Positions 1 to 64,000 of a DNA stretch of 64,000 bases are shown here, in pieces. The DNA lies in contig CBDBLO010000002.1 of NCBI GenBank assembly GCA_965207075.1, forward strand, positions 1,440,001 to 1,504,000. Reading direction: 5' to 3'. The first letter of the stretch is position 1. Each line of letters starts with the position of its first letter. A program made the translations under genes and the position numbers. Source of the stretch: Nitrosopumilus sp. GTDB lineage: Archaea; Thermoproteota; Nitrososphaeria; Nitrososphaerales; Nitrosopumilaceae. Under the pieces are notes generated by a model. The model was not told the DNA's origin. It saw only the letters and a program-made list of their open reading frames with translations, and searched no databases.

Positions 1-265
1 GGGGGGACGGCCGTGCCAGAATTAAAGACTTGCGAGGGGGGAGAACAGCCTATTGTATAGAAAACCGACCCGCCAAAGATTGGGGTGTGGGTGTGGGTGG
101 TGGCGGCAGGTAGCTCGGGCGGTGTACGGTGCCACCTGCAATACATACGGCGCCATGCGCGCACGCCAAGTGCGCGTACCCCGAATCGGCGGATCATGCC
201 GCCAGACCAGTGCCAAAAAAAATCAGAAATAAAAGAAAAACGCCCTTGCGGGCTTTTTGCCGCGA

Positions 266-718
266 CTAGTTGGCCCTGAAACGGAATGCCGATATCCAGG
301 ACTTTAGTATGTCGTGGTTGATGTTTGAAAAGGACTTTGCGTTGTCGTTGAACGTCTTGATGTTCTGCTGAGTCGCATCGATCGTGGTCAGTATGACCTG
401 GTTGTTTATGGATGCAATCTTTGCAATCTCCTCAGTCGTTCCGCCGATTGTGCGTACCGCAGCCTCCGGGATGCCCGTAGACAGTCCGGATTTGCGCGCC
501 ACCTCCCTCTGGAATTCAAATGCAGAGTTTGCGACGTTCTCGCATGCCTGCAGGTACTCCTGCTGCACGTTTGTTATGGCCTGGTGGTACTGCGGTACCG
601 ACTGTCGTATGCCGTTGAACATCTTGTCAAGGTTCTGCTTGAATACGCCAAACGTGTCGTTCGAGGACGGCCTTGACGTGTTGTTACCACTGTTGTTGCT
701 GTTGTTTTTGTCAGTCAT
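266..718 (-). CDS. phasin-like (PhaP-like) helical protein
   Basis: Amphipathic Gln/Asn/Ala-rich helical ORF. Its start overlaps the upstream stop (ATGA at 715-718) and a perfect SD GGAGGTGA lies at ~729-736. It sits downstream of an AbrB-domain gene, as in haloarchaeal phaRP. Confidence 0.6.
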   Translation of the reverse strand: MTDKNNSNNSGNNTSRPSSNDTFGVFKQNLDKMFNGIRQSVPQYHQAITNVQQEYLQACENVANSAFEFQREVARKSGLSTGIPEAAVRTIGGTTEEIAKIASINNQVILTTIDATQQNIKTFNDNAKSFSNINHDILKSWISAFRFRAN

Positions 719-1152
719 ATTTGCTTGTTCACCTCCCTTTTCTGTCTGTTAGGAATAGGCAGTATGATCACCTGCACCAGGTCTCCCTCCCCGATTCCAA
801 GCGCTTTGCGCTCGGCCTCCGGTATGGAGATCCGCCCGTTGCTGCTGACAGTGGTCTTGTAGGCGCCCCAGCCGGCAATGGAGGAGATCATGTCCTGCCC
901 CATGCCGATCACGGCATCCATGCCCCTGCTCTGCATGCTAGAAACGTTCTCTATCATCCTAGACTGCGCGCTCTGCGCCGTCTCGGACATCTGACGCAGC
1001 GTCTCAAGCGGGTTGAACGTCCCCGGAGTCTGGCCTGCGGCGGTCATCAGCGAGCCGAAGTTCTTGACAAACTCGGCCTGTGCCTCCCCGCCTCTCTGTA
1101 TCCAGTCCTGAAACATCCTTGTAGGATCATACTGGTTGCTATTACCACTCAT
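715..1152 (-). CDS. AbrB/MazE/SpoVT-domain regulator (PhaR-like)
   Basis: C-terminal KTTVSSNGRISIPEAERKALGIGEGDLVQV is an AbrB motif. Start placed at MSGNSN (1152), with TTTATA about 25-30 nt upstream. Confidence 0.75.
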   Translation of the reverse strand: MSGNSNQYDPTRMFQDWIQRGGEAQAEFVKNFGSLMTAAGQTPGTFNPLETLRQMSETAQSAQSRMIENVSSMQSRGMDAVIGMGQDMISSIAGWGAYKTTVSSNGRISIPEAERKALGIGEGDLVQVIILPIPNRQKREVNKQI

Positions 1153-1341
1153 TGGTAATGGTGTGAAATAAGAGGTATAAATAGCAACCGGTCTGGCAGA
1201 ATTGTAGGGATAGAACTCACCCGGGGACGCGTCCGCACGCGGTCGGCCGGACACTAGTCTGGCCGCGTCCTGCAGGCAGCCGCCTCATTGGGAACCGGAT
1301 GCGCCCGGAGACGCGTCTGTGAGGCATGGCCGTTCGCAGAG

Positions 1342-2145
1342 TCACCCGGCCGTGGATCCTCCCAGAAACTCGAGCACCCGCTTTGCAAAGGCCTCGGGGC
1401 TCTGCACATAGGGGGTGTGCCCGCAGCCCTTCATCCTAAACATGGTGCAGTCCCTTACCGAGGACAGGAAGAATCCGGCGTTCTGGATTGGAACGACAGG
1501 ATCGTCCTCGCCCCAGACCAGCAGCGTGGGGGAGCTTATCGAGTGCAGCATCGCCTCCGTGAGCCCGGAGTTACTGAGCCCCAGCACGGCCGACATGAAC
1601 GCCATCTTTGCGTTTGGGAGCCTCATCCTCTTGATAAAACCCCGTACCAGCTCCGCGTCCGCCCTCTGGTCGGAGGCCTCCATCGCCTCAAAGGCCCTGG
1701 ATACGGACTGCTTCCCGGGGTACATTGCGGCCATCATATACAGGTCAAACGCCGGCGTAGTCCTCTTCATCGTGCCCGCAGGCGAGACGAGGACGAGCCT
1801 GTCTATGCTGGCCGGATGCGAGGCCGCATACATGACAGCGACCTGGCCGCCAAGCGACGAGCCCACCAGGAATATGCGCTGTCCGCAGGTGGCGCGCACA
1901 AAATCCCCAAGAAACGAGGTCAGAAAGTCCGGCGTGTAGTCAGACGGCGGCTTGTCGCTGAGCCCGAACCCGATCATGTCGGGCACCACCACCCTGAACC
2001 TCTTTTCAAATATGGGAGAGACCTTGTCCCACCGCTCCGCGGAGCCTCCAAGCCCGTGCAGCAGGACCATCGTGCCGTCAGTCGGATCACCACCCTCAAG
2101 GTAGCGGATGTGGTGGCCCCCCACGTCGACAAAGCGCTCCTTCAT
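1342..2145 (-). CDS. alpha/beta-fold hydrolase
   Basis: LLHGLGGS, nucleophile elbow GSSLGG, WGEDD and CGHTP catalytic motifs. Start placed at MKERFVDV. Confidence 0.9.
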   Translation of the reverse strand: MKERFVDVGGHHIRYLEGGDPTDGTMVLLHGLGGSAERWDKVSPIFEKRFRVVVPDMIGFGLSDKPPSDYTPDFLTSFLGDFVRATCGQRIFLVGSSLGGQVAVMYAASHPASIDRLVLVSPAGTMKRTTPAFDLYMMAAMYPGKQSVSRAFEAMEASDQRADAELVRGFIKRMRLPNAKMAFMSAVLGLSNSGLTEAMLHSISSPTLLVWGEDDPVVPIQNAGFFLSSVRDCTMFRMKGCGHTPYVQSPEAFAKRVLEFLGGSTAG

Positions 2146-2460
2146 CCACAGGACGCACGTATCATGCATTGATAAGTCTAGTCGTTCGGGCAGTGCATGG
2201 AACAAAGTCCGAACACATCAGATCCCGGCAGGCGTCATTGGGCGAATGAAGAAACGGAGCTCAACCTGCGTGGGTTTTTCACGCAGGCCCATCCCCCCAC
2301 AGAGCACCCCGTACTGCTCCCGCCGGCAGGTTCTCCCCTTCAGCCGTAACGGTCTTCATATGGCATTTTTTGTGTATCCTAATCTGCCCGCTTGCATTTC
2401 AACCCGCTTATGGCGAGCATCATCTGATCTGGGAGGCCCCTTACTCGGCGGCACGCATGG

Positions 2461-3186
2461 TTACTGTACCGGACAGGCAGGCCCGGACATGGGCCTGAGC
2501 GCGACGGTCCTGCCGATCAGGGCGCCGTCCTCGTCACGCTCGTCCGTGGCGGCAAGGGACACGAGAAACTCGCTCTTGTCCTTTCGCAGCATCCAGATCT
2601 TTGCGGTGTCGTGTATCCCGTTCCTCCAGTTCTCCATGTGGGCGCTTATGTTACCGCGGGAGCGCGGGGCGGTGTGATGCAGCAGGTTGACGCCTATCAC
2701 CTCCTCCTTTGTGTATCCCAGCCTGTCAACGTACGTCTGGTTGCAGTCCACTATGACACCGTTGTAGTTCACCGACCTGTGCAGGATCTCCGGGTGCTCG
2801 TATCCCTCCCTTGAAGTGACGTCGTACATCTTGCTCATCTTCTCAAGGTGCGCGATCTCCCTTATGGTGGAGTTGCGGCCTATGAGGTTCCTGTGGTCGT
2901 CATACAGGCTCGACGCAGTCAGCATGACCTTGAACTCCTCGCCGGACTTGGTCACGAGGACTATGTGCCCTGACGAGTGCGCCCTTGTCTTCTTCCATTC
3001 CTCAAAGTTGGACGCCAAGACGTCGCGGTGCCTCTCGGGCGCGTGGTCAAGAAACGACCTGCCGATTACCTCCTCAAAGGTGTAGCCCAGCCTCTCCGCA
3101 TACGACAAATTGCAGTCAATTATGATGCCGTCTAGATCAACAGAACGGAACATCTCAGGAATCGACGTCCCAATGCTGCGGCTCAT
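2461..3186 (-). CDS. tandem PAS-domain protein with no output domain
   Basis: Two repeats of DG/NG.I.DCN..Y..RLGYT.EEVIG...L.H, each followed by a PAC-like K.G.EF.V...D..G.LIGR segment. Confidence 0.85.
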   Translation of the reverse strand: MSRSIGTSIPEMFRSVDLDGIIIDCNLSYAERLGYTFEEVIGRSFLDHAPERHRDVLASNFEEWKKTRAHSSGHIVLVTKSGEEFKVMLTASSLYDDHRNLIGRNSTIREIAHLEKMSKMYDVTSREGYEHPEILHRSVNYNGVIVDCNQTYVDRLGYTKEEVIGVNLLHHTAPRSRGNISAHMENWRNGIHDTAKIWMLRKDKSEFLVSLAATDERDEDGALIGRTVALRPMSGPACPVQ

Positions 3187-3495
3187 TACCAGTGAGCAAA
3201 ACCCGTGCTATATTAAAATTTATGTAACGAAACAAGGTGCGCCCTCAGACTGTTCCCAAATCCGTGCCTAAAGTGACGTATCATTCATAGATTTTATACC
3301 TACGATCTCGGTCGGCCCGAGGACGTACAGAACAAGTAACACAAAAAGTGCTTCAAGTGGGCCCAACTCGGACATCTCCGGCGGCGACTCGGGTTTGGGC
3401 ATGGGATCAGACAGGGACCCGCCAAGCGACGTTACAAACTCCTCCCACTTCCGGGGGCACGGGCCGGCCTTCGGCCAAGGGGCGTGCATCCGGCG

Positions 3496-3951
3496 CTATG
3501 CAATGCCGCGCTTTGCAAAGTATTTCTGGTGGTACTCCTCGGCGCGGTAAAACGGAGCAGCCGGCACGATCTCGGTCACTATCGGGCCGCGATACCTGCC
3601 CGACCGTGCAAGCGCGTCGCGCGACTTTTCGGCGGCAAGCCTCTGCTCGTCGCTGTGGCAAAAGACGGCCGATCTATACTGGATGCCGACGTCAGGTCCC
3701 TGCCTGTTGAGGGTCGTGGGATCATGGTTTGACCAGAATACGCCAAGCAAGTCATCGTAGGACACCTGGTCGGGGTCGTACTCTACCTGGACGGCCTCCG
3801 CGTGTCCCGTCCGGTCCGTGCATACCTCCTCGTAGGTAGGATCCTCCGCGTGGCCGCCTGTATACCCCACCGCGGTGGATGTAACGCCCTTTGTGTTTGC
3901 AAAGATGTGCTCGACGTGCCAAAAGCATCCCGCGCCAAACGTGGCCTTCAT
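3496..3951 (-). CDS. msrA: peptide methionine sulfoxide reductase A
   Basis: [26 protein letters not shown] and AEEYHQKY motifs. Confidence 0.97.
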
Positions 3952-4124
3952 GAACATACGTGGGGGATGGGCATTAAAAGATGATCGGATGCGGCTGGCC
4001 GCGGGCCCACCACGTGCGCAGCCCGGCATCGGCGCGTGCGAGGAATCCTGCAAGGACGCGGCGTCAGACGCGCGTCGGATCCTGTGAACTGCCTCCTCTC
4101 CCCACGTAGGCGGCAAAATCCAGT

Positions 4125-4622
4125 CTACGACGATACCTCTTGGGGATTTTCTGTGGGCGTGTTATAGCCACTTGTGTCCGGCAGCGGTTCCCGGCCAAGG
4201 CCTTCCCCCAACCCGGCAGATGTCAACGGCAATTGGCAGTCAATAGGGGAGGTAAACATGTCCACGGCCTTTTTGGCCAACTTCTCGATGTTTGCGGTGG
4301 GCTCCGCAGAGATCAGCAGCAACACACGGGTCACCGGAAACGGAAAGCTCACCAGCACCGCCTTGTCGCGTCTGGCCGCAAGATAGTTTATCGGTCCTAG
4401 GCTCTCGTCGTGCTCCTTGCGTATGGACACCCGGGATACGAACTCCAAAAATGACTGCAGGCGCGTCTCGTCGTTCTCGTGGGGGGTGATGCCATCCTTA
4501 AAGCCCCCGGCAATCAGCTTGCCGTCGGAGTTCACGATTCCCGCAAACCTGATCTCATCCTCGGAGAGCAGCTTGCTGCACTTTTGGGCGTACAGCCCCG
4601 GTGCGGGATCGACAGAATGCAT
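4125..4622 (-). CDS. thaumarchaeal roadblock/profilin-like protein (DUF6659-like)
   Basis: [22 protein letters not shown] and [13 protein letters not shown] patterns are typical of this expanded AOA family. Start is uncertain. Confidence 0.65.
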
Positions 4623-5202
4623 GCATGGAATACGCACGCCTGCGATAAAAACCTAGAGCATATGGGCAGCATCAATACACGCATGCGTGGGGGGGGGAGG
4701 GAGGGAAGGAACGGTCAGACGAGGCACGCCATCAAGCGGCCGAGTGCCCGGGGCCGCGCTCGGCGCCCCGAGACGACAGGTGCATGCAATACTGCCGGCG
4801 AGTAGGCATGGAGCAACGTTGTGCCAAGGCATCCGGCCATGCAGAAAACTGCCGTGTCATATTTGATCAGGGCTGGTCCATATGCATACAAACGTCGCGA
4901 GGCACTAGGTTTTCCAGCCCTCTTGGAGCATCAACGGATTCTATCCTCCTCCTCCCCTCCCCCGACTCATCACCCGCAGAGTGCAGACGTATGTGCCTGC
5001 CTCCGCCTGCACCACAGCCTTCAGGGACATTGGCGCGCACGAGCGCTGCAGAGGATGATGCGCAAAATCTTCAGGGCGGAAGGGCCCGGCGTAAGCAACG
5101 GCGCCTCCGGGGCGCTGACGTGGCACGGCGCACATCCGGGCAGCGCATGTCCACGGCCATGCCGTCGCAGCGAGCGGCAGCCATACATGAGAGAAAAAAG
5201 TG

Positions 5203-6189
5203 TCAGGGGGGGCGGGGGCGGCACTTTAGCAGGGCGTACTGGATGATCCCCGCGCTCGAAGCCCGGCCCATCTTTCTCATAGAGATGGCCATCACCGGCT
5301 CAAGGTATGACGGGTACCCCATGTCACGTACCGCCTTCCTTATGTCGCGACGATTCGAGAGGTAGTAATCCGCAAGGGGTCCATAAACAGAGTCGCCGAC
5401 AAGCCGCTCGTCGGATATTCCAAAGCCGCAGTCATGCAGGGTTCTGCGGACGTACGAGAGCAGATAGTGCTCTGACGCCCATGTAAAGTTCAGTATGCCG
5501 AGGCGGGCCAGGGTCATGCGGCTCCGCGTCACGACGGGGATCGCAACTGCCAGAATCCCGTCCTCGGAGAGCAGGCGCCTGCACTCGGACACAAAGGAAC
5601 CAAGGGGCCTAAAGTGCTGGGCCGACTCAAGCGCGATAATTCGGTCTACGGAACCCGATGCAAGCGGGAGCGCGGTCGCCGACGAGTTTATTGCATTGAG
5701 GGCTACGGGGGCTTCCACGGACGCGGCACCGTCCCCGTGATCACCCTTGCAGGCGGCGCTGCTTTCACCGTCCGGTACGACACCGGAAGGGCGCCTGCGG
5801 CCATTGCAACCGTGTCCACCGGCGCCGGAAAGCCCGGATGCCCCGCGCAGCTGCGCATAGCTTGTGTTCACGCAGTGCAAAACCAGTTCCGGATTGGCGC
5901 GCTTCCAGTATGCGGCAGGAGCACAAAAGCCGCACCCCACGTCAACCACCGCAAGGGGGCCGCCGAGCTCCGCCATGTCTGAGACCACCCCGCACATGTT
6001 CTCCTGCGCGAGCGCCGGCGTGTCGTGCGCGTCGTCCCAGTATCCAAAGTTGAGCATCCGGCTCCCCGCAATGCCGCACATGAGCGGCGACAGCACGTCG
6101 TACATGGCCGCCACGCTGCGCGGATCCCTGCTTACGGACCACTTCAGTATGTCGTACACGCCAAGCATGCCACGAGCCGTTGGGCTCAT
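5203..6189 (-). CDS. class I SAM-dependent methyltransferase
   Basis: LNFGYW, VVDVGCGF and DRIIALESAQHF motifs, with a low-complexity internal insertion. Confidence 0.88.
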   Translation of the reverse strand: MSPTARGMLGVYDILKWSVSRDPRSVAAMYDVLSPLMCGIAGSRMLNFGYWDDAHDTPALAQENMCGVVSDMAELGGPLAVVDVGCGFCAPAAYWKRANPELVLHCVNTSYAQLRGASGLSGAGGHGCNGRRRPSGVVPDGESSAACKGDHGDGAASVEAPVALNAINSSATALPLASGSVDRIIALESAQHFRPLGSFVSECRRLLSEDGILAVAIPVVTRSRMTLARLGILNFTWASEHYLLSYVRRTLHDCGFGISDERLVGDSVYGPLADYYLSNRRDIRKAVRDMGYPSYLEPVMAISMRKMGRASSAGIIQYALLKCRPRPP

Positions 6190-6321
6190 TCAGATATGAA
6201 CCATGTACAGCAAACAGGAACATGAACGGTCGTACAAGAAAGGGGTAGCGGCAGGCCGGCGCCGGCAGGCGCAGCTTACGCTACCGTACCATCAAATTGA
6301 AAAAAATGAGGATTTGCAAGC

Positions 6322-9404
<3,083 letters not shown>

Positions 9405-9485
9405 ATGCACGACCTCACAGCAAGCGGCCCCGGGTGGGGGCTCGCCCGCTCGATCCTTGATACGCCACGTTAATGGCGTACTGCA

Positions 9486-11095
<1,610 letters not shown>

Positions 11096-11221
11096 ACATC
11101 TCAGATATTGACCGCTTGATCAAATCCTCATCTCTGTATGCGTGACTGGAGGCCCGTGAATCACAACGTGGCATGTTGCCACACTTCATCACAGGCGCCG
11201 CCTATTGCGAAACGCATGCAG

Positions 11222-11252
11222 ATTATATTATGTCCTAAAAAGCATATAAACC
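11222..11252 (-). promoter_or_regulatory. putative rRNA operon promoter (TATA)
   Basis: AT-rich island reading TTTATATG on the minus strand, upstream of the 16S leader, in GC-rich surroundings. Confidence 0.5.
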
Positions 11253-11716
11253 ATGCGAGAAGCCGCGCGCGCAGGCCCACCGCCCGGGCCTGATCTAGGC
11301 ACGATGCCCGGCGCATGCCCGAGGGCGCACGCTCCAGTTTCCCAAAGATTTCAGGAGGGCCGAGCAACTGCCCTTCGGCGGAAAGGCTGCCTCTCTTCCT
11401 CCGCACGCACCCCGGGGCCCGGCGCCGGCGCGACTGCGGCGCCTCGTAAAACCTAACGCCGATGCGGCGCGGCGCGTTCCCTCTTTGCGCCACGCCAAGC
11501 ACCGCCCGGTTCCTCCAGTCGATTACGCCCGTGCAATAGTAAGGCAGGGACAGATCACGGCCCGCGGCGGGGTTTCAAGATGGGAGGGGCCGCGGCGCGC
11601 CGGCGCGGCGTTACGGCAGGCAGAAGAATCGTGGTCACGGCCACAGTCAGTCGGCGGCGTCACGATCAGCACGCGCCCAGGATTGGTTAAAATTACAAGC
11701 ACGGAAGAATAAACTG

Positions 11717-13024
11717 TTGAACGCATACGAGGCCGAATATTCAAGAAAGACCCCGACATCGGCCAGGCTGTTTGCAGAATCAGCAAAAATGCACATAAAC
11801 GGGGTGTCGCACAACATCAGATACTTTGAGCCGTACCCGTTTGTCGTAAAATCATCGGAGGGCGGCAGCCTGATAGATGTCGACGGCAACAGGTACACGG
11901 ACTACTGGATGGGGCACTGGAGCCTCATACAGGGGCACGCTCCCAAGCACGTAGTACGCAGCCTGCACGATCAGTTGGAAGACGGTTGGATGTACGGGAC
12001 GGTAAACGAGCAGACCATAAAACTGTCAAAAATCATATCAGGTGCGGTGCCGGCGGCAGAAAAGATACGATACACCGCATCCGGTACCGAGGCAGTCATG
12101 TATGCAGCAAGGCTTGCGCGCACACACACCAAGAGGGACGTGATTGCAAAGGTCGACGGGGGGTGGCACGGGTACGCGTCGGATCTACTGAAGAGCGTAA
12201 ACTGGCCCTTCAATGAGTCGGAGAGCTCTGGGCTCGTGGGCGCAGACAACATAGTCTCCGTCCCGTACAACGATCTTGATGCGACGGTAAAGATCCTGTC
12301 GGGGTGCAAAAGCAGGCTTGCGGGCATCATAGTCGAGCCCGTGCTGGGCGGTGCCGGCGGCATTCCCGCATCGGCCGAGTACCTGGCAGGCGTCCAGGAG
12401 TTTGCCCACGGGTGCGGCGCGCTCTTCATCCTGGACGAGATTGTGACTGGTTTTAGGCTCAGGTATGGCTGCATGTACGAATCGATGCCGCTTGAGCCGG
12501 ATGTCATAACCTTGGGAAAGATAATAGGCGGGGGAATGCCCATAGGGGCGGTTTGCGGCGCCGACGAGATAATGGCGCACGCCGACGCATCAAGCGCGGG
12601 CCGCAGTTATATCGGAGGGGGGACGTTTTCTGCAAACCCGGCGTCCATGACGGCCGGAAGGGCCACGCTCGAGTACATGAGAGACAACCAGTCCACATAC
12701 GACAGGATGTCAAGCATGGGGGCGCGTGCAAGGTCTGGAATTACGGAGGTTCTCGGGGACGAGGCTGCGGACGTAACTGGCACGGGCTCCATATTCATGG
12801 TCCATTTTGCGGCGCCTGGCAAGAGGCACGCGGGGGTGCGCAACGCGGAGCAGGCTGCACTATGCGACCAAGACAAGCTTCACCAGTACCACCTCAAGAT
12901 GATTGCGCAGGATGGAATATTCATGCTTCCCGGCAAGATGGGCGCAATATCCAGCGCGCATGCGGACGGCGACATAGAACGGCTTGTGGCAGCGTCAGAG
13001 AATTTCAAGAGGCACCACAAATAA
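11717..13024 (+). CDS. hemL: glutamate-1-semialdehyde aminomutase-like class III aminotransferase
   Basis: DVDGNRYTDY, SGTEAVM, FILDEIVTGFR, TLGKIIGGGMP (PLP Lys) and GGTFSANP motifs. TTG start. Confidence 0.85.
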   Translation: MNAYEAEYSRKTPTSARLFAESAKMHINGVSHNIRYFEPYPFVVKSSEGGSLIDVDGNRYTDYWMGHWSLIQGHAPKHVVRSLHDQLEDGWMYGTVNEQTIKLSKIISGAVPAAEKIRYTASGTEAVMYAARLARTHTKRDVIAKVDGGWHGYASDLLKSVNWPFNESESSGLVGADNIVSVPYNDLDATVKILSGCKSRLAGIIVEPVLGGAGGIPASAEYLAGVQEFAHGCGALFILDEIVTGFRLRYGCMYESMPLEPDVITLGKIIGGGMPIGAVCGADEIMAHADASSAGRSYIGGGTFSANPASMTAGRATLEYMRDNQSTYDRMSSMGARARSGITEVLGDEAADVTGTGSIFMVHFAAPGKRHAGVRNAEQAALCDQDKLHQYHLKMIAQDGIFMLPGKMGAISSAHADGDIERLVAASENFKRHHK

Positions 13025-13092
13025 CATAGCAAGCCGCTGCAGGACGCCGCCGTGAATTACCAGGCAGCAGGGGCGCCGTACGGCGGTTCATG

Positions 13093-13443
13093 TCAGTACC
13101 TGTGCGCGCGCATCCAGTCCGCAATGCCAGCAAAAGCTTCCAGATAGCGATCCGCCCCTAGGGCCGCGTACACGTGGACGTGGGCGTAATTACCCATGCA
13201 GACGCCCTCAAACATCATCCTGCATTCCTTTCTAAAGAACGGTACGGAGGCGCCCACATTCTTCAGCGCCTCAAAACCACACCCGTTTATCGTGACGCTC
13301 CGGTCGGCCAGCTCGACTTTGCGCAGAGTCGAGCTTGTGTTGATTTTAGCATCCACGGTCTCCTGAAAATCCCCGCTCCACTCGGGGGTGTCGTGGGGCC
13401 ACCTGTGGGCAAACACCTTGGTCGCATCAAATTCATACGGCAT
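13093..13443 (-). CDS. conserved hypothetical protein
   Basis: Non-shadow ORF with globular composition between hemL and tRNA-Ser. Confidence 0.65.
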   Translation of the reverse strand: MPYEFDATKVFAHRWPHDTPEWSGDFQETVDAKINTSSTLRKVELADRSVTINGCGFEALKNVGASVPFFRKECRMMFEGVCMGNYAHVHVYAALGADRYLEAFAGIADWMRAHRY

Positions 13444-13565
13444 GCGCGTAGGGCGCCATGACGGCGGTAATAAAGACTGCCGCGGACGCGACTGCCGCGG
13501 CAGTGGCGGCGGCAGTCAGACGCAGGTTCGTCTTGCTTTATTACGGAGTGCAAATCAGGAATGTC

Positions 13566-13650
13566 GCCGGGATAGCCAAGTGGTAAGGCGGCCGTCTCGA
13601 AAACGGCTACGCGAAAGCGTTCAGGGGTTCGAGTCCCTTTCCCGGCGCCA
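13566..13650 (+). tRNA. tRNA-Ser(CGA)
   Basis: GCCGGGA/TCCCGGC acceptor stem, anticodon loop CTCGAAA, long variable arm, GTTCGAGTCC and encoded CCA. TTTATTA lies ~25 nt upstream. Confidence 0.96.
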
Positions 13651-13734
13651 TTGACTACAAAGCTGTGCACGATAGGCTCGGGACCGCCATCACGGCACAC
13701 GGCAGCAGGGCGAATGCAGGACGCGCCGCCGCAA

Positions 13735-14199
13735 TCATATGATCGCAGATACGGACCGCTCAAAGTCCGACTCGTACCAGACGGTCTTGTAGGAAGTGTT
13801 GCCGCCGCGCCGGCCCGGAAGCACGTTGATGGCCACATGAGAGAACGTCCTCTTTTGGTCAACAGAGCCGTGCGTATGCAGCATGTCGGCCGGAATGTAC
13901 ACCACGTCCCCGGCCGAGAGCTTTACCGTCCTAGTGCGCCTTATTGCAAAGCGGCGTTTAGAGCCGCCTAGTCTCTCAAAGACCTCGAGGCTTCCCGCTC
14001 CCTTTGTGGCCATCAGAATCTGATCGCCGTTATGGGCGTGAAGCTTGGTCCTAGAGCCCGACTCGAAGTGGACGTGGTACATGTCGTGCCCCTTGGATCC
14101 TATCACGTCGGATACGGAGCGCATCCAGGTGCGGCCGGTAAACCAGCTCGGGTCAACCTTTCTCAGGTTGCTTTTGCCGTTGATGTTTGCCTTTCTCAT
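13735..14199 (-). CDS. cupin-domain protein
   Basis: LHAHNGDQIL and GDVVYIPADMLHTHG cupin motifs. Confidence 0.88.
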   Translation of the reverse strand: MRKANINGKSNLRKVDPSWFTGRTWMRSVSDVIGSKGHDMYHVHFESGSRTKLHAHNGDQILMATKGAGSLEVFERLGGSKRRFAIRRTRTVKLSAGDVVYIPADMLHTHGSVDQKRTFSHVAINVLPGRRGGNTSYKTVWYESDFERSVSAII

Positions 14200-14561
14200 A
14201 TCTGCTCTAGTATCTTTTTCTTTTTGGACTGGAACTCGCGCTCCGTAATCACGCCCTTGTCCTTTAGCTCGCCTAGTTTTTCGATCAGCTCCAAGTCGCG
14301 CATGGAGTCGCGGCTACCGCCGCGCTTTAGACTCTTTAGTTTGTCATTGAGCACCTTTTCGGCCTTTTTTTGCATCTTTGATTCCTCCCTCAAGGCCTTT
14401 TCGCTAAGCTTTCTGCCCGTCTTGGCCGCCTCCTTGGCAGAGATTGCTCCGACTTCGACGGCCTCGGCAAGAACGGCGTCAGCCTTTTTGACGCCCTCCT
14501 GTACCGCCTCGTCGGCTTTTTTGAGAAACTTCCCGATATAGCCGTCGCTGTCAGAAGACAT
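14196..14561 (-). CDS. SHOCT-domain protein
   Basis: C-terminal IEKLGELKDKGVITEREFQSKKKKIL. Stop overlaps the cupin start. Confidence 0.85.
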   Translation of the reverse strand: MSSDSDGYIGKFLKKADEAVQEGVKKADAVLAEAVEVGAISAKEAAKTGRKLSEKALREESKMQKKAEKVLNDKLKSLKRGGSRDSMRDLELIEKLGELKDKGVITEREFQSKKKKILEQI

Positions 14562-14862
14562 ACTGTGTGCAGAGAAGGGGCACGTAATAATTCTTTGCAT
14601 GGCACCGAAGAGCGGGCGCGGGCCGCTGAAAAACCCGTGCCGGCCGGTCCCTATTGCCGGGTTTCACAGGCAGAAGGCAGTACGCGCGCGCCGAATTACA
14701 AGCTCAGGCAGATTCCAAACGCGTGCTCTGGAACAACTGCGCCGCGCAAGTTCAGTCATAAGATCACAGTTTGCTGGAAGGATGCATATCTATGCAGGGT
14801 CGCGCCAAGGACGGCACGCCGCAGTCGCGCGTGTATGCACCCCCCCCCCCCCCGAGACCCAC

Positions 14863-15726
14863 TCACAGGCGTGCAATCCTTCTGAACTGCGGATTGTCAT
14901 GGAGGGGTACGAACGCCGGCTCATCTTTTGCCCACTGGCGGATTGTCTTTGAGCGCGACGAGGCGGCCTGCTTTAGGAGTTCCAGAGCCTCCGGATAACG
15001 TCCCAGTGCGGCAAGGCTGCGGGATTTTGCGTACGTCAGATTCACGTTTGATCCGTGCGACGACAGCAAACGGTCATACACCCGAAGGGCCTCCTCGTGC
15101 CGGCCCGTCTCTGCAAGCTCGATCCCTCGGTGAAAGCGCGCGTCCGTGTGATCAGGGTGCTTTTTCAAGACACGCTCAAAGCATTCCATGGCCTCTGAGT
15201 GCATCTTCATTTTTCCAAGCACTATCCCCTTGTAAAATAACGCGTTTGCCTTTTTCGGATCAAGCGAGTGGGCTTTTTCAAGCATCTCGATGGCGTCCTC
15301 GCGCTCCTGCAGTCGATCAAGCAGGACGCCCATGTTAAAGTACGACGCGGCGTGCTTGGGATCGGCGCTTATCGCCTTTTGATAATACTCGGCGGCGTCC
15401 TGTATGTTGCCCATCTCGGCCATTGCGATTCCACGGTTGTTGAGGGCCTTGACGTCATCGGGGGATACGGCGAGCAGCTGGTCAAAGCAGGTGACCGCGT
15501 CGGAATATTTCTTAGCCATGTTGAGCGCCATGCCCTTGCCGTACAAAGCCCGGGTGCTGCGGGGATCGGACTTTAGTATTCTGTTGTACAGGGAGATGGC
15601 ATCCTTGGGCTTGCCGGATCCCGCAAGCGAGTCGGCCCTGTTCAGGATCTCCTTTGAGTCGGACTCAGAGATACGGCTGCCGCCGCTGTCCCCGCCGCGT
15701 CCAAAGTTGAAGAATCCCACGCACAT
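14863..15726 (-). CDS. tetratricopeptide repeat protein
   Basis: About seven 34-aa TPRs (ALYGKGMAL, ALNNRGIAM, SYFNMGVLL, ALFYKGIVL). Confidence 0.92.
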   Translation of the reverse strand: MCVGFFNFGRGGDSGGSRISESDSKEILNRADSLAGSGKPKDAISLYNRILKSDPRSTRALYGKGMALNMAKKYSDAVTCFDQLLAVSPDDVKALNNRGIAMAEMGNIQDAAEYYQKAISADPKHAASYFNMGVLLDRLQEREDAIEMLEKAHSLDPKKANALFYKGIVLGKMKMHSEAMECFERVLKKHPDHTDARFHRGIELAETGRHEEALRVYDRLLSSHGSNVNLTYAKSRSLAALGRYPEALELLKQAASSRSKTIRQWAKDEPAFVPLHDNPQFRRIARL

Positions 15727-15944
15727 GTTGTATACGGCACGAATTTACATTTTGTGGGATTGTGGCACGCGCGGACGCTTGCGCCGCGCCCGGGATGCGG
15801 GCGGAGGGGGGAGCGGCGGAGGGGGCCACGACGGGCGGAGGGGGCAGAGCAAGCCAGTTCCAAGGCCGGGCATGGCCAAGGGGCGCGACGTCGGCGTTGC
15901 TTGCCGCGCCGGTTATGGTCCGCTTACGGGCGCCGCCATGTGCG

Positions 15945-16115
15945 TCACGCTTCGCGCTTGTCACTGTCATCAGCGTCGCCGGCCCCGCAAAGGGCCTTGA
16001 ATTTCTCTATCGCCTCCAATGCCATCTTCTCTTGTTCGGCAGCAGACGTGTCGGTCGGATCATCAGAGGCGTACGCGTCGCCGCCCGCGTCCGAACCCGC
16101 GTCGTTCGAATCCAT
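15945..16115 (-). CDS. small acidic hypothetical protein
   Basis: ATG at 16115 with TTTTAT ~30 nt upstream. Contains helical EQEKMALEAIEKFKAL. Confidence 0.4.
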   Translation of the reverse strand: MDSNDAGSDAGGDAYASDDPTDTSAAEQEKMALEAIEKFKALCGAGDADDSDKREA

Positions 16116-16215
16116 GATTGGAGTGGCGGGGTGCATGCCCCCATAAAAGATTGATCACGCCGGATCCCCGCCGCTTATGCGGTACGATGTATCGCGGCCT
16201 TGCGCCGCCGCCGCC

Positions 16216-16262
<47 letters not shown>

Positions 16263-16363
16263 CGCCGCGCTCACCGTCACCGAGACGCCGGCGTGTCAGG
16301 GAGGCTGGCTTGCCCGCAGCAACGGCGACAAACACAAAATAACGACGCGCCCGCAACCGGGGC

Positions 16364-17389
16364 ATGGGCGTAAACATAAAGGACATAATCACGACAAGGG
16401 AGAGGACCGACATAGGATACTTTGCCTCAAAGGTCGTGGCAATCGACGCATACAACGCGATATACCAGTTCCTCTCGAGCATACGCGGCGTCGACGGGGC
16501 CCAGATGGCCGATTCGAGCGGAAGGGTGACAAGCCACCTCAGCGGGCTGTTCAACCGCAACGTCAGCTTTCTTGTAACCGGCGTCAAGCCCGTCTACGTG
16601 TTTGACGGCAAGCCGCCGTCCCTCAAGTCTGCAGAGGTGGAGAGGAGGCGCCAGGTGAAGAGGGACGCGGCCGTAAAATATGAAAAGGCCGTATCCAAGG
16701 GCGACATGGCCGAGGCCAGAAAGTTTGCGCAGCAGACCACGTCACTTCAGGACGGGATGATACAAGAGTCAAAGCAGCTGCTGGATCTGCTGGGCATCCC
16801 GTACGTGGACGCCCCGTCAGAAGGCGAGGCGGTCTCGGCGCACATGGCAAGCACGGGGGTTGCCTTTGCATCCGCAAGCCAGGATTTTGACTCCGTGCTG
16901 TTCGGGGCAAAACGGCTCGTCAGGAACTTTACAAGCGGCAAGAGGAGGAAGAACCCGAACAGCAACACGTACGTCGACGTCGTGCCCGAGATAATCGAGG
17001 CGCGCAAGGTGTACGACGCGCTGGGCATAACCCACGAGCAGATAGTCGACATCGGAATACTCGTAGGGACGGACTTCAACCCCCGCGGCTTTGAGAGGAT
17101 CGGCCCGAAGACCGCGCTCAAGCTGATCAAGAGGCACAAGAGGCTGGAGGACATACCGTCCATACAGGAACAGCTGGGCAGGACGGAGTACGAGGAGATA
17201 CGCAGGATATTTCTCGCGCCCAAGGTGCCCGACGGGTACGCCCTGGAGTTCGGCGCGCCTGACCGCGACGGCATACTCGAGTATCTGGCAGCCGAGAGGG
17301 ACTTTAGCGCGGAGAGGATACAGTCCGCACTCCACAGGCTTGAAAAGGCCCAGGAAAGGCGCGGTCAGAGCCTTGAGAAGTGGTTCTGA
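16364..17389 (+). CDS. fen: flap endonuclease 1
   Basis: [36 protein letters not shown] and GTDFN motifs, with a C-terminal PIP box QSLEKWF. Confidence 0.97.
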
Positions 17390-17563
17390 CGCGCGATCGT
17401 TACGTTGCGGCGCCTGCGGCGGCAGACGGCCCTGCTGCCATGCCGGGGGAGGGGGCGCTGCCACTTGCGGGCGTGACTTGCGGCTGCGGGGAGGGGGTGT
17501 GCGGGGCTCATGCCGCCTCCGCCCCAGCTCAACAATTAATTACAAAGCTCTGGCACACAGGGC

Positions 17564-18109
17564 ATGATCCAGACAGAGGCCAGGAGGACGCTCAAGGACG
17601 CGCCCATCATGTGGAGGAGGATAAACTCGATAGGGGTCATAATCGACTGCAACAGCACGTATGCTGCAAAGCTCCAGTACGCAAAGTCGGAGATAATAGG
17701 CAAGACGGTATTTGAGCACGTCCCCAAGGAGTCGTGGGACGGCATGACCAAGTCGCTGACCAGGTGGTTTGAGACGGGCAAGGTCACTGATCAAAAGATC
17801 GTCTTTCTCAAGGAGGACGGCACCAAGTTCCCCGGGCTGCTCCAGGCCACGAGCATCTACGACCGCACGGGCGTGTTGATGGGAAGCAACACCGCGATAT
17901 TCGACCTCGAGGAGATGGCTGCGAAAAGGTCCCTGATCAAGACATGCAATGATTTCATAAGGGACGCCAACAGGCGCCTCGAGGAGATCAGGAGGGAGCA
18001 GTACGAGGTTATGGACGACACCTCAAAGTCCGAGTGCGACGGGCTGAGGCAGATGTTCGAGATGCTGGCAGGCGTCGACCTGGCAGGCATGGTGGACGAC
18101 GCCGCGTGA
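17564..18109 (+). CDS. PAS-domain protein with C-terminal helical region
   Basis: GVIIDCNSTYAAKLQYAKSEIIGKTVFEHVP...KEDGTKFP. Similar to the PAS repeats at 2461-3186. Confidence 0.85.
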   Translation: MIQTEARRTLKDAPIMWRRINSIGVIIDCNSTYAAKLQYAKSEIIGKTVFEHVPKESWDGMTKSLTRWFETGKVTDQKIVFLKEDGTKFPGLLQATSIYDRTGVLMGSNTAIFDLEEMAAKRSLIKTCNDFIRDANRRLEEIRREQYEVMDDTSKSECDGLRQMFEMLAGVDLAGMVDDAA

Positions 18110-18179
18110 GCCGGCTGCGGCGGCAGTATTGGTAGTGGTAGCGGCGGCAACGGCGGCAGCGGCCCAGAAGAGCCGCATC

Positions 18180-20216
<2,037 letters not shown>

Positions 20217-20271
20217 GCGCTCTGTATGCGCCCACATTATCTAAATGTTAAAAAAAAAGAGGTGGCAGTGG

Positions 20272-21477
20272 TTACTGGGATTCCATGCGCGACAGCCAGT
20301 CGTCGTCGTTCTTTGGAGACGTCCGGGTGTCCCGAACCGCCGTGTTGCGCGGGGGTTCCGGAAACGCAAACTCCGCGCTAGCGGGGGGTTCGGGTTCCGG
20401 GGCTCCCGGTCCTGGCGCATACGGGGAGCCGGCGGCCTCTGCCTCTGCTGGCGAGGGGGCCGCAACATCCTCTCGTGGCACGTTCAGGTCCGGCATCGTG
20501 GTCGCCCCATCCGCGCCTGCAGCCGAGGCGGCGCCTGCGTCTAGGTTCGCGCTGGAGAAGGCATCCGGCATGCTGGACGTCCCGGGTGAAGAGGGTTGCT
20601 CCTCGTCGGGGGACCCTGCTGCCTGTGTCAAAGCCCCCTGTGCGCCGTCCGGAGATACCATTCCTGTTACCTCCGGCGACGGCGGCGTCGTCGTAGCTGC
20701 TGTCGCGGCGCCTATAGCCACTTCATCCGGCACGGTCGCGCGTTCTGCAAAGTCGCCCCTCGGCGTCTCGGGCAGAACTGCCTGCATCGGCTCGGAGGAT
20801 ACTGCCAGCTGCTCGGCATGCGGCTGCGCCGCATCCCCTGCAGTGATTCCCTCTCCGCTTATCACAAGATCGTTGACCTCGCGTATCTCAGTCTCCAGTC
20901 CGCGGATCCTCTCCTTGATGTTGCTGATCTCTGCAGTCTCATGAGACGCGTTCTCTATCAGGCCTCCTGTCGCCATCCTTACGGACTCGAACGTCGACTC
21001 TGGGATCTCGCTGCTCTTGTACTGGATCTTTGCATCAAAGAAGAGCATCTTGGCAGATCGTGACTGATCCTCAAGCTCGGCAAGCCTTGCATCCAAGGTT
21101 GCCTTGAGTTCAGCCATCATCTTCTGGAGTGAGTCGAGCTTGGTGCGGTATCTCTCCTCTAGGATCTCCGCATCCACGCGCATCTCGTCGTTTCCGGCCA
21201 CGATCTCGACCATTGCCCTCAGGCGGCGCAGCGTCAGCTGGTTCTCCCGAATCAGCCTCTGCGAGTCAAGCCGCCATTTTGGTATGAAGATGACTACGTC
21301 GCCCTGAACCACCAGGTGTTCGTCGGGGATCATCTGCAGCCCATTGGAGCCGCAGTCGACGCCGACGGACTGGATTGAACCGTCAATCTCAGTTATCGTG
21401 CCGACTATCTTGCCCATGTATGAGCCGTAGATGTCCTTGACGGACTTTCCGATGATCTCGGTGTCGTCGTGTGTCAT
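20272..21477 (-). CDS. cdvA: cell division protein CdvA
   Basis: N-terminal PRC-barrel IIGKSVKDIYGSYMGKIVG, long coiled coil, low-complexity linker and conserved C-terminal DWLSRME. Confidence 0.85.
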   Translation of the reverse strand: MTHDDTEIIGKSVKDIYGSYMGKIVGTITEIDGSIQSVGVDCGSNGLQMIPDEHLVVQGDVVIFIPKWRLDSQRLIRENQLTLRRLRAMVEIVAGNDEMRVDAEILEERYRTKLDSLQKMMAELKATLDARLAELEDQSRSAKMLFFDAKIQYKSSEIPESTFESVRMATGGLIENASHETAEISNIKERIRGLETEIREVNDLVISGEGITAGDAAQPHAEQLAVSSEPMQAVLPETPRGDFAERATVPDEVAIGAATAATTTPPSPEVTGMVSPDGAQGALTQAAGSPDEEQPSSPGTSSMPDAFSSANLDAGAASAAGADGATTMPDLNVPREDVAAPSPAEAEAAGSPYAPGPGAPEPEPPASAEFAFPEPPRNTAVRDTRTSPKNDDDWLSRMESQ

Positions 21478-21733
21478 GTCGTACAATGCGGCGTTCGGTA
21501 TAACCTACGGCGTGTAAGAAATGTTGATCCGTTTTGTTAGATTGTTTTTACCAATCCGTTTGGGGGCGTGGGGCGGGGGATAAGGCGGGCGCATGGTGAT
21601 GGCGGTGGTGGTAGTAGTGATGGTGGTTATGGTGCCGGTGGTGGATGTACGGCATGCGGCGTGCTGCACGCCGGGGCGGTGGCTTGCTCCGCAGAGTCGC
21701 GCGCGGTGCGCGGCGAGTCCCCCCGGCAGAGCG

Positions 21734-22234
21734 TCATGGCAGGTCGGCATATATTGTGCGCGGCGCCGGCTGGCCCTCCCCGCGGATCTCCGTCTTTATC
21801 TGAACGTCCCCAAATACCGGATGGCGCACCTCGGAGACCACCGGGTTCACCGCCCAGCCGTATTTTGGCACTGACGGGAAATGCAAAGACGTGGAAAACT
21901 GGGGGCCGGTAAACTCCCTCCTGTACGTGTCGGCCATTCCAAGCACCTCCACCGTCACCGGGACTTTTGCGCCGGTGTCATCAACGTATGCAATTACCGC
22001 GGTTTTATTTTGTTCATAGTATATCGCGTCAATGCGTATGGATTCCTGCGCGGTTTGCGCGTCAATACTGCTGCTGCTGCTGCTGCCGCTGCCGCCGCGC
22101 GGCAGATCCGTCTCCACGGGCGCAGAGAATACGACGGCGAGCGCGATCGCGGCCACCGCCGCAGACGCCAGCGTCGCGGCAAGAATGCGGGTTTTGCGGC
22201 CGCGTCCGGGGGTAGAAAAAGGAGAGTCGCGCAT
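21734..22234 (-). CDS. membrane-anchored hypothetical protein
   Basis: N-terminal TM helix, poly-Ser linker and a beta-rich domain ending KYGWAVNPV...KTEI. Confidence 0.7.
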   Translation of the reverse strand: MRDSPFSTPGRGRKTRILAATLASAAVAAIALAVVFSAPVETDLPRGGSGSSSSSSIDAQTAQESIRIDAIYYEQNKTAVIAYVDDTGAKVPVTVEVLGMADTYRREFTGPQFSTSLHFPSVPKYGWAVNPVVSEVRHPVFGDVQIKTEIRGEGQPAPRTIYADLP

Positions 22235-22264
22235 TAACCGTCACATCCGCTGCCGCCGTCGTCG

Positions 22265-25171
22265 TCATAACGCGCGCGTCCCTGCGCCCGGGCCGGCAAA
22301 CTCCCTTTTCATGCGCTCGCGCATGGCATCTGCAATTCTTATTCTCTCGATTGCCTGCGCGACGGTGCGCTCAGTGCCCGGCACGGGGTTTTTTGCAAAG
22401 AACCTGCGCACGTCGGGTATGTCCCCGCGCCCGCACACGTTTGCAAGCGAGGAGATCACCCTTCCGAGCAGCGGGTTCCCGTGGCCCACCTTTTTTGATA
22501 CGAGGGGCCAGTTCTTCCGGATCCACGCCCACAGCACACGGGATCCGTAGGGGTTCTCAGACACCCTCAGGATGGGCGCAAAAAAGTTCTGCGAGCGCAC
22601 CTCGCCGGACAGTGCGAACTTTAGGGTGCGCTCAAGCAGTACGGGGTCCCTGAACCCGCACATGGCCCCAAGGAAGCGCATCTTCTGCTCGGTGGTGTCT
22701 GCTGCCTTGTGCAGCGCCGCAAGCCTGCTGTGCATCTTCGCAGGCGTCTCACGCCTGCTGCCGCTGCCACCACGCCTGCCGCTGTTCCACGCCGCGACCG
22801 TGCAGACGGGATCCACCAGGTCGGGGTGAATCGCGCCCCGTGCGTGAGCCCCTCCGGACGCGGACAGCCCGTCATACATGTCCATGCACCTCTCAACCAC
22901 GCCCCGGTCGCCCAAGAGCCCCAGCGACGCAATGACGGGCCCGCGCAGGAGCGAGACCGTGTGCGGCTCGCCGCCGCGGACCTTCCAGCCCACCATGCCG
23001 TGCACCCGCCTGTAAAACTCAGCTGCGTGCCACCTTATCTCGCCGGCCGGCAGCGGGCTGTCAAACGACATCCGGAACAGCTTCGACAGGTTGAGCCCCA
23101 CGTCTGCAAGCACCACTGGGGCGTCCACGTTGCGGTACGCGTCGAGCAGCTCCAGGTAGTCCCGTATCGATGCGAGCCCCGACACACACATTGCAAAGAG
23201 GTCGTTTTGCAGGGCCCACAGATCGGGGGCCCCAAGGCGCCCCGAGTCGGCAAGCATGAGCATGTCAAGCATCATTGCGCCGTCGTACCGCACGCGGTAA
23301 AAGCCCGTCCGTCCCGGATTTGCAATTATCGCGCCGGTGGCGCCACGGCCCCTGCGGGGCGGCCTGCCCGCGGCGGCCTTTGCGGCCGCGCGCCTTGCAC
23401 CAAGCTTTGCGCCTGCCGCGTCCAGGTCAACGCGAATTGATCTCCTTGAGAACAGAACGGTCGACGCGGGGCGCCCGCCCGGCACATGGCGTAGCGAGAG
23501 CGGGATGGGCCACGCGTCGGGCGTCCCCGAGGAAGCGCTGGGCGGGGGCGCCGGCGCGGAACCGGATGACGACAGTGACAGCGGGCGCTTTCTGCCGGAA
23601 TATGAGACGTACCGCTCCTGACGCGCGTGCAGCTTTGAGCCGTTCCCCTTGAGCGAGAGGTGAACCACGGGAAACCCCGGAGTCGTCAGCCACGACCTTA
23701 TCATTCTCGACACCGGCTTGCCCGACTCGGCCTCGATGCACCTCCACAGGTCGGCCCCTTCTGCGTTGCCGTACTTGAATTTTCGGAGGTACAGCCTCAG
23801 GCCTTTTCTAAACGAGTCCACGCCCACGTACTGCTCAAGCATGCGCAGCACGCACCCCCCCTTGTCGTACGAGATGGGATCAAATATCTCGCGTATCTGG
23901 GAGGGCGACGCCACCTCCACGTCTATCGGGTGGGTCGATCTCATGGAGTCCAGGTCCATTCCCGTCCTCATGGCGTCGGTCAAAAACTGCCCCCACATGT
24001 CCCACTCCGGGTACATCCGGTCAAGGAGCTTTGTTGCCATAAAGGTCGCAAAGCTCTCGTTGAGCCACAGATCATTCCACCACTTCATGGTGACCAGGTT
24101 CCCGAACCACTGGTGGGCCAGCTCGTGCGAGATCACCTCGGCGACAAGCTGCTTTGTGCGCGTGGATGATTTTTTCGGGTCGTACAGCAGGAGGTTCTCC
24201 CTGAACGTTATGGCCCCCCAGTTCTCCATGGCGCCCGCCGCAAAGTCCGGCACCGCAATCAGGTCCAGCTTGGGCAGCGGATACGCAATGCCGAAGTACG
24301 ACTCGTAGAGCCCCAGCAGGGTTCTTGCGCACTTCAGGGCGAACCGCGCAAGCCTTCTGTCGACATGCTTTGTGGTAATGACGCGTATGATCGTGTCTCC
24401 GTCCTTCCCCTTCTTCTTCTTCTTCTTCCTCCCCCTCCCAGAACCGCCGGAGTCCTGCACGTATGCAAACTCGCCGACTCCCAGATAGACCAGGTATGTC
24501 GACATGGCCGGGGTGGCTGCAAAACAGAACGTGCGCCTTGCAGACAGCGGATCGCGCCTTACCTGGGATACTGGCATGTTTGACACCGCAGAGTATCTCG
24601 GGCCGGGTACCGTGATGCGTATCCCAAACGTGGCCTTTGCGGAGGGCACGTCCCAGCACGGGAACGCGCGCCTCGCGTCAGACGCCTCAAACTGTGTAGT
24701 GGCCATGTACGACGTCTTTTTGTCGCTGCCGCCGCCGGCACTGCTGCCACTAGATCTGCTCCGGTAAAAACCAAGCAACCGGTCATTCAGCACCCCATCA
24801 AACTCCAGGTCGATAATGACATGACTGCAGCCGGCGCGCTGTCTTCCTCTTCCCCCCACACTGCCGCCGTCCAGCACCACGCTGCGCGGCAGTCTTATCA
24901 CAAGCCGTTCTTTTTTCTCATTTGTCGACAGGGACGATCCCGGTATTTCTATCGGCTCGCCCGTATGAAGGCGTCCCCTTGCGCCCTTCTGCCGGACCAC
25001 GCGAACGCGGCATGAGCGCACGTCAATCTCCGCACAGTCCATCTCTATTGTACGGGCCGGGCCGCCGGGGCACTTCGCCCTGATCGAGGCCCTGCCGGAG
25101 AACACGGAATTCTCAAGGTCCGGTTCAAACTCCAGGTCGTAATGCAGGGGCTCAAAATCGCAATAACCCAT
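22265..25171 (-). CDS. M1 family aminopeptidase (tricorn-interacting factor/PepN-like)
   Basis: TQFEASDARRAFPCWD, GAMENWG, HELAHQW...NES and YDKGG motifs, with many low-complexity insertions. Confidence 0.95.
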   Translation of the reverse strand: MGYCDFEPLHYDLEFEPDLENSVFSGRASIRAKCPGGPARTIEMDCAEIDVRSCRVRVVRQKGARGRLHTGEPIEIPGSSLSTNEKKERLVIRLPRSVVLDGGSVGGRGRQRAGCSHVIIDLEFDGVLNDRLLGFYRSRSSGSSAGGGSDKKTSYMATTQFEASDARRAFPCWDVPSAKATFGIRITVPGPRYSAVSNMPVSQVRRDPLSARRTFCFAATPAMSTYLVYLGVGEFAYVQDSGGSGRGRKKKKKKGKDGDTIIRVITTKHVDRRLARFALKCARTLLGLYESYFGIAYPLPKLDLIAVPDFAAGAMENWGAITFRENLLLYDPKKSSTRTKQLVAEVISHELAHQWFGNLVTMKWWNDLWLNESFATFMATKLLDRMYPEWDMWGQFLTDAMRTGMDLDSMRSTHPIDVEVASPSQIREIFDPISYDKGGCVLRMLEQYVGVDSFRKGLRLYLRKFKYGNAEGADLWRCIEAESGKPVSRMIRSWLTTPGFPVVHLSLKGNGSKLHARQERYVSYSGRKRPLSLSSSGSAPAPPPSASSGTPDAWPIPLSLRHVPGGRPASTVLFSRRSIRVDLDAAGAKLGARRAAAKAAAGRPPRRGRGATGAIIANPGRTGFYRVRYDGAMMLDMLMLADSGRLGAPDLWALQNDLFAMCVSGLASIRDYLELLDAYRNVDAPVVLADVGLNLSKLFRMSFDSPLPAGEIRWHAAEFYRRVHGMVGWKVRGGEPHTVSLLRGPVIASLGLLGDRGVVERCMDMYDGLSASGGAHARGAIHPDLVDPVCTVAAWNSGRRGGSGSRRETPAKMHSRLAALHKAADTTEQKMRFLGAMCGFRDPVLLERTLKFALSGEVRSQNFFAPILRVSENPYGSRVLWAWIRKNWPLVSKKVGHGNPLLGRVISSLANVCGRGDIPDVRRFFAKNPVPGTERTVAQAIERIRIADAMRERMKREFAGPGAGTRAL

Positions 25172-25450
25172 GACGACGGACGCCGGGGCGGCCTTAAGTA
25201 GATTTCAGAACGGCCGGGGCGGCAGCGCAAGAGGCGGCAGGCAGGCGTGCGGCGCCAGGATAAATTGCGCCTGCAAGTCGCCCCCCCCCCTCTTTTTGTT
25301 GTCATTGCCACAAATCGGCCGCGGCCGCGGCTGCGTCCGCGCCGTTATCGTGGTTGTCACCTGCACGCTTTGCGCCGGACGCCTTTTTGCGCCGGTTCTG
25401 CCAAGGCCGGCAGCGTAGACTTTAAAATGGCATTGCGCGCAGTACAGCGC

Positions 25451-25876
25451 ATGAGCAGGCAGAAGACCGCTACTAGAAGCGTAAAGGTCCTCGTGGCAAA
25501 GCTGGGCCTCGACGGGCATGACCGGGGGGCCTTGGTGCTCTGCAGGGCCTTTAGGGACGCCGGGATGGAGGTCATCTATTCGGGACTCTTTGCGACCCCG
25601 AAGAGGATTGCGCAGATTGCAGAGGACGAGGACGTGGATGCAGTGGCCATGAGCCTGCTCAACGGGGCGCACGGGACGCTGTTTCCAAGGGTCGTAAAGG
25701 AGATGCGGAAAAAGGGCATGGACGACGTGCTGATTGTCGGGGGTGGTGTGATTCCAGAGGCGGATCATGCGTACCTCGTAAAGTCAGGGGTGGACCACGT
25801 GTTTGGTCCGGGAACGCCGCTGCCGGCCATCATAAGCCACATCAACACCGGCGTTGCCAAGCTGCGGGAACTCTGA
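25451..25876 (+). CDS. methylmalonyl-CoA mutase, cobalamin-binding subunit (3HP/4HB cycle)
   Basis: AKLGLDGHDRGA B12-binding motif, GGGVIP and VFGPGT. TTTAAAA upstream. Confidence 0.93.
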   Translation: MSRQKTATRSVKVLVAKLGLDGHDRGALVLCRAFRDAGMEVIYSGLFATPKRIAQIAEDEDVDAVAMSLLNGAHGTLFPRVVKEMRKKGMDDVLIVGGGVIPEADHAYLVKSGVDHVFGPGTPLPAIISHINTGVAKLREL

Positions 25877-25973
25877 GAGGCGGCTGCCGCCGGCAGGCAG
25901 GCGCGTAAAAAAAAAGTCACGGACGTCAAAAATTCATGCTTTGTGCGCGGCGTTGCTAGTACGCGCCTTTCCA

Positions 25974-26972
25974 TCACTCGGTGGAATCAGGCCACATCAT
26001 CTTGCGCATCCTCTTTCCAACCTGCTCTATCTGGTGCTCGTCATATTTTTGCATGTGCGACTCGAACGCGTCCTTGCCGCTCTTCTCGTACTCGGACACC
26101 CACTCGCGGTTGAACGTGCCGTCCTGGATCATGTCCAGGACCTTTTTCATACGCTCCTTTGTGGAGTCGTCCATTACGAGCGGCCCGCGGGTCAGCCCGC
26201 CGTACCTCGCAGTCTCGCTTACGCGCCTCCACATGCCGTTTATCCCGTACCGCTGTATCATGTCCACGATCAGCTTCAGCTCGTGGAGCACCTCAAAGTA
26301 GGCAATCTCAGGCTGGTATCCCGCATCCACAAGCGTCTCAAACGCGTTTGTCACCATAGACGCGGCCCCGCCGCACAGGTCGGCCTGCTCCCCAAACCAG
26401 TCAGTCTCCACCTCCTCCTTGAAGGTGGTCTTGATCAGCCCGGCCCTTGCGCTGCCTATCGCCTTTGCCATTCCAAGCGTCCGGTCCCACGCGGTCCCGG
26501 TATGATCCTGCTCGACTGCGACTATGGACGGCGTGCCGAACCCTTCCAGGTACGTCTCCCTGACCTTGGAGCCCGGTCCCTTGGGCGCCACCATGATCAG
26601 GTCGACGTCGGAGGGGGGATCTATCCACTTCCAGTATATCGCGGCGGCATGTGAGAACGAGAGCGCGTTGCCGGCAGACAGGTTGGGCCCAATCTCCGAG
26701 CGGTACACGGAGGCCTGCATCATGTCCGGGATCAGCACGTGTACGATGTCGGCCCTCTTGACGGCCTCGCTCACAGAAAGCACCGCGTGCCCGTCGGACT
26801 CGGCCTTTGCCCAGCTGGAGCCGCCCTCCCTGAGGCCAACTACCACGTCAAGCCCGGAGTCCTTCATGTTGTTTGCCTGCGCGTCGCCCTGTATGCCGTA
26901 CCCGATGACGGCCACGGTCTGGGTCCTGACGGGATCCAGGCTTATCTCGTCGTCCTTCCACGTCTGGGCCAT
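25974..26972 (-). CDS. ilvC: ketol-acid reductoisomerase
   Basis: VIGYGIQG, MVAPKGPG, EEVETDWFGEQ and SETARYG motifs. Confidence 0.96.
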   Translation of the reverse strand: MAQTWKDDEISLDPVRTQTVAVIGYGIQGDAQANNMKDSGLDVVVGLREGGSSWAKAESDGHAVLSVSEAVKRADIVHVLIPDMMQASVYRSEIGPNLSAGNALSFSHAAAIYWKWIDPPSDVDLIMVAPKGPGSKVRETYLEGFGTPSIVAVEQDHTGTAWDRTLGMAKAIGSARAGLIKTTFKEEVETDWFGEQADLCGGAASMVTNAFETLVDAGYQPEIAYFEVLHELKLIVDMIQRYGINGMWRRVSETARYGGLTRGPLVMDDSTKERMKKVLDMIQDGTFNREWVSEYEKSGKDAFESHMQKYDEHQIEQVGKRMRKMMWPDSTE

Positions 26973-27187
26973 GCGGTGCGGACTGGCGAAGTTAATATTA
27001 ATCAACCACCGCGCTCAGAACCCCGAGACGCTGCCGCAGTTGCGGCACCTGAGGGCCATCGTCCCGGGCCCTGCGGGGCGCTTGCCGTCCTCTTGGGCCG
27101 GATGCCGCGGGGCGTCGCCGCGCGCAACCCTGGCAAACTTTTTTCCGCCGCATTCCGGGCACACGGGGCATGCGCGTACCGGGCCCG

Positions 27188-27718
27188 TCAATGCTCGGTC
27201 GGCCTCGTGTCAGAGTCGAAAATGGCCGCAAGCCGGCGCCTGGCGTCCATGTCGACCAGGCGCCTGCGCACCGCGTCCGGCACCAGATCCTCCCACCGGC
27301 CCCCGGAGCGTATCAGGTGCCTTATCGCGCTCGCATTGTATCTGGGACGGTCAACAAAGTCCGGCGTGACCACGTCGATGCCCAGATCAGACAGCAGCAT
27401 TGCGACATACGGGTTGCCGCTGTACGCGCGCCCGAACCCCGGCAGGGTGGCCCTCAGGTATCCCCCCCAGGTGGCGATGTTAAACTGGTTCTCAATTGCG
27501 GTCACAAAGCACCTTGACATGTCCGCGCCCGACTCGACAAGCGAGTCGTGGATCATCTCAATCCGCTCGCCTGCGGTAAACGGATCCTTTTCCATATAGT
27601 TGAACTGGGCGCTTGTAACCGCCACGACCAGCCCGTCGCACTCGGACAGGACCTGCCTTGCCAGCGCAAGGTGTCCCAGATGAAACGGCTGAAAACGCCC
27701 CATCACAAGCCCGCGCAT
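27188..27718 (-). CDS. nadM: nicotinamide-nucleotide adenylyltransferase
   Basis: GRFQPFHLGH, DPFTAGERIEMI and WEDLVP motifs. Confidence 0.93.
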   Translation of the reverse strand: MRGLVMGRFQPFHLGHLALARQVLSECDGLVVAVTSAQFNYMEKDPFTAGERIEMIHDSLVESGADMSRCFVTAIENQFNIATWGGYLRATLPGFGRAYSGNPYVAMLLSDLGIDVVTPDFVDRPRYNASAIRHLIRSGGRWEDLVPDAVRRRLVDMDARRRLAAIFDSDTRPTEH

Positions 27719-27838
27719 GGTAGTGGTTGGATGCGGGCGCTATTAAGTCGCGAGCTGTCGCCCCAAGCGCCGGACAGTTCGGCAGGCAGGATCCAGGGGC
27801 CGTCTTTGCCGCCGCAGGGCAGGCGGGCAGACGCGGTC

Positions 27839-28081
27839 TTACGGCCTGCCGTCGCCGGAGTCGTCGTCGGCGCCACCGAGGTCTCTGGGTTCCGTGCCGT
27901 CACTGCGGGCGCCGCCCGCGGCGTCGGCAGAATCGTCGCCGTCGCCGTACAAGAATCTCGACTCCCCTGACTCCTGCAAGAGCCTTTCACGGCGCCTCCG
28001 TATATACAGAAACACGCCGCATGCAAGCATGGCGCTAAGCAGTATGATTCCCGCCATCTGCAGCTCAAAATGATACAGCAT
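27839..28081 (-). CDS. small single-pass membrane protein
   Basis: Hydrophobic helix followed by RRRR (positive-inside rule) and an acidic tail. Confidence 0.5.
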   Translation of the reverse strand: MLYHFELQMAGIILLSAMLACGVFLYIRRRRERLLQESGESRFLYGDGDDSADAAGGARSDGTEPRDLGGADDDSGDGRP

Positions 28082-28254
28082 ACACTGCCACCGCAAACAG
28101 CGCTCAAAAGCGTTATGCGCCCCACATGGCGCAACGCGGAGCCCCGGAATGGCGGCCGGCGGCCGCTCTGGCGCCCTGACCCGGCTGTAACCGGCGGCCC
28201 GGCTGCCTAGAACGCGCGGGGGCACCCCGCGCAGGTTGCAGCGGCGACACCTCT

Positions 28255-28305
28255 TGCTGCTGCTGCTGCCACCACTGCTGCTGCTGCTGCTGCTGCCGCC
28301 GCCGC
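28255..28305. repeat. compound (TGC)n/(GCC)n microsatellite
   Basis: Directly visible, intergenic. Confidence 0.9.
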
Positions 28306-28418
28306 CACCGCGGCACTCCCAGACGCCCCCGCGTGGGCTCTGGTCGCGGAACACGCCGGCCCGGGGCCCGTGCGCCCGCAGCTAGAATAATAATATACGG
28401 CGTGGCAGCACCCATGGC

Positions 28419-29522
28419 ATGATAGGCGCGTCAGAGATGTCCAGCGTGGCAGACGCATACGACGCCGGCGACATCAGGATATGCGTGCTTGGGAGCCACT
28501 CGGCGCTGGAAATAATGGACGGCGCAAAGGACGAGGGATTCAAGACCACCGTATACTGCCAGAGGGGCAGGGAGGCGCCATACAAGAGGTTCGGGAGGAT
28601 CGCCGACGAGGTCGTGGTGGTAGACGAGTTCGGCCACATGCTGTCAGGGGAGCACCAGCAGAAGATGCTGGAGGAGAACACCGTAATCATACCGCACAGG
28701 TCGCTTACTGCGTACCTCGGGTACGGCGCCATAGAGAACGACTTGCGGGTGCCGATATTTGGCAACAGGTCCCTCTTTGCAGCAGAGGAGAGGAACGCAG
28801 CAAGGGGGCAGTACTACCTGCTTGAAAAGGCGGGGATCAGGTACCCGAAGGTCATACAGGATCCCGCCGACATAGCAGGGCCGTGCATCGTAAAGGTGCA
28901 GGAAAAGGACAGGCCGCTGGAGCGCGCGTTCTTTACGGTATCATCATACGCGGACTATGAGGAAAAATCCAGCGCCAAGGTATCTGGCGGCACCGTATCA
29001 GAAGCGGGACTGGCAGAGGCAAGCATAGAGGAGCTGGCGATCGGCACGTACATGAACTTTAACTATTTCCACACCCCGATATCAGACCAGGTCGACTTTA
29101 TAGGGATAGAGAGGAGGCTACAGACCGACATACACGACTACAACGCCCTGCCCGCCGAGCAGCAGATCGACATGGGAATGGCCGGAAGCCTCCAGAACAT
29201 AGAGGTCGGGCACACGCCTGCAAGCATACGCGAGTCGCTGCTAGAAAAGGTGCTTGCCATGGGCGACATGTTCGTGGAGGCGGTCAAAAAGGAATACAGT
29301 CCCGGAGTGATAGGGCCGTTCTCGCTTCAGAGCGTGATAACAAAGGATCTGGAGATGGTAGTGTACGACGTGTCGCTGCGCGTCCCCGGCAACCCCATAG
29401 TGGCCACCACCAGCCCCTATACAAAGTACCAGTACGGCCAGACGTTCGGCGTCGGGAGAAGGATAGCCATGGAGATCAGGCGCGCCGCAAACGACAGCAG
29501 GCTCGGGGACATAGTCACCTGA
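28419..29522 (+). CDS. purP: PurP-family formate:AICAR ligase (paralogue 1)
   Basis: LGSHSALEIMDGAKDEG, PIFGNR, SIRESLL, GPFSLQ and GRRIAMEI motifs. Confidence 0.92.
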   Translation: MIGASEMSSVADAYDAGDIRICVLGSHSALEIMDGAKDEGFKTTVYCQRGREAPYKRFGRIADEVVVVDEFGHMLSGEHQQKMLEENTVIIPHRSLTAYLGYGAIENDLRVPIFGNRSLFAAEERNAARGQYYLLEKAGIRYPKVIQDPADIAGPCIVKVQEKDRPLERAFFTVSSYADYEEKSSAKVSGGTVSEAGLAEASIEELAIGTYMNFNYFHTPISDQVDFIGIERRLQTDIHDYNALPAEQQIDMGMAGSLQNIEVGHTPASIRESLLEKVLAMGDMFVEAVKKEYSPGVIGPFSLQSVITKDLEMVVYDVSLRVPGNPIVATTSPYTKYQYGQTFGVGRRIAMEIRRAANDSRLGDIVT

Positions 29523-29792
29523 CGGCGGGCGCGTGCCCCTCCTCCTCTTCCCCCCCCCCCCCACCATCGCGCAAGCACAAATAATAACGCAGCAGCGCCC
29601 ACAGTACAAGGGCCGCCGATGATTAACTGCGACAAGACACTGCTCTGACCCTGTGATGAGTTTGCCGAATTATGAGGTGCCAGTCATTTACGCCCGCACC
29701 GCCCGCACCGCCCGCATGCGCACTCACACAGTCACGTGCACGTACAAAATGATCAAAATAAATCTAAATAACACTGATGTAAACGGATACCT

Positions 29793-29915
29793 GTGGAAGA
29801 AACCGGCACCGGGTGCGAGCACTGCAGCGGCGCAATCACAGAGTACTACAACCGCAGGTATTCGGGCATGCGCGGCAAGTGCATGCACTGCATGATGGAC
29901 TTTCCGCTGGAGTGA
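29793..29915 (+). CDS. 40-aa zinc-ribbon microprotein
   Basis: GTG-start ORF MEETGTGCEHCSGAITEYYNRRYSGMRGKCMHCMMDFPLE with two CxxC pairs. AT-rich promoter ~28 nt upstream; ends 3 nt before the cyclase ORF. Confidence 0.7.
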   Translation: MEETGTGCEHCSGAITEYYNRRYSGMRGKCMHCMMDFPLE

Positions 29916-29918
29916 GAA

Positions 29919-30893
29919 TTGGCAGGGCAGTCAGATACGGAACCTGCGGCGGCGGCGAGGGAATCGACAAAGGAGCTCACCACGTCAAGCATTCTCGGCA
30001 GCAGCAGCAGCGGCGGCGGCAACGACGACACGGCCGGGGCCGCGGACGATGCAAACCACGCCGGCAAGGACGCGCCAGAGGCGCGTGGGGGTAGCGGCAG
30101 CACCGCGTCGGTAGTCGACATGCTGATGGGCAAGACCGCAGAAAGGACGCTTGACTTTGATACCATGATACAAGATACGCAGATACGCGTCTGGAAATCC
30201 CTCAAGAAGGGCTACGAGTACGAAAGTATCGAGGACGAGTCGGACCTATACCTGCGCAAGAACGTCCTCAAGCACATCGAGATGGCAGTAATGTACGTGG
30301 ACCTGGTAGGATCCACCCAGATGGCGCTGGAGATCTCCCCCGAAAAGGTCGCCATAATAATGAGCTCGTTTGCGCAGGAGATGGCATATGTAATAAAACA
30401 GTACAACGGATACGTGCTAAAGTTCGTTGGAGACGCAGTGATAGGATACTTTGTGGCAGAGGCAAACCAGCTGCTGACGGCCGACAACGCGGTCAACTGC
30501 GCAAGATCCATGATATCGGTCATACGCGACGGCATAAACCCCATACTGGATCAGTACGACTATCCCGAGCTAAAGGCAAAGATCGGGATCGACAGCGGCC
30601 AGAGCATAGTGGTCAGGTACGGCTCGGACGCCAAGACGTCCCACGTGGACCTGATAGGGCCGGTGATGAACATTGCGGCCAAGATCCAGAACAAGGCGGC
30701 CGCCAACCACGTATTGATAGGATCCGACGTTTACGACAGGCTGCATCCTGAGACAAAGAAGATGTGCAGCCTGATGAAGTGGGACATGGACGAGTGGTCG
30801 TACCGCTCGCGCAAGTCAGGCGGGATCTATTCGGTATACGAGGTGAGTCTCATCGACAGGCGATCCAAGAGCACCGGCCATCCGCAGGAATGA
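29919..30893 (+). CDS. class III adenylate/guanylate cyclase domain protein
   Basis: MYVDLVGST, LKFVGDAV, KIGIDSG and DLIGPVMNIAAKIQ motifs. Confidence 0.92.
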   Translation: MAGQSDTEPAAAARESTKELTTSSILGSSSSGGGNDDTAGAADDANHAGKDAPEARGGSGSTASVVDMLMGKTAERTLDFDTMIQDTQIRVWKSLKKGYEYESIEDESDLYLRKNVLKHIEMAVMYVDLVGSTQMALEISPEKVAIIMSSFAQEMAYVIKQYNGYVLKFVGDAVIGYFVAEANQLLTADNAVNCARSMISVIRDGINPILDQYDYPELKAKIGIDSGQSIVVRYGSDAKTSHVDLIGPVMNIAAKIQNKAAANHVLIGSDVYDRLHPETKKMCSLMKWDMDEWSYRSRKSGGIYSVYEVSLIDRRSKSTGHPQE

Positions 30894-30925
30894 CCGCCGC
30901 GTGCACGCCGCTGACGGCGTGCGGC

Positions 30926-31069
30926 CTAGACGGTAAACCTGTCGGGACACTCAACATGCTCATAGTGGTGTTCAGTGAACCTCTCGCGGACCACGTATAT
31001 GACGATCTTGTGAAGCTCGGACGCGTCTATGGACATTCTGCACTTGCGGCAGGTCATGTTGGACTCCAT
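30926..31069 (-). CDS. 47-aa zinc-binding microprotein
   Basis: MESNMTCRKCRMSIDASELHKIVIYVVRERFTEHHYEHVECPDRFTV (CxxC...HxxC). TTTATA ~30 nt upstream. Confidence 0.7.
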   Translation of the reverse strand: MESNMTCRKCRMSIDASELHKIVIYVVRERFTEHHYEHVECPDRFTV

Positions 31070-31279
31070 CTGCAAATATGATGCGAGTGATAAAAGTATA
31101 AAGATCGATGATCAAGCGATCTTGAGCCGAGATCACAAAAAAATAACAAATCCATGCCTGTGGCAAGAAAATTTACATCACAAGTGCACATTTTATACAG
31201 ATCGCAGTCACACCGCCGCCAACGGTCCCGGCCGGCCAGCCAGCCTAAGACAAAAATATGCGGCATGCGGGGGAAGGGC

Positions 31280-31729
31280 ATGTACGGAGCGGATATGTTC
31301 AGGCGCGCATACGACCCATACTGGCCCGACATGCGCGCGCCGCTTCCGCCCGCCGCCCTGCCCCCGGGCATGACGCCGCCAGAACCGCTGGGCAGGCCCA
31401 TCAGGATGCCGGGGCCGGATCCCGGTGCGGCGGCAATGGCAGAAAGGAACAGGACGCCCGGTGCAGAGACGGCCGCCCACCTGCAGGCCAGGGAGGCAGT
31501 AGAGGGGCTCAAGAGAATGTTTGTCGCAAAGGCGTCAGGCCTGCTTTCCACGGGAGTGCTGCCGATACCGCCCGGACACCCGCTGTATGACGGGCATCGG
31601 GCAATCGCCGCGCTAGAGGCCGAGCGCGACGGCCTTCTAAAAGAGAACGCCGACCTCAAAAGGCGCCTTGAAAAGCACGAGGCAGACAGCGGACACGGGC
31701 TGCCCCAGCAGCAACAGCAACAGCAATAG
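31280..31729 (+). CDS. hypothetical protein (Pro-rich, coiled coil, poly-Gln tail)
   Basis: ORF with LPIPPGHPLY and a coiled coil. Start is uncertain. Confidence 0.6.
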   Translation: MYGADMFRRAYDPYWPDMRAPLPPAALPPGMTPPEPLGRPIRMPGPDPGAAAMAERNRTPGAETAAHLQAREAVEGLKRMFVAKASGLLSTGVLPIPPGHPLYDGHRAIAALEAERDGLLKENADLKRRLEKHEADSGHGLPQQQQQQQ

Positions 31730-31769
31730 CGGCAGCAATAACAGCAGCAGCAATAACAGTAACAACAAC
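31706..31769. repeat. CAG/CAA/AAC compound microsatellite
   Basis: Directly visible, spanning the stop codon of the preceding gene. Confidence 0.9.
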
Positions 31770-31882
31770 GGGTCGCGGCAGATTCCCACTACCGCAAGGC
31801 CCGATCACCCATACAATGTCGCTTGCAGGCAGCCCGCCTACCGCGCAGCATGCCGAGGCCGTTCAGCATAGGCCGCGGCCGC

Positions 31883-32296
31883 TCATGCAGGAGTGAATCC
31901 CTGGTATCCACCCGTCTGCTCGGCCTTGTCTTCAAAGTTGGGCTCAAACAGGGATATCAGATAGTCGTCCGGATCCCGGATCACCGCGTTCTTGCCGGCG
32001 TCCTTTTCCACGATATCGCGGTGTATGGTAACTCCCTGAGCCCTCAGCTCCTCGACGGCGGACTTTACGTCCCCCACGATAAAGCCTATCGTGATGCCGT
32101 TCTCTATGGAACTGCCGATGTGCGCGGCCGTAAGCGACGCCGGATGGAGGCTCAGGAGGGCCCCGGAAGCGCCCAGATCGACCCACGCCCTCCTCTGGTT
32201 CTTTATGGGCAGTCCGATAGTCTCGTGGTAGAACTCTAGCGACTTGTCAAGATCCTTCACTGCGAGTATGACGTTGCCCACGTGCTTTATGTTCAC
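31883..32296 (-). CDS. VOC/glyoxalase family protein
   Basis: VILAVKDLDKSLEFYHETIGL and IRDPDDYLISL motifs. GTG start with TTTAAG upstream. Confidence 0.9.
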   Translation of the reverse strand: MNIKHVGNVILAVKDLDKSLEFYHETIGLPIKNQRRAWVDLGASGALLSLHPASLTAAHIGSSIENGITIGFIVGDVKSAVEELRAQGVTIHRDIVEKDAGKNAVIRDPDDYLISLFEPNFEDKAEQTGGYQGFTPA

Positions 32297-32338
32297 GGAT
32301 AGGGTGCGGAGCGGCGCCTTAAATCCATTTTCATTGCA

Positions 32339-32905
32339 GGAACTGCTTCCAGTCCGTGATATTAGCTGGGCATGCCGTAATCGGCAGCCCGGCCAAACAC
32401 CACGCCTGTACTCTGACGTTCTTTCTCCATTCCGCTGCGGGAAAGGGAACGCGCCGGCACTTGGCTCTCGTGCCCCCTCGTGCGGTGCCTGAGGCCGCCG
32501 CCGAACCTCGCTGCCAGTTTGTGCGCGGTGCATGCGTCTTGGATGCCCGCACGCTGTATCCACACGGGAGCGGCGCGCATCCACTCCTGTTCCCGGCGCA
32601 CGGCCGTCAGCTCCTTGTACAGCCCGTACTCGCTCACGGCATCGCCCGACATGATCCTCCCGACGGACCAGTTGTACGCGTGGCGCCGGGCAACGCGGTA
32701 CGAGTCGATGAGGCGCACCTGGTCGGCCGCCAGCGATATGGCGACCCGGTACTTGCGGTATGCATGCAACGCGTAACACGCAAGGTGATCATGTCATTAT
32801 GCCTTGTTTCTAACGTGACAGGCGCGCCGCCGTGTGGCTGCCGGCTGCATCCCGTCCGTTGGCCGGAGCATCAGTCCGGACATATCACTGATTGGAAGCG
32901 GAACC
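32339..32905. mobile_element. 567-bp non-autonomous TIR element (MITE-like) carrying truncated tnpB
   Basis: TIRs GGAACTGCTTCCAGTCCGTGATAT and ATATCACTGATTGGAAGCGGAACC match at 19/24. Flanked by the 8-bp direct repeat TCATTGCA (32331-32338 and 32906-32913). Confidence 0.85.
32362..32769 (-). pseudogene. tnpB: truncated TnpB/Cas12f-like protein (N-terminal WED/REC only)
   Basis: YRKYRVAI...QVRLIDSYRVARRHAYNW, LYKELTAVRREQEWM and IQRAGIQDA match the TnpB N-terminal pattern. No RuvC or zinc ribbon is present. Confidence 0.7.
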
Positions 32906-33124
32906 TCATTGCACCTCGACCATCGTCTCGGTGCGCTCCACCCCGCCAATCGTCTGTATCTGGTATGCCACGTCCTTGAGGTGCGCCAGCTCGTCCACCT
33001 CGATCATGGCCACGGCGTCAAACTGCCCGCTTGTGGGAAAAGAGTCAGACACGGACTTGATCTTTCTGAGCCTGGCCGCGATAAGCTTTTTGGGGGATTT
33101 GACAAGTATGATCGCCCTTACCAT
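32906..33124 (-). CDS. Lrp/AsnC ligand-binding (RAM) domain protein
   Basis: TSGQFDAVAMIEV and IGGVERTETMV motifs. Confidence 0.88.
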   Translation of the reverse strand: MVRAIILVKSPKKLIAARLRKIKSVSDSFPTSGQFDAVAMIEVDELAHLKDVAYQIQTIGGVERTETMVEVQ

Positions 33125-33357
33125 CCCATGTTCACCTCCACCTCAAGCAGCGTCTCTGTCGACGAGATGTCCTTGATCTTCTTAAAGTTCACCACCATCC
33201 CGTTTATCTGGTGTATGTTGCCCTGAAGCAGGACGCTGATGTCGGCCCTGCCGGTTACGACCATCATCTGCTTTATGATCTTGCGCTTTTTTCTGAGTAT
33301 CGCCATCACGTGCTCGATCTGGCCGGCCCTGACTGTAATCAGGCACAGTGCACGCAT
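33118..33357 (-). CDS. Lrp/AsnC ligand-binding (RAM) domain protein
   Basis: VTGRADISV and DISSTETLL motifs. Overlaps the next gene, with an SD (GGAGGTGA) near its 3' end. Confidence 0.85.
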   Translation of the reverse strand: MRALCLITVRAGQIEHVMAILRKKRKIIKQMMVVTGRADISVLLQGNIHQINGMVVNFKKIKDISSTETLLEVEVNMGW

Positions 33358-33836
33358 GTGTATGATACGGGGACAGCACGGATAAACATTTGGCAAGACG
33401 CAGTGTCTGCACGATTCCCCAAGCGGCCCCTCCGAAAGGGTGCGGCCCTGCAGCAGGCACAAGCCGTCCTACTGCCCCGCAGGCCGGACCGGCGTGCCAC
33501 CGCGCCTCCAGGCCGTGGCGTCGACTGGCGTGTGATATGCCGACGGCAGGGCGCAGGCAGCGCTTCCAGGCCGGCGGACAGTACGGACAGGCATGGTGCA
33601 TTACACGCCTTGATGCCCTGCGGGCGCATTGCGCATTCTCAGGATCCGTGCTTGACGGGCATGACGGCAGCGGCGTTCTGCCCGGGAGGTCGGCGAATTG
33701 TGCAACGCGCTGGCAGGACGCGCACCACAAGCCAGGCAGCGTGAAAAGGCGCACGTGCTGCAGGCGGGCCTGCTGCCCCGCGCACATACGCGCATGTATA
33801 GATACGCGCATACAGGCAGATTCCGCTGCCGACACC

Positions 33837-34328
33837 TCAGTCAAAGGCTTCCTGGGAGCGGGCCTCTTCAAGGTAGGCCCTGCGCTCCTCGTTGATCTTT
33901 TCCTGATCGACTTCTATGGTGTCATCCATAATCACTATCCCGATATCTGCCATGTCCGTGTCAGATGCAGAGGCGGAGCGGCCTCCGGACTTTGTCTTCC
34001 CCCTTGCGGCGGCCTTGCCGGCCTTGCCGGCCTTTCTGGTGGCGGCGCCGGATTTCTTTCTGGATGCCGCAGCCCTAGAGGCGGCAGGCCTAGAGGATGA
34101 CTTGGATCCCGCCTTGGCGGCGGCCTTTGGCGCCCCTGCAGTCCTTGCCTTTCTGGATCTGGCGGCGCCCGCCTGTGCCTTTGCAGGCGTCCGTGACGGA
34201 TCGGGGCGCCTTTTTGCCGTAGCGGCCGCCCTCTTCTTGGACTTGGCAGGCGGCTTGGAATCAGATGGCGTGACGGCAGACGCGGCTGCCGACGGTTTAC
34301 TGCCTGCGGTGGCATCTTTTTTGGACAT
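33837..34328 (-). CDS. Lys/Ala-rich basic protein with acidic C-terminal helix
   Basis: ATG at 34328 with TTTAATA upstream. AK-rich body and a C-terminus IVIMDDTIEVDQEKINEERRAYLEEARSQEAFD. Confidence 0.7.
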   Translation of the reverse strand: MSKKDATAGSKPSAAASAVTPSDSKPPAKSKKRAAATAKRRPDPSRTPAKAQAGAARSRKARTAGAPKAAAKAGSKSSSRPAASRAAASRKKSGAATRKAGKAGKAAARGKTKSGGRSASASDTDMADIGIVIMDDTIEVDQEKINEERRAYLEEARSQEAFD

Positions 34329-34540
34329 GAAAGTCGAAAAACGGGAATTTAGCAGGGTATTAAATTTAGCGTCATCTGCCGTGCGCGCGGGCGGCGCAGC
34401 CCGGCCAAACGGCGCACCAGGATGCAGGCGGTGCCTGCCGGCGGCAAGGCAGGATCCCGCATGCCGCAGTCCAACGGCCGCCGCCGCCGCCGACATGCGC
34501 GCGTACCGCGCGCATACACAGCAGCGCAAAAGTATGGAGG

Positions 34541-34614
34541 TGCCGGGGGCGAGATTTGAACGCGCGACAGCTCGGTCTTCAGCCGAGTGCTCTCCCGGGC
34601 TGAGCTACCCCGGC
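34541..34614 (-). tRNA. tRNA-Phe(GAA)
   Basis: GCCGGGGTAGCTCAG...CTCGGCTGAAGACCGAG...GTTCAAAT...CCCCGGCA. CCA is not encoded. Confidence 0.95.
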
Positions 34615-34642
34615 ACTCAGTTGGACGGCCCGGACTTGGAAA

Positions 34643-35257
34643 TTAAAATCTGCCGTTTGCGCTCCCCTCCCGAGGGGCCCCCGATGCGCTAGGTCCGTGG
34701 GCGTCGCCGCGCGGCGGCGGAACCCAGGGCGTCTCGGGGCGGCCCGCCCTCCGGTCCGCGACGCGTGCAAGCACAAAGAGCAGATCAGAGAGCCTGTTGA
34801 GATAGATGGCGCAGTGCAGGTTTATCTCCTCGGACTCGCTCAGTCCCACCGCGAGGGACTCGGCCCTCCTCACGACGGCGCGTGCGTGATGGAGGTGCGA
34901 GGCGGCGGCGGTCCCCCCGCCGGGCAGGACGAAGCTCGTAAGGGGGGGCAGCTCCGACTCGAACCTGTCTATTGTTTTTTCAAGCGACTCGGCCATGTCT
35001 GGGGTCACGCGGATCCCGAGGTCGCCCAGATTGGGATTTGAGAGGTCCGCGCCAAGCACGAACAGGTCGCTCTGTATGCGGCCTAGGACTGCACGGATGT
35101 CCTCGGGGCACTGCTCGCCGGACAGGACGACGCCGAGCACCGCGTTCGCCTCGTCGATGGCGCCGTACGCGGTGATCCTGACGTGGGACTTTGATATGCG
35201 CAGCCCCCCCTGCAGCCCCGTGTTGCCGTCATCGCCGGTCCTGGTGTAAATCTTCAT
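34643..35257 (-). CDS. pduO: ATP:cob(I)alamin adenosyltransferase (PduO type)
   Basis: MKIYTRTGDDGNT, AYGAIDEAN, FVLPGG, RRAE and YLNRLSDLLFVLAR motifs. Confidence 0.95.
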   Translation of the reverse strand: MKIYTRTGDDGNTGLQGGLRISKSHVRITAYGAIDEANAVLGVVLSGEQCPEDIRAVLGRIQSDLFVLGADLSNPNLGDLGIRVTPDMAESLEKTIDRFESELPPLTSFVLPGGGTAAASHLHHARAVVRRAESLAVGLSESEEINLHCAIYLNRLSDLLFVLARVADRRAGRPETPWVPPPRGDAHGPSASGAPREGSANGRF

Positions 35258-35385
35258 GTGCTGCGTATGAACAGCCTGCTTCTTTTAACTGTAGGGCGGG
35301 CCGAGCAGGCAGTCCGCCGACGCGGAGTACAGGAACTGCCGGCCCGTGCATATCTGTAAAAGGGGCATCACCCGCACACAGCGCA

Positions 35386-35973
35386 ATGGCGCTTGGCGAA
35401 TTTATCAGGGCGGCGGCAGGCCTCAAGGAACTCAAGAGGGCCGGATGGGCAGAAAAGTTCTCCATGTCCGACGGCGAGTCGGTCGCCGACCATTCGTTTG
35501 GGGCCGCCGTCACGGCCATGATACTATCGGACGCTATGGGGCTCGACTCGGAGCGCGCAGTCAAAATGGCGCTGCTGCACGACATAGCAGAGTCGGAGAT
35601 AGGGGACATCACGCCGGACAGCATGCCGCATGACAAAAAGGAGAAGCTGGAGACGGAGGCGTTTTTGCGGATTGTGTCCACGCTGCCGGAGGGGATGAGG
35701 GCAGAATACGTCTCAATATGGGACGAATTCTGTGCAGGCAAGACGCCAGAGGCGAGGATCGTGGCGCAGGCAGACAAGATCGACATGGCTCTCCAGGCAG
35801 TCACATATGAGAGGGCCGGCCGCGCGTCGCGCGCAAGCGCATCCGTGTTCGTGGATGCCGCGTCCGCGTCGATCAAGGACGAGGCGGCTGGCACATTACT
35901 CTCCGACATCACATCACACGGGAAGAGTGGCAGCGGCGTTGATGGCAGCGGAAACAGGGCCTCATCAGTGTGA
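35386..35973 (+). CDS. HD-domain phosphohydrolase (YfbR/HDDC2-like)
   Basis: LKRAGW, ESVADHS, LLHDIAES, GDITP and ADKIDM motifs. Confidence 0.92.
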   Translation: MALGEFIRAAAGLKELKRAGWAEKFSMSDGESVADHSFGAAVTAMILSDAMGLDSERAVKMALLHDIAESEIGDITPDSMPHDKKEKLETEAFLRIVSTLPEGMRAEYVSIWDEFCAGKTPEARIVAQADKIDMALQAVTYERAGRASRASASVFVDAASASIKDEAAGTLLSDITSHGKSGSGVDGSGNRASSV

Positions 35974-36337
35974 TGCTGCACGGCCGCAGATTACGGGGCA
36001 ACTGCGCGGTAATGAAGCAGCCCGCCAGATGTGCACAGTCGCTCATCGCGCGAGCGCCCGCGATGCCTGTATTTGGGAGGACCCGGAGGGCTTCGATCCC
36101 CCGGCCTGGCGATCCGGAATCGCCCGCACTATCCATGCTATGCTACGGGTCCGATACCCATTATGGCAAAAAATGCGCTCTAAAACCCTATGCGCCATAT
36201 GCTGAACCTGCACGGGGGCGTGCGGCGCGCGGTCATGCGACACGACAATGCTGCAGTGACGCAGGAGAAAAACTGCGGGGGGCAGAGATGCGCCAGCCAC
36301 CGCGACTGTTTTTATAGCGACGCGGGATCCATGCATC

Positions 36338-36685
36338 ATGCAGTATTTTGCCGCCCTAAAGGAGGGCCAGCGACGCGTGGCGGAGGCCCGCGAGTACCTC
36401 AACGGGCTGACCGGCGGCAGCGCCATGCCGGCCATGGCGCTTGCCAACCCGGACTCGAACAGCTGGGAGCCTGTGGGCAAGGAGAACCTCTATGCGTTTG
36501 TCAGCGAGTCCCAGGGATTCGTGCTGACAGATACGAGCGGGTACATACTTGCGCTGGTCGACGGGTCGGGAATCTCAAAGGCCATAGTCCAGGGAGTCAC
36601 GCCAGGGCAGGCAGAAACGCTTGAGAAGAGCCTCATAGCAGACGGCATACCAAAGTTTGAGGGGCATGTCATACTACCGGCATGA
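36338..36685 (+). CDS. conserved hypothetical protein
   Basis: TTTTATA ~25 nt upstream; globular composition. Confidence 0.7.
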   Translation: MQYFAALKEGQRRVAEAREYLNGLTGGSAMPAMALANPDSNSWEPVGKENLYAFVSESQGFVLTDTSGYILALVDGSGISKAIVQGVTPGQAETLEKSLIADGIPKFEGHVILPA

Positions 36686-36833
36686 TGCAAGAATTGGAGG
36701 AAGCGGAGCGGCACGATGCAGTCCACTATGATGACTGTGGCGGCGGCGGCAATTATACGTCATACGCGTTCAGCGGCAGAGGAGCGTCACAGGATGCAAG
36801 ACATTTAGTATGTAGGGAAGGAGGCAGTGTGCG

Positions 36834-38132
36834 ATGACGGCAAAGAGGGCAAAAGCAGGGACGGCAAAGAGGGCAAAGAGGGCGCCGCCCCCCGAGACGG
36901 CCCATTCCAAGGAGATCGAGGTCAAGGGGCACCTGGTCGATTCCATGATCCTGACTAGGATATTTGACACCATAATGGACATGGACGGGGAGTTTGACGT
37001 CCTGGAGTTTGAGATTGGAAAGAGGAAGACCGAAAAGTCAAGGGCCCTGCTGCGCATAACGGCCAAGAGCAAAAATGATCTCGAGGAGATGCTGGATTCC
37101 GTATACAGGGAGGGCGCGCGTCCCATGCAGCCGGCCGGCGTGTCCGTGAAAAGGGCCCCCAGGGACTGCGTCATGCCAGACGAGTTCTACAGTACTACAA
37201 ACAACCGCACACGCATCTACCACAACAAAAAATGGATAGACGTGGAGAACATGATGATGGACAAGTGCATCGTGGTGCGAGGCGGCAGGGCGCTCTGCAC
37301 CCCCATCAGGGACGTAAGGCGGGGCGACATGATCGTGGTGGGAGACGAGGGCGTGGCCGTGGTGCCGCCGGAGCGCCCGCGCGAGGCACACAATATCTTT
37401 GAGTTCATGGGAAGCTCCAGCTCAAGCGAGCGTCCCACGCAGCACATTGCAAAGAGGGTCGCCGAGGACATCCACAGGACAAAATCAGAGGGGGGAAGGA
37501 TCATCGTAGTCGGAGGCCCCGCAATAGTGCACACCGGGGCCGCGGGCGCGCTTGCCGAGATGATACGCGGCGGCTACATCGACGGCGTACTTGCAGGAAA
37601 CGCGCTCGCGGTGCACGACGTAGAGCACGCCATACTGGGCACCTCGCTTGGAATGAACGTGCACGACGCGACGCTGGCCCACAAGGGGCACCGCAACCAC
37701 ATGGACGCGGTCAATGCCGTATTCAAGGCAGGCTCCATAGCAAAGATGGTCCGGGGCGGGAGGCTCACAAGCGGCATCATGTACGAGTGCGTCAGGAACA
37801 AGGTGCCGTTCGTGCTGGCAGGCTCGATAAGGGACGACGGCCCACTGCCGGACGTCATCACAGACGTGGCCCAGGCCCAGCGCGAGTACAAAAAGGTGCT
37901 AAAGGGTGCAAAAATGGTCATTATGATATCCACCATGCTCCACTCCATCGCGACGGGGAACATGATTCCGGCCGACGTAAAGGTGGTCGTGGTGGACATA
38001 AACCAGCCTACCGTAACAAAGCTGATGGACAGGGGCACCTGGCAGGCGCTCGGGATCGTGTCCGACGTGGGCGCGTTTATCCCGATGGTTGCAGGCTATC
38101 TCAGGAAAAAGAAGAGAAGGCCGCGCGCGTAA
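36834..38132 (+). CDS. TIGR00300 family (LOR/SDH-related, ornithine cyclodeaminase-like) protein
   Basis: GHLVDS, FYSTTN, FEFMGSSSSSERP, GNALAVHD and AGSIRDDGPLP motifs. Confidence 0.9.
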   Translation: MTAKRAKAGTAKRAKRAPPPETAHSKEIEVKGHLVDSMILTRIFDTIMDMDGEFDVLEFEIGKRKTEKSRALLRITAKSKNDLEEMLDSVYREGARPMQPAGVSVKRAPRDCVMPDEFYSTTNNRTRIYHNKKWIDVENMMMDKCIVVRGGRALCTPIRDVRRGDMIVVGDEGVAVVPPERPREAHNIFEFMGSSSSSERPTQHIAKRVAEDIHRTKSEGGRIIVVGGPAIVHTGAAGALAEMIRGGYIDGVLAGNALAVHDVEHAILGTSLGMNVHDATLAHKGHRNHMDAVNAVFKAGSIAKMVRGGRLTSGIMYECVRNKVPFVLAGSIRDDGPLPDVITDVAQAQREYKKVLKGAKMVIMISTMLHSIATGNMIPADVKVVVVDINQPTVTKLMDRGTWQALGIVSDVGAFIPMVAGYLRKKKRRPRA

Positions 38133-38365
38133 AGGAGGATGGCTAGCCCGCGCCTAGCGCCCCGTCCGTCCGCGCGCACACACGTACATCCCCCATCTTC
38201 CCCGCCCTTAGCAAAGCGCCGGGACAGGCGCCGAGCCGGTGCGAACACCGAGCCGGTGCCGGTGAACGGTCGGAGCTGCAACCGCGATGGCATAATGGGC
38301 CCGTGGTGGCGGTGGCGGTGGCGACGACGGCACCGTGGGGAACGTGAACCGGCAGTGGAACGCAG

Positions 38366-39901
38366 TCAGTCCACCGGGAGGCACCGCTTCAGGAGCTCCA
38401 GCGTAACCTGCGGATCCGCCTTGCCGCGGGTCTTCTGCATGACCTTGCCCACCAGGTAGTTTACGGTGTTCGGGTTCGAGGAGGCCTGCTCGGCGGCCTG
38501 CGGCTCCTCCGAGATGACGGACCGCACCACGCCCAAGAGCTCCGACTCGTCGGATACTAGCCCCAGGTCCATCTCAGAGGACACCTCCGCGAGGCTCTTG
38601 CCGGTTTTTGCCATCTCGTGCAGCGCCTGCTTTGCAGAGTTGCGCGCCATCTGCCCCGACGCGACCGCGTCGGCAAGCTCCCGCAGCCCGTCCACGCTTA
38701 TCACGTCAGACGCGGGATCGTCACGCTTTTTCTGCGCGTCGCCGCCGGCAGCATCACTATCCGGGGCCGGAGCTGTTGTCGTCGCCGCCGATGCCGTCGC
38801 CATCACAAGCCCCATCAAGTCGGTGGTGATGATGTTTGCAAGCTCCCTGGCGTTCTTGCCGGTGCGGGCCGCGTCAAACAGGTCAGAGTACGTCTTGTCA
38901 GAGGAGAGCACGTCGGCCACCTGCGGCGGGATCATATACTGGGAGACGAACCGCTCCCGCTTCTCAGAGACGCTCTCGGGCATACGGGACCTCAGCGACT
39001 CGACTGTCTCGGCGTCTATCCTCACCCACGGGATGTCCGCCTCCAGCAGGTAGCGGTAGCCCTTCTCCTCCTCCTTTAGCCTCGAGGGGACGGTAATCTT
39101 TCTTGCCGCGTCCCAGTGGCGCGTCTCCTGCACCACCTCAAGGCCCCGGGAATGCTGCGCCTCCTGCCTTGCAATCTCGAAGACCACGGCCTTTTCGAGG
39201 TCATGGAACGAGCTGATGTTCTTTATCTCGACCCTGTTCCCGCCCTCAAGCGAGACGTTGGCGTCCGCCCTCATCGCGCCCTCGAGGGCGGGATTGGACA
39301 CGCCCAGGTTCTCCACCATATCTGAGAGCATCTGCAGAAACAGCCTCAGCTGCCGGGGCCCCTCAAAGTCCGGCTCCGTCACGATCTCGACTAACGGGGT
39401 TCCGGCCCTGTTGTAGTCGACCAGCGATATGCGGTTCCGGGCAGACGCCCCCTCGTATACCATGCGCCCCGGATCCTCCTCGAGCTGGACGCGGCGTATC
39501 CCCACGGTGCCGCCGTCCACCAGTACGGAGCCCCTGCCCCCTATGCTGGTGTCGCCGTACATGTCAAGCTGCGTAATCTGAAAGTTCTTTGGAAGGTCGG
39601 GATAAAAGTAGTTCTTCCTGAAAAAGGATATCCTCTCAGGTATGGCGCAGCCCAGGGCCATTGCAATCATCGTTCCCCTGCGGACGGCCTCCGCGTTGAG
39701 CCGCGGCAGCGTCCCGGGCATGCCCATGCAGACGGGGCAGACGTTCTCGTTGGGGCCCATGCCGCGGTAGTCGGCCCTGCACGGGCAGAAGAGCTTGCTC
39801 TTGAGGCTGGTCATCTGGCAGTGTATCTCCAGGCCGATTACGGGCCGCGGGGCGGCCGTACCGGCGGAGGCGGCGCCCGCGCCGCTGACGTCCCCGCTCA
39901 A
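38366..39901 (-). CDS. gatB: Asp/Glu-tRNA amidotransferase subunit B
   Basis: IGLEIHCQ, RKNYFYPDLPK, DYNRAGTPLVEIVTEPD and QETR motifs. Confidence 0.96.
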   Translation of the reverse strand: MSGDVSGAGAASAGTAAPRPVIGLEIHCQMTSLKSKLFCPCRADYRGMGPNENVCPVCMGMPGTLPRLNAEAVRRGTMIAMALGCAIPERISFFRKNYFYPDLPKNFQITQLDMYGDTSIGGRGSVLVDGGTVGIRRVQLEEDPGRMVYEGASARNRISLVDYNRAGTPLVEIVTEPDFEGPRQLRLFLQMLSDMVENLGVSNPALEGAMRADANVSLEGGNRVEIKNISSFHDLEKAVVFEIARQEAQHSRGLEVVQETRHWDAARKITVPSRLKEEEKGYRYLLEADIPWVRIDAETVESLRSRMPESVSEKRERFVSQYMIPPQVADVLSSDKTYSDLFDAARTGKNARELANIITTDLMGLVMATASAATTTAPAPDSDAAGGDAQKKRDDPASDVISVDGLRELADAVASGQMARNSAKQALHEMAKTGKSLAEVSSEMDLGLVSDESELLGVVRSVISEEPQAAEQASSNPNTVNYLVGKVMQKTRGKADPQVTLELLKRCLPVD

Positions 39902-41367
39902 TCCGGCACCTCCGGAAGCGGGGGCCTCCCCTTCTCGAGTGCCCGCGCCGCCCTCAGTAGCGCCCTGTCCTGCATCGAGTCGGCCATCATCTGGATGCCT
40001 ATAGGCAGCCCTCCCGCGGAGACCGCGTACGGCACGGACACGGCGGGCCTCCGGGTCAGGTTGGCAGTCACGGTATTGAGGTCCACCATGAACAGCGAGA
40101 CGGGATCGTCGGTCTTTTCGCCTATCCTAAACGGCAGCATCGGGACCGTCGGGGCCATCAGTATGTCATAGGAGGAGGCAAACGCGTCGGCCACCTCGCG
40201 CGTCAGCTTTGCCCTGACCTTTAGCGCCTTTAGATAGTACCTGCCGGCGTGCCCGGCAGACGAGACGTACCCCCCCAGGATCATGCGCCTAGTGACCTCC
40301 GGCCCGAACCGGCCGCGGGCCTCGGCCACGTACGAGTTGAACTCGTACCCGTCAAGCGGGAGGTCGTAGCCGTACCGGAGGTTGTCGTACCTGGCCAGGT
40401 TGCTTGCGGCCTCGGCCGCCGTGATGGTATAGTACGACGGGACCGAGTACCCGACCATGTCAAGCGATACCCGCTCGCACGAGGCGCCCGCCGCCTCCAA
40501 GTCCCACGCGGCCCGCTCGGCGGCCCCCGCGACCTCCGGGTCGGCTCCCTCCGTCATCTCGTCGACTATGCCCACCCGCATGCCCTCGACGCCCCCCTCG
40601 ATGCCCTCAAGGTAGTCGGCGGCGTCGGCATCCGCAGTGGTGTCGTCATGCTCGTCCCTCCCGGCAATCACGCCCAGGACAAGGGCCGCGTCGCCCACCG
40701 TCCTTGCGATCGGGCCGATCTGCTCTATGCTGTTGGCGTACGAGACGAGCCCGTGCCGGCTCACAAGCCCGTACGTGGGCTTGTATCCCACAACGGAGCA
40801 GAAGCTTGCGGGGTTTCTCACAGAGCCCCCCGTGTCCGAGCCCAGGGACGCGACGCACTCAAACGCCGCTGCCGCGACGGCGCTTCCGCCTGATGAGCCC
40901 CCCGGCACGTATCCCGTATTCCACGGGTTGCGGCTGGGCCCGTACGCGCTGAACTCGGTGGTGAGTCCCATCGCAAACTCGTCCATGTTGGCCTTTGCCA
41001 CTATAATCCCCCCCTCCGCATTCAGCCGGGACACCGCGGTGGCGTCGTACGGGGCCACGAACCCCTCAAGCATCCTAGAGCCGCAGGTGGTGCGGCTGCC
41101 CCGCATGCAGATGTTGTCCTTTATCGACACGGGCATGCCCGCAAGCAGCCCCACCTTCTGCCCGGACTTGATGCCGCGGTCGATCTCCCTGGCGCGCGCC
41201 AGCAGCTTCTGGCGGTCCTCCACGTGCAGGTACGCGTTGTACCGGGTTTCGGCCTCCTCGATGCGGGAGAGCGTCTCGGAGAGAAACTCCTCGGCGGTAA
41301 ACTCGCCTGACGTGACGCCCCGCACGTACTCTAGCGCCGAGGCCCTTATTATCGAGGAGTGGTTCAT
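39898..41367 (-). CDS. gatA: Asp/Glu-tRNA amidotransferase subunit A
   Basis: Amidase signature PGGSSGGSA...GSDTGGSVRNPA and SNLARYD. Confidence 0.96.
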   Translation of the reverse strand: MNHSSIIRASALEYVRGVTSGEFTAEEFLSETLSRIEEAETRYNAYLHVEDRQKLLARAREIDRGIKSGQKVGLLAGMPVSIKDNICMRGSRTTCGSRMLEGFVAPYDATAVSRLNAEGGIIVAKANMDEFAMGLTTEFSAYGPSRNPWNTGYVPGGSSGGSAVAAAAFECVASLGSDTGGSVRNPASFCSVVGYKPTYGLVSRHGLVSYANSIEQIGPIARTVGDAALVLGVIAGRDEHDDTTADADAADYLEGIEGGVEGMRVGIVDEMTEGADPEVAGAAERAAWDLEAAGASCERVSLDMVGYSVPSYYTITAAEAASNLARYDNLRYGYDLPLDGYEFNSYVAEARGRFGPEVTRRMILGGYVSSAGHAGRYYLKALKVRAKLTREVADAFASSYDILMAPTVPMLPFRIGEKTDDPVSLFMVDLNTVTANLTRRPAVSVPYAVSAGGLPIGIQMMADSMQDRALLRAARALEKGRPPLPEVPD

Positions 41368-41383
41368 CGCGCGCGGCCTCCAG

Positions 41384-41644
41384 TCAATCCATCTTCGGCA
41401 CCCTGACATAGCCGTCCCGGTACTGCCTGATGTAGCCAGAAAGCCCGCCAAAGGACTCGTGCGCGTCCTCGCGCAGCCGCGACACGGGCACGTCGTCCAT
41501 CACAAGCTCGTCGTCCTCGACTCCGGCCGAGTCGAGCATCTCAAAGAAGTTTATCATGTCGCGCACCTTTTCAATATGTTCCCGGTGGTCGGCCACCCGT
41601 ATCCTTACAAGCTTCGAGACGGACTCTATCTCCTCCTCTGTCAC
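41384..41644 (-). CDS. gatC: Asp/Glu-tRNA amidotransferase subunit C
   Basis: LRED and GYVRVPKM motifs; position directly before gatA. Confidence 0.85.
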   Translation of the reverse strand: MTEEEIESVSKLVRIRVADHREHIEKVRDMINFFEMLDSAGVEDDELVMDDVPVSRLREDAHESFGGLSGYIRQYRDGYVRVPKMD

Positions 41645-41705
41645 CAATCCGGACTGTGGTATGGCCAGAGTCGTTATTAATCTTGGCGGCATGCGCGCCA
41701 AGGGC

Positions 41706-41927
41706 CTACGGGGCAAGGGCCCGCAGATCAAGGCACTTTTGGTCAAACTCGTCCAGGTATGACTTGCCGCCCCCCGGGGTGGGCTCGTAGATCTGGCAGG
41801 TGGCAGGATCAATCAGCCGGGTGGTGGGCCCGTCAGACGTGTTTGCCACGTACTGCACCACTAGTATGGCAAGCAGCACGCCTATTATCATCAGGGGCAG
41901 CCGCCGCGACGCCAGTTCCATCCCTAT
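41706..41927 (-). CDS. small membrane protein
   Basis: TM helix plus IDPATCQIY...FDQKCL (Cys pair). Confidence 0.65.
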   Translation of the reverse strand: MGMELASRRLPLMIIGVLLAILVVQYVANTSDGPTTRLIDPATCQIYEPTPGGGKSYLDEFDQKCLDLRALAP

Positions 41928-42091
41928 GACGCCCCCTGCATGCGCGCTTCAGGGGCGCCGGCCCCCCTCGGCGCCGCGTCACTCGGATCATCATGCGCCG
42001 GCGCTGCCGCTGTGATCTCGGACGTCACGACATGCTGCACGCCGGACGCCGCTGTAATCCCCATAATCATCCCTTCAAACCATCCCAGAAT

Positions 42092-43450
42092 TCACGGCAC
42101 GAGCCGGTCGACGTCCCGCGGGTAGAACGTCGCATCCCTGATGTTCGCGGTTCCCGTGAGCGCCATGAGGAGCCTCTCAAGTCCGATGCCGCATCCCGCA
42201 TGGGGGGGCACGCCATAGTCGAACGCGCCCAGATGGTACCCGAAGGAGTCGACGTTCATGCCCTTTGCCCTCATGCGCGACTCCAGGTCCTCCCGCCTCC
42301 CGATACGCGTGCTGCCAGAGGATATCTCCAGCTCACCATACATTAGATCAAACGACTCGGAGATGCGCTGCTGTTGTTTGTCACCGGCGCCGTCGGCTCC
42401 CCCTCCGGACTCTTTTACGTAAAACGGCTTTGGCCCGAGCGGCCAGTCCACAATAAAATAGAACCCGTCCAGCCCGAGCCTTTTGAGGTCGGACGGATAG
42501 AGATCGTCGCCCCACTGCGTCTTTGCCCCGGCATCCTGCAGCCTGTCGACCAAGCTGCTGTACGTGTGGCGCGGTATGGAGTCTGGAGTCTCGGGGACCG
42601 TAATGGAGACATCCCCGTCCGCGATCCTCTTGGCCCCCTCCAGGTACGAGCGTGCCGCGTCCGCAGACTCCCTTATCAGGGACGCTATCCGGTCCATCAC
42701 GTCGTTGTAGTCCACAAACGCCTCCTCCAGGTCGATGGATATCGCCTCAGAGAGGTGTCTCGGCGTCCGGGAGGCCTCGGCCCTGAATATCGGGGCGATT
42801 TCAAACACCTTCTCAAAGCTCATTGTGAGCTGCTCCTTGTACAGCTGCGGGCTTTGCGCCAAAAACGCGGGTTTGTCATAATAGAATATCGAGAAGAGTG
42901 CGGCCCCGCCCTCCGTCGCGCTTGATATTATCTTGGGGGTGTTTATCTCTATGAACCCCTCGCGCTCAAAATAGTCCCGGACGGCGCGCAGTATGCGGCT
43001 GCGCATCTTGAAGGTGTGCTGCAGCACGGACCTGCGCAGGTCTATGGGCCTGGCCTCCAGCCGGGTGTCGATGTTCTTGACGGTCTTTGCGACTGGCTCA
43101 AACGGCGGTATCTTCTGCACGCTTGAGAATATGCGGAGCTCTGCAGGGACGACCTCAAAGCCGCGGGGCGCCCTTGGCGAGGCCCTCAGGATTCCGCGGA
43201 CGGCCACGGAGGAGTGCGCCTTGAGCGACGACAGTGCCTCGCGCACCTCGTCGGGGCATTCCCCTCCCTTTTTTGCGACTATCGGAACCTCCCCGTCCCT
43301 GTCGCATATGGTCGCAAACGTGATGCCGCCGTGCCCGCGGACTGTCAAAAGCCACCCCATGACGGTCACGTCCTGCCCGTCCATTCCCTCTGAAAGATCC
43401 GAGGAGTAGTGCGTGCGCCTCAGGCCTCCGAGATCACTTGAGATTGCCAT
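42092..43450 (-). CDS. aspS: aspartyl-tRNA synthetase (archaeal, likely non-discriminating)
   Basis: RTHYS, LAQSPQLYKEQ, IFRAE and PPHAGCGIGLERL motifs; clustered with gatCAB. Confidence 0.95.
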   Translation of the reverse strand: MAISSDLGGLRRTHYSSDLSEGMDGQDVTVMGWLLTVRGHGGITFATICDRDGEVPIVAKKGGECPDEVREALSSLKAHSSVAVRGILRASPRAPRGFEVVPAELRIFSSVQKIPPFEPVAKTVKNIDTRLEARPIDLRRSVLQHTFKMRSRILRAVRDYFEREGFIEINTPKIISSATEGGAALFSIFYYDKPAFLAQSPQLYKEQLTMSFEKVFEIAPIFRAEASRTPRHLSEAISIDLEEAFVDYNDVMDRIASLIRESADAARSYLEGAKRIADGDVSITVPETPDSIPRHTYSSLVDRLQDAGAKTQWGDDLYPSDLKRLGLDGFYFIVDWPLGPKPFYVKESGGGADGAGDKQQQRISESFDLMYGELEISSGSTRIGRREDLESRMRAKGMNVDSFGYHLGAFDYGVPPHAGCGIGLERLLMALTGTANIRDATFYPRDVDRLVP

Positions 43451-43744
43451 GCCGTGCGTGCGACACGAGAGCTAATTAGTTTTTGTCACGGCGGGGGGGA
43501 TGCGCCCAGACCGTGCCTCTGGCGAGAGGAAGCAGGCCGCAGGGCTGCGCGCGTTCAAAAAAAGATGCGGGTCCACCTACCCGTCCGACACGCGGCATCG
43601 GCCCGCAGGCTAAGACATGCGGGCGGGCGGCCGCGGCAATCCGGCACGGATGGGATCGCCGGCCCGCGGCGCCGCGTTACGGCATGCTGCGCCGCGCAGC
43701 CGTGCGCGAATCCTTATAATGAGTACCCCTACAGCAACGGCATA

Positions 43745-43963
43745 TTGGACGTGCTCATCGGGTTGGTCATCGCCACCTTTATCATCGCAGGCGCATACGT
43801 GGGCTACCACTACTCGCAGGACCCAAGCAACTTTGAGAGTCACGATGCGGAGATGCCCCACGCGCCACAGGCCCTCTCAGTATCGCATCATACAGGCCAT
43901 GGCGCAGCCCACGCGCTCCACGCGCCGGCCTTGGGCGAGCGCGGCGCCTACGCGGCGCTATGA
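43745..43963 (+). CDS. small membrane protein with His-rich tail
   Basis: TTG start, TTATAA ~30 nt upstream and TM helix VLIGLVIATFIIAGAYVGY. Confidence 0.55.
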   Translation: MDVLIGLVIATFIIAGAYVGYHYSQDPSNFESHDAEMPHAPQALSVSHHTGHGAAHALHAPALGERGAYAAL

Positions 43964-44082
43964 TCGTCGGTACCAACAACAACAACAACAGCAGCAACAA
44001 CAACGGTGACGACGTCACCTCTGGACTGCATGCGAGCCGCATGCTGCGATCTGATTAAATTACGCGGCGCCAGAGCCCCCGC

Positions 44083-44289
44083 ATGCTGACTGACCGCGAA
44101 ACCACTATAGCTCTGGTCGCAAACGCAATAGCGGTATACTCCATACTCAGCGAGCGCGGCGAGCTGCCGGACGGGAGCAACATGTACGGATTCGTGCTCG
44201 ATGCGGTTCCGGCCGCGCACAGGGACGGAATGACCCCCGACATGATAGAAGAGGTATTCGAGTCCGTAACGCTAGCCCACAATTCATAA
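44083..44289 (+). CDS. small conserved hypothetical protein
   Basis: TTAAAT ~28 nt upstream; probably co-transcribed with purP. Confidence 0.7.
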   Translation: MLTDRETTIALVANAIAVYSILSERGELPDGSNMYGFVLDAVPAAHRDGMTPDMIEEVFESVTLAHNS

Positions 44290-44311
44290 GACATGCAGGC
44301 GCACCGCGCGC

Positions 44312-45352
44312 ATGGCAGAGCCCGTCTCCGTGGCAACCCTGGGCTCGCACTGCGCGCTGCAGGTGCTAAAGGGCGCAAGCGACGAGGGGCTCAGGACCGT
44401 CCTCGTGTGCGAAAAGAGGCGCGAGCGCCTCTACAAGAGGTTCCCGTTCATAGACGACATGATCACAGTAGACTCGTTTCGAGAGATACTTGCAGAGCCC
44501 TGCCAGGACCGGCTGCGGGAATCCAACGCGGTGCTGGTTCCCCACGGCACCCTGATCGCGCAGATGAGCTCGGACGAGATAGAGTCCATCAGGACGCCCG
44601 TGTTCGGAAACAAGTGGATACTGCGGTGGGAATCGGACCGCTCCATGAAGGAGGAGCTCATGCGAAGGGCCGACCTGAGGATGCCGGACCCCATAGCCAC
44701 CCCCGAGGACATCGACGGGGCAACAATAGTAAAGCGTCAGGGGGCCGCAGGCGGCAAGGGATACTTTATCGCGGCAAGCGCTGACGACTACAGTGCAAAG
44801 CGCGACACGCTTGTCAAGAGCGGCACCATATCTGCAGACGAGCCGCTCTACATACAGAGGTACGCGTCGGGGGTGCTTGCATACCTGCAGTTCTTTTACT
44901 CGCCCCTGCGCGGCGACATAGAGTTCTTCGGGGCCGACCAGAGGCACGAGTCGGACATAGAGGGGCTGGCCCGGGTCCCCGCAAAAGAGCAGCTTGCCGG
45001 AGGCGTCTCCGACGTGCCGTCATTCAACGTGATAGGAAACACGCCGATCGTGCTGCGCGAGTCCCTGCTCGAGGAGGCGTACGCAATGGGCGAGAGGTTT
45101 GTAAGCGCCTCGCGCGACGCGGTGCCGCCCGGGATGAACGGGCCGTTCTGCATCGAGGGGGTATACGACGAGGACGCGAAGTTCACGGCCTTTGAGTTCT
45201 CGGCAAGGATAGTGGCGGGCACCAACATCTACATGGACGGCTCGCCCTACTACTCACTCCTGTACGGCGAGCCCATGAGCATGGGGAGACGCATAGCCCG
45301 CGAGATAAGGCAGGCGTCGGAGGCAGGCAGGCTTGGCGACGTGACCACGTGA
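44312..45352 (+). CDS. purP: PurP-family formate:AICAR ligase (paralogue 2)
   Basis: LGSHCALQVLKGA, GAAGGKGYF, LRESLL, FEFSARIVAGTN and MGRRIAREI motifs. Confidence 0.93.
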   Translation: MAEPVSVATLGSHCALQVLKGASDEGLRTVLVCEKRRERLYKRFPFIDDMITVDSFREILAEPCQDRLRESNAVLVPHGTLIAQMSSDEIESIRTPVFGNKWILRWESDRSMKEELMRRADLRMPDPIATPEDIDGATIVKRQGAAGGKGYFIAASADDYSAKRDTLVKSGTISADEPLYIQRYASGVLAYLQFFYSPLRGDIEFFGADQRHESDIEGLARVPAKEQLAGGVSDVPSFNVIGNTPIVLRESLLEEAYAMGERFVSASRDAVPPGMNGPFCIEGVYDEDAKFTAFEFSARIVAGTNIYMDGSPYYSLLYGEPMSMGRRIAREIRQASEAGRLGDVTT

Positions 45353-45389
45353 CGACGACGACGACGACTACGACTACTACTACTACTAC
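45352..45389. repeat. (GAC)n(TAC)n microsatellite
   Basis: Directly visible immediately after the purP stop. Confidence 0.9.
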
Positions 45390-45406
45390 TGTTGCTACCG
45401 CTGCAG

Positions 45407-45763
45407 TCACGAACCAGACTTTTGCTTTGGGTTTGAGGTGTTCGGGTATATGTTGAGGACGGGCTCGTGTCCGTCTATGGTTATCTCCACCTTGCCTATG
45501 CGGCTGCGGTACATCTTGATCTTCTTTCCCTCCGGCGATATGTCAAACCTGTCGACCTCGGCCAGGGCCAGGTACTCGAGCGTCGCAAACGACTTGTACA
45601 CCGTCGACGCGGACAGGTTCAGCTCGCGTGCCACCTCGGCCGCGTCCTTTGAGCGCTCCCGGACCGCAAACAGCACGGACCTTATGCAGACGTTGCTGAG
45701 CGCCTCCATCATCCTCTGCGTGACGTCCACTTCGGAGAGCTCTATGATTCCGGGCTTTGACAA
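45407..45763 (-). CDS. ArsR-like winged-helix regulator
   Basis: AAEVARELNLSASTVYK and GKKIKMYRSRI motifs. Confidence 0.85.
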   Translation of the reverse strand: MSKPGIIELSEVDVTQRMMEALSNVCIRSVLFAVRERSKDAAEVARELNLSASTVYKSFATLEYLALAEVDRFDISPEGKKIKMYRSRIGKVEITIDGHEPVLNIYPNTSNPKQKSGS

Positions 45764-45774
45764 TTCTCACGCAC

Positions 45775-46104
45775 CTAGTTGGGCACAAGGGTAAGCACGG
45801 GCTCGGGCTTGCCTATGGATATGTCGGCCCTCTTGATCCGGCTGCGATACATCTTCAGCCGCCTGCCCCTGTCAGAAAGGACGGTCCTTTCAACCTCGAT
45901 CAGCGTCAGGGCCTGCAGCTCGGACAGCTTTTTGTAGACGGAGCTGAGCGGTATGCGCAACCGGCCCGCAAGCTCCGGCGCTGACTTTGATTTTTTGATT
46001 ATGGAGAACAGGATGGCCCTCGACTCGGCGTCGGCGAGCGCCAGAATCACCTTCTGGTTTACGTCGTACTTTTTCAGCTGCGGCAGGGTGAATTTTGGCA
46101 ACAC
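45775..46104 (-). CDS. ArsR-like winged-helix regulator
   Basis: LADAESRAIL, LRIPLSSVYKKLSEL and GRRLKMYRSRI motifs; tandem paralogue of the previous gene. Confidence 0.85.
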   Translation of the reverse strand: MLPKFTLPQLKKYDVNQKVILALADAESRAILFSIIKKSKSAPELAGRLRIPLSSVYKKLSELQALTLIEVERTVLSDRGRRLKMYRSRIKRADISIGKPEPVLTLVPN

Positions 46105-46173
46105 GTATGCATGGTGTGGAATCTATTTAAGCGGATTGTCCAATTCTCAATATATGGAATCAGAATCAATACT

Positions 46174-46416
46174 TCAGCGGGGTTGCACGGGCGCCCAGCG
46201 GCTGCGGAGCGGCCACAGCGCCCCCAGTATCACGCCCGCCGCGGCCCAGAAGGACGCCGCGGCCGCGATCGACGCGGCCCTGAACCCGTCAAGCAGGGCG
46301 CCGTCCAGGCCCGGCTCTGGATCCGGGTTTGAGGGCATTGCAAGCAGCAGTATGGCCGCGAGGTGGCCGCCGCGCTGCCACTCGCGGTACGGCTCGTATG
46401 CGTCCCCGAATTCCAC
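46174..46416 (-). pseudogene. internally deleted CbtA paralogue remnant
   Basis: YEPYREWQRGG and MPSNPD...GFRAAS...FWAAAGVILGALW align with two distant segments of the adjacent CbtA. Confidence 0.75.
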
Positions 46417-46689
46417 GGGGTCAGATTTTGCCGTACCGCTTTACGTGTGGTTAATTGGGCACACTTCGCCTAACCGGGCCCTACAAAATACGGTCATTGC
46501 AGGCCACGGCGTCGGGATGTATTGCAAGATTATACCTCCTGCCTGCAAGCGGCCGCAAGCCCAAGGACGTAAAACCCGGCCCTAAAGCGGAATAGATCTG
46601 ACGAACCGCCAACCTGCAGGGGTTGCGCGGTTACTTTGGCCCCGGCACAGAACTGTGCACAAGCTTGCCGCGCCGCAGGCCAGAGCGAG

Positions 46690-47427
46690 TCATCCACTCT
46701 GGCTTTTTGAGAATATCTCAGAATCGGGCCTTAGTCTGTGCCACAACACACCCAAAATTACCGCCGCAGATGCCCAAAAGATGGTTACTGTCACCACGGA
46801 CGCCGCCCTGAACCCGTTTACCAGATCCATCGGGGCAGTCACTTCGTCGGGGTTGTCGGGCATCAAGACAAATACCGTCCCGATGAACGCTGCATATCCT
46901 ACAAATGCCAGTGCCCGGGCGTTCTGTCGCAGGCGCCTGTACACCTGATAGAATCCCACTGCGCCAAATCCCGAGATTGCAATAAAAGACAGGTACAGGA
47001 CTGCCCTCAGGACCACGGTCTCTCCGTCTCCGACAGTCGGGGGATTTGCAGGATACTTTAGGAAGGGAATCAGGTATAGCGTGCACCACATTATTCCGGC
47101 AAGCAGGATTGCCTTCTTTACATCCGTATTTCCAGGCAGTGCCCGTCTTGAGAATGCATAGACTATTCCAAACAGGGCGCCTATGGACGTGCCCAATATT
47201 GCGCCGGCCAAAACCTGCCCGCCCTTTTGCCAGTCGCGATATGCGTTGTACGATGTCCAAAATTCGGGCGTGTCTTCCTCCTCGCCTGACGTAAAGAGAT
47301 TCTGGTTTTCAATTCCTATGGCCTCGTCAAGGTACGGCTCCACTATTGCAAGGTTTGCCATCCCGTGAATTGCTCCGGCCAGGGCTCCGGAAACCAGTAC
47401 AATAAAGACAAAAAGAAGCGCTTTCGT
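46690..47427 (-). CDS. cbtA: cobalt transporter CbtA family protein
   Basis: LKYPANPPTVG motif and multiple TM helices. The reading frame with the first TM helix extends to an ACG at 47427 behind an SD. Confidence 0.88.
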   Translation of the reverse strand, partial: TKALLFVFIVLVSGALAGAIHGMANLAIVEPYLDEAIGIENQNLFTSGEEEDTPEFWTSYNAYRDWQKGGQVLAGAILGTSIGALFGIVYAFSRRALPGNTDVKKAILLAGIMWCTLYLIPFLKYPANPPTVGDGETVVLRAVLYLSFIAISGFGAVGFYQVYRRLRQNARALAFVGYAAFIGTVFVLMPDNPDEVTAPMDLVNGFRAASVVTVTIFWASAAVILGVLWHRLRPDSEIFSKSQSG

Positions 47428-47437
47428 GGTCTTTCAC

Positions 47438-47650
47438 CTAGTGGCAGGGGAATCCGGCCGCATGTCGCATATCGTGGGTCAGCTCGTGAAGGTAGAGCTC
47501 ATCAAAAGCCTCTGCCCCTTGGACTATGCTAAAGAGATGTCCCTGGTCATATCCTACAACGAATAGTCCAAATGCAAAGACGGCCGCAAGTAGTGCGATC
47601 GCAAGCATCGGAGGCTTGCTGGCCGTAGTCGTGATCTGCTCTTGTATCAT
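47438..47650 (-). CDS. cbtB: cobalt transporter CbtB
   Basis: One TM helix and C-terminal HELTHDMRHAAGFPCH. Confidence 0.93.
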   Translation of the reverse strand: MIQEQITTTASKPPMLAIALLAAVFAFGLFVVGYDQGHLFSIVQGAEAFDELYLHELTHDMRHAAGFPCH

Positions 47651-47800
47651 AGCGACCGTTCACCCCCTATGCCTACACCGCAAAACGGATGGTCAAATCC
47701 GTGCCCGAATCTGAGACGGGCCGAACGGCTGCCTGCTAGTGCAACCGGTACAGGCCTTGGCACCGTACCCATGAATATCGTTGCTGCTTTGATCCCAGAC
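47651..47800 (-). promoter_or_regulatory. structured 5' leader of cbtB (candidate riboswitch)
   Basis: Several hairpins plus a long helix that covers the SD; see findings. Confidence 0.5.
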
Positions 47801-47823
47801 ATATGCACGACCCCGTACGGAAC

Positions 47824-47860
47824 TTATTTAAAGCCTTGGATACAACATCCAATTTATAAA
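47824..47860. promoter_or_regulatory. divergent TATA boxes flanking palindromic operator TTGGAT-N5-ATCCAA
   Basis: TTATTTAAA (47824-47832), a perfect inverted repeat at 47836-47852, and TTTATAAA (47853-47860). Confidence 0.65.
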
Positions 47861-47866
47861 TCAAAG

Positions 47867-48493
47867 ATGACCCACAACCCAGAGCATGTCAAACAGTTGG
47901 AGGATATCGCATCTGCAAAGGGCCAGACCAGGCCGCTCACATTTGGCGTGCCGCACGTCTTCAAGGCGCTGCAGCTGCTGCAGCAGGACCGGTTTGTAAG
48001 CCGTAATTCCTTTTGTGGTGCCCTTCATCTTGGCGAGGGTGCGGTAAAGACGGTGATACGACGGCTCAAGGCGCACGGATTGGCAGACTCGATCCGCTCT
48101 GGCACATACCTTACTCCTGACGGCACAGTACTGGCAAGATCCCTTGCCGCCGTCATCTCGTGCGAGGTACCCGTAAAGTCCGCGATCCTAGGAGACCTGC
48201 ACGGGCACGCCGTCCTGGTGCGCGGGTGCGCCTCACTGGTCCGGACCGGCATTGAGCAGAGGGACTTTGCAATCATGTACGGCGCCTCTGTCGTACTGAC
48301 GCTTGTCTTTTGTAATGGCAATTTTTCATTTCCCGGAGAGCAGACTGGCGCGCTTGAGCTCCATGCAGGGCTGCATCATGCCCTTGACTCCCTTGGCCCT
48401 CAAGAAGGTGATGTCGTAATAATTGCGTCCGGGCCCGATCCGTTTGCCGCAGAGCTCGCGGCCAAAAACTCCGCGCTGCGCACCCTGGCCTGA
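47867..48493 (+). CDS. winged-helix DUF4443/DUF2111-like putative regulator
   Basis: N-terminal wHTH SRNSFCGALHLGEGAVKTVIRRLK...GTYLTPDG and C-terminal GIEQRDFAIMYGA. Confidence 0.75.
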   Translation: MTHNPEHVKQLEDIASAKGQTRPLTFGVPHVFKALQLLQQDRFVSRNSFCGALHLGEGAVKTVIRRLKAHGLADSIRSGTYLTPDGTVLARSLAAVISCEVPVKSAILGDLHGHAVLVRGCASLVRTGIEQRDFAIMYGASVVLTLVFCNGNFSFPGEQTGALELHAGLHHALDSLGPQEGDVVIIASGPDPFAAELAAKNSALRTLA

Positions 48494-49044
48494 TTCTGCA
48501 CGCATGACCTGGATACGCATGCGTGCTGACGGACCCGAGAATGCCCCAATTCCCGCCTTTTCCAGACTTTGCCGTTATTGACCCGGAGCGGCTCGGATAG
48601 CCTCGTTTCTTAATCCCCCGTGCACGCCGGCCGAATCCCTACCGGACTGCAAATGGCGCACCTACGAGCACAGTCAGGAAACAGAGTTGTTCGGATGGCT
48701 CTTGTGCACCGATATCCAAATGCAGAATCAGTACTCGCCCACAAAGACGCGATCAGGCAGAGGGTGCAGGACGCGCTCAGTTTATGATTCCGTCGCTGTC
48801 AAGTTCAAACGACGCGGCATGCCTGTTTAATGGCCACACGCAGTGTGCATGATTGCAATCCGTAGAAACGATCGTCGACGCATCGGACGCGCCCCGGCCA
48901 AGGCTTGTGCACTTTTCCACATGGACTCGCCAACCGGCGCGAACCGCACACGCGCCCGATAAGGGAGGCAAGCGAAGGGAGCGGCCGAGCCGTACAGGGA
49001 TGCGGCCAAGAACAGTTAATTCACGCCCCGTGTCGCGCCCACCA

Positions 49045-49722
49045 ATGAGGACAGGACTGATGTTCCTTGCAATACCCGTAACACTAGGGATTGCGTTAGG
49101 CGCGTTTGCGTCACAAGCGTACGAGTCACCGGCCGACGGCGCCCAAGATACGGACGCCGGTCACGTCCTTACCGCGTCCGCCCTGACTGCCGGCGGCTCG
49201 CCGGCGCTCGGGGACGCGGCGGCCGAGGTCACCATGGTGGAATGGGGCGACTACCAGTGCACGTACTGCTACCTGTTCCACAAAGGCACGCTCCAGCACA
49301 TCAAGGACTCGTACGTGGAGACTGGCAAGGTGCGCCTCGTGTTCAAGGACTTTGCGCTCAACGGCCCCGACTCGGCGCTCGCCGCGGAGGCCTCTAGGTG
49401 CGCTGCAGAGCAGTCCAGATACTGGGAATACCACGACACGCTATACCGCAACTGGGGCGGCGAGAGGACGGGCTGGATAACGGCGGGGGCCCTTGGCACG
49501 CTTGCGGAGTCGGCGGGGCTTGACATCCCAGAGTATGAGAGGTGCATGGAGTCAGAGAGGCACAGGGACGCGGTCGCAGAGTCGTACAGGGCGGGCCAGG
49601 ACATCGGGATCGACGCAACCCCGTCGTTTATGATATTCGACGACAAGAACGTGGTAAAGATAAGGGGAAACCAGCCGCAGGAAGTCTTTGTGGCCGCCAT
49701 AGAGGGGCTGCTGCAGAACTGA
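49045..49722 (+). CDS. DsbA-family thioredoxin-fold protein
   Basis: EWGDYQCTYC, GIDATPSF and GNQP motifs with an N-terminal anchor. Confidence 0.92.
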   Translation: MRTGLMFLAIPVTLGIALGAFASQAYESPADGAQDTDAGHVLTASALTAGGSPALGDAAAEVTMVEWGDYQCTYCYLFHKGTLQHIKDSYVETGKVRLVFKDFALNGPDSALAAEASRCAAEQSRYWEYHDTLYRNWGGERTGWITAGALGTLAESAGLDIPEYERCMESERHRDAVAESYRAGQDIGIDATPSFMIFDDKNVVKIRGNQPQEVFVAAIEGLLQN

Positions 49723-49845
49723 CCCCGAGACGGCATGTCGGGCCGCAGGCGCGTGGCGGCGGCGGTTGCAGCAATGATCGTGGTTGCAGACGTAGCCTTG
49801 CGCGGATTCATGAAATTTAATAACCGACGGACAGAGGCGCGTGTG

Positions 49846-51123
49846 ATGAAAAAGATCGACGTCGAAAAGCAGGACTCTGTAAAGATGTACAGGATACGCC
49901 GCGCCCTGGAGGAGCTGTCGCAAAAGACGGGGCGCGGCACGGAGCTCGTGTCGGTGTACATCCCAAAGAACAAGCAGATGCACGACGTGATAGGCACGCT
50001 GCAGCAGGAGCAGGGGACGGCCGAGAACATAAAGTCCGACACGACCAGGACGCACGTGGTCGACGCCCTCAAGAAGGTGGTGCAGCGACTAAAGCTGTAC
50101 AAAAAGACCCCCGAGCGCGGCCTGGCCGTGTTCTGCGGCGCCCTTCCGCCGGAGGGCGGGGGGCCCCTTGGGAGCGAGGTGGTGAGGATGTGGGAGATAG
50201 ACCCCCCAAAGGATCTCAACCAGTACCTGTACAGGTGCGACAACCACTTCCACGTCGACCTGCTCAAGGACATGCTCAAGGACGACAACATGATAGGGTT
50301 CCTTGCGATAGACGCCAAGGATGCGGGGTGGGGACTGCTGCACGGAAGCAAGATCGAGGTGCTGTCGCGCACCAGCTCGGGCGTGGCAGGCAAGCACAGG
50401 CAGGGGGGGCAGTCCGCAAAAAGGTTTCAAAAGCTCAGGGAGATGCAGCTCACGTACTATTACAACCGCGTGGCCGAGACCACGCGCGAGCTGTTCATCG
50501 ACACGTACAAGATAAAGGGGCTGATAGTGTCGGGCCCCGGCCCTACAAAGGAGGAGTTTGTAAACGGCAGCTACCTGGAGTACAGGCTCCAGAACATGAT
50601 AATAAGCACGATAGACGCGTCGTACTCGGGCGATGAGGGCATCAGGGAGGCCTTTGTGAAAGCGGGGGACATACTGAGTGGCTTCCGCATGGTGGAGGAG
50701 AAGAAGATTGTCGACGACCTCATCAGGGAGATAAACGCGCGCAGCGGCCTCGGGGTTTACGGCCTCTCAGAGATAGTGTCGCACCTCAAGAACAGGGCGG
50801 TCAAAACCGTCATAATCACCGACGACACAAAGCTGCGCCGCGTGGAGTCAGAGTGCAACAGGTGCCACATGACGCGGGAAGAGATTGTCAGCACAGAGGA
50901 GGTGATTCCGACGGAGACTGCGCTTGCAAGCAACCCCTGCCCGTCGTGCAACGCGCTCGACACGGTGACAAGGAACCAGGACATAGTAGACTACCTGCAG
51001 CTGCTCGCCGCGGAGTCCGGATCCGGGATAGAGGTGGTATCAGGAACCGCCGAGCACGGCGCCACGCTCTCAAGCATAGGCAAGATAGGCGCCATCCTCA
51101 GGTACAATCCGGGGCACGGGTAG
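49846..51123 (+). CDS. prf1: peptide chain release factor aRF1
   Basis: NIKS, YRCDNHF, GGQS and IGAILRY motifs. Confidence 0.97.
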   Translation: MKKIDVEKQDSVKMYRIRRALEELSQKTGRGTELVSVYIPKNKQMHDVIGTLQQEQGTAENIKSDTTRTHVVDALKKVVQRLKLYKKTPERGLAVFCGALPPEGGGPLGSEVVRMWEIDPPKDLNQYLYRCDNHFHVDLLKDMLKDDNMIGFLAIDAKDAGWGLLHGSKIEVLSRTSSGVAGKHRQGGQSAKRFQKLREMQLTYYYNRVAETTRELFIDTYKIKGLIVSGPGPTKEEFVNGSYLEYRLQNMIISTIDASYSGDEGIREAFVKAGDILSGFRMVEEKKIVDDLIREINARSGLGVYGLSEIVSHLKNRAVKTVIITDDTKLRRVESECNRCHMTREEIVSTEEVIPTETALASNPCPSCNALDTVTRNQDIVDYLQLLAAESGSGIEVVSGTAEHGATLSSIGKIGAILRYNPGHG

Positions 51124-51195
51124 GGGGCTCCGCGCGCCGCATGCCGCGGGATCCCTCGGCGTAACCGGCGCGCCGGAACGGATACCGGCATCATC

Positions 51196-51600
51196 TCAGA
51201 AATGCCCTCGGATCCTCGATGCCAGGCCCGCAAGCTCTCCAGGCTCGGGCATGCCCCGGCTGGTCCACACGGTCTCGCGGCCGCTGTACCGGGGGATGAT
51301 GTGCACGTGCACGTGGGGCACGATCTGACGGGCGGCCCTGCCGTTGTTCTGCCCCAGGCTGAACGCGTCCGCTCCCGTGCCAAGAAGCACCGCCCTCGCT
51401 ATGCGCGGGACGATGGAGAAGAGCCGGCCCGCATCGTCAGTGGGCATGTCAGTTATCATCTCGTGGTGCCTTTTTGGCACCACCAAGCTGTGTCCCTCGG
51501 TTATCGGATAGAGGTCAAGAAACGCAAGGTGCTCCTCGTCCTCGTATATTATGTAGCCCTTTCCTGCGCCCCTGACAATCTCGCAGAACACGCATCCCAT
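51196..51600 (-). CDS. HIT family hydrolase
   Basis: CVFC, GHSLVVPKRH and QIVPHVHVHIIPR motifs. Confidence 0.95.
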   Translation of the reverse strand: MGCVFCEIVRGAGKGYIIYEDEEHLAFLDLYPITEGHSLVVPKRHHEMITDMPTDDAGRLFSIVPRIARAVLLGTGADAFSLGQNNGRAARQIVPHVHVHIIPRYSGRETVWTSRGMPEPGELAGLASRIRGHF

Positions 51601-52026
51601 GCAGTTCCAAGCGCGGTTTTGTTAATAAGTCGATGCAGGCCGGCGCCGCAGACGCGGCGCGCCGGCCGTCGCCCCACGTGCGCGTCCCGCAGACGGGAGG
51701 CGGGCAACCTGCAGCCGGCATATCCAAGTGCGCCTGGACCGGGTCCCCCCTCCTCCTCCCCCACCCCAACCCTCTTCCTTCCCCTTCCCCTTCCCCGGGG
51801 CCCGCGGAATACTGCCATGACGGGGGCCGCCAAGGGCATCAGGGGACGGACGCGGCAGGGACTGCGCGCGCCGACTATTGCCGCGCACGTTACAAAAAGA
51901 TGGCCCGTGGGACAAATTATTTTGAACGTGGTCGCGACTGGTTATTCGGGAGGGGGGGGATGCGCCCGCAGCGCGGGTTTCCCCTTACGAATCCTTAATT
52001 AGGGTCGGCCATCAGGCCAGACATTC

Positions 52027-52620
52027 ATGGGCAGAAAGGAGAGGAGGGAGCGCGAGCAAAAGCGCCAGAGTTATGCGTCAAAGCACTCTGCCGAAAAGAG
52101 AAAGCACCTGCTGATTGCAATGGGGGTGCTGGCAGTAATCGGCTCAATTGTGGGATACGCGGTCATCGAGTTCATCAACCTGCCGGGCACGGCGCCGGGG
52201 GGCCCCGAGAACGCAGGGGCGATAGGAAGCGCGCACGACCACACGGCAATCCTGGTCGAGATCTTCAACGGCAGGTTCGACTTTTCGGTCCCGTCATACC
52301 AGCTAAAGTCGAGCTGGATTCACTTTGAGGGGAGGGACGGATCCACGATTCACAAGCATGCAACCGGGGTTACCATGGGGTACCTGTTTGAGACCCTCGG
52401 GATAAGCATAGACGAAAGCTGCTTTGTGTTCCCGGACGGCAGGCAGTTCTGCACAGACGACACGTACAAGCTGGTGTACATGATAAACGGCGAGGAGGCA
52501 GAGGACATACGCGAATACGAGCCCATGGAGGATGACCGCATACTGATATCATACGGGGCGACGCCGGAGCAGCTGGAGATGCAACAACTGCGCCTGAACA
52601 ACCAGATCATAGTAAGGTGA
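52027..52620 (+). CDS. conserved membrane-anchored thaumarchaeal protein
   Basis: Basic N-terminus, TM helix, HDH...IHFE...IHKHA and C-terminal DDRILISYG. Confidence 0.75.
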   Translation: MGRKERREREQKRQSYASKHSAEKRKHLLIAMGVLAVIGSIVGYAVIEFINLPGTAPGGPENAGAIGSAHDHTAILVEIFNGRFDFSVPSYQLKSSWIHFEGRDGSTIHKHATGVTMGYLFETLGISIDESCFVFPDGRQFCTDDTYKLVYMINGEEAEDIREYEPMEDDRILISYGATPEQLEMQQLRLNNQIIVR

Positions 52621-52689
52621 CGGCCGAGCGGCCATTATCACATCAGAATAATAAAATGCAGAGGACCGGATGCTCCCGGCCCCCGCGGA

Positions 52690-53601
52690 TCACTCATCCA
52701 TCAGCGCTCGCAGTCCGGCGCACCTATTACGCACCGTAACCTCCGTCACGCCGGATGCCGCAGAGATGTCCTTTTGCGTCTTGGCCTCGCCGCAGCTTGT
52801 GCACGCAAGGTACAAGGCGGCGGCTGCAAGCCCCATGGGGTCCTTGCCGGCCGCCATACCCTTCTTCTTTGCCGCCGTCAGTATCCGAGCAGCAATCCTC
52901 TGCGTCCTCTCGCTGAGCCCCACTAGGCTGGCAATCCTGGATATGCCCTTTACGGGGTCTACTACGGGCATCTTGAGGTCGAGCTCCCTGAATATCAGGC
53001 GGTAGCATCTTGCCACGTCCTTGCGCCGAAGGTTCATCTCGTCGGAGATGTCATCAAGCGTCCTCGGCGTCTCGGCGTTGCGGCATGCCGCATACATGCA
53101 TGCGGCCACCAGCCCGCCGATAGTGCGCCCCTTGACGAGCTTCTTCTCCATGGCCTTTCTGTAGATGTACGCGGCGTTAGTCACGACCGCGTCGTTGAGC
53201 GCAAGCTTGTACTTTAGCTTGCCCATCTCGTTGAGTGCCTGGCGCAGATTCTTGTCGGCCGACGTCGGGGCCTGCGTGCGGCTGTCCCACGTCCGCAGGC
53301 GCTCAATGGAGCTCTTTATGCCCGCGGCGAGCGGCCTGCCTGTCGAGTCCTTGTTTGAGGGGCCGATCACGGTGGAGAGCCCCATGTCGTGCATTGTCAG
53401 CGAGGTGCTGGCGCCCGTACGGGCCCTGTTTGACTCGTCGTTTGAGAACGAGCGCCACTCTGCCCCCATGTCGGCAATCCTGTCGTTGACTACCAACCCG
53501 CACATGCCGCAAAAGATCTCACCGGTGCTGTCGTCAGTTACCATCTGTCTGCAAGTGCATATCGGGCATCTTGCGGCTTGTTCATTCGTGTTTTCTTGCA
53601 T
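52690..53601 (-). CDS. tfb: transcription initiation factor IIB
   Basis: Zn ribbon CPIC...CGMCG, EWRSF, HDMGLST, cyclin repeats and VTEVTVRNR. Confidence 0.96.
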   Translation of the reverse strand: MQENTNEQAARCPICTCRQMVTDDSTGEIFCGMCGLVVNDRIADMGAEWRSFSNDESNRARTGASTSLTMHDMGLSTVIGPSNKDSTGRPLAAGIKSSIERLRTWDSRTQAPTSADKNLRQALNEMGKLKYKLALNDAVVTNAAYIYRKAMEKKLVKGRTIGGLVAACMYAACRNAETPRTLDDISDEMNLRRKDVARCYRLIFRELDLKMPVVDPVKGISRIASLVGLSERTQRIAARILTAAKKKGMAAGKDPMGLAAAALYLACTSCGEAKTQKDISAASGVTEVTVRNRCAGLRALMDE

Positions 53602-53883
53602 GCCATAGTTACCACATTGTTCCTTTTATCCATTTTTCATAATCTCTAGGTATGTAATACAGGCATGAACGTATTCGGAAGGGGTGGGCCGGGGGGGGAG
53701 GCCGAACCCGGGAAGCCCCGCCTTGCTCCTTGCCATCCGGCCCGAGTCTGCTGCTGCGCACGTAACCGGACACGCGCCGGACGCGTCGGCGCTCCGCGCA
53801 CGATCATGCACCTTCGTCCTGCGCGGCCGCCGCGCCACGGTGGCCGCTGCCGGCGCAATAGTTGCACGCGCCGGAGGCGCCAT

Positions 53884-53919
53884 AGTCACTCGCGGGCCGA
53901 GTCACTCGCGGGCCGAGTC
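53884..53919. repeat. 16-bp tandem duplication AGTCACTCGCGGGCCG
   Basis: Two exact copies across the stop codon of 53902-54336. Confidence 0.85.
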
Positions 53920-54336
53920 TCGCGCCAGCCTGTCAAGGACGGACTCGATCTCGCGTATGGACCACCGGATGTCCGCCGCCTGGTCGGCCGTCAGCGCCCC
54001 GTCCCACGAGCGCAGTACCGCGTCTGCCATCTCCGATGAGTGGTACAAGAGGCCCCAGTACGGGTGGTGCTCCGCGGTGGACTGCGCCAGCTCCGCCACG
54101 TCCTCAAGGCCGCTTGCCGCCCTTGCCCGGGGGGTGGCTTCGGGGCCCGTCAGCCGAATGATCCGGTTCTCTGCATCGTGCTTTACCCTGAGCGCGATGC
54201 CGCTTTCGGCGTGGCGGCGGACAAGCCCGATCAGCTCGTGGTAAAACGCATGGTATGCGTCGAGAGGGCCCTCGCGTGCGTCGTCGTCGTCGCTGCCGTT
54301 GCCGCCGTTTTCAGACGCGCGTATGTCGCAATCCAC
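53902..54336 (-). CDS. conserved hypothetical protein
   Basis: Helical ORF with STAEHHPYW. TATATTTA upstream. Confidence 0.7.
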   Translation of the reverse strand: MDCDIRASENGGNGSDDDDAREGPLDAYHAFYHELIGLVRRHAESGIALRVKHDAENRIIRLTGPEATPRARAASGLEDVAELAQSTAEHHPYWGLLYHSSEMADAVLRSWDGALTADQAADIRWSIREIESVLDRLARDSARE

Positions 54337-54395
54337 ACAGTGCGGTGCGGTCGCATAAATATATTCAGTACGCAGGGCTCGCGCCTCGCGTCACG

Positions 54396-54782
54396 CTACG
54401 AGCCCATCATGCCGACCATCTTCGGGAGCTCGCGGTACGTCTTCATCTCGTACACGCCGTTGTCGGCGCTCACGGTTACGGCCTGCATCGGGTTGTCCTC
54501 GGGGGGCGTCAGGAGTATCTTCTGCCCCGGCTTCAGTACCGGAAGGTCCTGCGCGTCGCCGGAGCCAAAGTTGACCCGGACGTTTGTCAGGGGCTCGGAG
54601 CCCGTGTTCTGAACCGTGACGCGCCCCACAATGAAGAGGCTTTGCTGATCTATTATCGGATCCACAAACACAGAGTATTTCTCAGTCGATATGCTCATCT
54701 TTACCACGTCCATGCCAAACACCAAGGCCATCATGACGATCGCCCCGGCGACTATTCCGATTATCGCGGTGTACGCCATCAT
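54396..54782 (-). CDS. membrane-anchored Ig-like hypothetical protein
   Basis: TM helix followed by VTVQNTGSEPLTNV. Confidence 0.75.
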   Translation of the reverse strand: MMAYTAIIGIVAGAIVMMALVFGMDVVKMSISTEKYSVFVDPIIDQQSLFIVGRVTVQNTGSEPLTNVRVNFGSGDAQDLPVLKPGQKILLTPPEDNPMQAVTVSADNGVYEMKTYRELPKMVGMMGS

Positions 54783-55536
54783 GACTCGCGTTACACGCAC
54801 TTGTAATTAACTAATTTTACGGGCGCGGCGGGATTGCATAGTCAGCTTTCTATGAATTAGAGAGTCGATAGGTCACGGCCGGATCCCCAAGCCTGTCCTC
54901 GAACCCAGGCCTGCCGAATAAAACAGTCCATGTCGTGTCGGGGTGCCGCTGGTTTTTTTTTTTGCTGTACCCTGACGCCGGTCATATTAACAGCGCGAGC
55001 TCGCTTATGGCTATCGCAGCTACGTCAGCAGACATACTGGCTGTATATATGATCAGTATGGCCAGCGCCAAGATTACTGCGGATCTGACGTATCCGAATC
55101 CGTTCAGTATACGGATCGCTTTTACATGCAGCAGGAGCGTCCACCCTATGAGGAGCAGTCCGACGGCATGTTGTATAGTGCCACCACCGAACGCAAACCA
55201 CGTAGTCCTAGTCAGCCCGTCATGGAAGAAGGGCTCCGGAACCGCAAGATCGTACAGGCCCCATGCTGCACGGGCCGCCACAATCCACAGCACGACGGGC
55301 ACCATACAGTACGCCAGCGTCGGGAAGGCTCTTCGAAGGCTGCGGTTTCCGCCCCACCTCCTTCCAATCCAGAATATTCCAAGGAGTGGCAGCAGTACAT
55401 CTATGGGGCTCGTAACCAAGGCATGTAGAGCGCCATCCCACGCGATCCCGCTCATCCAGGCTCCAAAGACATTCGGGGGGAACAGCGCGCCCAAGACAGC
55501 CACGGACACAAGTACCGCAACGGACGGCGCAAGGTA

Positions 55537-56630
55537 TAGTGTGACGCAAAAGTCTTCGCGGCTGTCAGAACTGTGTGCGCAACCTTTTTTGATCACCGAA
55601 TACGTCGCCCGGCATGGATGAGAAAGACAGGGACCTGCTCATTCGGGCCTACAAGGCAGAAAAAGACCACCTCATAGGAAATAGGATCCACGCAGTCTGC
55701 ATGGTCAAGATCAACGGATTGAAGGCATCCGAGGTCGCCTCGCTGTGCTACTGCGACGCGCGCACCGTCTCCAGCTGGGTTCGGCGCTTTGACAAGGACG
55801 GCCTTGCAGGCCTGAAGGACAGGCCCCGTTCGGGCAGGCCTCCAAAGGTGGCGATGAAGAGGATCAGGAAGATCGTTGCGGGAGGAGGCGGCATCACGAC
55901 GCCAAGGGTGCTCAAGAATGCCATACGCGAAAGGCACGGGGTGGAGTACCACATAACAAACGTCAGGAAGATAATGCACAGGCTCGGCATGTCGGCCAAG
56001 ACGTCCCAGGCGGTGCACGTCAACCGGGCGGAGATGGAGGAGATCAGGGAGTGGCAGCGGGACACAAAAAGGCGGATCGCGTACCTGAAATCGCGGGGAT
56101 TTGTCACCGCGGTCGTTGACGAGTCCATATTCATCAACGACCCGGGAAGCGGCGTGAAATACTGGTCGCCGAGGGGCGTCCCCGTCATAACCGCATACAA
56201 TGGAAGCCACGACAGGGTAGTGGCGTACGGCGCGCTCACGACGGACGGCAGGCAGTTTGTCAGGACGTACAAGGGATTCGACAAGGAGACGTTCCTGAAG
56301 TACCTGAAGGCGCTGGTCGGCCACTTTGGCAGGACCGCGGTAATCATGGACAATGCGCCGCAGCACAAGGCCAGAATCGTACGGGAATACCTGGAGGGGG
56401 AGCCAAACGCGAGGATCATATGGCTTCCCAAGGCGACGCCGGAACTCAGCGTGGTCGAGGAGTACTGGCACCAGTCAAAGCGTGATCTGCTGGTCAGCGA
56501 ATATTACTCGACGGTGGTGCATATGCGCCGTGCCTTGTCAGAGTATTTTAGGACGGCGCGCCCCAAACTCGATGCAATGAAATTCATCAATAGAACATCC
56601 CTACCCCGCAAAAACTTTTGATCGTCACTA
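55537..56630 (+). mobile_element. IS630-family insertion sequence
   Basis: TA duplication at 55535-36 and 56631-32. Imperfect TIRs TAGTGTGACGCAAAAGTCTTCGCGG and (reverse complement) TAGTGACGATCAAAAGTTTTTGCGG. Confidence 0.9.
55614..56621 (+). CDS. IS630-family transposase
   Basis: HTH with RPRSGRPPK, and the DDE triad in VDES, MDNAPQH and PELSVVEEYW. Single uninterrupted frame. Confidence 0.95.
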   Translation: MDEKDRDLLIRAYKAEKDHLIGNRIHAVCMVKINGLKASEVASLCYCDARTVSSWVRRFDKDGLAGLKDRPRSGRPPKVAMKRIRKIVAGGGGITTPRVLKNAIRERHGVEYHITNVRKIMHRLGMSAKTSQAVHVNRAEMEEIREWQRDTKRRIAYLKSRGFVTAVVDESIFINDPGSGVKYWSPRGVPVITAYNGSHDRVVAYGALTTDGRQFVRTYKGFDKETFLKYLKALVGHFGRTAVIMDNAPQHKARIVREYLEGEPNARIIWLPKATPELSVVEEYWHQSKRDLLVSEYYSTVVHMRRALSEYFRTARPKLDAMKFINRTSLPRKNF

Positions 56631-57024
56631 TATGTTGCAGGATTGCAGGATATGTGGCGGAGTGTCGCGGTTGGCCGCACCATTATGCCATAAAGCGCCA
56701 CAGCTGCGCCTTGCATGCCCTTCCCGTTCACGTCAGCCGTCATCCACGCGCCACATCCGCTATTCTTGCAGGCCTGACGCACCCCTGATCCAGTCGGAGG
56801 TTGTCAGCATCGTAGACGCAAACCGGATGGGTTCCTCCCGCGTCCGCTCCTGAAAAAAAGGAGCGGCGCCACAGCGTAATTGTAGATCCGGCCCTCATGC
56901 GCGGGTTGACGGATCGGGCTATTTAACCAGCACGGAAGGCGCAAGGAGTGGCGCACCGCTGATCACGAACGTTACAGCAAAAAAAAAGGCAATGTTATAA
57001 TTGACTCGGGGCTGCGTGCATCCC

Positions 57025-58776
57025 ATGAGCATATCGAGCAGGAACGTAGTAGAGGGCACGGCAAGGGCCCCCCACAGGGCCATGTACAAGGCCATGTCCC
57101 TGACAGACGAGGACCTTGCAAGGCCGTTTGTCGGAGTGTGCCACACAGGCAACGAGGCCACGCCGTGCAACATACACCTGCCGCGACTTGCGCTCAAGGC
57201 AAAGCAGGGCGCCGCTGACGCGGGCGCCACGCCGCGCGAGTTTGCCACCATTGCGGTAAGCGACGGGATAGCCATGGGGCACGAGGGGATGAAGTCCTCG
57301 CTCGTATCCCGCGAGGTGATAGCCGACTCCATAGAGCTGATGGTAAGGGCGCACCAGTACGACGCGCTGGTGGGAATAGCAGGGTGCGACAAGAGCCTGC
57401 CCGGCACCATGATGGCGATGGCGAGGCTCGACATACCCTCCGTCTTCGTGTACGGCGGGACGATAATGCCCGGAATGCTCGACGGCAGGGAGCTTACCAT
57501 AGTTGACGTGTACGAGGCAGTCGGATCGTACGACGCGGGCAGCATATCGCTTGAGCAGTTGAAAGACATAGAGAATGCCGCGTGCCCCAACGCCGGCTCG
57601 TGCGGCGGGATGTTTACTGCAAACACGATGGCGTCCATATCGGAGGCCATAGGGCTCGCGCTGCCCGGAAGCGCAAGCCCCCCCGCCGAGGACGAGAGGC
57701 GCGAGGCGATGGCGTACGACACGGGGGCGGCGTGCGCAAGGCTGCTGCTGGAGACGGGCATACGGCCCCGCGACATACTGACGCTCGAGTCATTTGAGAA
57801 CGCGATTGCGATGCTCAACGCGGTGGGCGGGTCAACGAACGGCATACTGCACCTCCTGGCGCTCTCAAGGGAGGTCGGGGTGGACCTCACGTACGAGGAC
57901 TTTGAGAGGATCAGGAAGAAGACGCCGCACATTACCGACATGAAGCCGGGCGGGAGCTACGTGATGAACTCGCTTGACCGCATAGGCGGCATACCGCTCG
58001 TGATGAAAAAGCTGCTTGACGCGGGACTGCTCAACGGGGACTGCATGACCGTAACCGGAAAAACAATATCTCAGAACCTGGCGTCCGTGGCGCCGTACGT
58101 TCCGGCGGGACCGGATGGCTCCAAGCTGCAGGAGGACAGATACGGTGGTGGCAGCGGCGCCGGCGCGGCCGAGGCCCCCGGCATACTGCGCGACACGGAC
58201 AGCCCCATACACAGGACGGGCACCGCCGTGATACTGCGCGGCACGCTTGCCCCCGACGGGGCCGTAATCAAGACTGCGGGTGTCGAGATGACCACGTTCG
58301 AGGGAAGGGCGCGCGTCTTTGACCGGGAGGAGGCGGCCTTTGAGGAGGTCTCAAGAGGCGGGATCGTGCCGGGGGACGTGGTGGTGATCAGGTACGAGGG
58401 CCCAAAGGGCGGGCCTGGAATGCGCGAGATGCTCGCCACCACGGCGGCCTTGGTGGGCCAGGGGCTCGGCAGGCAGGTGGCAATGGTAACAGACGGCAGG
58501 TTCTCCGGGGGGACCAGGGGGTTCATGGTGGGCCACGTGGCGCCCGAGGCGTACGTCGGGGGCCCCATAGCGCTGGTGCGCGACGGCGACACGATCGTCA
58601 TAGACACGGAGTCAAACCTCATAGACGTACGCGTATCAGAGGGTGAGATGGAGTCAAGAAGGGCCGGGTGGCAGAGGCCCCCGCCCAACTATACGCACGG
58701 CGCCCTTGCAAAGTTCGCGTCACTCGTGGGCTCTGCAGCAGAAGGGGCGGTTACAAGGCCCGTCGTGCGGCAGTGA
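57025..58776 (+). CDS. ilvD: dihydroxy-acid dehydratase
   Basis: [40 protein letters not shown] and TDGRFSG motifs. Confidence 0.97.
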
Positions 58777-58850
58777 CGCGGCGGCAGCGTCGGAGGCCAC
58801 AAGGCGGCGCGCGGCTCGCTCCTGCCCCAGGCAGCTCCCGCCAAGGCGCA

Positions 58851-60533
58851 TCACGCGCTCCCCGCCTGCATGCCCAGCATGTCGCGATACGACAGCGGCA
58901 CCGAGTTCCGGGACTGGGCCAGCAGCCTGTCGGCCGCCGCGTCGAGTATGTAGGTCCTGGCCCAGTCCTGCTCGCTGCGGACGGAGCGCCCGAGTCCCTG
59001 TAGCAGCTTTGTCAGCGTGCGGGACGCATACCAGCGCGGAAACTTCCTCATCTTGGCCCTCGTACGCTCCTCCGAGTAGTTCGGGTACGGCACCTTTGCG
59101 ATTATCTGGAACCGCGACATGTCGTCCTTGAGGTCGACGCCCTCCCACAGGGACGAGGAGAGCAGGACGCTGCGCGGCTCGTCCCTGTGCTCGGCTATTA
59201 TCTCGCCCTGCGTTCTGCCGTCGGGGTTGGCGCTGTGGCATATCTTGACGCGGCGCCGGTTGCGCTCTGAGAGCCCCTTGAGGATGTAGTAGCACTTTGA
59301 TACGGACGACGTCAGGACAAGCCCGCGCGCGTCGGCGTGCTTGTCCATCAGCTCGTCTATCTTCGATATTACCGCCGCCTCGTCGGCCGGCGTGCTGCGG
59401 TAGTTGAGGTGCCTCACGCGCAGCATCTCCACGGCGCGGTGCTCCAGGGGAAACGGTGACTCGGGGGTGTCCACGATCGCGACCGAGTCCGGGTCGAGCC
59501 CCATGTTCTCGCAAAAGCTCGGCTTGTCGATGGTGGCAGACATGAACAGGTTGTGCTTGGAGGTGAAGAACTCCCCGGCAAAGCCCGAGACGTCTATCGG
59601 CTTTATTGATATGGTCCTTATGTTGCCGTCCGCGTCGGTCTCGGGCCTGTTGACCACAAAGTTCCCCATGTCCGAGGAGATCTCCTGCCTTGCATGGGCC
59701 GCCTCCTCGTAGATGGACCGGAGCCGGCTGAGTATGCGAAAGTCCGGGAGGGACTCAGGCGATACCGACTCCTCCACGTCCCGGATTCGGCCCGAGTAAT
59801 ACTTGGCAATCTCGGTAATGATCCCAAGCGTGTCTTCCACGCTCCCAAGGTCGTACCGGTCGGCGTGGATCTCCGCCTCCTCCAGGTGCCGCTGCCGTAT
59901 GTCGTATCCGATGAACTGGACTATCTGATCCTCTAGTGTGTGGGCCTCGTCGAATATAGAGACGGGCCTCTCCAGGTACTGTCCGAACAGCGACTGGCCG
60001 AACTTTATAATCTGAAAGTACGACGAATAGTTCCAGAGGGAGTGGGGCGAGAGCAGCCCCCTGTACTTTTGCACATAGTACGGGCATGGCTCGGAGGGAC
60101 AGTCGTCTTCTTCCACCTGCTTGATCGTGGGCTTGAACCTGCATGTGTCTACGATCTGCTTGCCGCCGACCGTCTTTTTTATAACGCAGCGCCCTTTCTC
60201 GCACGTCATCCCGTTGCGCGCCGCGTACACCTCGTCGTCCATCTTCTGTTCGGACATTATCTGGTGGCAGGCAAAGTTCGACTTGCCCTTGACGGGGCTG
60301 AGAAGCGCAAAGTCCTCCACGTACTGGTTCTGGAGGTTTTTTGAGGCCGTGACCACAAACGAGCTGCCGAAGTGGCGGGCCACCGTCACGCCCACAAGCG
60401 ACTTGCCCACGCCGGTGGGGGCGCACAGTACGATGTTTGGGTATCCGGATCCGATGCACGACTCTATCTCAGAGAAGATGCGCTTCTGGATCGGGCGCGG
60501 CACGAACGGGGCCGGAACCTTGTCCTCCAACAT
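58851..60533 (-). CDS. XPD/DinG/Rad3-family Fe-S helicase
   Basis: APTGVGKS, Cys cluster ending CPYY, DEAH, EGVD, QGLGRSVRSEQD and ILD motifs. Confidence 0.92.
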   Translation of the reverse strand: MLEDKVPAPFVPRPIQKRIFSEIESCIGSGYPNIVLCAPTGVGKSLVGVTVARHFGSSFVVTASKNLQNQYVEDFALLSPVKGKSNFACHQIMSEQKMDDEVYAARNGMTCEKGRCVIKKTVGGKQIVDTCRFKPTIKQVEEDDCPSEPCPYYVQKYRGLLSPHSLWNYSSYFQIIKFGQSLFGQYLERPVSIFDEAHTLEDQIVQFIGYDIRQRHLEEAEIHADRYDLGSVEDTLGIITEIAKYYSGRIRDVEESVSPESLPDFRILSRLRSIYEEAAHARQEISSDMGNFVVNRPETDADGNIRTISIKPIDVSGFAGEFFTSKHNLFMSATIDKPSFCENMGLDPDSVAIVDTPESPFPLEHRAVEMLRVRHLNYRSTPADEAAVISKIDELMDKHADARGLVLTSSVSKCYYILKGLSERNRRRVKICHSANPDGRTQGEIIAEHRDEPRSVLLSSSLWEGVDLKDDMSRFQIIAKVPYPNYSEERTRAKMRKFPRWYASRTLTKLLQGLGRSVRSEQDWARTYILDAAADRLLAQSRNSVPLSYRDMLGMQAGSA

Positions 60534-60803
60534 GGTATTGGTTGGTGCCGGTGCGTCAGTATTAATACCATGATGCGGCGGATCGGGTCCCGCCAAGGCA
60601 GGCGGCAAGCAGTAACTGCCGCTGTCACCGGCAACAGCGCAGCAGCAGCGGTTGCAGCAATAACGAAAGCGCCAGTGCGGTAACAGAGCTATCCCTTCCC
60701 CTTCTCCCCCTCCCCCCTCCCCGCGCACGGCACGGCGGCCGTGCCAAGCACGCCGAAACCTGACCTCAGTCAAGGTTAAAACGCATAACAGACATACAGT
60801 GAT

Positions 60804-61025
60804 ATGCACCAGTGCTATTATTGCAGCCAGATATTTGACACAAAGGAAAAATTATATGATCATTTAGAGATCCATACGGACGCCGAGCGGAACAGCGAGA
60901 TCATAGCAAGAAACAAAGAGAGGGCCGAAAGAGCAGAAGCAAGAGAAGAAGACAGCGACGAGGCAGAGGCAGGCGACGAGGCAGAGGCAGGCGACGGCAG
61001 GAGCCGCACGGCGGAAATGGAATAG
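60804..61025 (+). CDS. C2H2 zinc-finger small protein
   Basis: CYYCSQIFDTKEKLYDHLEIH. Acidic tail with an 18-bp tandem repeat; TTAAAA upstream. Confidence 0.85.
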   Translation: MHQCYYCSQIFDTKEKLYDHLEIHTDAERNSEIIARNKERAERAEAREEDSDEAEAGDEAEAGDGRSRTAEME

Positions 61026-61123
61026 AAGCGGCAATGCAGGAATAGCCGCACGCGGCCATGCACGCAACACAGATGGAAAAAAGTGTCAGTTACGATAAAC
61101 GGCGGCGGCGCAAGGTGTCTTGA

Positions 61124-61687
61124 TCATCTCCTCAGGGCCTCACGCAGCATGTCATCAAACCTGCGCTGGGCCTCACTGTCGGCCCCGTGCCGCGTGTCCC
61201 TGTCGTACCGGGCCTGCCGCGCTGCAAGCACGGCCTCGAGTTTGCGCACCGCGGACTCTACCACAAGCGCGGAGTCCTCCTTTGCATTCTGCATTCTCTG
61301 ATCCTCGTTCCTGCCGCGCGTGGGAAAGCGCCTTCCGCACACGGAGCTCCGCACGCGTCCGATCTCCTCGCGCATTACGAGCTCCCCAAGATCAAAGTGC
61401 CCTTGCTGGTGGCACAGCGCTGCATCGTCGCAGTCAGGGCGGGCCCAGGAAAGAACAGGCCAGAACTCGGTGGCTATGCGGAGATCCAAAACCTCAAAGA
61501 GAATCGAGCCATCGGCGGACTGCTCCGACCCGACCGTCCACCTTGGCCTGTAACGTATTGCGCTGTAGGCGTCCTCGAGCTCGGCAGGATTCTGCTCGGC
61601 CTGAAAGTCAGCCCACGACAGCGTCAAGCCGGGGGACCACGGAATGGGATCGGGGCGGCTCACGGCATATGGTACCTGTGGCGTCAT
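61124..61687 (-). CDS. DUF922-like zincin-fold protein
   Basis: LSWADFQ, SW, HQQGHFDLGE and QARYDRDTRHG...Q motifs. Confidence 0.8.
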   Translation of the reverse strand: MTPQVPYAVSRPDPIPWSPGLTLSWADFQAEQNPAELEDAYSAIRYRPRWTVGSEQSADGSILFEVLDLRIATEFWPVLSWARPDCDDAALCHQQGHFDLGELVMREEIGRVRSSVCGRRFPTRGRNEDQRMQNAKEDSALVVESAVRKLEAVLAARQARYDRDTRHGADSEAQRRFDDMLREALRR

Positions 61688-62206
61688 AATGGTATTGCGG
61701 CGGTGGCGGCGGTAGCCGGCCGGCTTGCCTGCCGGATGGACGGGCCAAACCGCCGCGCGTGCGACGGCCCCGGTCAGGACGGTATTTTTTGGCCTGATTG
61801 ATCAAAAAATCACACATCGCTCAGGATATAACGCGCCGGCAACGACACATCAAAGCAGACAGCGGAGGCAGGTTGTTTTATTGCCAGGCGCGAGCCACAC
61901 GCAGTCCCCCAAAGGGCAAGACTGGCAGAGGCCTGACCGGCATGCCTCCAAGTTCGGACGGCACGGAAGGCGCGCCTCCCCACAGGCAGGGCCCTCTGGT
62001 CAGGCCCGCGGATCTCCCCTCCGAGGGGCCTGCACCCGCCGCCCGGACACGACATCAACACACGGCGGCAGCGGCCTCTGGCCGCAAACGGCCGCACCAT
62101 ACAACTGCCCGACGTGGCAGCGGCGGGACGTCTGCCGACACCAGATGCCATGCGGGACGCGCGGTGCAATCCCAAACATTAAGTATTCACGAAAAATTGA
62201 TCATTC

Positions 62207-62740
62207 ATGTCACATGACAGGGGCGCGCACGGCCGGGAGCGCCGTTTTTCGAGGCCCAGGAGGCGCGAGCCCTCCCCGCCCGTAGAAAAAAGGGTCGAGA
62301 TGTTCATACTGAGAAACTCCCGGAACGGTTACTTTACAAAATTCTCCACGATTATGACAAAGTTCAACATTACAGAGTCAGAGACGTGGAACCTGGTGGG
62401 AATGCTGCTCTCCGCAGGCAACCTCGAGTCAATACACGATCCGACGTCGGGGGAGATGAAGATATTCGAGGTCGGCAAGAAGTACGAGATACTGAACACC
62501 GGCAGGAGGCGCAGGATCGAGGAGAAGGAAGAGGGCAGAAGCGGCCACCAGGGCGCGGGCGACAGGCGCGGCGGCCATCCCAGGGGCGGCAAAAGAGCGC
62601 AGGGCGGCGGCAGGGAAGAGGGCGCCAAGAGGGACGGGAGGCGGCCGAGCGCCAAGAGGGAGAGCCGAGGAAAGGCGGAAGTCCAACGGCGCGGCACGCG
62701 CGGAAGCGCCAATGGCGCGCGGCGGCCACAAAGCAATTAA
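62207..62740 (+). CDS. hypothetical protein (wHTH-like core, Arg/Gly-rich tail)
   Basis: FILRNSRNGYFTK...G.LES.HD..SGEMK core. TTAAGTA upstream. Confidence 0.7.
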   Translation: MSHDRGAHGRERRFSRPRRREPSPPVEKRVEMFILRNSRNGYFTKFSTIMTKFNITESETWNLVGMLLSAGNLESIHDPTSGEMKIFEVGKKYEILNTGRRRRIEEKEEGRSGHQGAGDRRGGHPRGGKRAQGGGREEGAKRDGRRPSAKRESRGKAEVQRRGTRGSANGARRPQSN

Positions 62741-62763
62741 TTTGAGATCGCCTCAAGTCAGGC

Positions 62764-63267
62764 GTGTCGTTTTCCATAGACTGGCAGGCCGAGTTCTACG
62801 GCATATCATGGGCGTACGAGAAGGACAGGCTGGTGATATCGCTCGTGTTCGAGGACACCGGGATTGCGGCCGCCGTCGCAAGGGCGGTGGAGAGATGGAG
62901 CGACAGGTTCACGCGCCTCACCATAATAGAGAAGGACGGCGACGAGTTTGCGATATGCTGCTACCAGGACCCGCAGGTCTCAAAGGACGAGTCCAACACG
63001 GGGCTGTTCCGCACCGGCATGAAGCAGAGGAGCGGGTACGAGCAGGCAAAGCACATGATCCTCGAGAAGCCCCCGCTCATACAGATTGCGTATGCGGCCG
63101 ACGTGAGGGACATGGGGACGTACGAACAGGTATCGCGCCTGGTTCCAATGAGAAAGTGCCGCATAATATCAGAAAAGGATCTGAGGCGGCAGGAATACCA
63201 CTACGAGAAGACCGCAAACGAGACGTCGACGGACAGAAGAATTTCCACGCCCACGGCAGGATCCTGA
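62764..63267 (+). CDS. hypothetical protein
   Basis: GTG-start ORF with native codon usage and an AT-rich promoter ~28 nt upstream. Confidence 0.7.
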   Translation: MSFSIDWQAEFYGISWAYEKDRLVISLVFEDTGIAAAVARAVERWSDRFTRLTIIEKDGDEFAICCYQDPQVSKDESNTGLFRTGMKQRSGYEQAKHMILEKPPLIQIAYAADVRDMGTYEQVSRLVPMRKCRIISEKDLRRQEYHYEKTANETSTDRRISTPTAGS

Positions 63268-63471
63268 CGCTGTAACGTGCGGCAAGGGTGCGAATGCGGC
63301 CGCGCCTGCAGCAAGGCAGGGGGGGGATGCACGGCAGCGCCAGGCGTGGCCGGCCGCGGCAAAGCGGCGCAGGCGCACAGGCCCGCAGGCCACAGTCCGT
63401 CCTGCCCGCCGCTTCAAAAAAATGAATAAATCGTTCTTGGTCGTTATATAACGGTCGTGCAAAAGACCATC

Positions 63472-63546
63472 ATGAAAGAAAAAGAGCAAGCAGAAGCATG
63501 GGAAGATGTAATCGGGTTATCGTGGCTAATCTCCGACGGCGAATAG
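63472..63546 (+). CDS. 24-aa candidate microprotein
   Basis: MKEKEQAEAWEDVIGLSWLISDGE. TTATATAA 28 nt upstream and a poly-T tract downstream. Confidence 0.5.
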   Translation: MKEKEQAEAWEDVIGLSWLISDGE

Positions 63547-63572
63547 CGTACGGGCAGCCCGCTTGCAAGCCG

Positions 63573-63584
63573 TTTTTTTTTTTT
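63573..63584 (+). terminator. oligo-T terminator
   Basis: Run of ~12 T following short palindromes, 27 nt after the microprotein stop. Confidence 0.55.
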
Positions 63585-63806
63585 GACTTGTGGCTGATGC
63601 CGGGCTCGGTCCATTCTCCTTCCCCTTCCCCTCTCCCCCCTCCTCCCCCCCCCCCACACACGCACACAACCCCGAGCTGCCGCACTACGGGCACGCTCTG
63701 ACAGAAACAGGGGGCAGGCCGAACCGCGCAGGAGAGCGGCCAAGGCATGCACCATGCAGTCCTGCCTCTTTTATTACTGGACGTCCATAACATAACCGTG
63801 CGCGAC

Positions 63807-64000
63807 ATGATATGCGGCGTTGACGAATCCGGCGTGGGGTCCATAATAGGGCCCATGGTGTTTGCCGGAGTCGCAATGCAGGCAGAGTCGTCCCGTACGC
63901 TGAGACGGTGGGGGGTTGCAGACTCAAAGACGCTCCCCTGCAGCGCGGTGTCAGCAATATACAAGAGGATTGCAAGCGCACCGCAGCGCATGCTCATGTA
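63807..64000 (+). CDS. rnhB: ribonuclease HII-like protein (5' part, runs off window)
   Basis: MICGVDESGVGSIIGPMVFAGV...GVADSKTL. Confidence 0.85.
   Translation, partial: MICGVDESGVGSIIGPMVFAGVAMQAESSRTLRRWGVADSKTLPCSAVSAIYKRIASAPQRMLM

Follow-up and report, generated by a model that had tools for sequence, protein, structure and literature searches.

A 567-bp remnant of a transposase-less tnpB element with terminal inverted repeats and 8-bp target duplications in Nitrosopumilus

Introduction

In a Nitrosopumilus sp. genome, a short segment of a 64-kb stretch of DNA (the whole of which is hereafter called the window) carries a truncated tnpB gene between inverted ends, and these are in turn flanked by a direct repeat of 8 bp. 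This locus raises the question of what kind of element places a gene for an RNA-guided TnpB protein within terminal inverted repeats (TIRs), and of which enzyme would move such an element. The initial annotation started from the premise that tnpB elements of prokaryotes have no TIRs. This premise is out of date, as TIR-bounded TnpBs are reported in the part of the study by Altae-Tran et al. (PNAS 2023; PMC10691335) that was available to us. Here, we describe the window element, its full-length relatives, the RNA that these may encode, and the transposases present in their surroundings.

Results

Ends and target-site duplication of the window element

The window element and its two neighboring genes comprise the following features (RE and LE denote the TIRs at the 3' and 5' ends of tnpB):

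31883..32299, minus strand: glyoxalase/VOC family protein of 138 aa, whose start lies 31 nt past the duplication
32331..32338, unstranded: target-site duplication on the tnpB 3' side, TCATTGCA (TGCAATGA in tnpB orientation)
32339..32362, minus strand: TIR at the tnpB 3' end (RE), 24/24 the same in the window and in the related loci L001 and L002
32339..32480, minus strand: 3' segment surviving the deletion, 98.6% identical to L001 11244-11386
32362..32769, minus strand: truncated tnpB ORF of 135 aa; residues 1-98 correspond to the TnpB N-terminus and 98-135 to the extreme C-terminus
32476..32480, minus strand: deletion junction, 5-nt microhomology CGAGG (tnpB orientation)
32770..32881, minus strand: 5' untranslated leader between TIR and tnpB start
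32882..32905, minus strand: TIR at the tnpB 5' end (LE)
32906..32913, unstranded: second copy of the target-site duplication, which includes the stop of the AsnC-type gene lying upstream
32906..33124, minus strand: stand-alone Lrp/AsnC ligand-binding-domain protein of 72 aa (AsnC_trans_reg, Pfam E 1.4e-8)

A direct reading of the window bore out what the initial annotation had said of the ends. The segment 32339-32905 (567 bp) starts with GG and ends with CC, and is flanked at 32331-32338 and 32906-32913 by an exact 8-bp repeat, TCATTGCA. Its 24-nt ends, GGAACTGCTTCCAGTCCGTGATAT (32339-32362) and GGTTCCGCTTCCAATCAGTGATAT (the reverse complement of 32882-32905), match at 19/24 positions as inverted repeats, and a repeat search returned the same ends as 25 nt at 80%. 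When a degenerate TIR pattern was run over the 64-kb window with up to 3 mismatches, it was found in two places, both of them the ends of the element, with none expected from 100 shuffles. Likewise, only one of the 5721 pairs of identical 8-mers spaced 200-3000 bp apart has adjacent inner 24-mers that are inverted at 19/24 or better, and this pair is that of the window element; no such pair occurred in 30 block-shuffled windows. The TIR and target-site duplication (TSD) arrangement in the window is real and lies far beyond chance.

The right-hand copy of the repeat had been described as the last codons and the stop of an Lrp/AsnC gene, and the TGA stop and the AsnC_trans_reg domain (E 1.4e-8) agree with this. 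The insertion left the AsnC-type gene intact and sits between this gene and the downstream glyoxalase gene, separating the two. For annotation purposes, the locus can be recorded as the remains of a dead IS, with an intact host gene on either side. The content of the window is archaeal, with 16S and 23S rRNA genes at 6398-11002, a CdvA gene, and a G+C content of about 60%.

The truncated tnpB open reading frame

The 135-aa ORF ends, as had been noted, at the edge of the TIR, its TAA stop (32362-32364) overlapping the inner base of the latter. An HMM comparison of the ORF, which the initial annotation had proposed as a check, gave a divided outcome: a single NCBIfam profile, IS607_TnpB, was matched (E 0.0028; residues 6-40 on profile positions 5-39), and the Pfam scan was blank even at E<=10. 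The only sequence match in the PDB was a ribosomal protein (E 0.78), which was set aside as a chance hit.

A HMMER search of the ORF against 1.84 billion representative proteins returned 11 matches at E<=1e-3. One of these (P0007), a repeat protein, is unrelated. Pfam assigned the Cas12f1-like_TNB domain to the 450-aa protein P0004 (E 1.3e-16), OrfB_IS605 together with HTH_OrfB_IS605 to P0002, HTH_OrfB_IS605 to P0011 and P0005, and the end of the TNB domain to P0003; the short proteins P0001, P0006, P0008, P0009, and P0010 matched no Pfam family. Residues 1-98 of the ORF align with residues 1-104 of P0004 (48/104 identical, E 2e-21) and are 92% identical to the protein of locus L001 (see below), as anticipated from the earlier observation that the ORF resembles a TnpB N-terminus. 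Residues 98-135 agree at 37/38 positions with the final 38 residues of P0003, and P0003 is itself the C-terminal end of a TnpB, aligning with P0004 355-432. Since the ORF aligns in this way to P0004 and P0003, it corresponds to the start of a TnpB fused in frame to its extreme C-terminal stretch. Judged by these relatives, with the Pfam scan of the ORF itself being blank, we assign the 135-aa ORF to TnpB.

Full-length relatives carry tnpB as their only gene

Loci related to the window element were searched for with a pattern built from an alignment of the four closest sequences; 78 stretches matched the pattern and five loci (L001-L005) were confirmed. Four of them lie on a single 2.1-Mb chromosome of a Nitrosopumilus sp. 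MAG, and the fifth on a 2-kb Nitrosopumilaceae contig. The check proposed in the initial annotation, that full-length copies be sought, thus yielded two close ones, L001 and L002, with the same ends and a full tnpB of 454 aa; both elements measure 1521 bp (9865-11385), with 98.5% identity between them. Homology between the insertions in the window, L001, and L002 begins exactly at GG and ends at CC, and because the similarity of the three insertions starts and stops at these points, the TIR tips represent the true boundaries of the element.

The window element aligns with L001 9865-10294 (430 bp, 95.3% identity) and then directly with 11244-11386 (143 bp, 98.6%), so that the earlier proposal of a deletion derivative holds: approximately 949 bp, the equivalent of L001 10295-11243, are missing from the window copy, wholly within tnpB and in frame. 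The RuvC and zinc-finger parts of the protein fall in the deleted region and are absent from the window copy, and the CGAGG at the junction is embedded in longer imperfect direct repeats.

The L001 element contains one gene, which encodes a TnpB of 454 aa (9998-11362), with 133 bp before it and 23 bp after it. With 125 bits, this protein exceeds the cut-off of 100 for NCBIfam guided_TnpB and matches solved TnpB/Cas12f chains in the PDB at about 1e-14, and it scores far under the cut-offs of both IS607_TnpB (76 bits) and IS200_TnpB (67 bits). It harbors GVDRG, LEDL, and QADVNAA motifs and two CxxC pairs, which we take to be the RuvC triad and the zinc finger, and the motifs are present in L001-L004. 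By its motifs, the TnpB of the intact element is apparently catalytically complete.

Two further lineages are represented by L003, whose TnpB is 54% identical to that of L001, and by L004, a 1422-bp element (9909-11330) whose TnpB is 56% identical to it; TnpB identity between the three lineages is about 54-56%. None of the four full-length copies (L001-L004) has a second gene, the remnant of one, or room for one, with leaders of 92-133 bp and tails of 4-30 bp. Taking into account that no copy has a second gene and that the window deletion lies inside tnpB, the tnpB-only layout was in place before the three lineages diverged. The initial annotation had proposed a parent that pairs a DDE transposase with TnpB, which these four copies, holding neither a transposase nor space for it, do not support. 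Its alternative, a MITE that had picked up tnpB DNA, is likewise a poorer description, the 567-bp element being a tnpB-only TIR element reduced in size.

A protein search with the L001 TnpB returned 31 proteins at E<=1e-20, with identities of 46-96%. Source names were given for two of the 31 (Thaumarchaeota/Nitrososphaerota and Nitrosopumilaceae). For ten of these proteins, all known contigs are 2.3 kb or shorter, as expected for multi-copy repeats, which break assemblies. In plasmid records, a tblastn search with the same protein matched 1918 records, all in the band below 60% identity, and the best places listed were 25-32% identical, with no close relatives among them.

Target duplications and ends across the family

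In tnpB orientation, the sequences flanking the three closely related copies are:

Window: left TGCAATGA, right TGCAATGA
L001: left TCGCCAAG, right TCGCCAAG
L002: left TGAGAACC, right TCAACAAG (no duplication)

L004 has 24-nt inverted ends of its own (19/24) and an exact 8-bp duplication, TAAAAAGA, and in L003, the ends match at 17/24 and the flanking repeat, CTGACGG, measures 7 bp and is shifted by 2 bp at one end. Exact 8-bp duplications are therefore found in three of the five copies (window, L001, and L004), which belong to two lineages and carry three different sequences, and TIR matches over 24 nt range from 17/24 to 20/24 in the five copies of three lineages. Because the duplicated 8-mers differ in each of the three insertions, they are duplications of the target and not sequence of the element. 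A scan of five sources for exact 8-bp repeats with adjacent 24-mers inverted at 17/24 or better recovered the tnpB elements of the window, L001, and L004 together with one IS5-family IS, and nothing else; 200 shuffled sequences gave one hit. A chance origin of the TIRs and TSDs was rejected on the window scan and on this five-source scan against shuffles.

The ends themselves have diverged. In tip-anchored comparisons, the RE pair of the window-type and L004-type elements agrees at 13/22 positions beyond GG (p about 0.001), and the L003 ends had no demonstrable relation to those of the other lineages. The TIRs of the three lineages thus differ greatly, which sits awkwardly with one shared partner enzyme. 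In a search for a shared TAM upstream of the duplications, the 3 nt preceding the 8-mer were AGG, TTG, CTG, and TTG, and GGC or GCC in L003, five sites being too few to define a motif.

A putative guide RNA at the 3' end of the element

The last 200 nt of the L001-L004 elements, read on the tnpB strand, share a predicted fold of 27 pairs across three independent lineages, with compensatory changes in nine of the 27. Paired cells make up 92.6% of this fold, and sliding the partners by 1-3 columns lowers this share to 29-48%. None of 500 shuffles equaled the observed value on four of the five measures; on the fifth, which concerns further pair types, 381 of the 500 did. Folded alone, the L001 region gave z = -2.3, and the full-length element had no Rfam match at E<=1. 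This pattern of covariation is suggestive of an omega RNA, whose scaffold may be encoded by the last ~200 nt of tnpB and run to the end of the element.

Going by coordinates, the 3' 142 nt of the window copy still contain the terminal hairpin and predicted helices 4 and 5, and helix 3 is gone from this copy, as are the 5' arms of helices 1 and 2. A strong hairpin lies 27-50 nt from the tip of window-type 3' ends. The 3' TIR, which would supply the final 24 nt of the scaffold, could do double duty, as transposon end and as 3' end of the RNA, which would fit its identity in three copies. In L003, IS605-like subterminal hairpins are present, one immediately ahead of the start codon and its match spanning the stop codon.

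Search for a partner transposase

ORFs of at least 170 aa, a size above that of a Y1 TnpA (~140 aa), were scanned with Pfam in the 64-kb window and in ~83 kb of loci L001-L005, i.e., ~147 kb from three genomes, two of which are ~2 Mb each. The scan comprised 60 of the 62 window ORFs (the other two overlap the element) and 69 of the 77 locus ORFs (the other eight lie across tnpB or across further ORFs in different frames). Three DDE genes were found with Pfam and confirmed with NCBIfam: one of the IS630 family in the window (55614-56618) and two of the IS5 family in L001 (1828-3027 and 17614-18630). The ends of these three do not significantly resemble the TIRs, and no transposase with matching ends was found in these ~147 kb. 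GG tips with 8-bp duplications fit the IS6, IS1595, and IS1 families, and the ends of the window element may resemble IS6-family TIRs; no transposase of these three families was found among the scanned ORFs of the window and the loci. A relaxed search for window-type TIRs over the same ~147 kb gave 23 hits at 16/24 or better, of which six are the own ends of three copies (21-24/24), with the other 17 scoring 16-17/24.

The IS630-family IS of the window was rejected as a partner, its ends (TATAGTGTGACG..., with TA flanks) being unrelated to the TIRs. One IS5-family IS (L001 1814-3306) is bounded by perfect TIRs of 18 nt and flanked by an 8-bp duplication, GCCATGAG, so that an enzyme generating duplications of this length exists in the L001 genome. 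Tip-anchored, its ends agree with those of L004 at 10-12/22 positions and with the other ends at 6-9/22, and its gapped end scores are not above those of shuffles, having been reached by 827 and 120 of 1000. This IS5-family IS is a weak candidate for the partner, and serves as a lead only.

Discussion

Taken together, our analysis indicates that the window copy and its relatives are probably thaumarchaeal TIR cassettes that consist of tnpB and its guide RNA, carry no transposase, and are moved in trans, the window copy being an internally deleted and non-functional member. It is close to certain that the window copy is a deletion derivative of a tnpB-only TIR element. As for the partner, we infer mobilization in trans by a DDE-type transposase that is encoded at an unlinked site and cuts with a stagger of 8 bp, which we regard as likely.

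According to this model, the intact element of 1521 bp, with its 24-nt TIRs, 133-bp leader, and single tnpB, would be non-autonomous. A transposase, most likely the DDE enzyme of an unlinked IS, would bind the symmetric ends and cut the target with an 8-bp stagger, and TnpB with its guide RNA would be a selfish cargo that, like other TnpB systems, cuts alleles lacking the element. The window copy has lost ~949 bp of tnpB by recombination at the 5-nt microhomology, with an in-frame fusion of the N- and C-termini devoid of the nuclease domain and a putative guide RNA scaffold truncated at its 5' side as the outcome. This copy would at most be moved passively.

TIRs with a fixed 8-bp duplication are the product of a DDE enzyme, and this property also favors a different parent, in which the autonomous form holds a DDE transposase and tnpB within the same TIRs, the tnpB-only and 567-bp copies being its deletion derivatives. 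Only five loci of the family were read, and composite elements with inverted terminal repeats, accompanied by solo TnpBs, exist elsewhere in prokaryotes, as described in the part of PMC10691335 available to us. However, a second gene or its remnant is found in 0/4 full-length copies of three lineages, and the deletion in the window copy lies wholly inside tnpB. We therefore consider a composite parent unlikely.

Much less probable still is an ordinary IS200/IS605 element (IS1341 group) or IS607 element mobilized by a Y1 or serine TnpA, whose ends would be subterminal hairpins and whose flanking repeats would be incidental. The L001 TnpB does score on IS607_TnpB and IS200_TnpB (76 and 67 bits), although below the cut-offs, and paired hairpins are present in L003, as is the 3' hairpin 27-50 nt from the tip of window-type ends; in addition, most IS607 elements end in GG, according to the available text of a 2026 review (PMC13565253). 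Nevertheless, these hairpins could equally be guide RNA, and in three insertions of two lineages, exact and differing 8-bp duplications abut 24-nt inverted ends. As far as the accessible parts of PMC13565253 and PMC3119063 go, the absence of both TIRs and target duplications is a defining trait of IS607 and of IS200/IS605 with its IS1341 group.

Finally, it is highly improbable that no separate transposase is involved, i.e., that RNA-guided TnpB makes a staggered cut and that insertion followed by fill-in produces the 8-bp duplication: Cas12-type nucleases leave staggered ends and no partner was found in ~147 kb, but this search spanned ~147 kb of three genomes, we know of no strand-transfer activity of TnpB, the symmetric TIRs imply a protein that recognizes both ends, and no shared target sequence is evident because the three duplicated 8-mers are mutually unrelated. 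The haloarchaeal tnpB-only elements that appear mobile without an intact tnpA, as described in the accessible part of PMC3119063, are in line with such a mechanism.

Returning to transposase-less cassettes moved in trans, a broader and more tentative proposal, to which we give slightly less than an even chance, is that the family constitutes a long-lived clade (three lineages and at least 31 protein clusters) made up only of such cassettes, which would parasitize an unlinked 8-bp-duplicating transposase outside the IS630, ISL2, and IS1031 groups. The persistence of TnpB is thought to come from restoring elements that excise scarlessly, namely those with Y1 or serine recombinases. A tnpB kept over long periods in transposase-less cassettes with TIRs and duplications would be a natural test of whether this benefit reaches other transposition chemistries, and if the broader proposal is true, RNA-guided homing has been retained beside duplication-making transposition, without scarless excision. 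The full-length relatives encode compact archaeal TnpBs (441-454 aa) that appear intact on their motifs and come with a delimited putative RNA region, and they may also interest tool developers.

Comparison with known systems

Elements of the IS200/IS605 family insert 3' of a fixed target of 4-5 nt, whereas the duplicated 8-mers described here each differ. In contrast to this family and its IS1341 group, the thaumarchaeal tnpB family has TIRs and target duplications, and unlike IS607, it has no second gene (no serine recombinase) in the element in addition to having TIRs and a duplication. There is a likeness to IS1341-group elements in that a lone tnpB fills ~1.5 kb and the predicted guide RNA region extends over the 3' end of tnpB; internal deletions are frequent in that group, as stated in the part of PMC3119063 available to us.

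With MITEs and mobile insertion cassettes, the elements share TIRs, a target duplication, and the lack of a transposase, and the 567-bp copy is MITE-sized. Unlike MITEs, the full-length form has a large, functional-looking gene, and only one short copy is known, as opposed to the many copies of a MITE.

Among TIR transposons of eukaryotes, Fanzor elements carry a TnpB-type nuclease as cargo within TIRs and target duplications (PMC3627910 and PMC13565253, in their accessible parts). The tnpB TIR family is a prokaryotic counterpart of Fanzor capture, but differs from the Fanzor transposons described there in being prokaryotic, much smaller, and without a transposase in cis.

IS630 elements duplicate TA, and elements of the ISL2 and IS1031 groups duplicate 2-3 bp. 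By these lengths, which are quoted from general knowledge, the 8-bp duplication found here differs from the products of all three groups. The same groups, ISL2, IS630, and IS1031, are the DDE partners of TnpB named in the available text of the 2026 review (PMC13565253). As far as the accessible portions of the literature extend, they contain no tnpB-only element with 8-bp duplications and none in Thaumarchaeota, although this clade may already be among the loci of PMC10691335. Krupovic et al. (2019; PMC6563490) list the IS families of Thaumarchaeota, and the available part of that work does not mention a TIR-bounded tnpB-only element.

The closest parallel is found in the study by Altae-Tran et al. 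(PMC10691335), the available part of which describes inverted terminal repeats around six DDE-associated branches of TnpB (DDE-1 to DDE-6) and solo TnpBs with nearly identical ends that accompany the DDE+TnpB elements. The elements described here differ from those in their Nitrosopumilaceae host and in that a transposase-bearing relative was not found among four full-length copies. They resemble them in the position of tnpB less than 250 bp from the transposon end, in their symmetric inverted ends, and in the existence of copies without a transposase, which are presumed to be moved in trans. The TIR-bounded tnpB-only combination is rare and, as that part of PMC10691335 attests, has been reported before.

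Insertion sequences and host genes around the tnpB elements

In the Nitrosopumilus window, we identified an IS630-family insertion sequence that is apparently intact:

window 55536-56633: IS630-family insertion sequence (transposase gene, inverted ends, TA flanks)

Its transposase (55614-56618) is a 335 aa protein that scored 165 bits against the NCBIfam model transpos_IS630 (cut-off 100), and its inverted ends, of about 27 nt, are imperfect, start with TATAGTG and have a TA at either flank. Comparison of these ends with those of the tnpB element revealed no relation between them.

Two observations concern host genes of the window. The ORF at 33118-33462 (minus strand) lies directly upstream of the 72-aa AsnC-type gene, with a 7-nt overlap, and by eye resembles another protein of the stand-alone ligand-binding-domain type. 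Two paralogues, each with DUF1246 + DUF1297, are located at 28419-29519 and 44312-45349, 15 kb apart.

At L001, a locus with a full-length tnpB-only copy in a Nitrosopumilus MAG, our analysis identified two IS5-type features:

L001 1814-3306: IS5-family insertion sequence (transposase, TIRs, duplication)
L001 17614-18630: second IS5-like gene, scoring under the model cut-off

The former lies 6.5 kb from the tnpB element and encodes a 400 aa transposase (transpos_IS5_2, 188 bits). Its 18-nt TIRs (AACTTTGTTTCCTAATTC) are perfect, and the duplication at its flanks, GCCATGAG, is 8 bp long.

Variation among tnpB copies

Ten of the 31 family members (proteins P0012-P0040 list) are known solely from contigs of 1.4-2.3 kb, approximately the size of the tnpB element, a pattern expected when a multi-copy repeat fragments metagenome assemblies.

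The full-length copy at L002 has differing flanks, TGAGAACC (9857-9864) and TCAACAAG (11386-11393). Because these do not match, recombination between copies or a rearrangement alongside is suggested; none of the copies at loci L001-L005 has the complementary flanks.

A further locus of the same clade carries a broken copy:

L005 1650-2055: broken tnpB, at the end of the contig

Here the motif GGAATCATG, which forms the element tip at L003 (a more distant full-length element), directly includes the tnpB start codon, which looks like the outcome of a leader deletion.

At L003, a hairpin (TTATTAC...GTAATAA, 9962-9990) lies immediately 5' of the tnpB start and a second, GTCATTAC AGCG GTAATGAC (11338-11357), spans the stop. 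The two match each other and are reminiscent of IS605-type subterminal palindromes, although they sit within an element that also bears 17/24 inverted tips.
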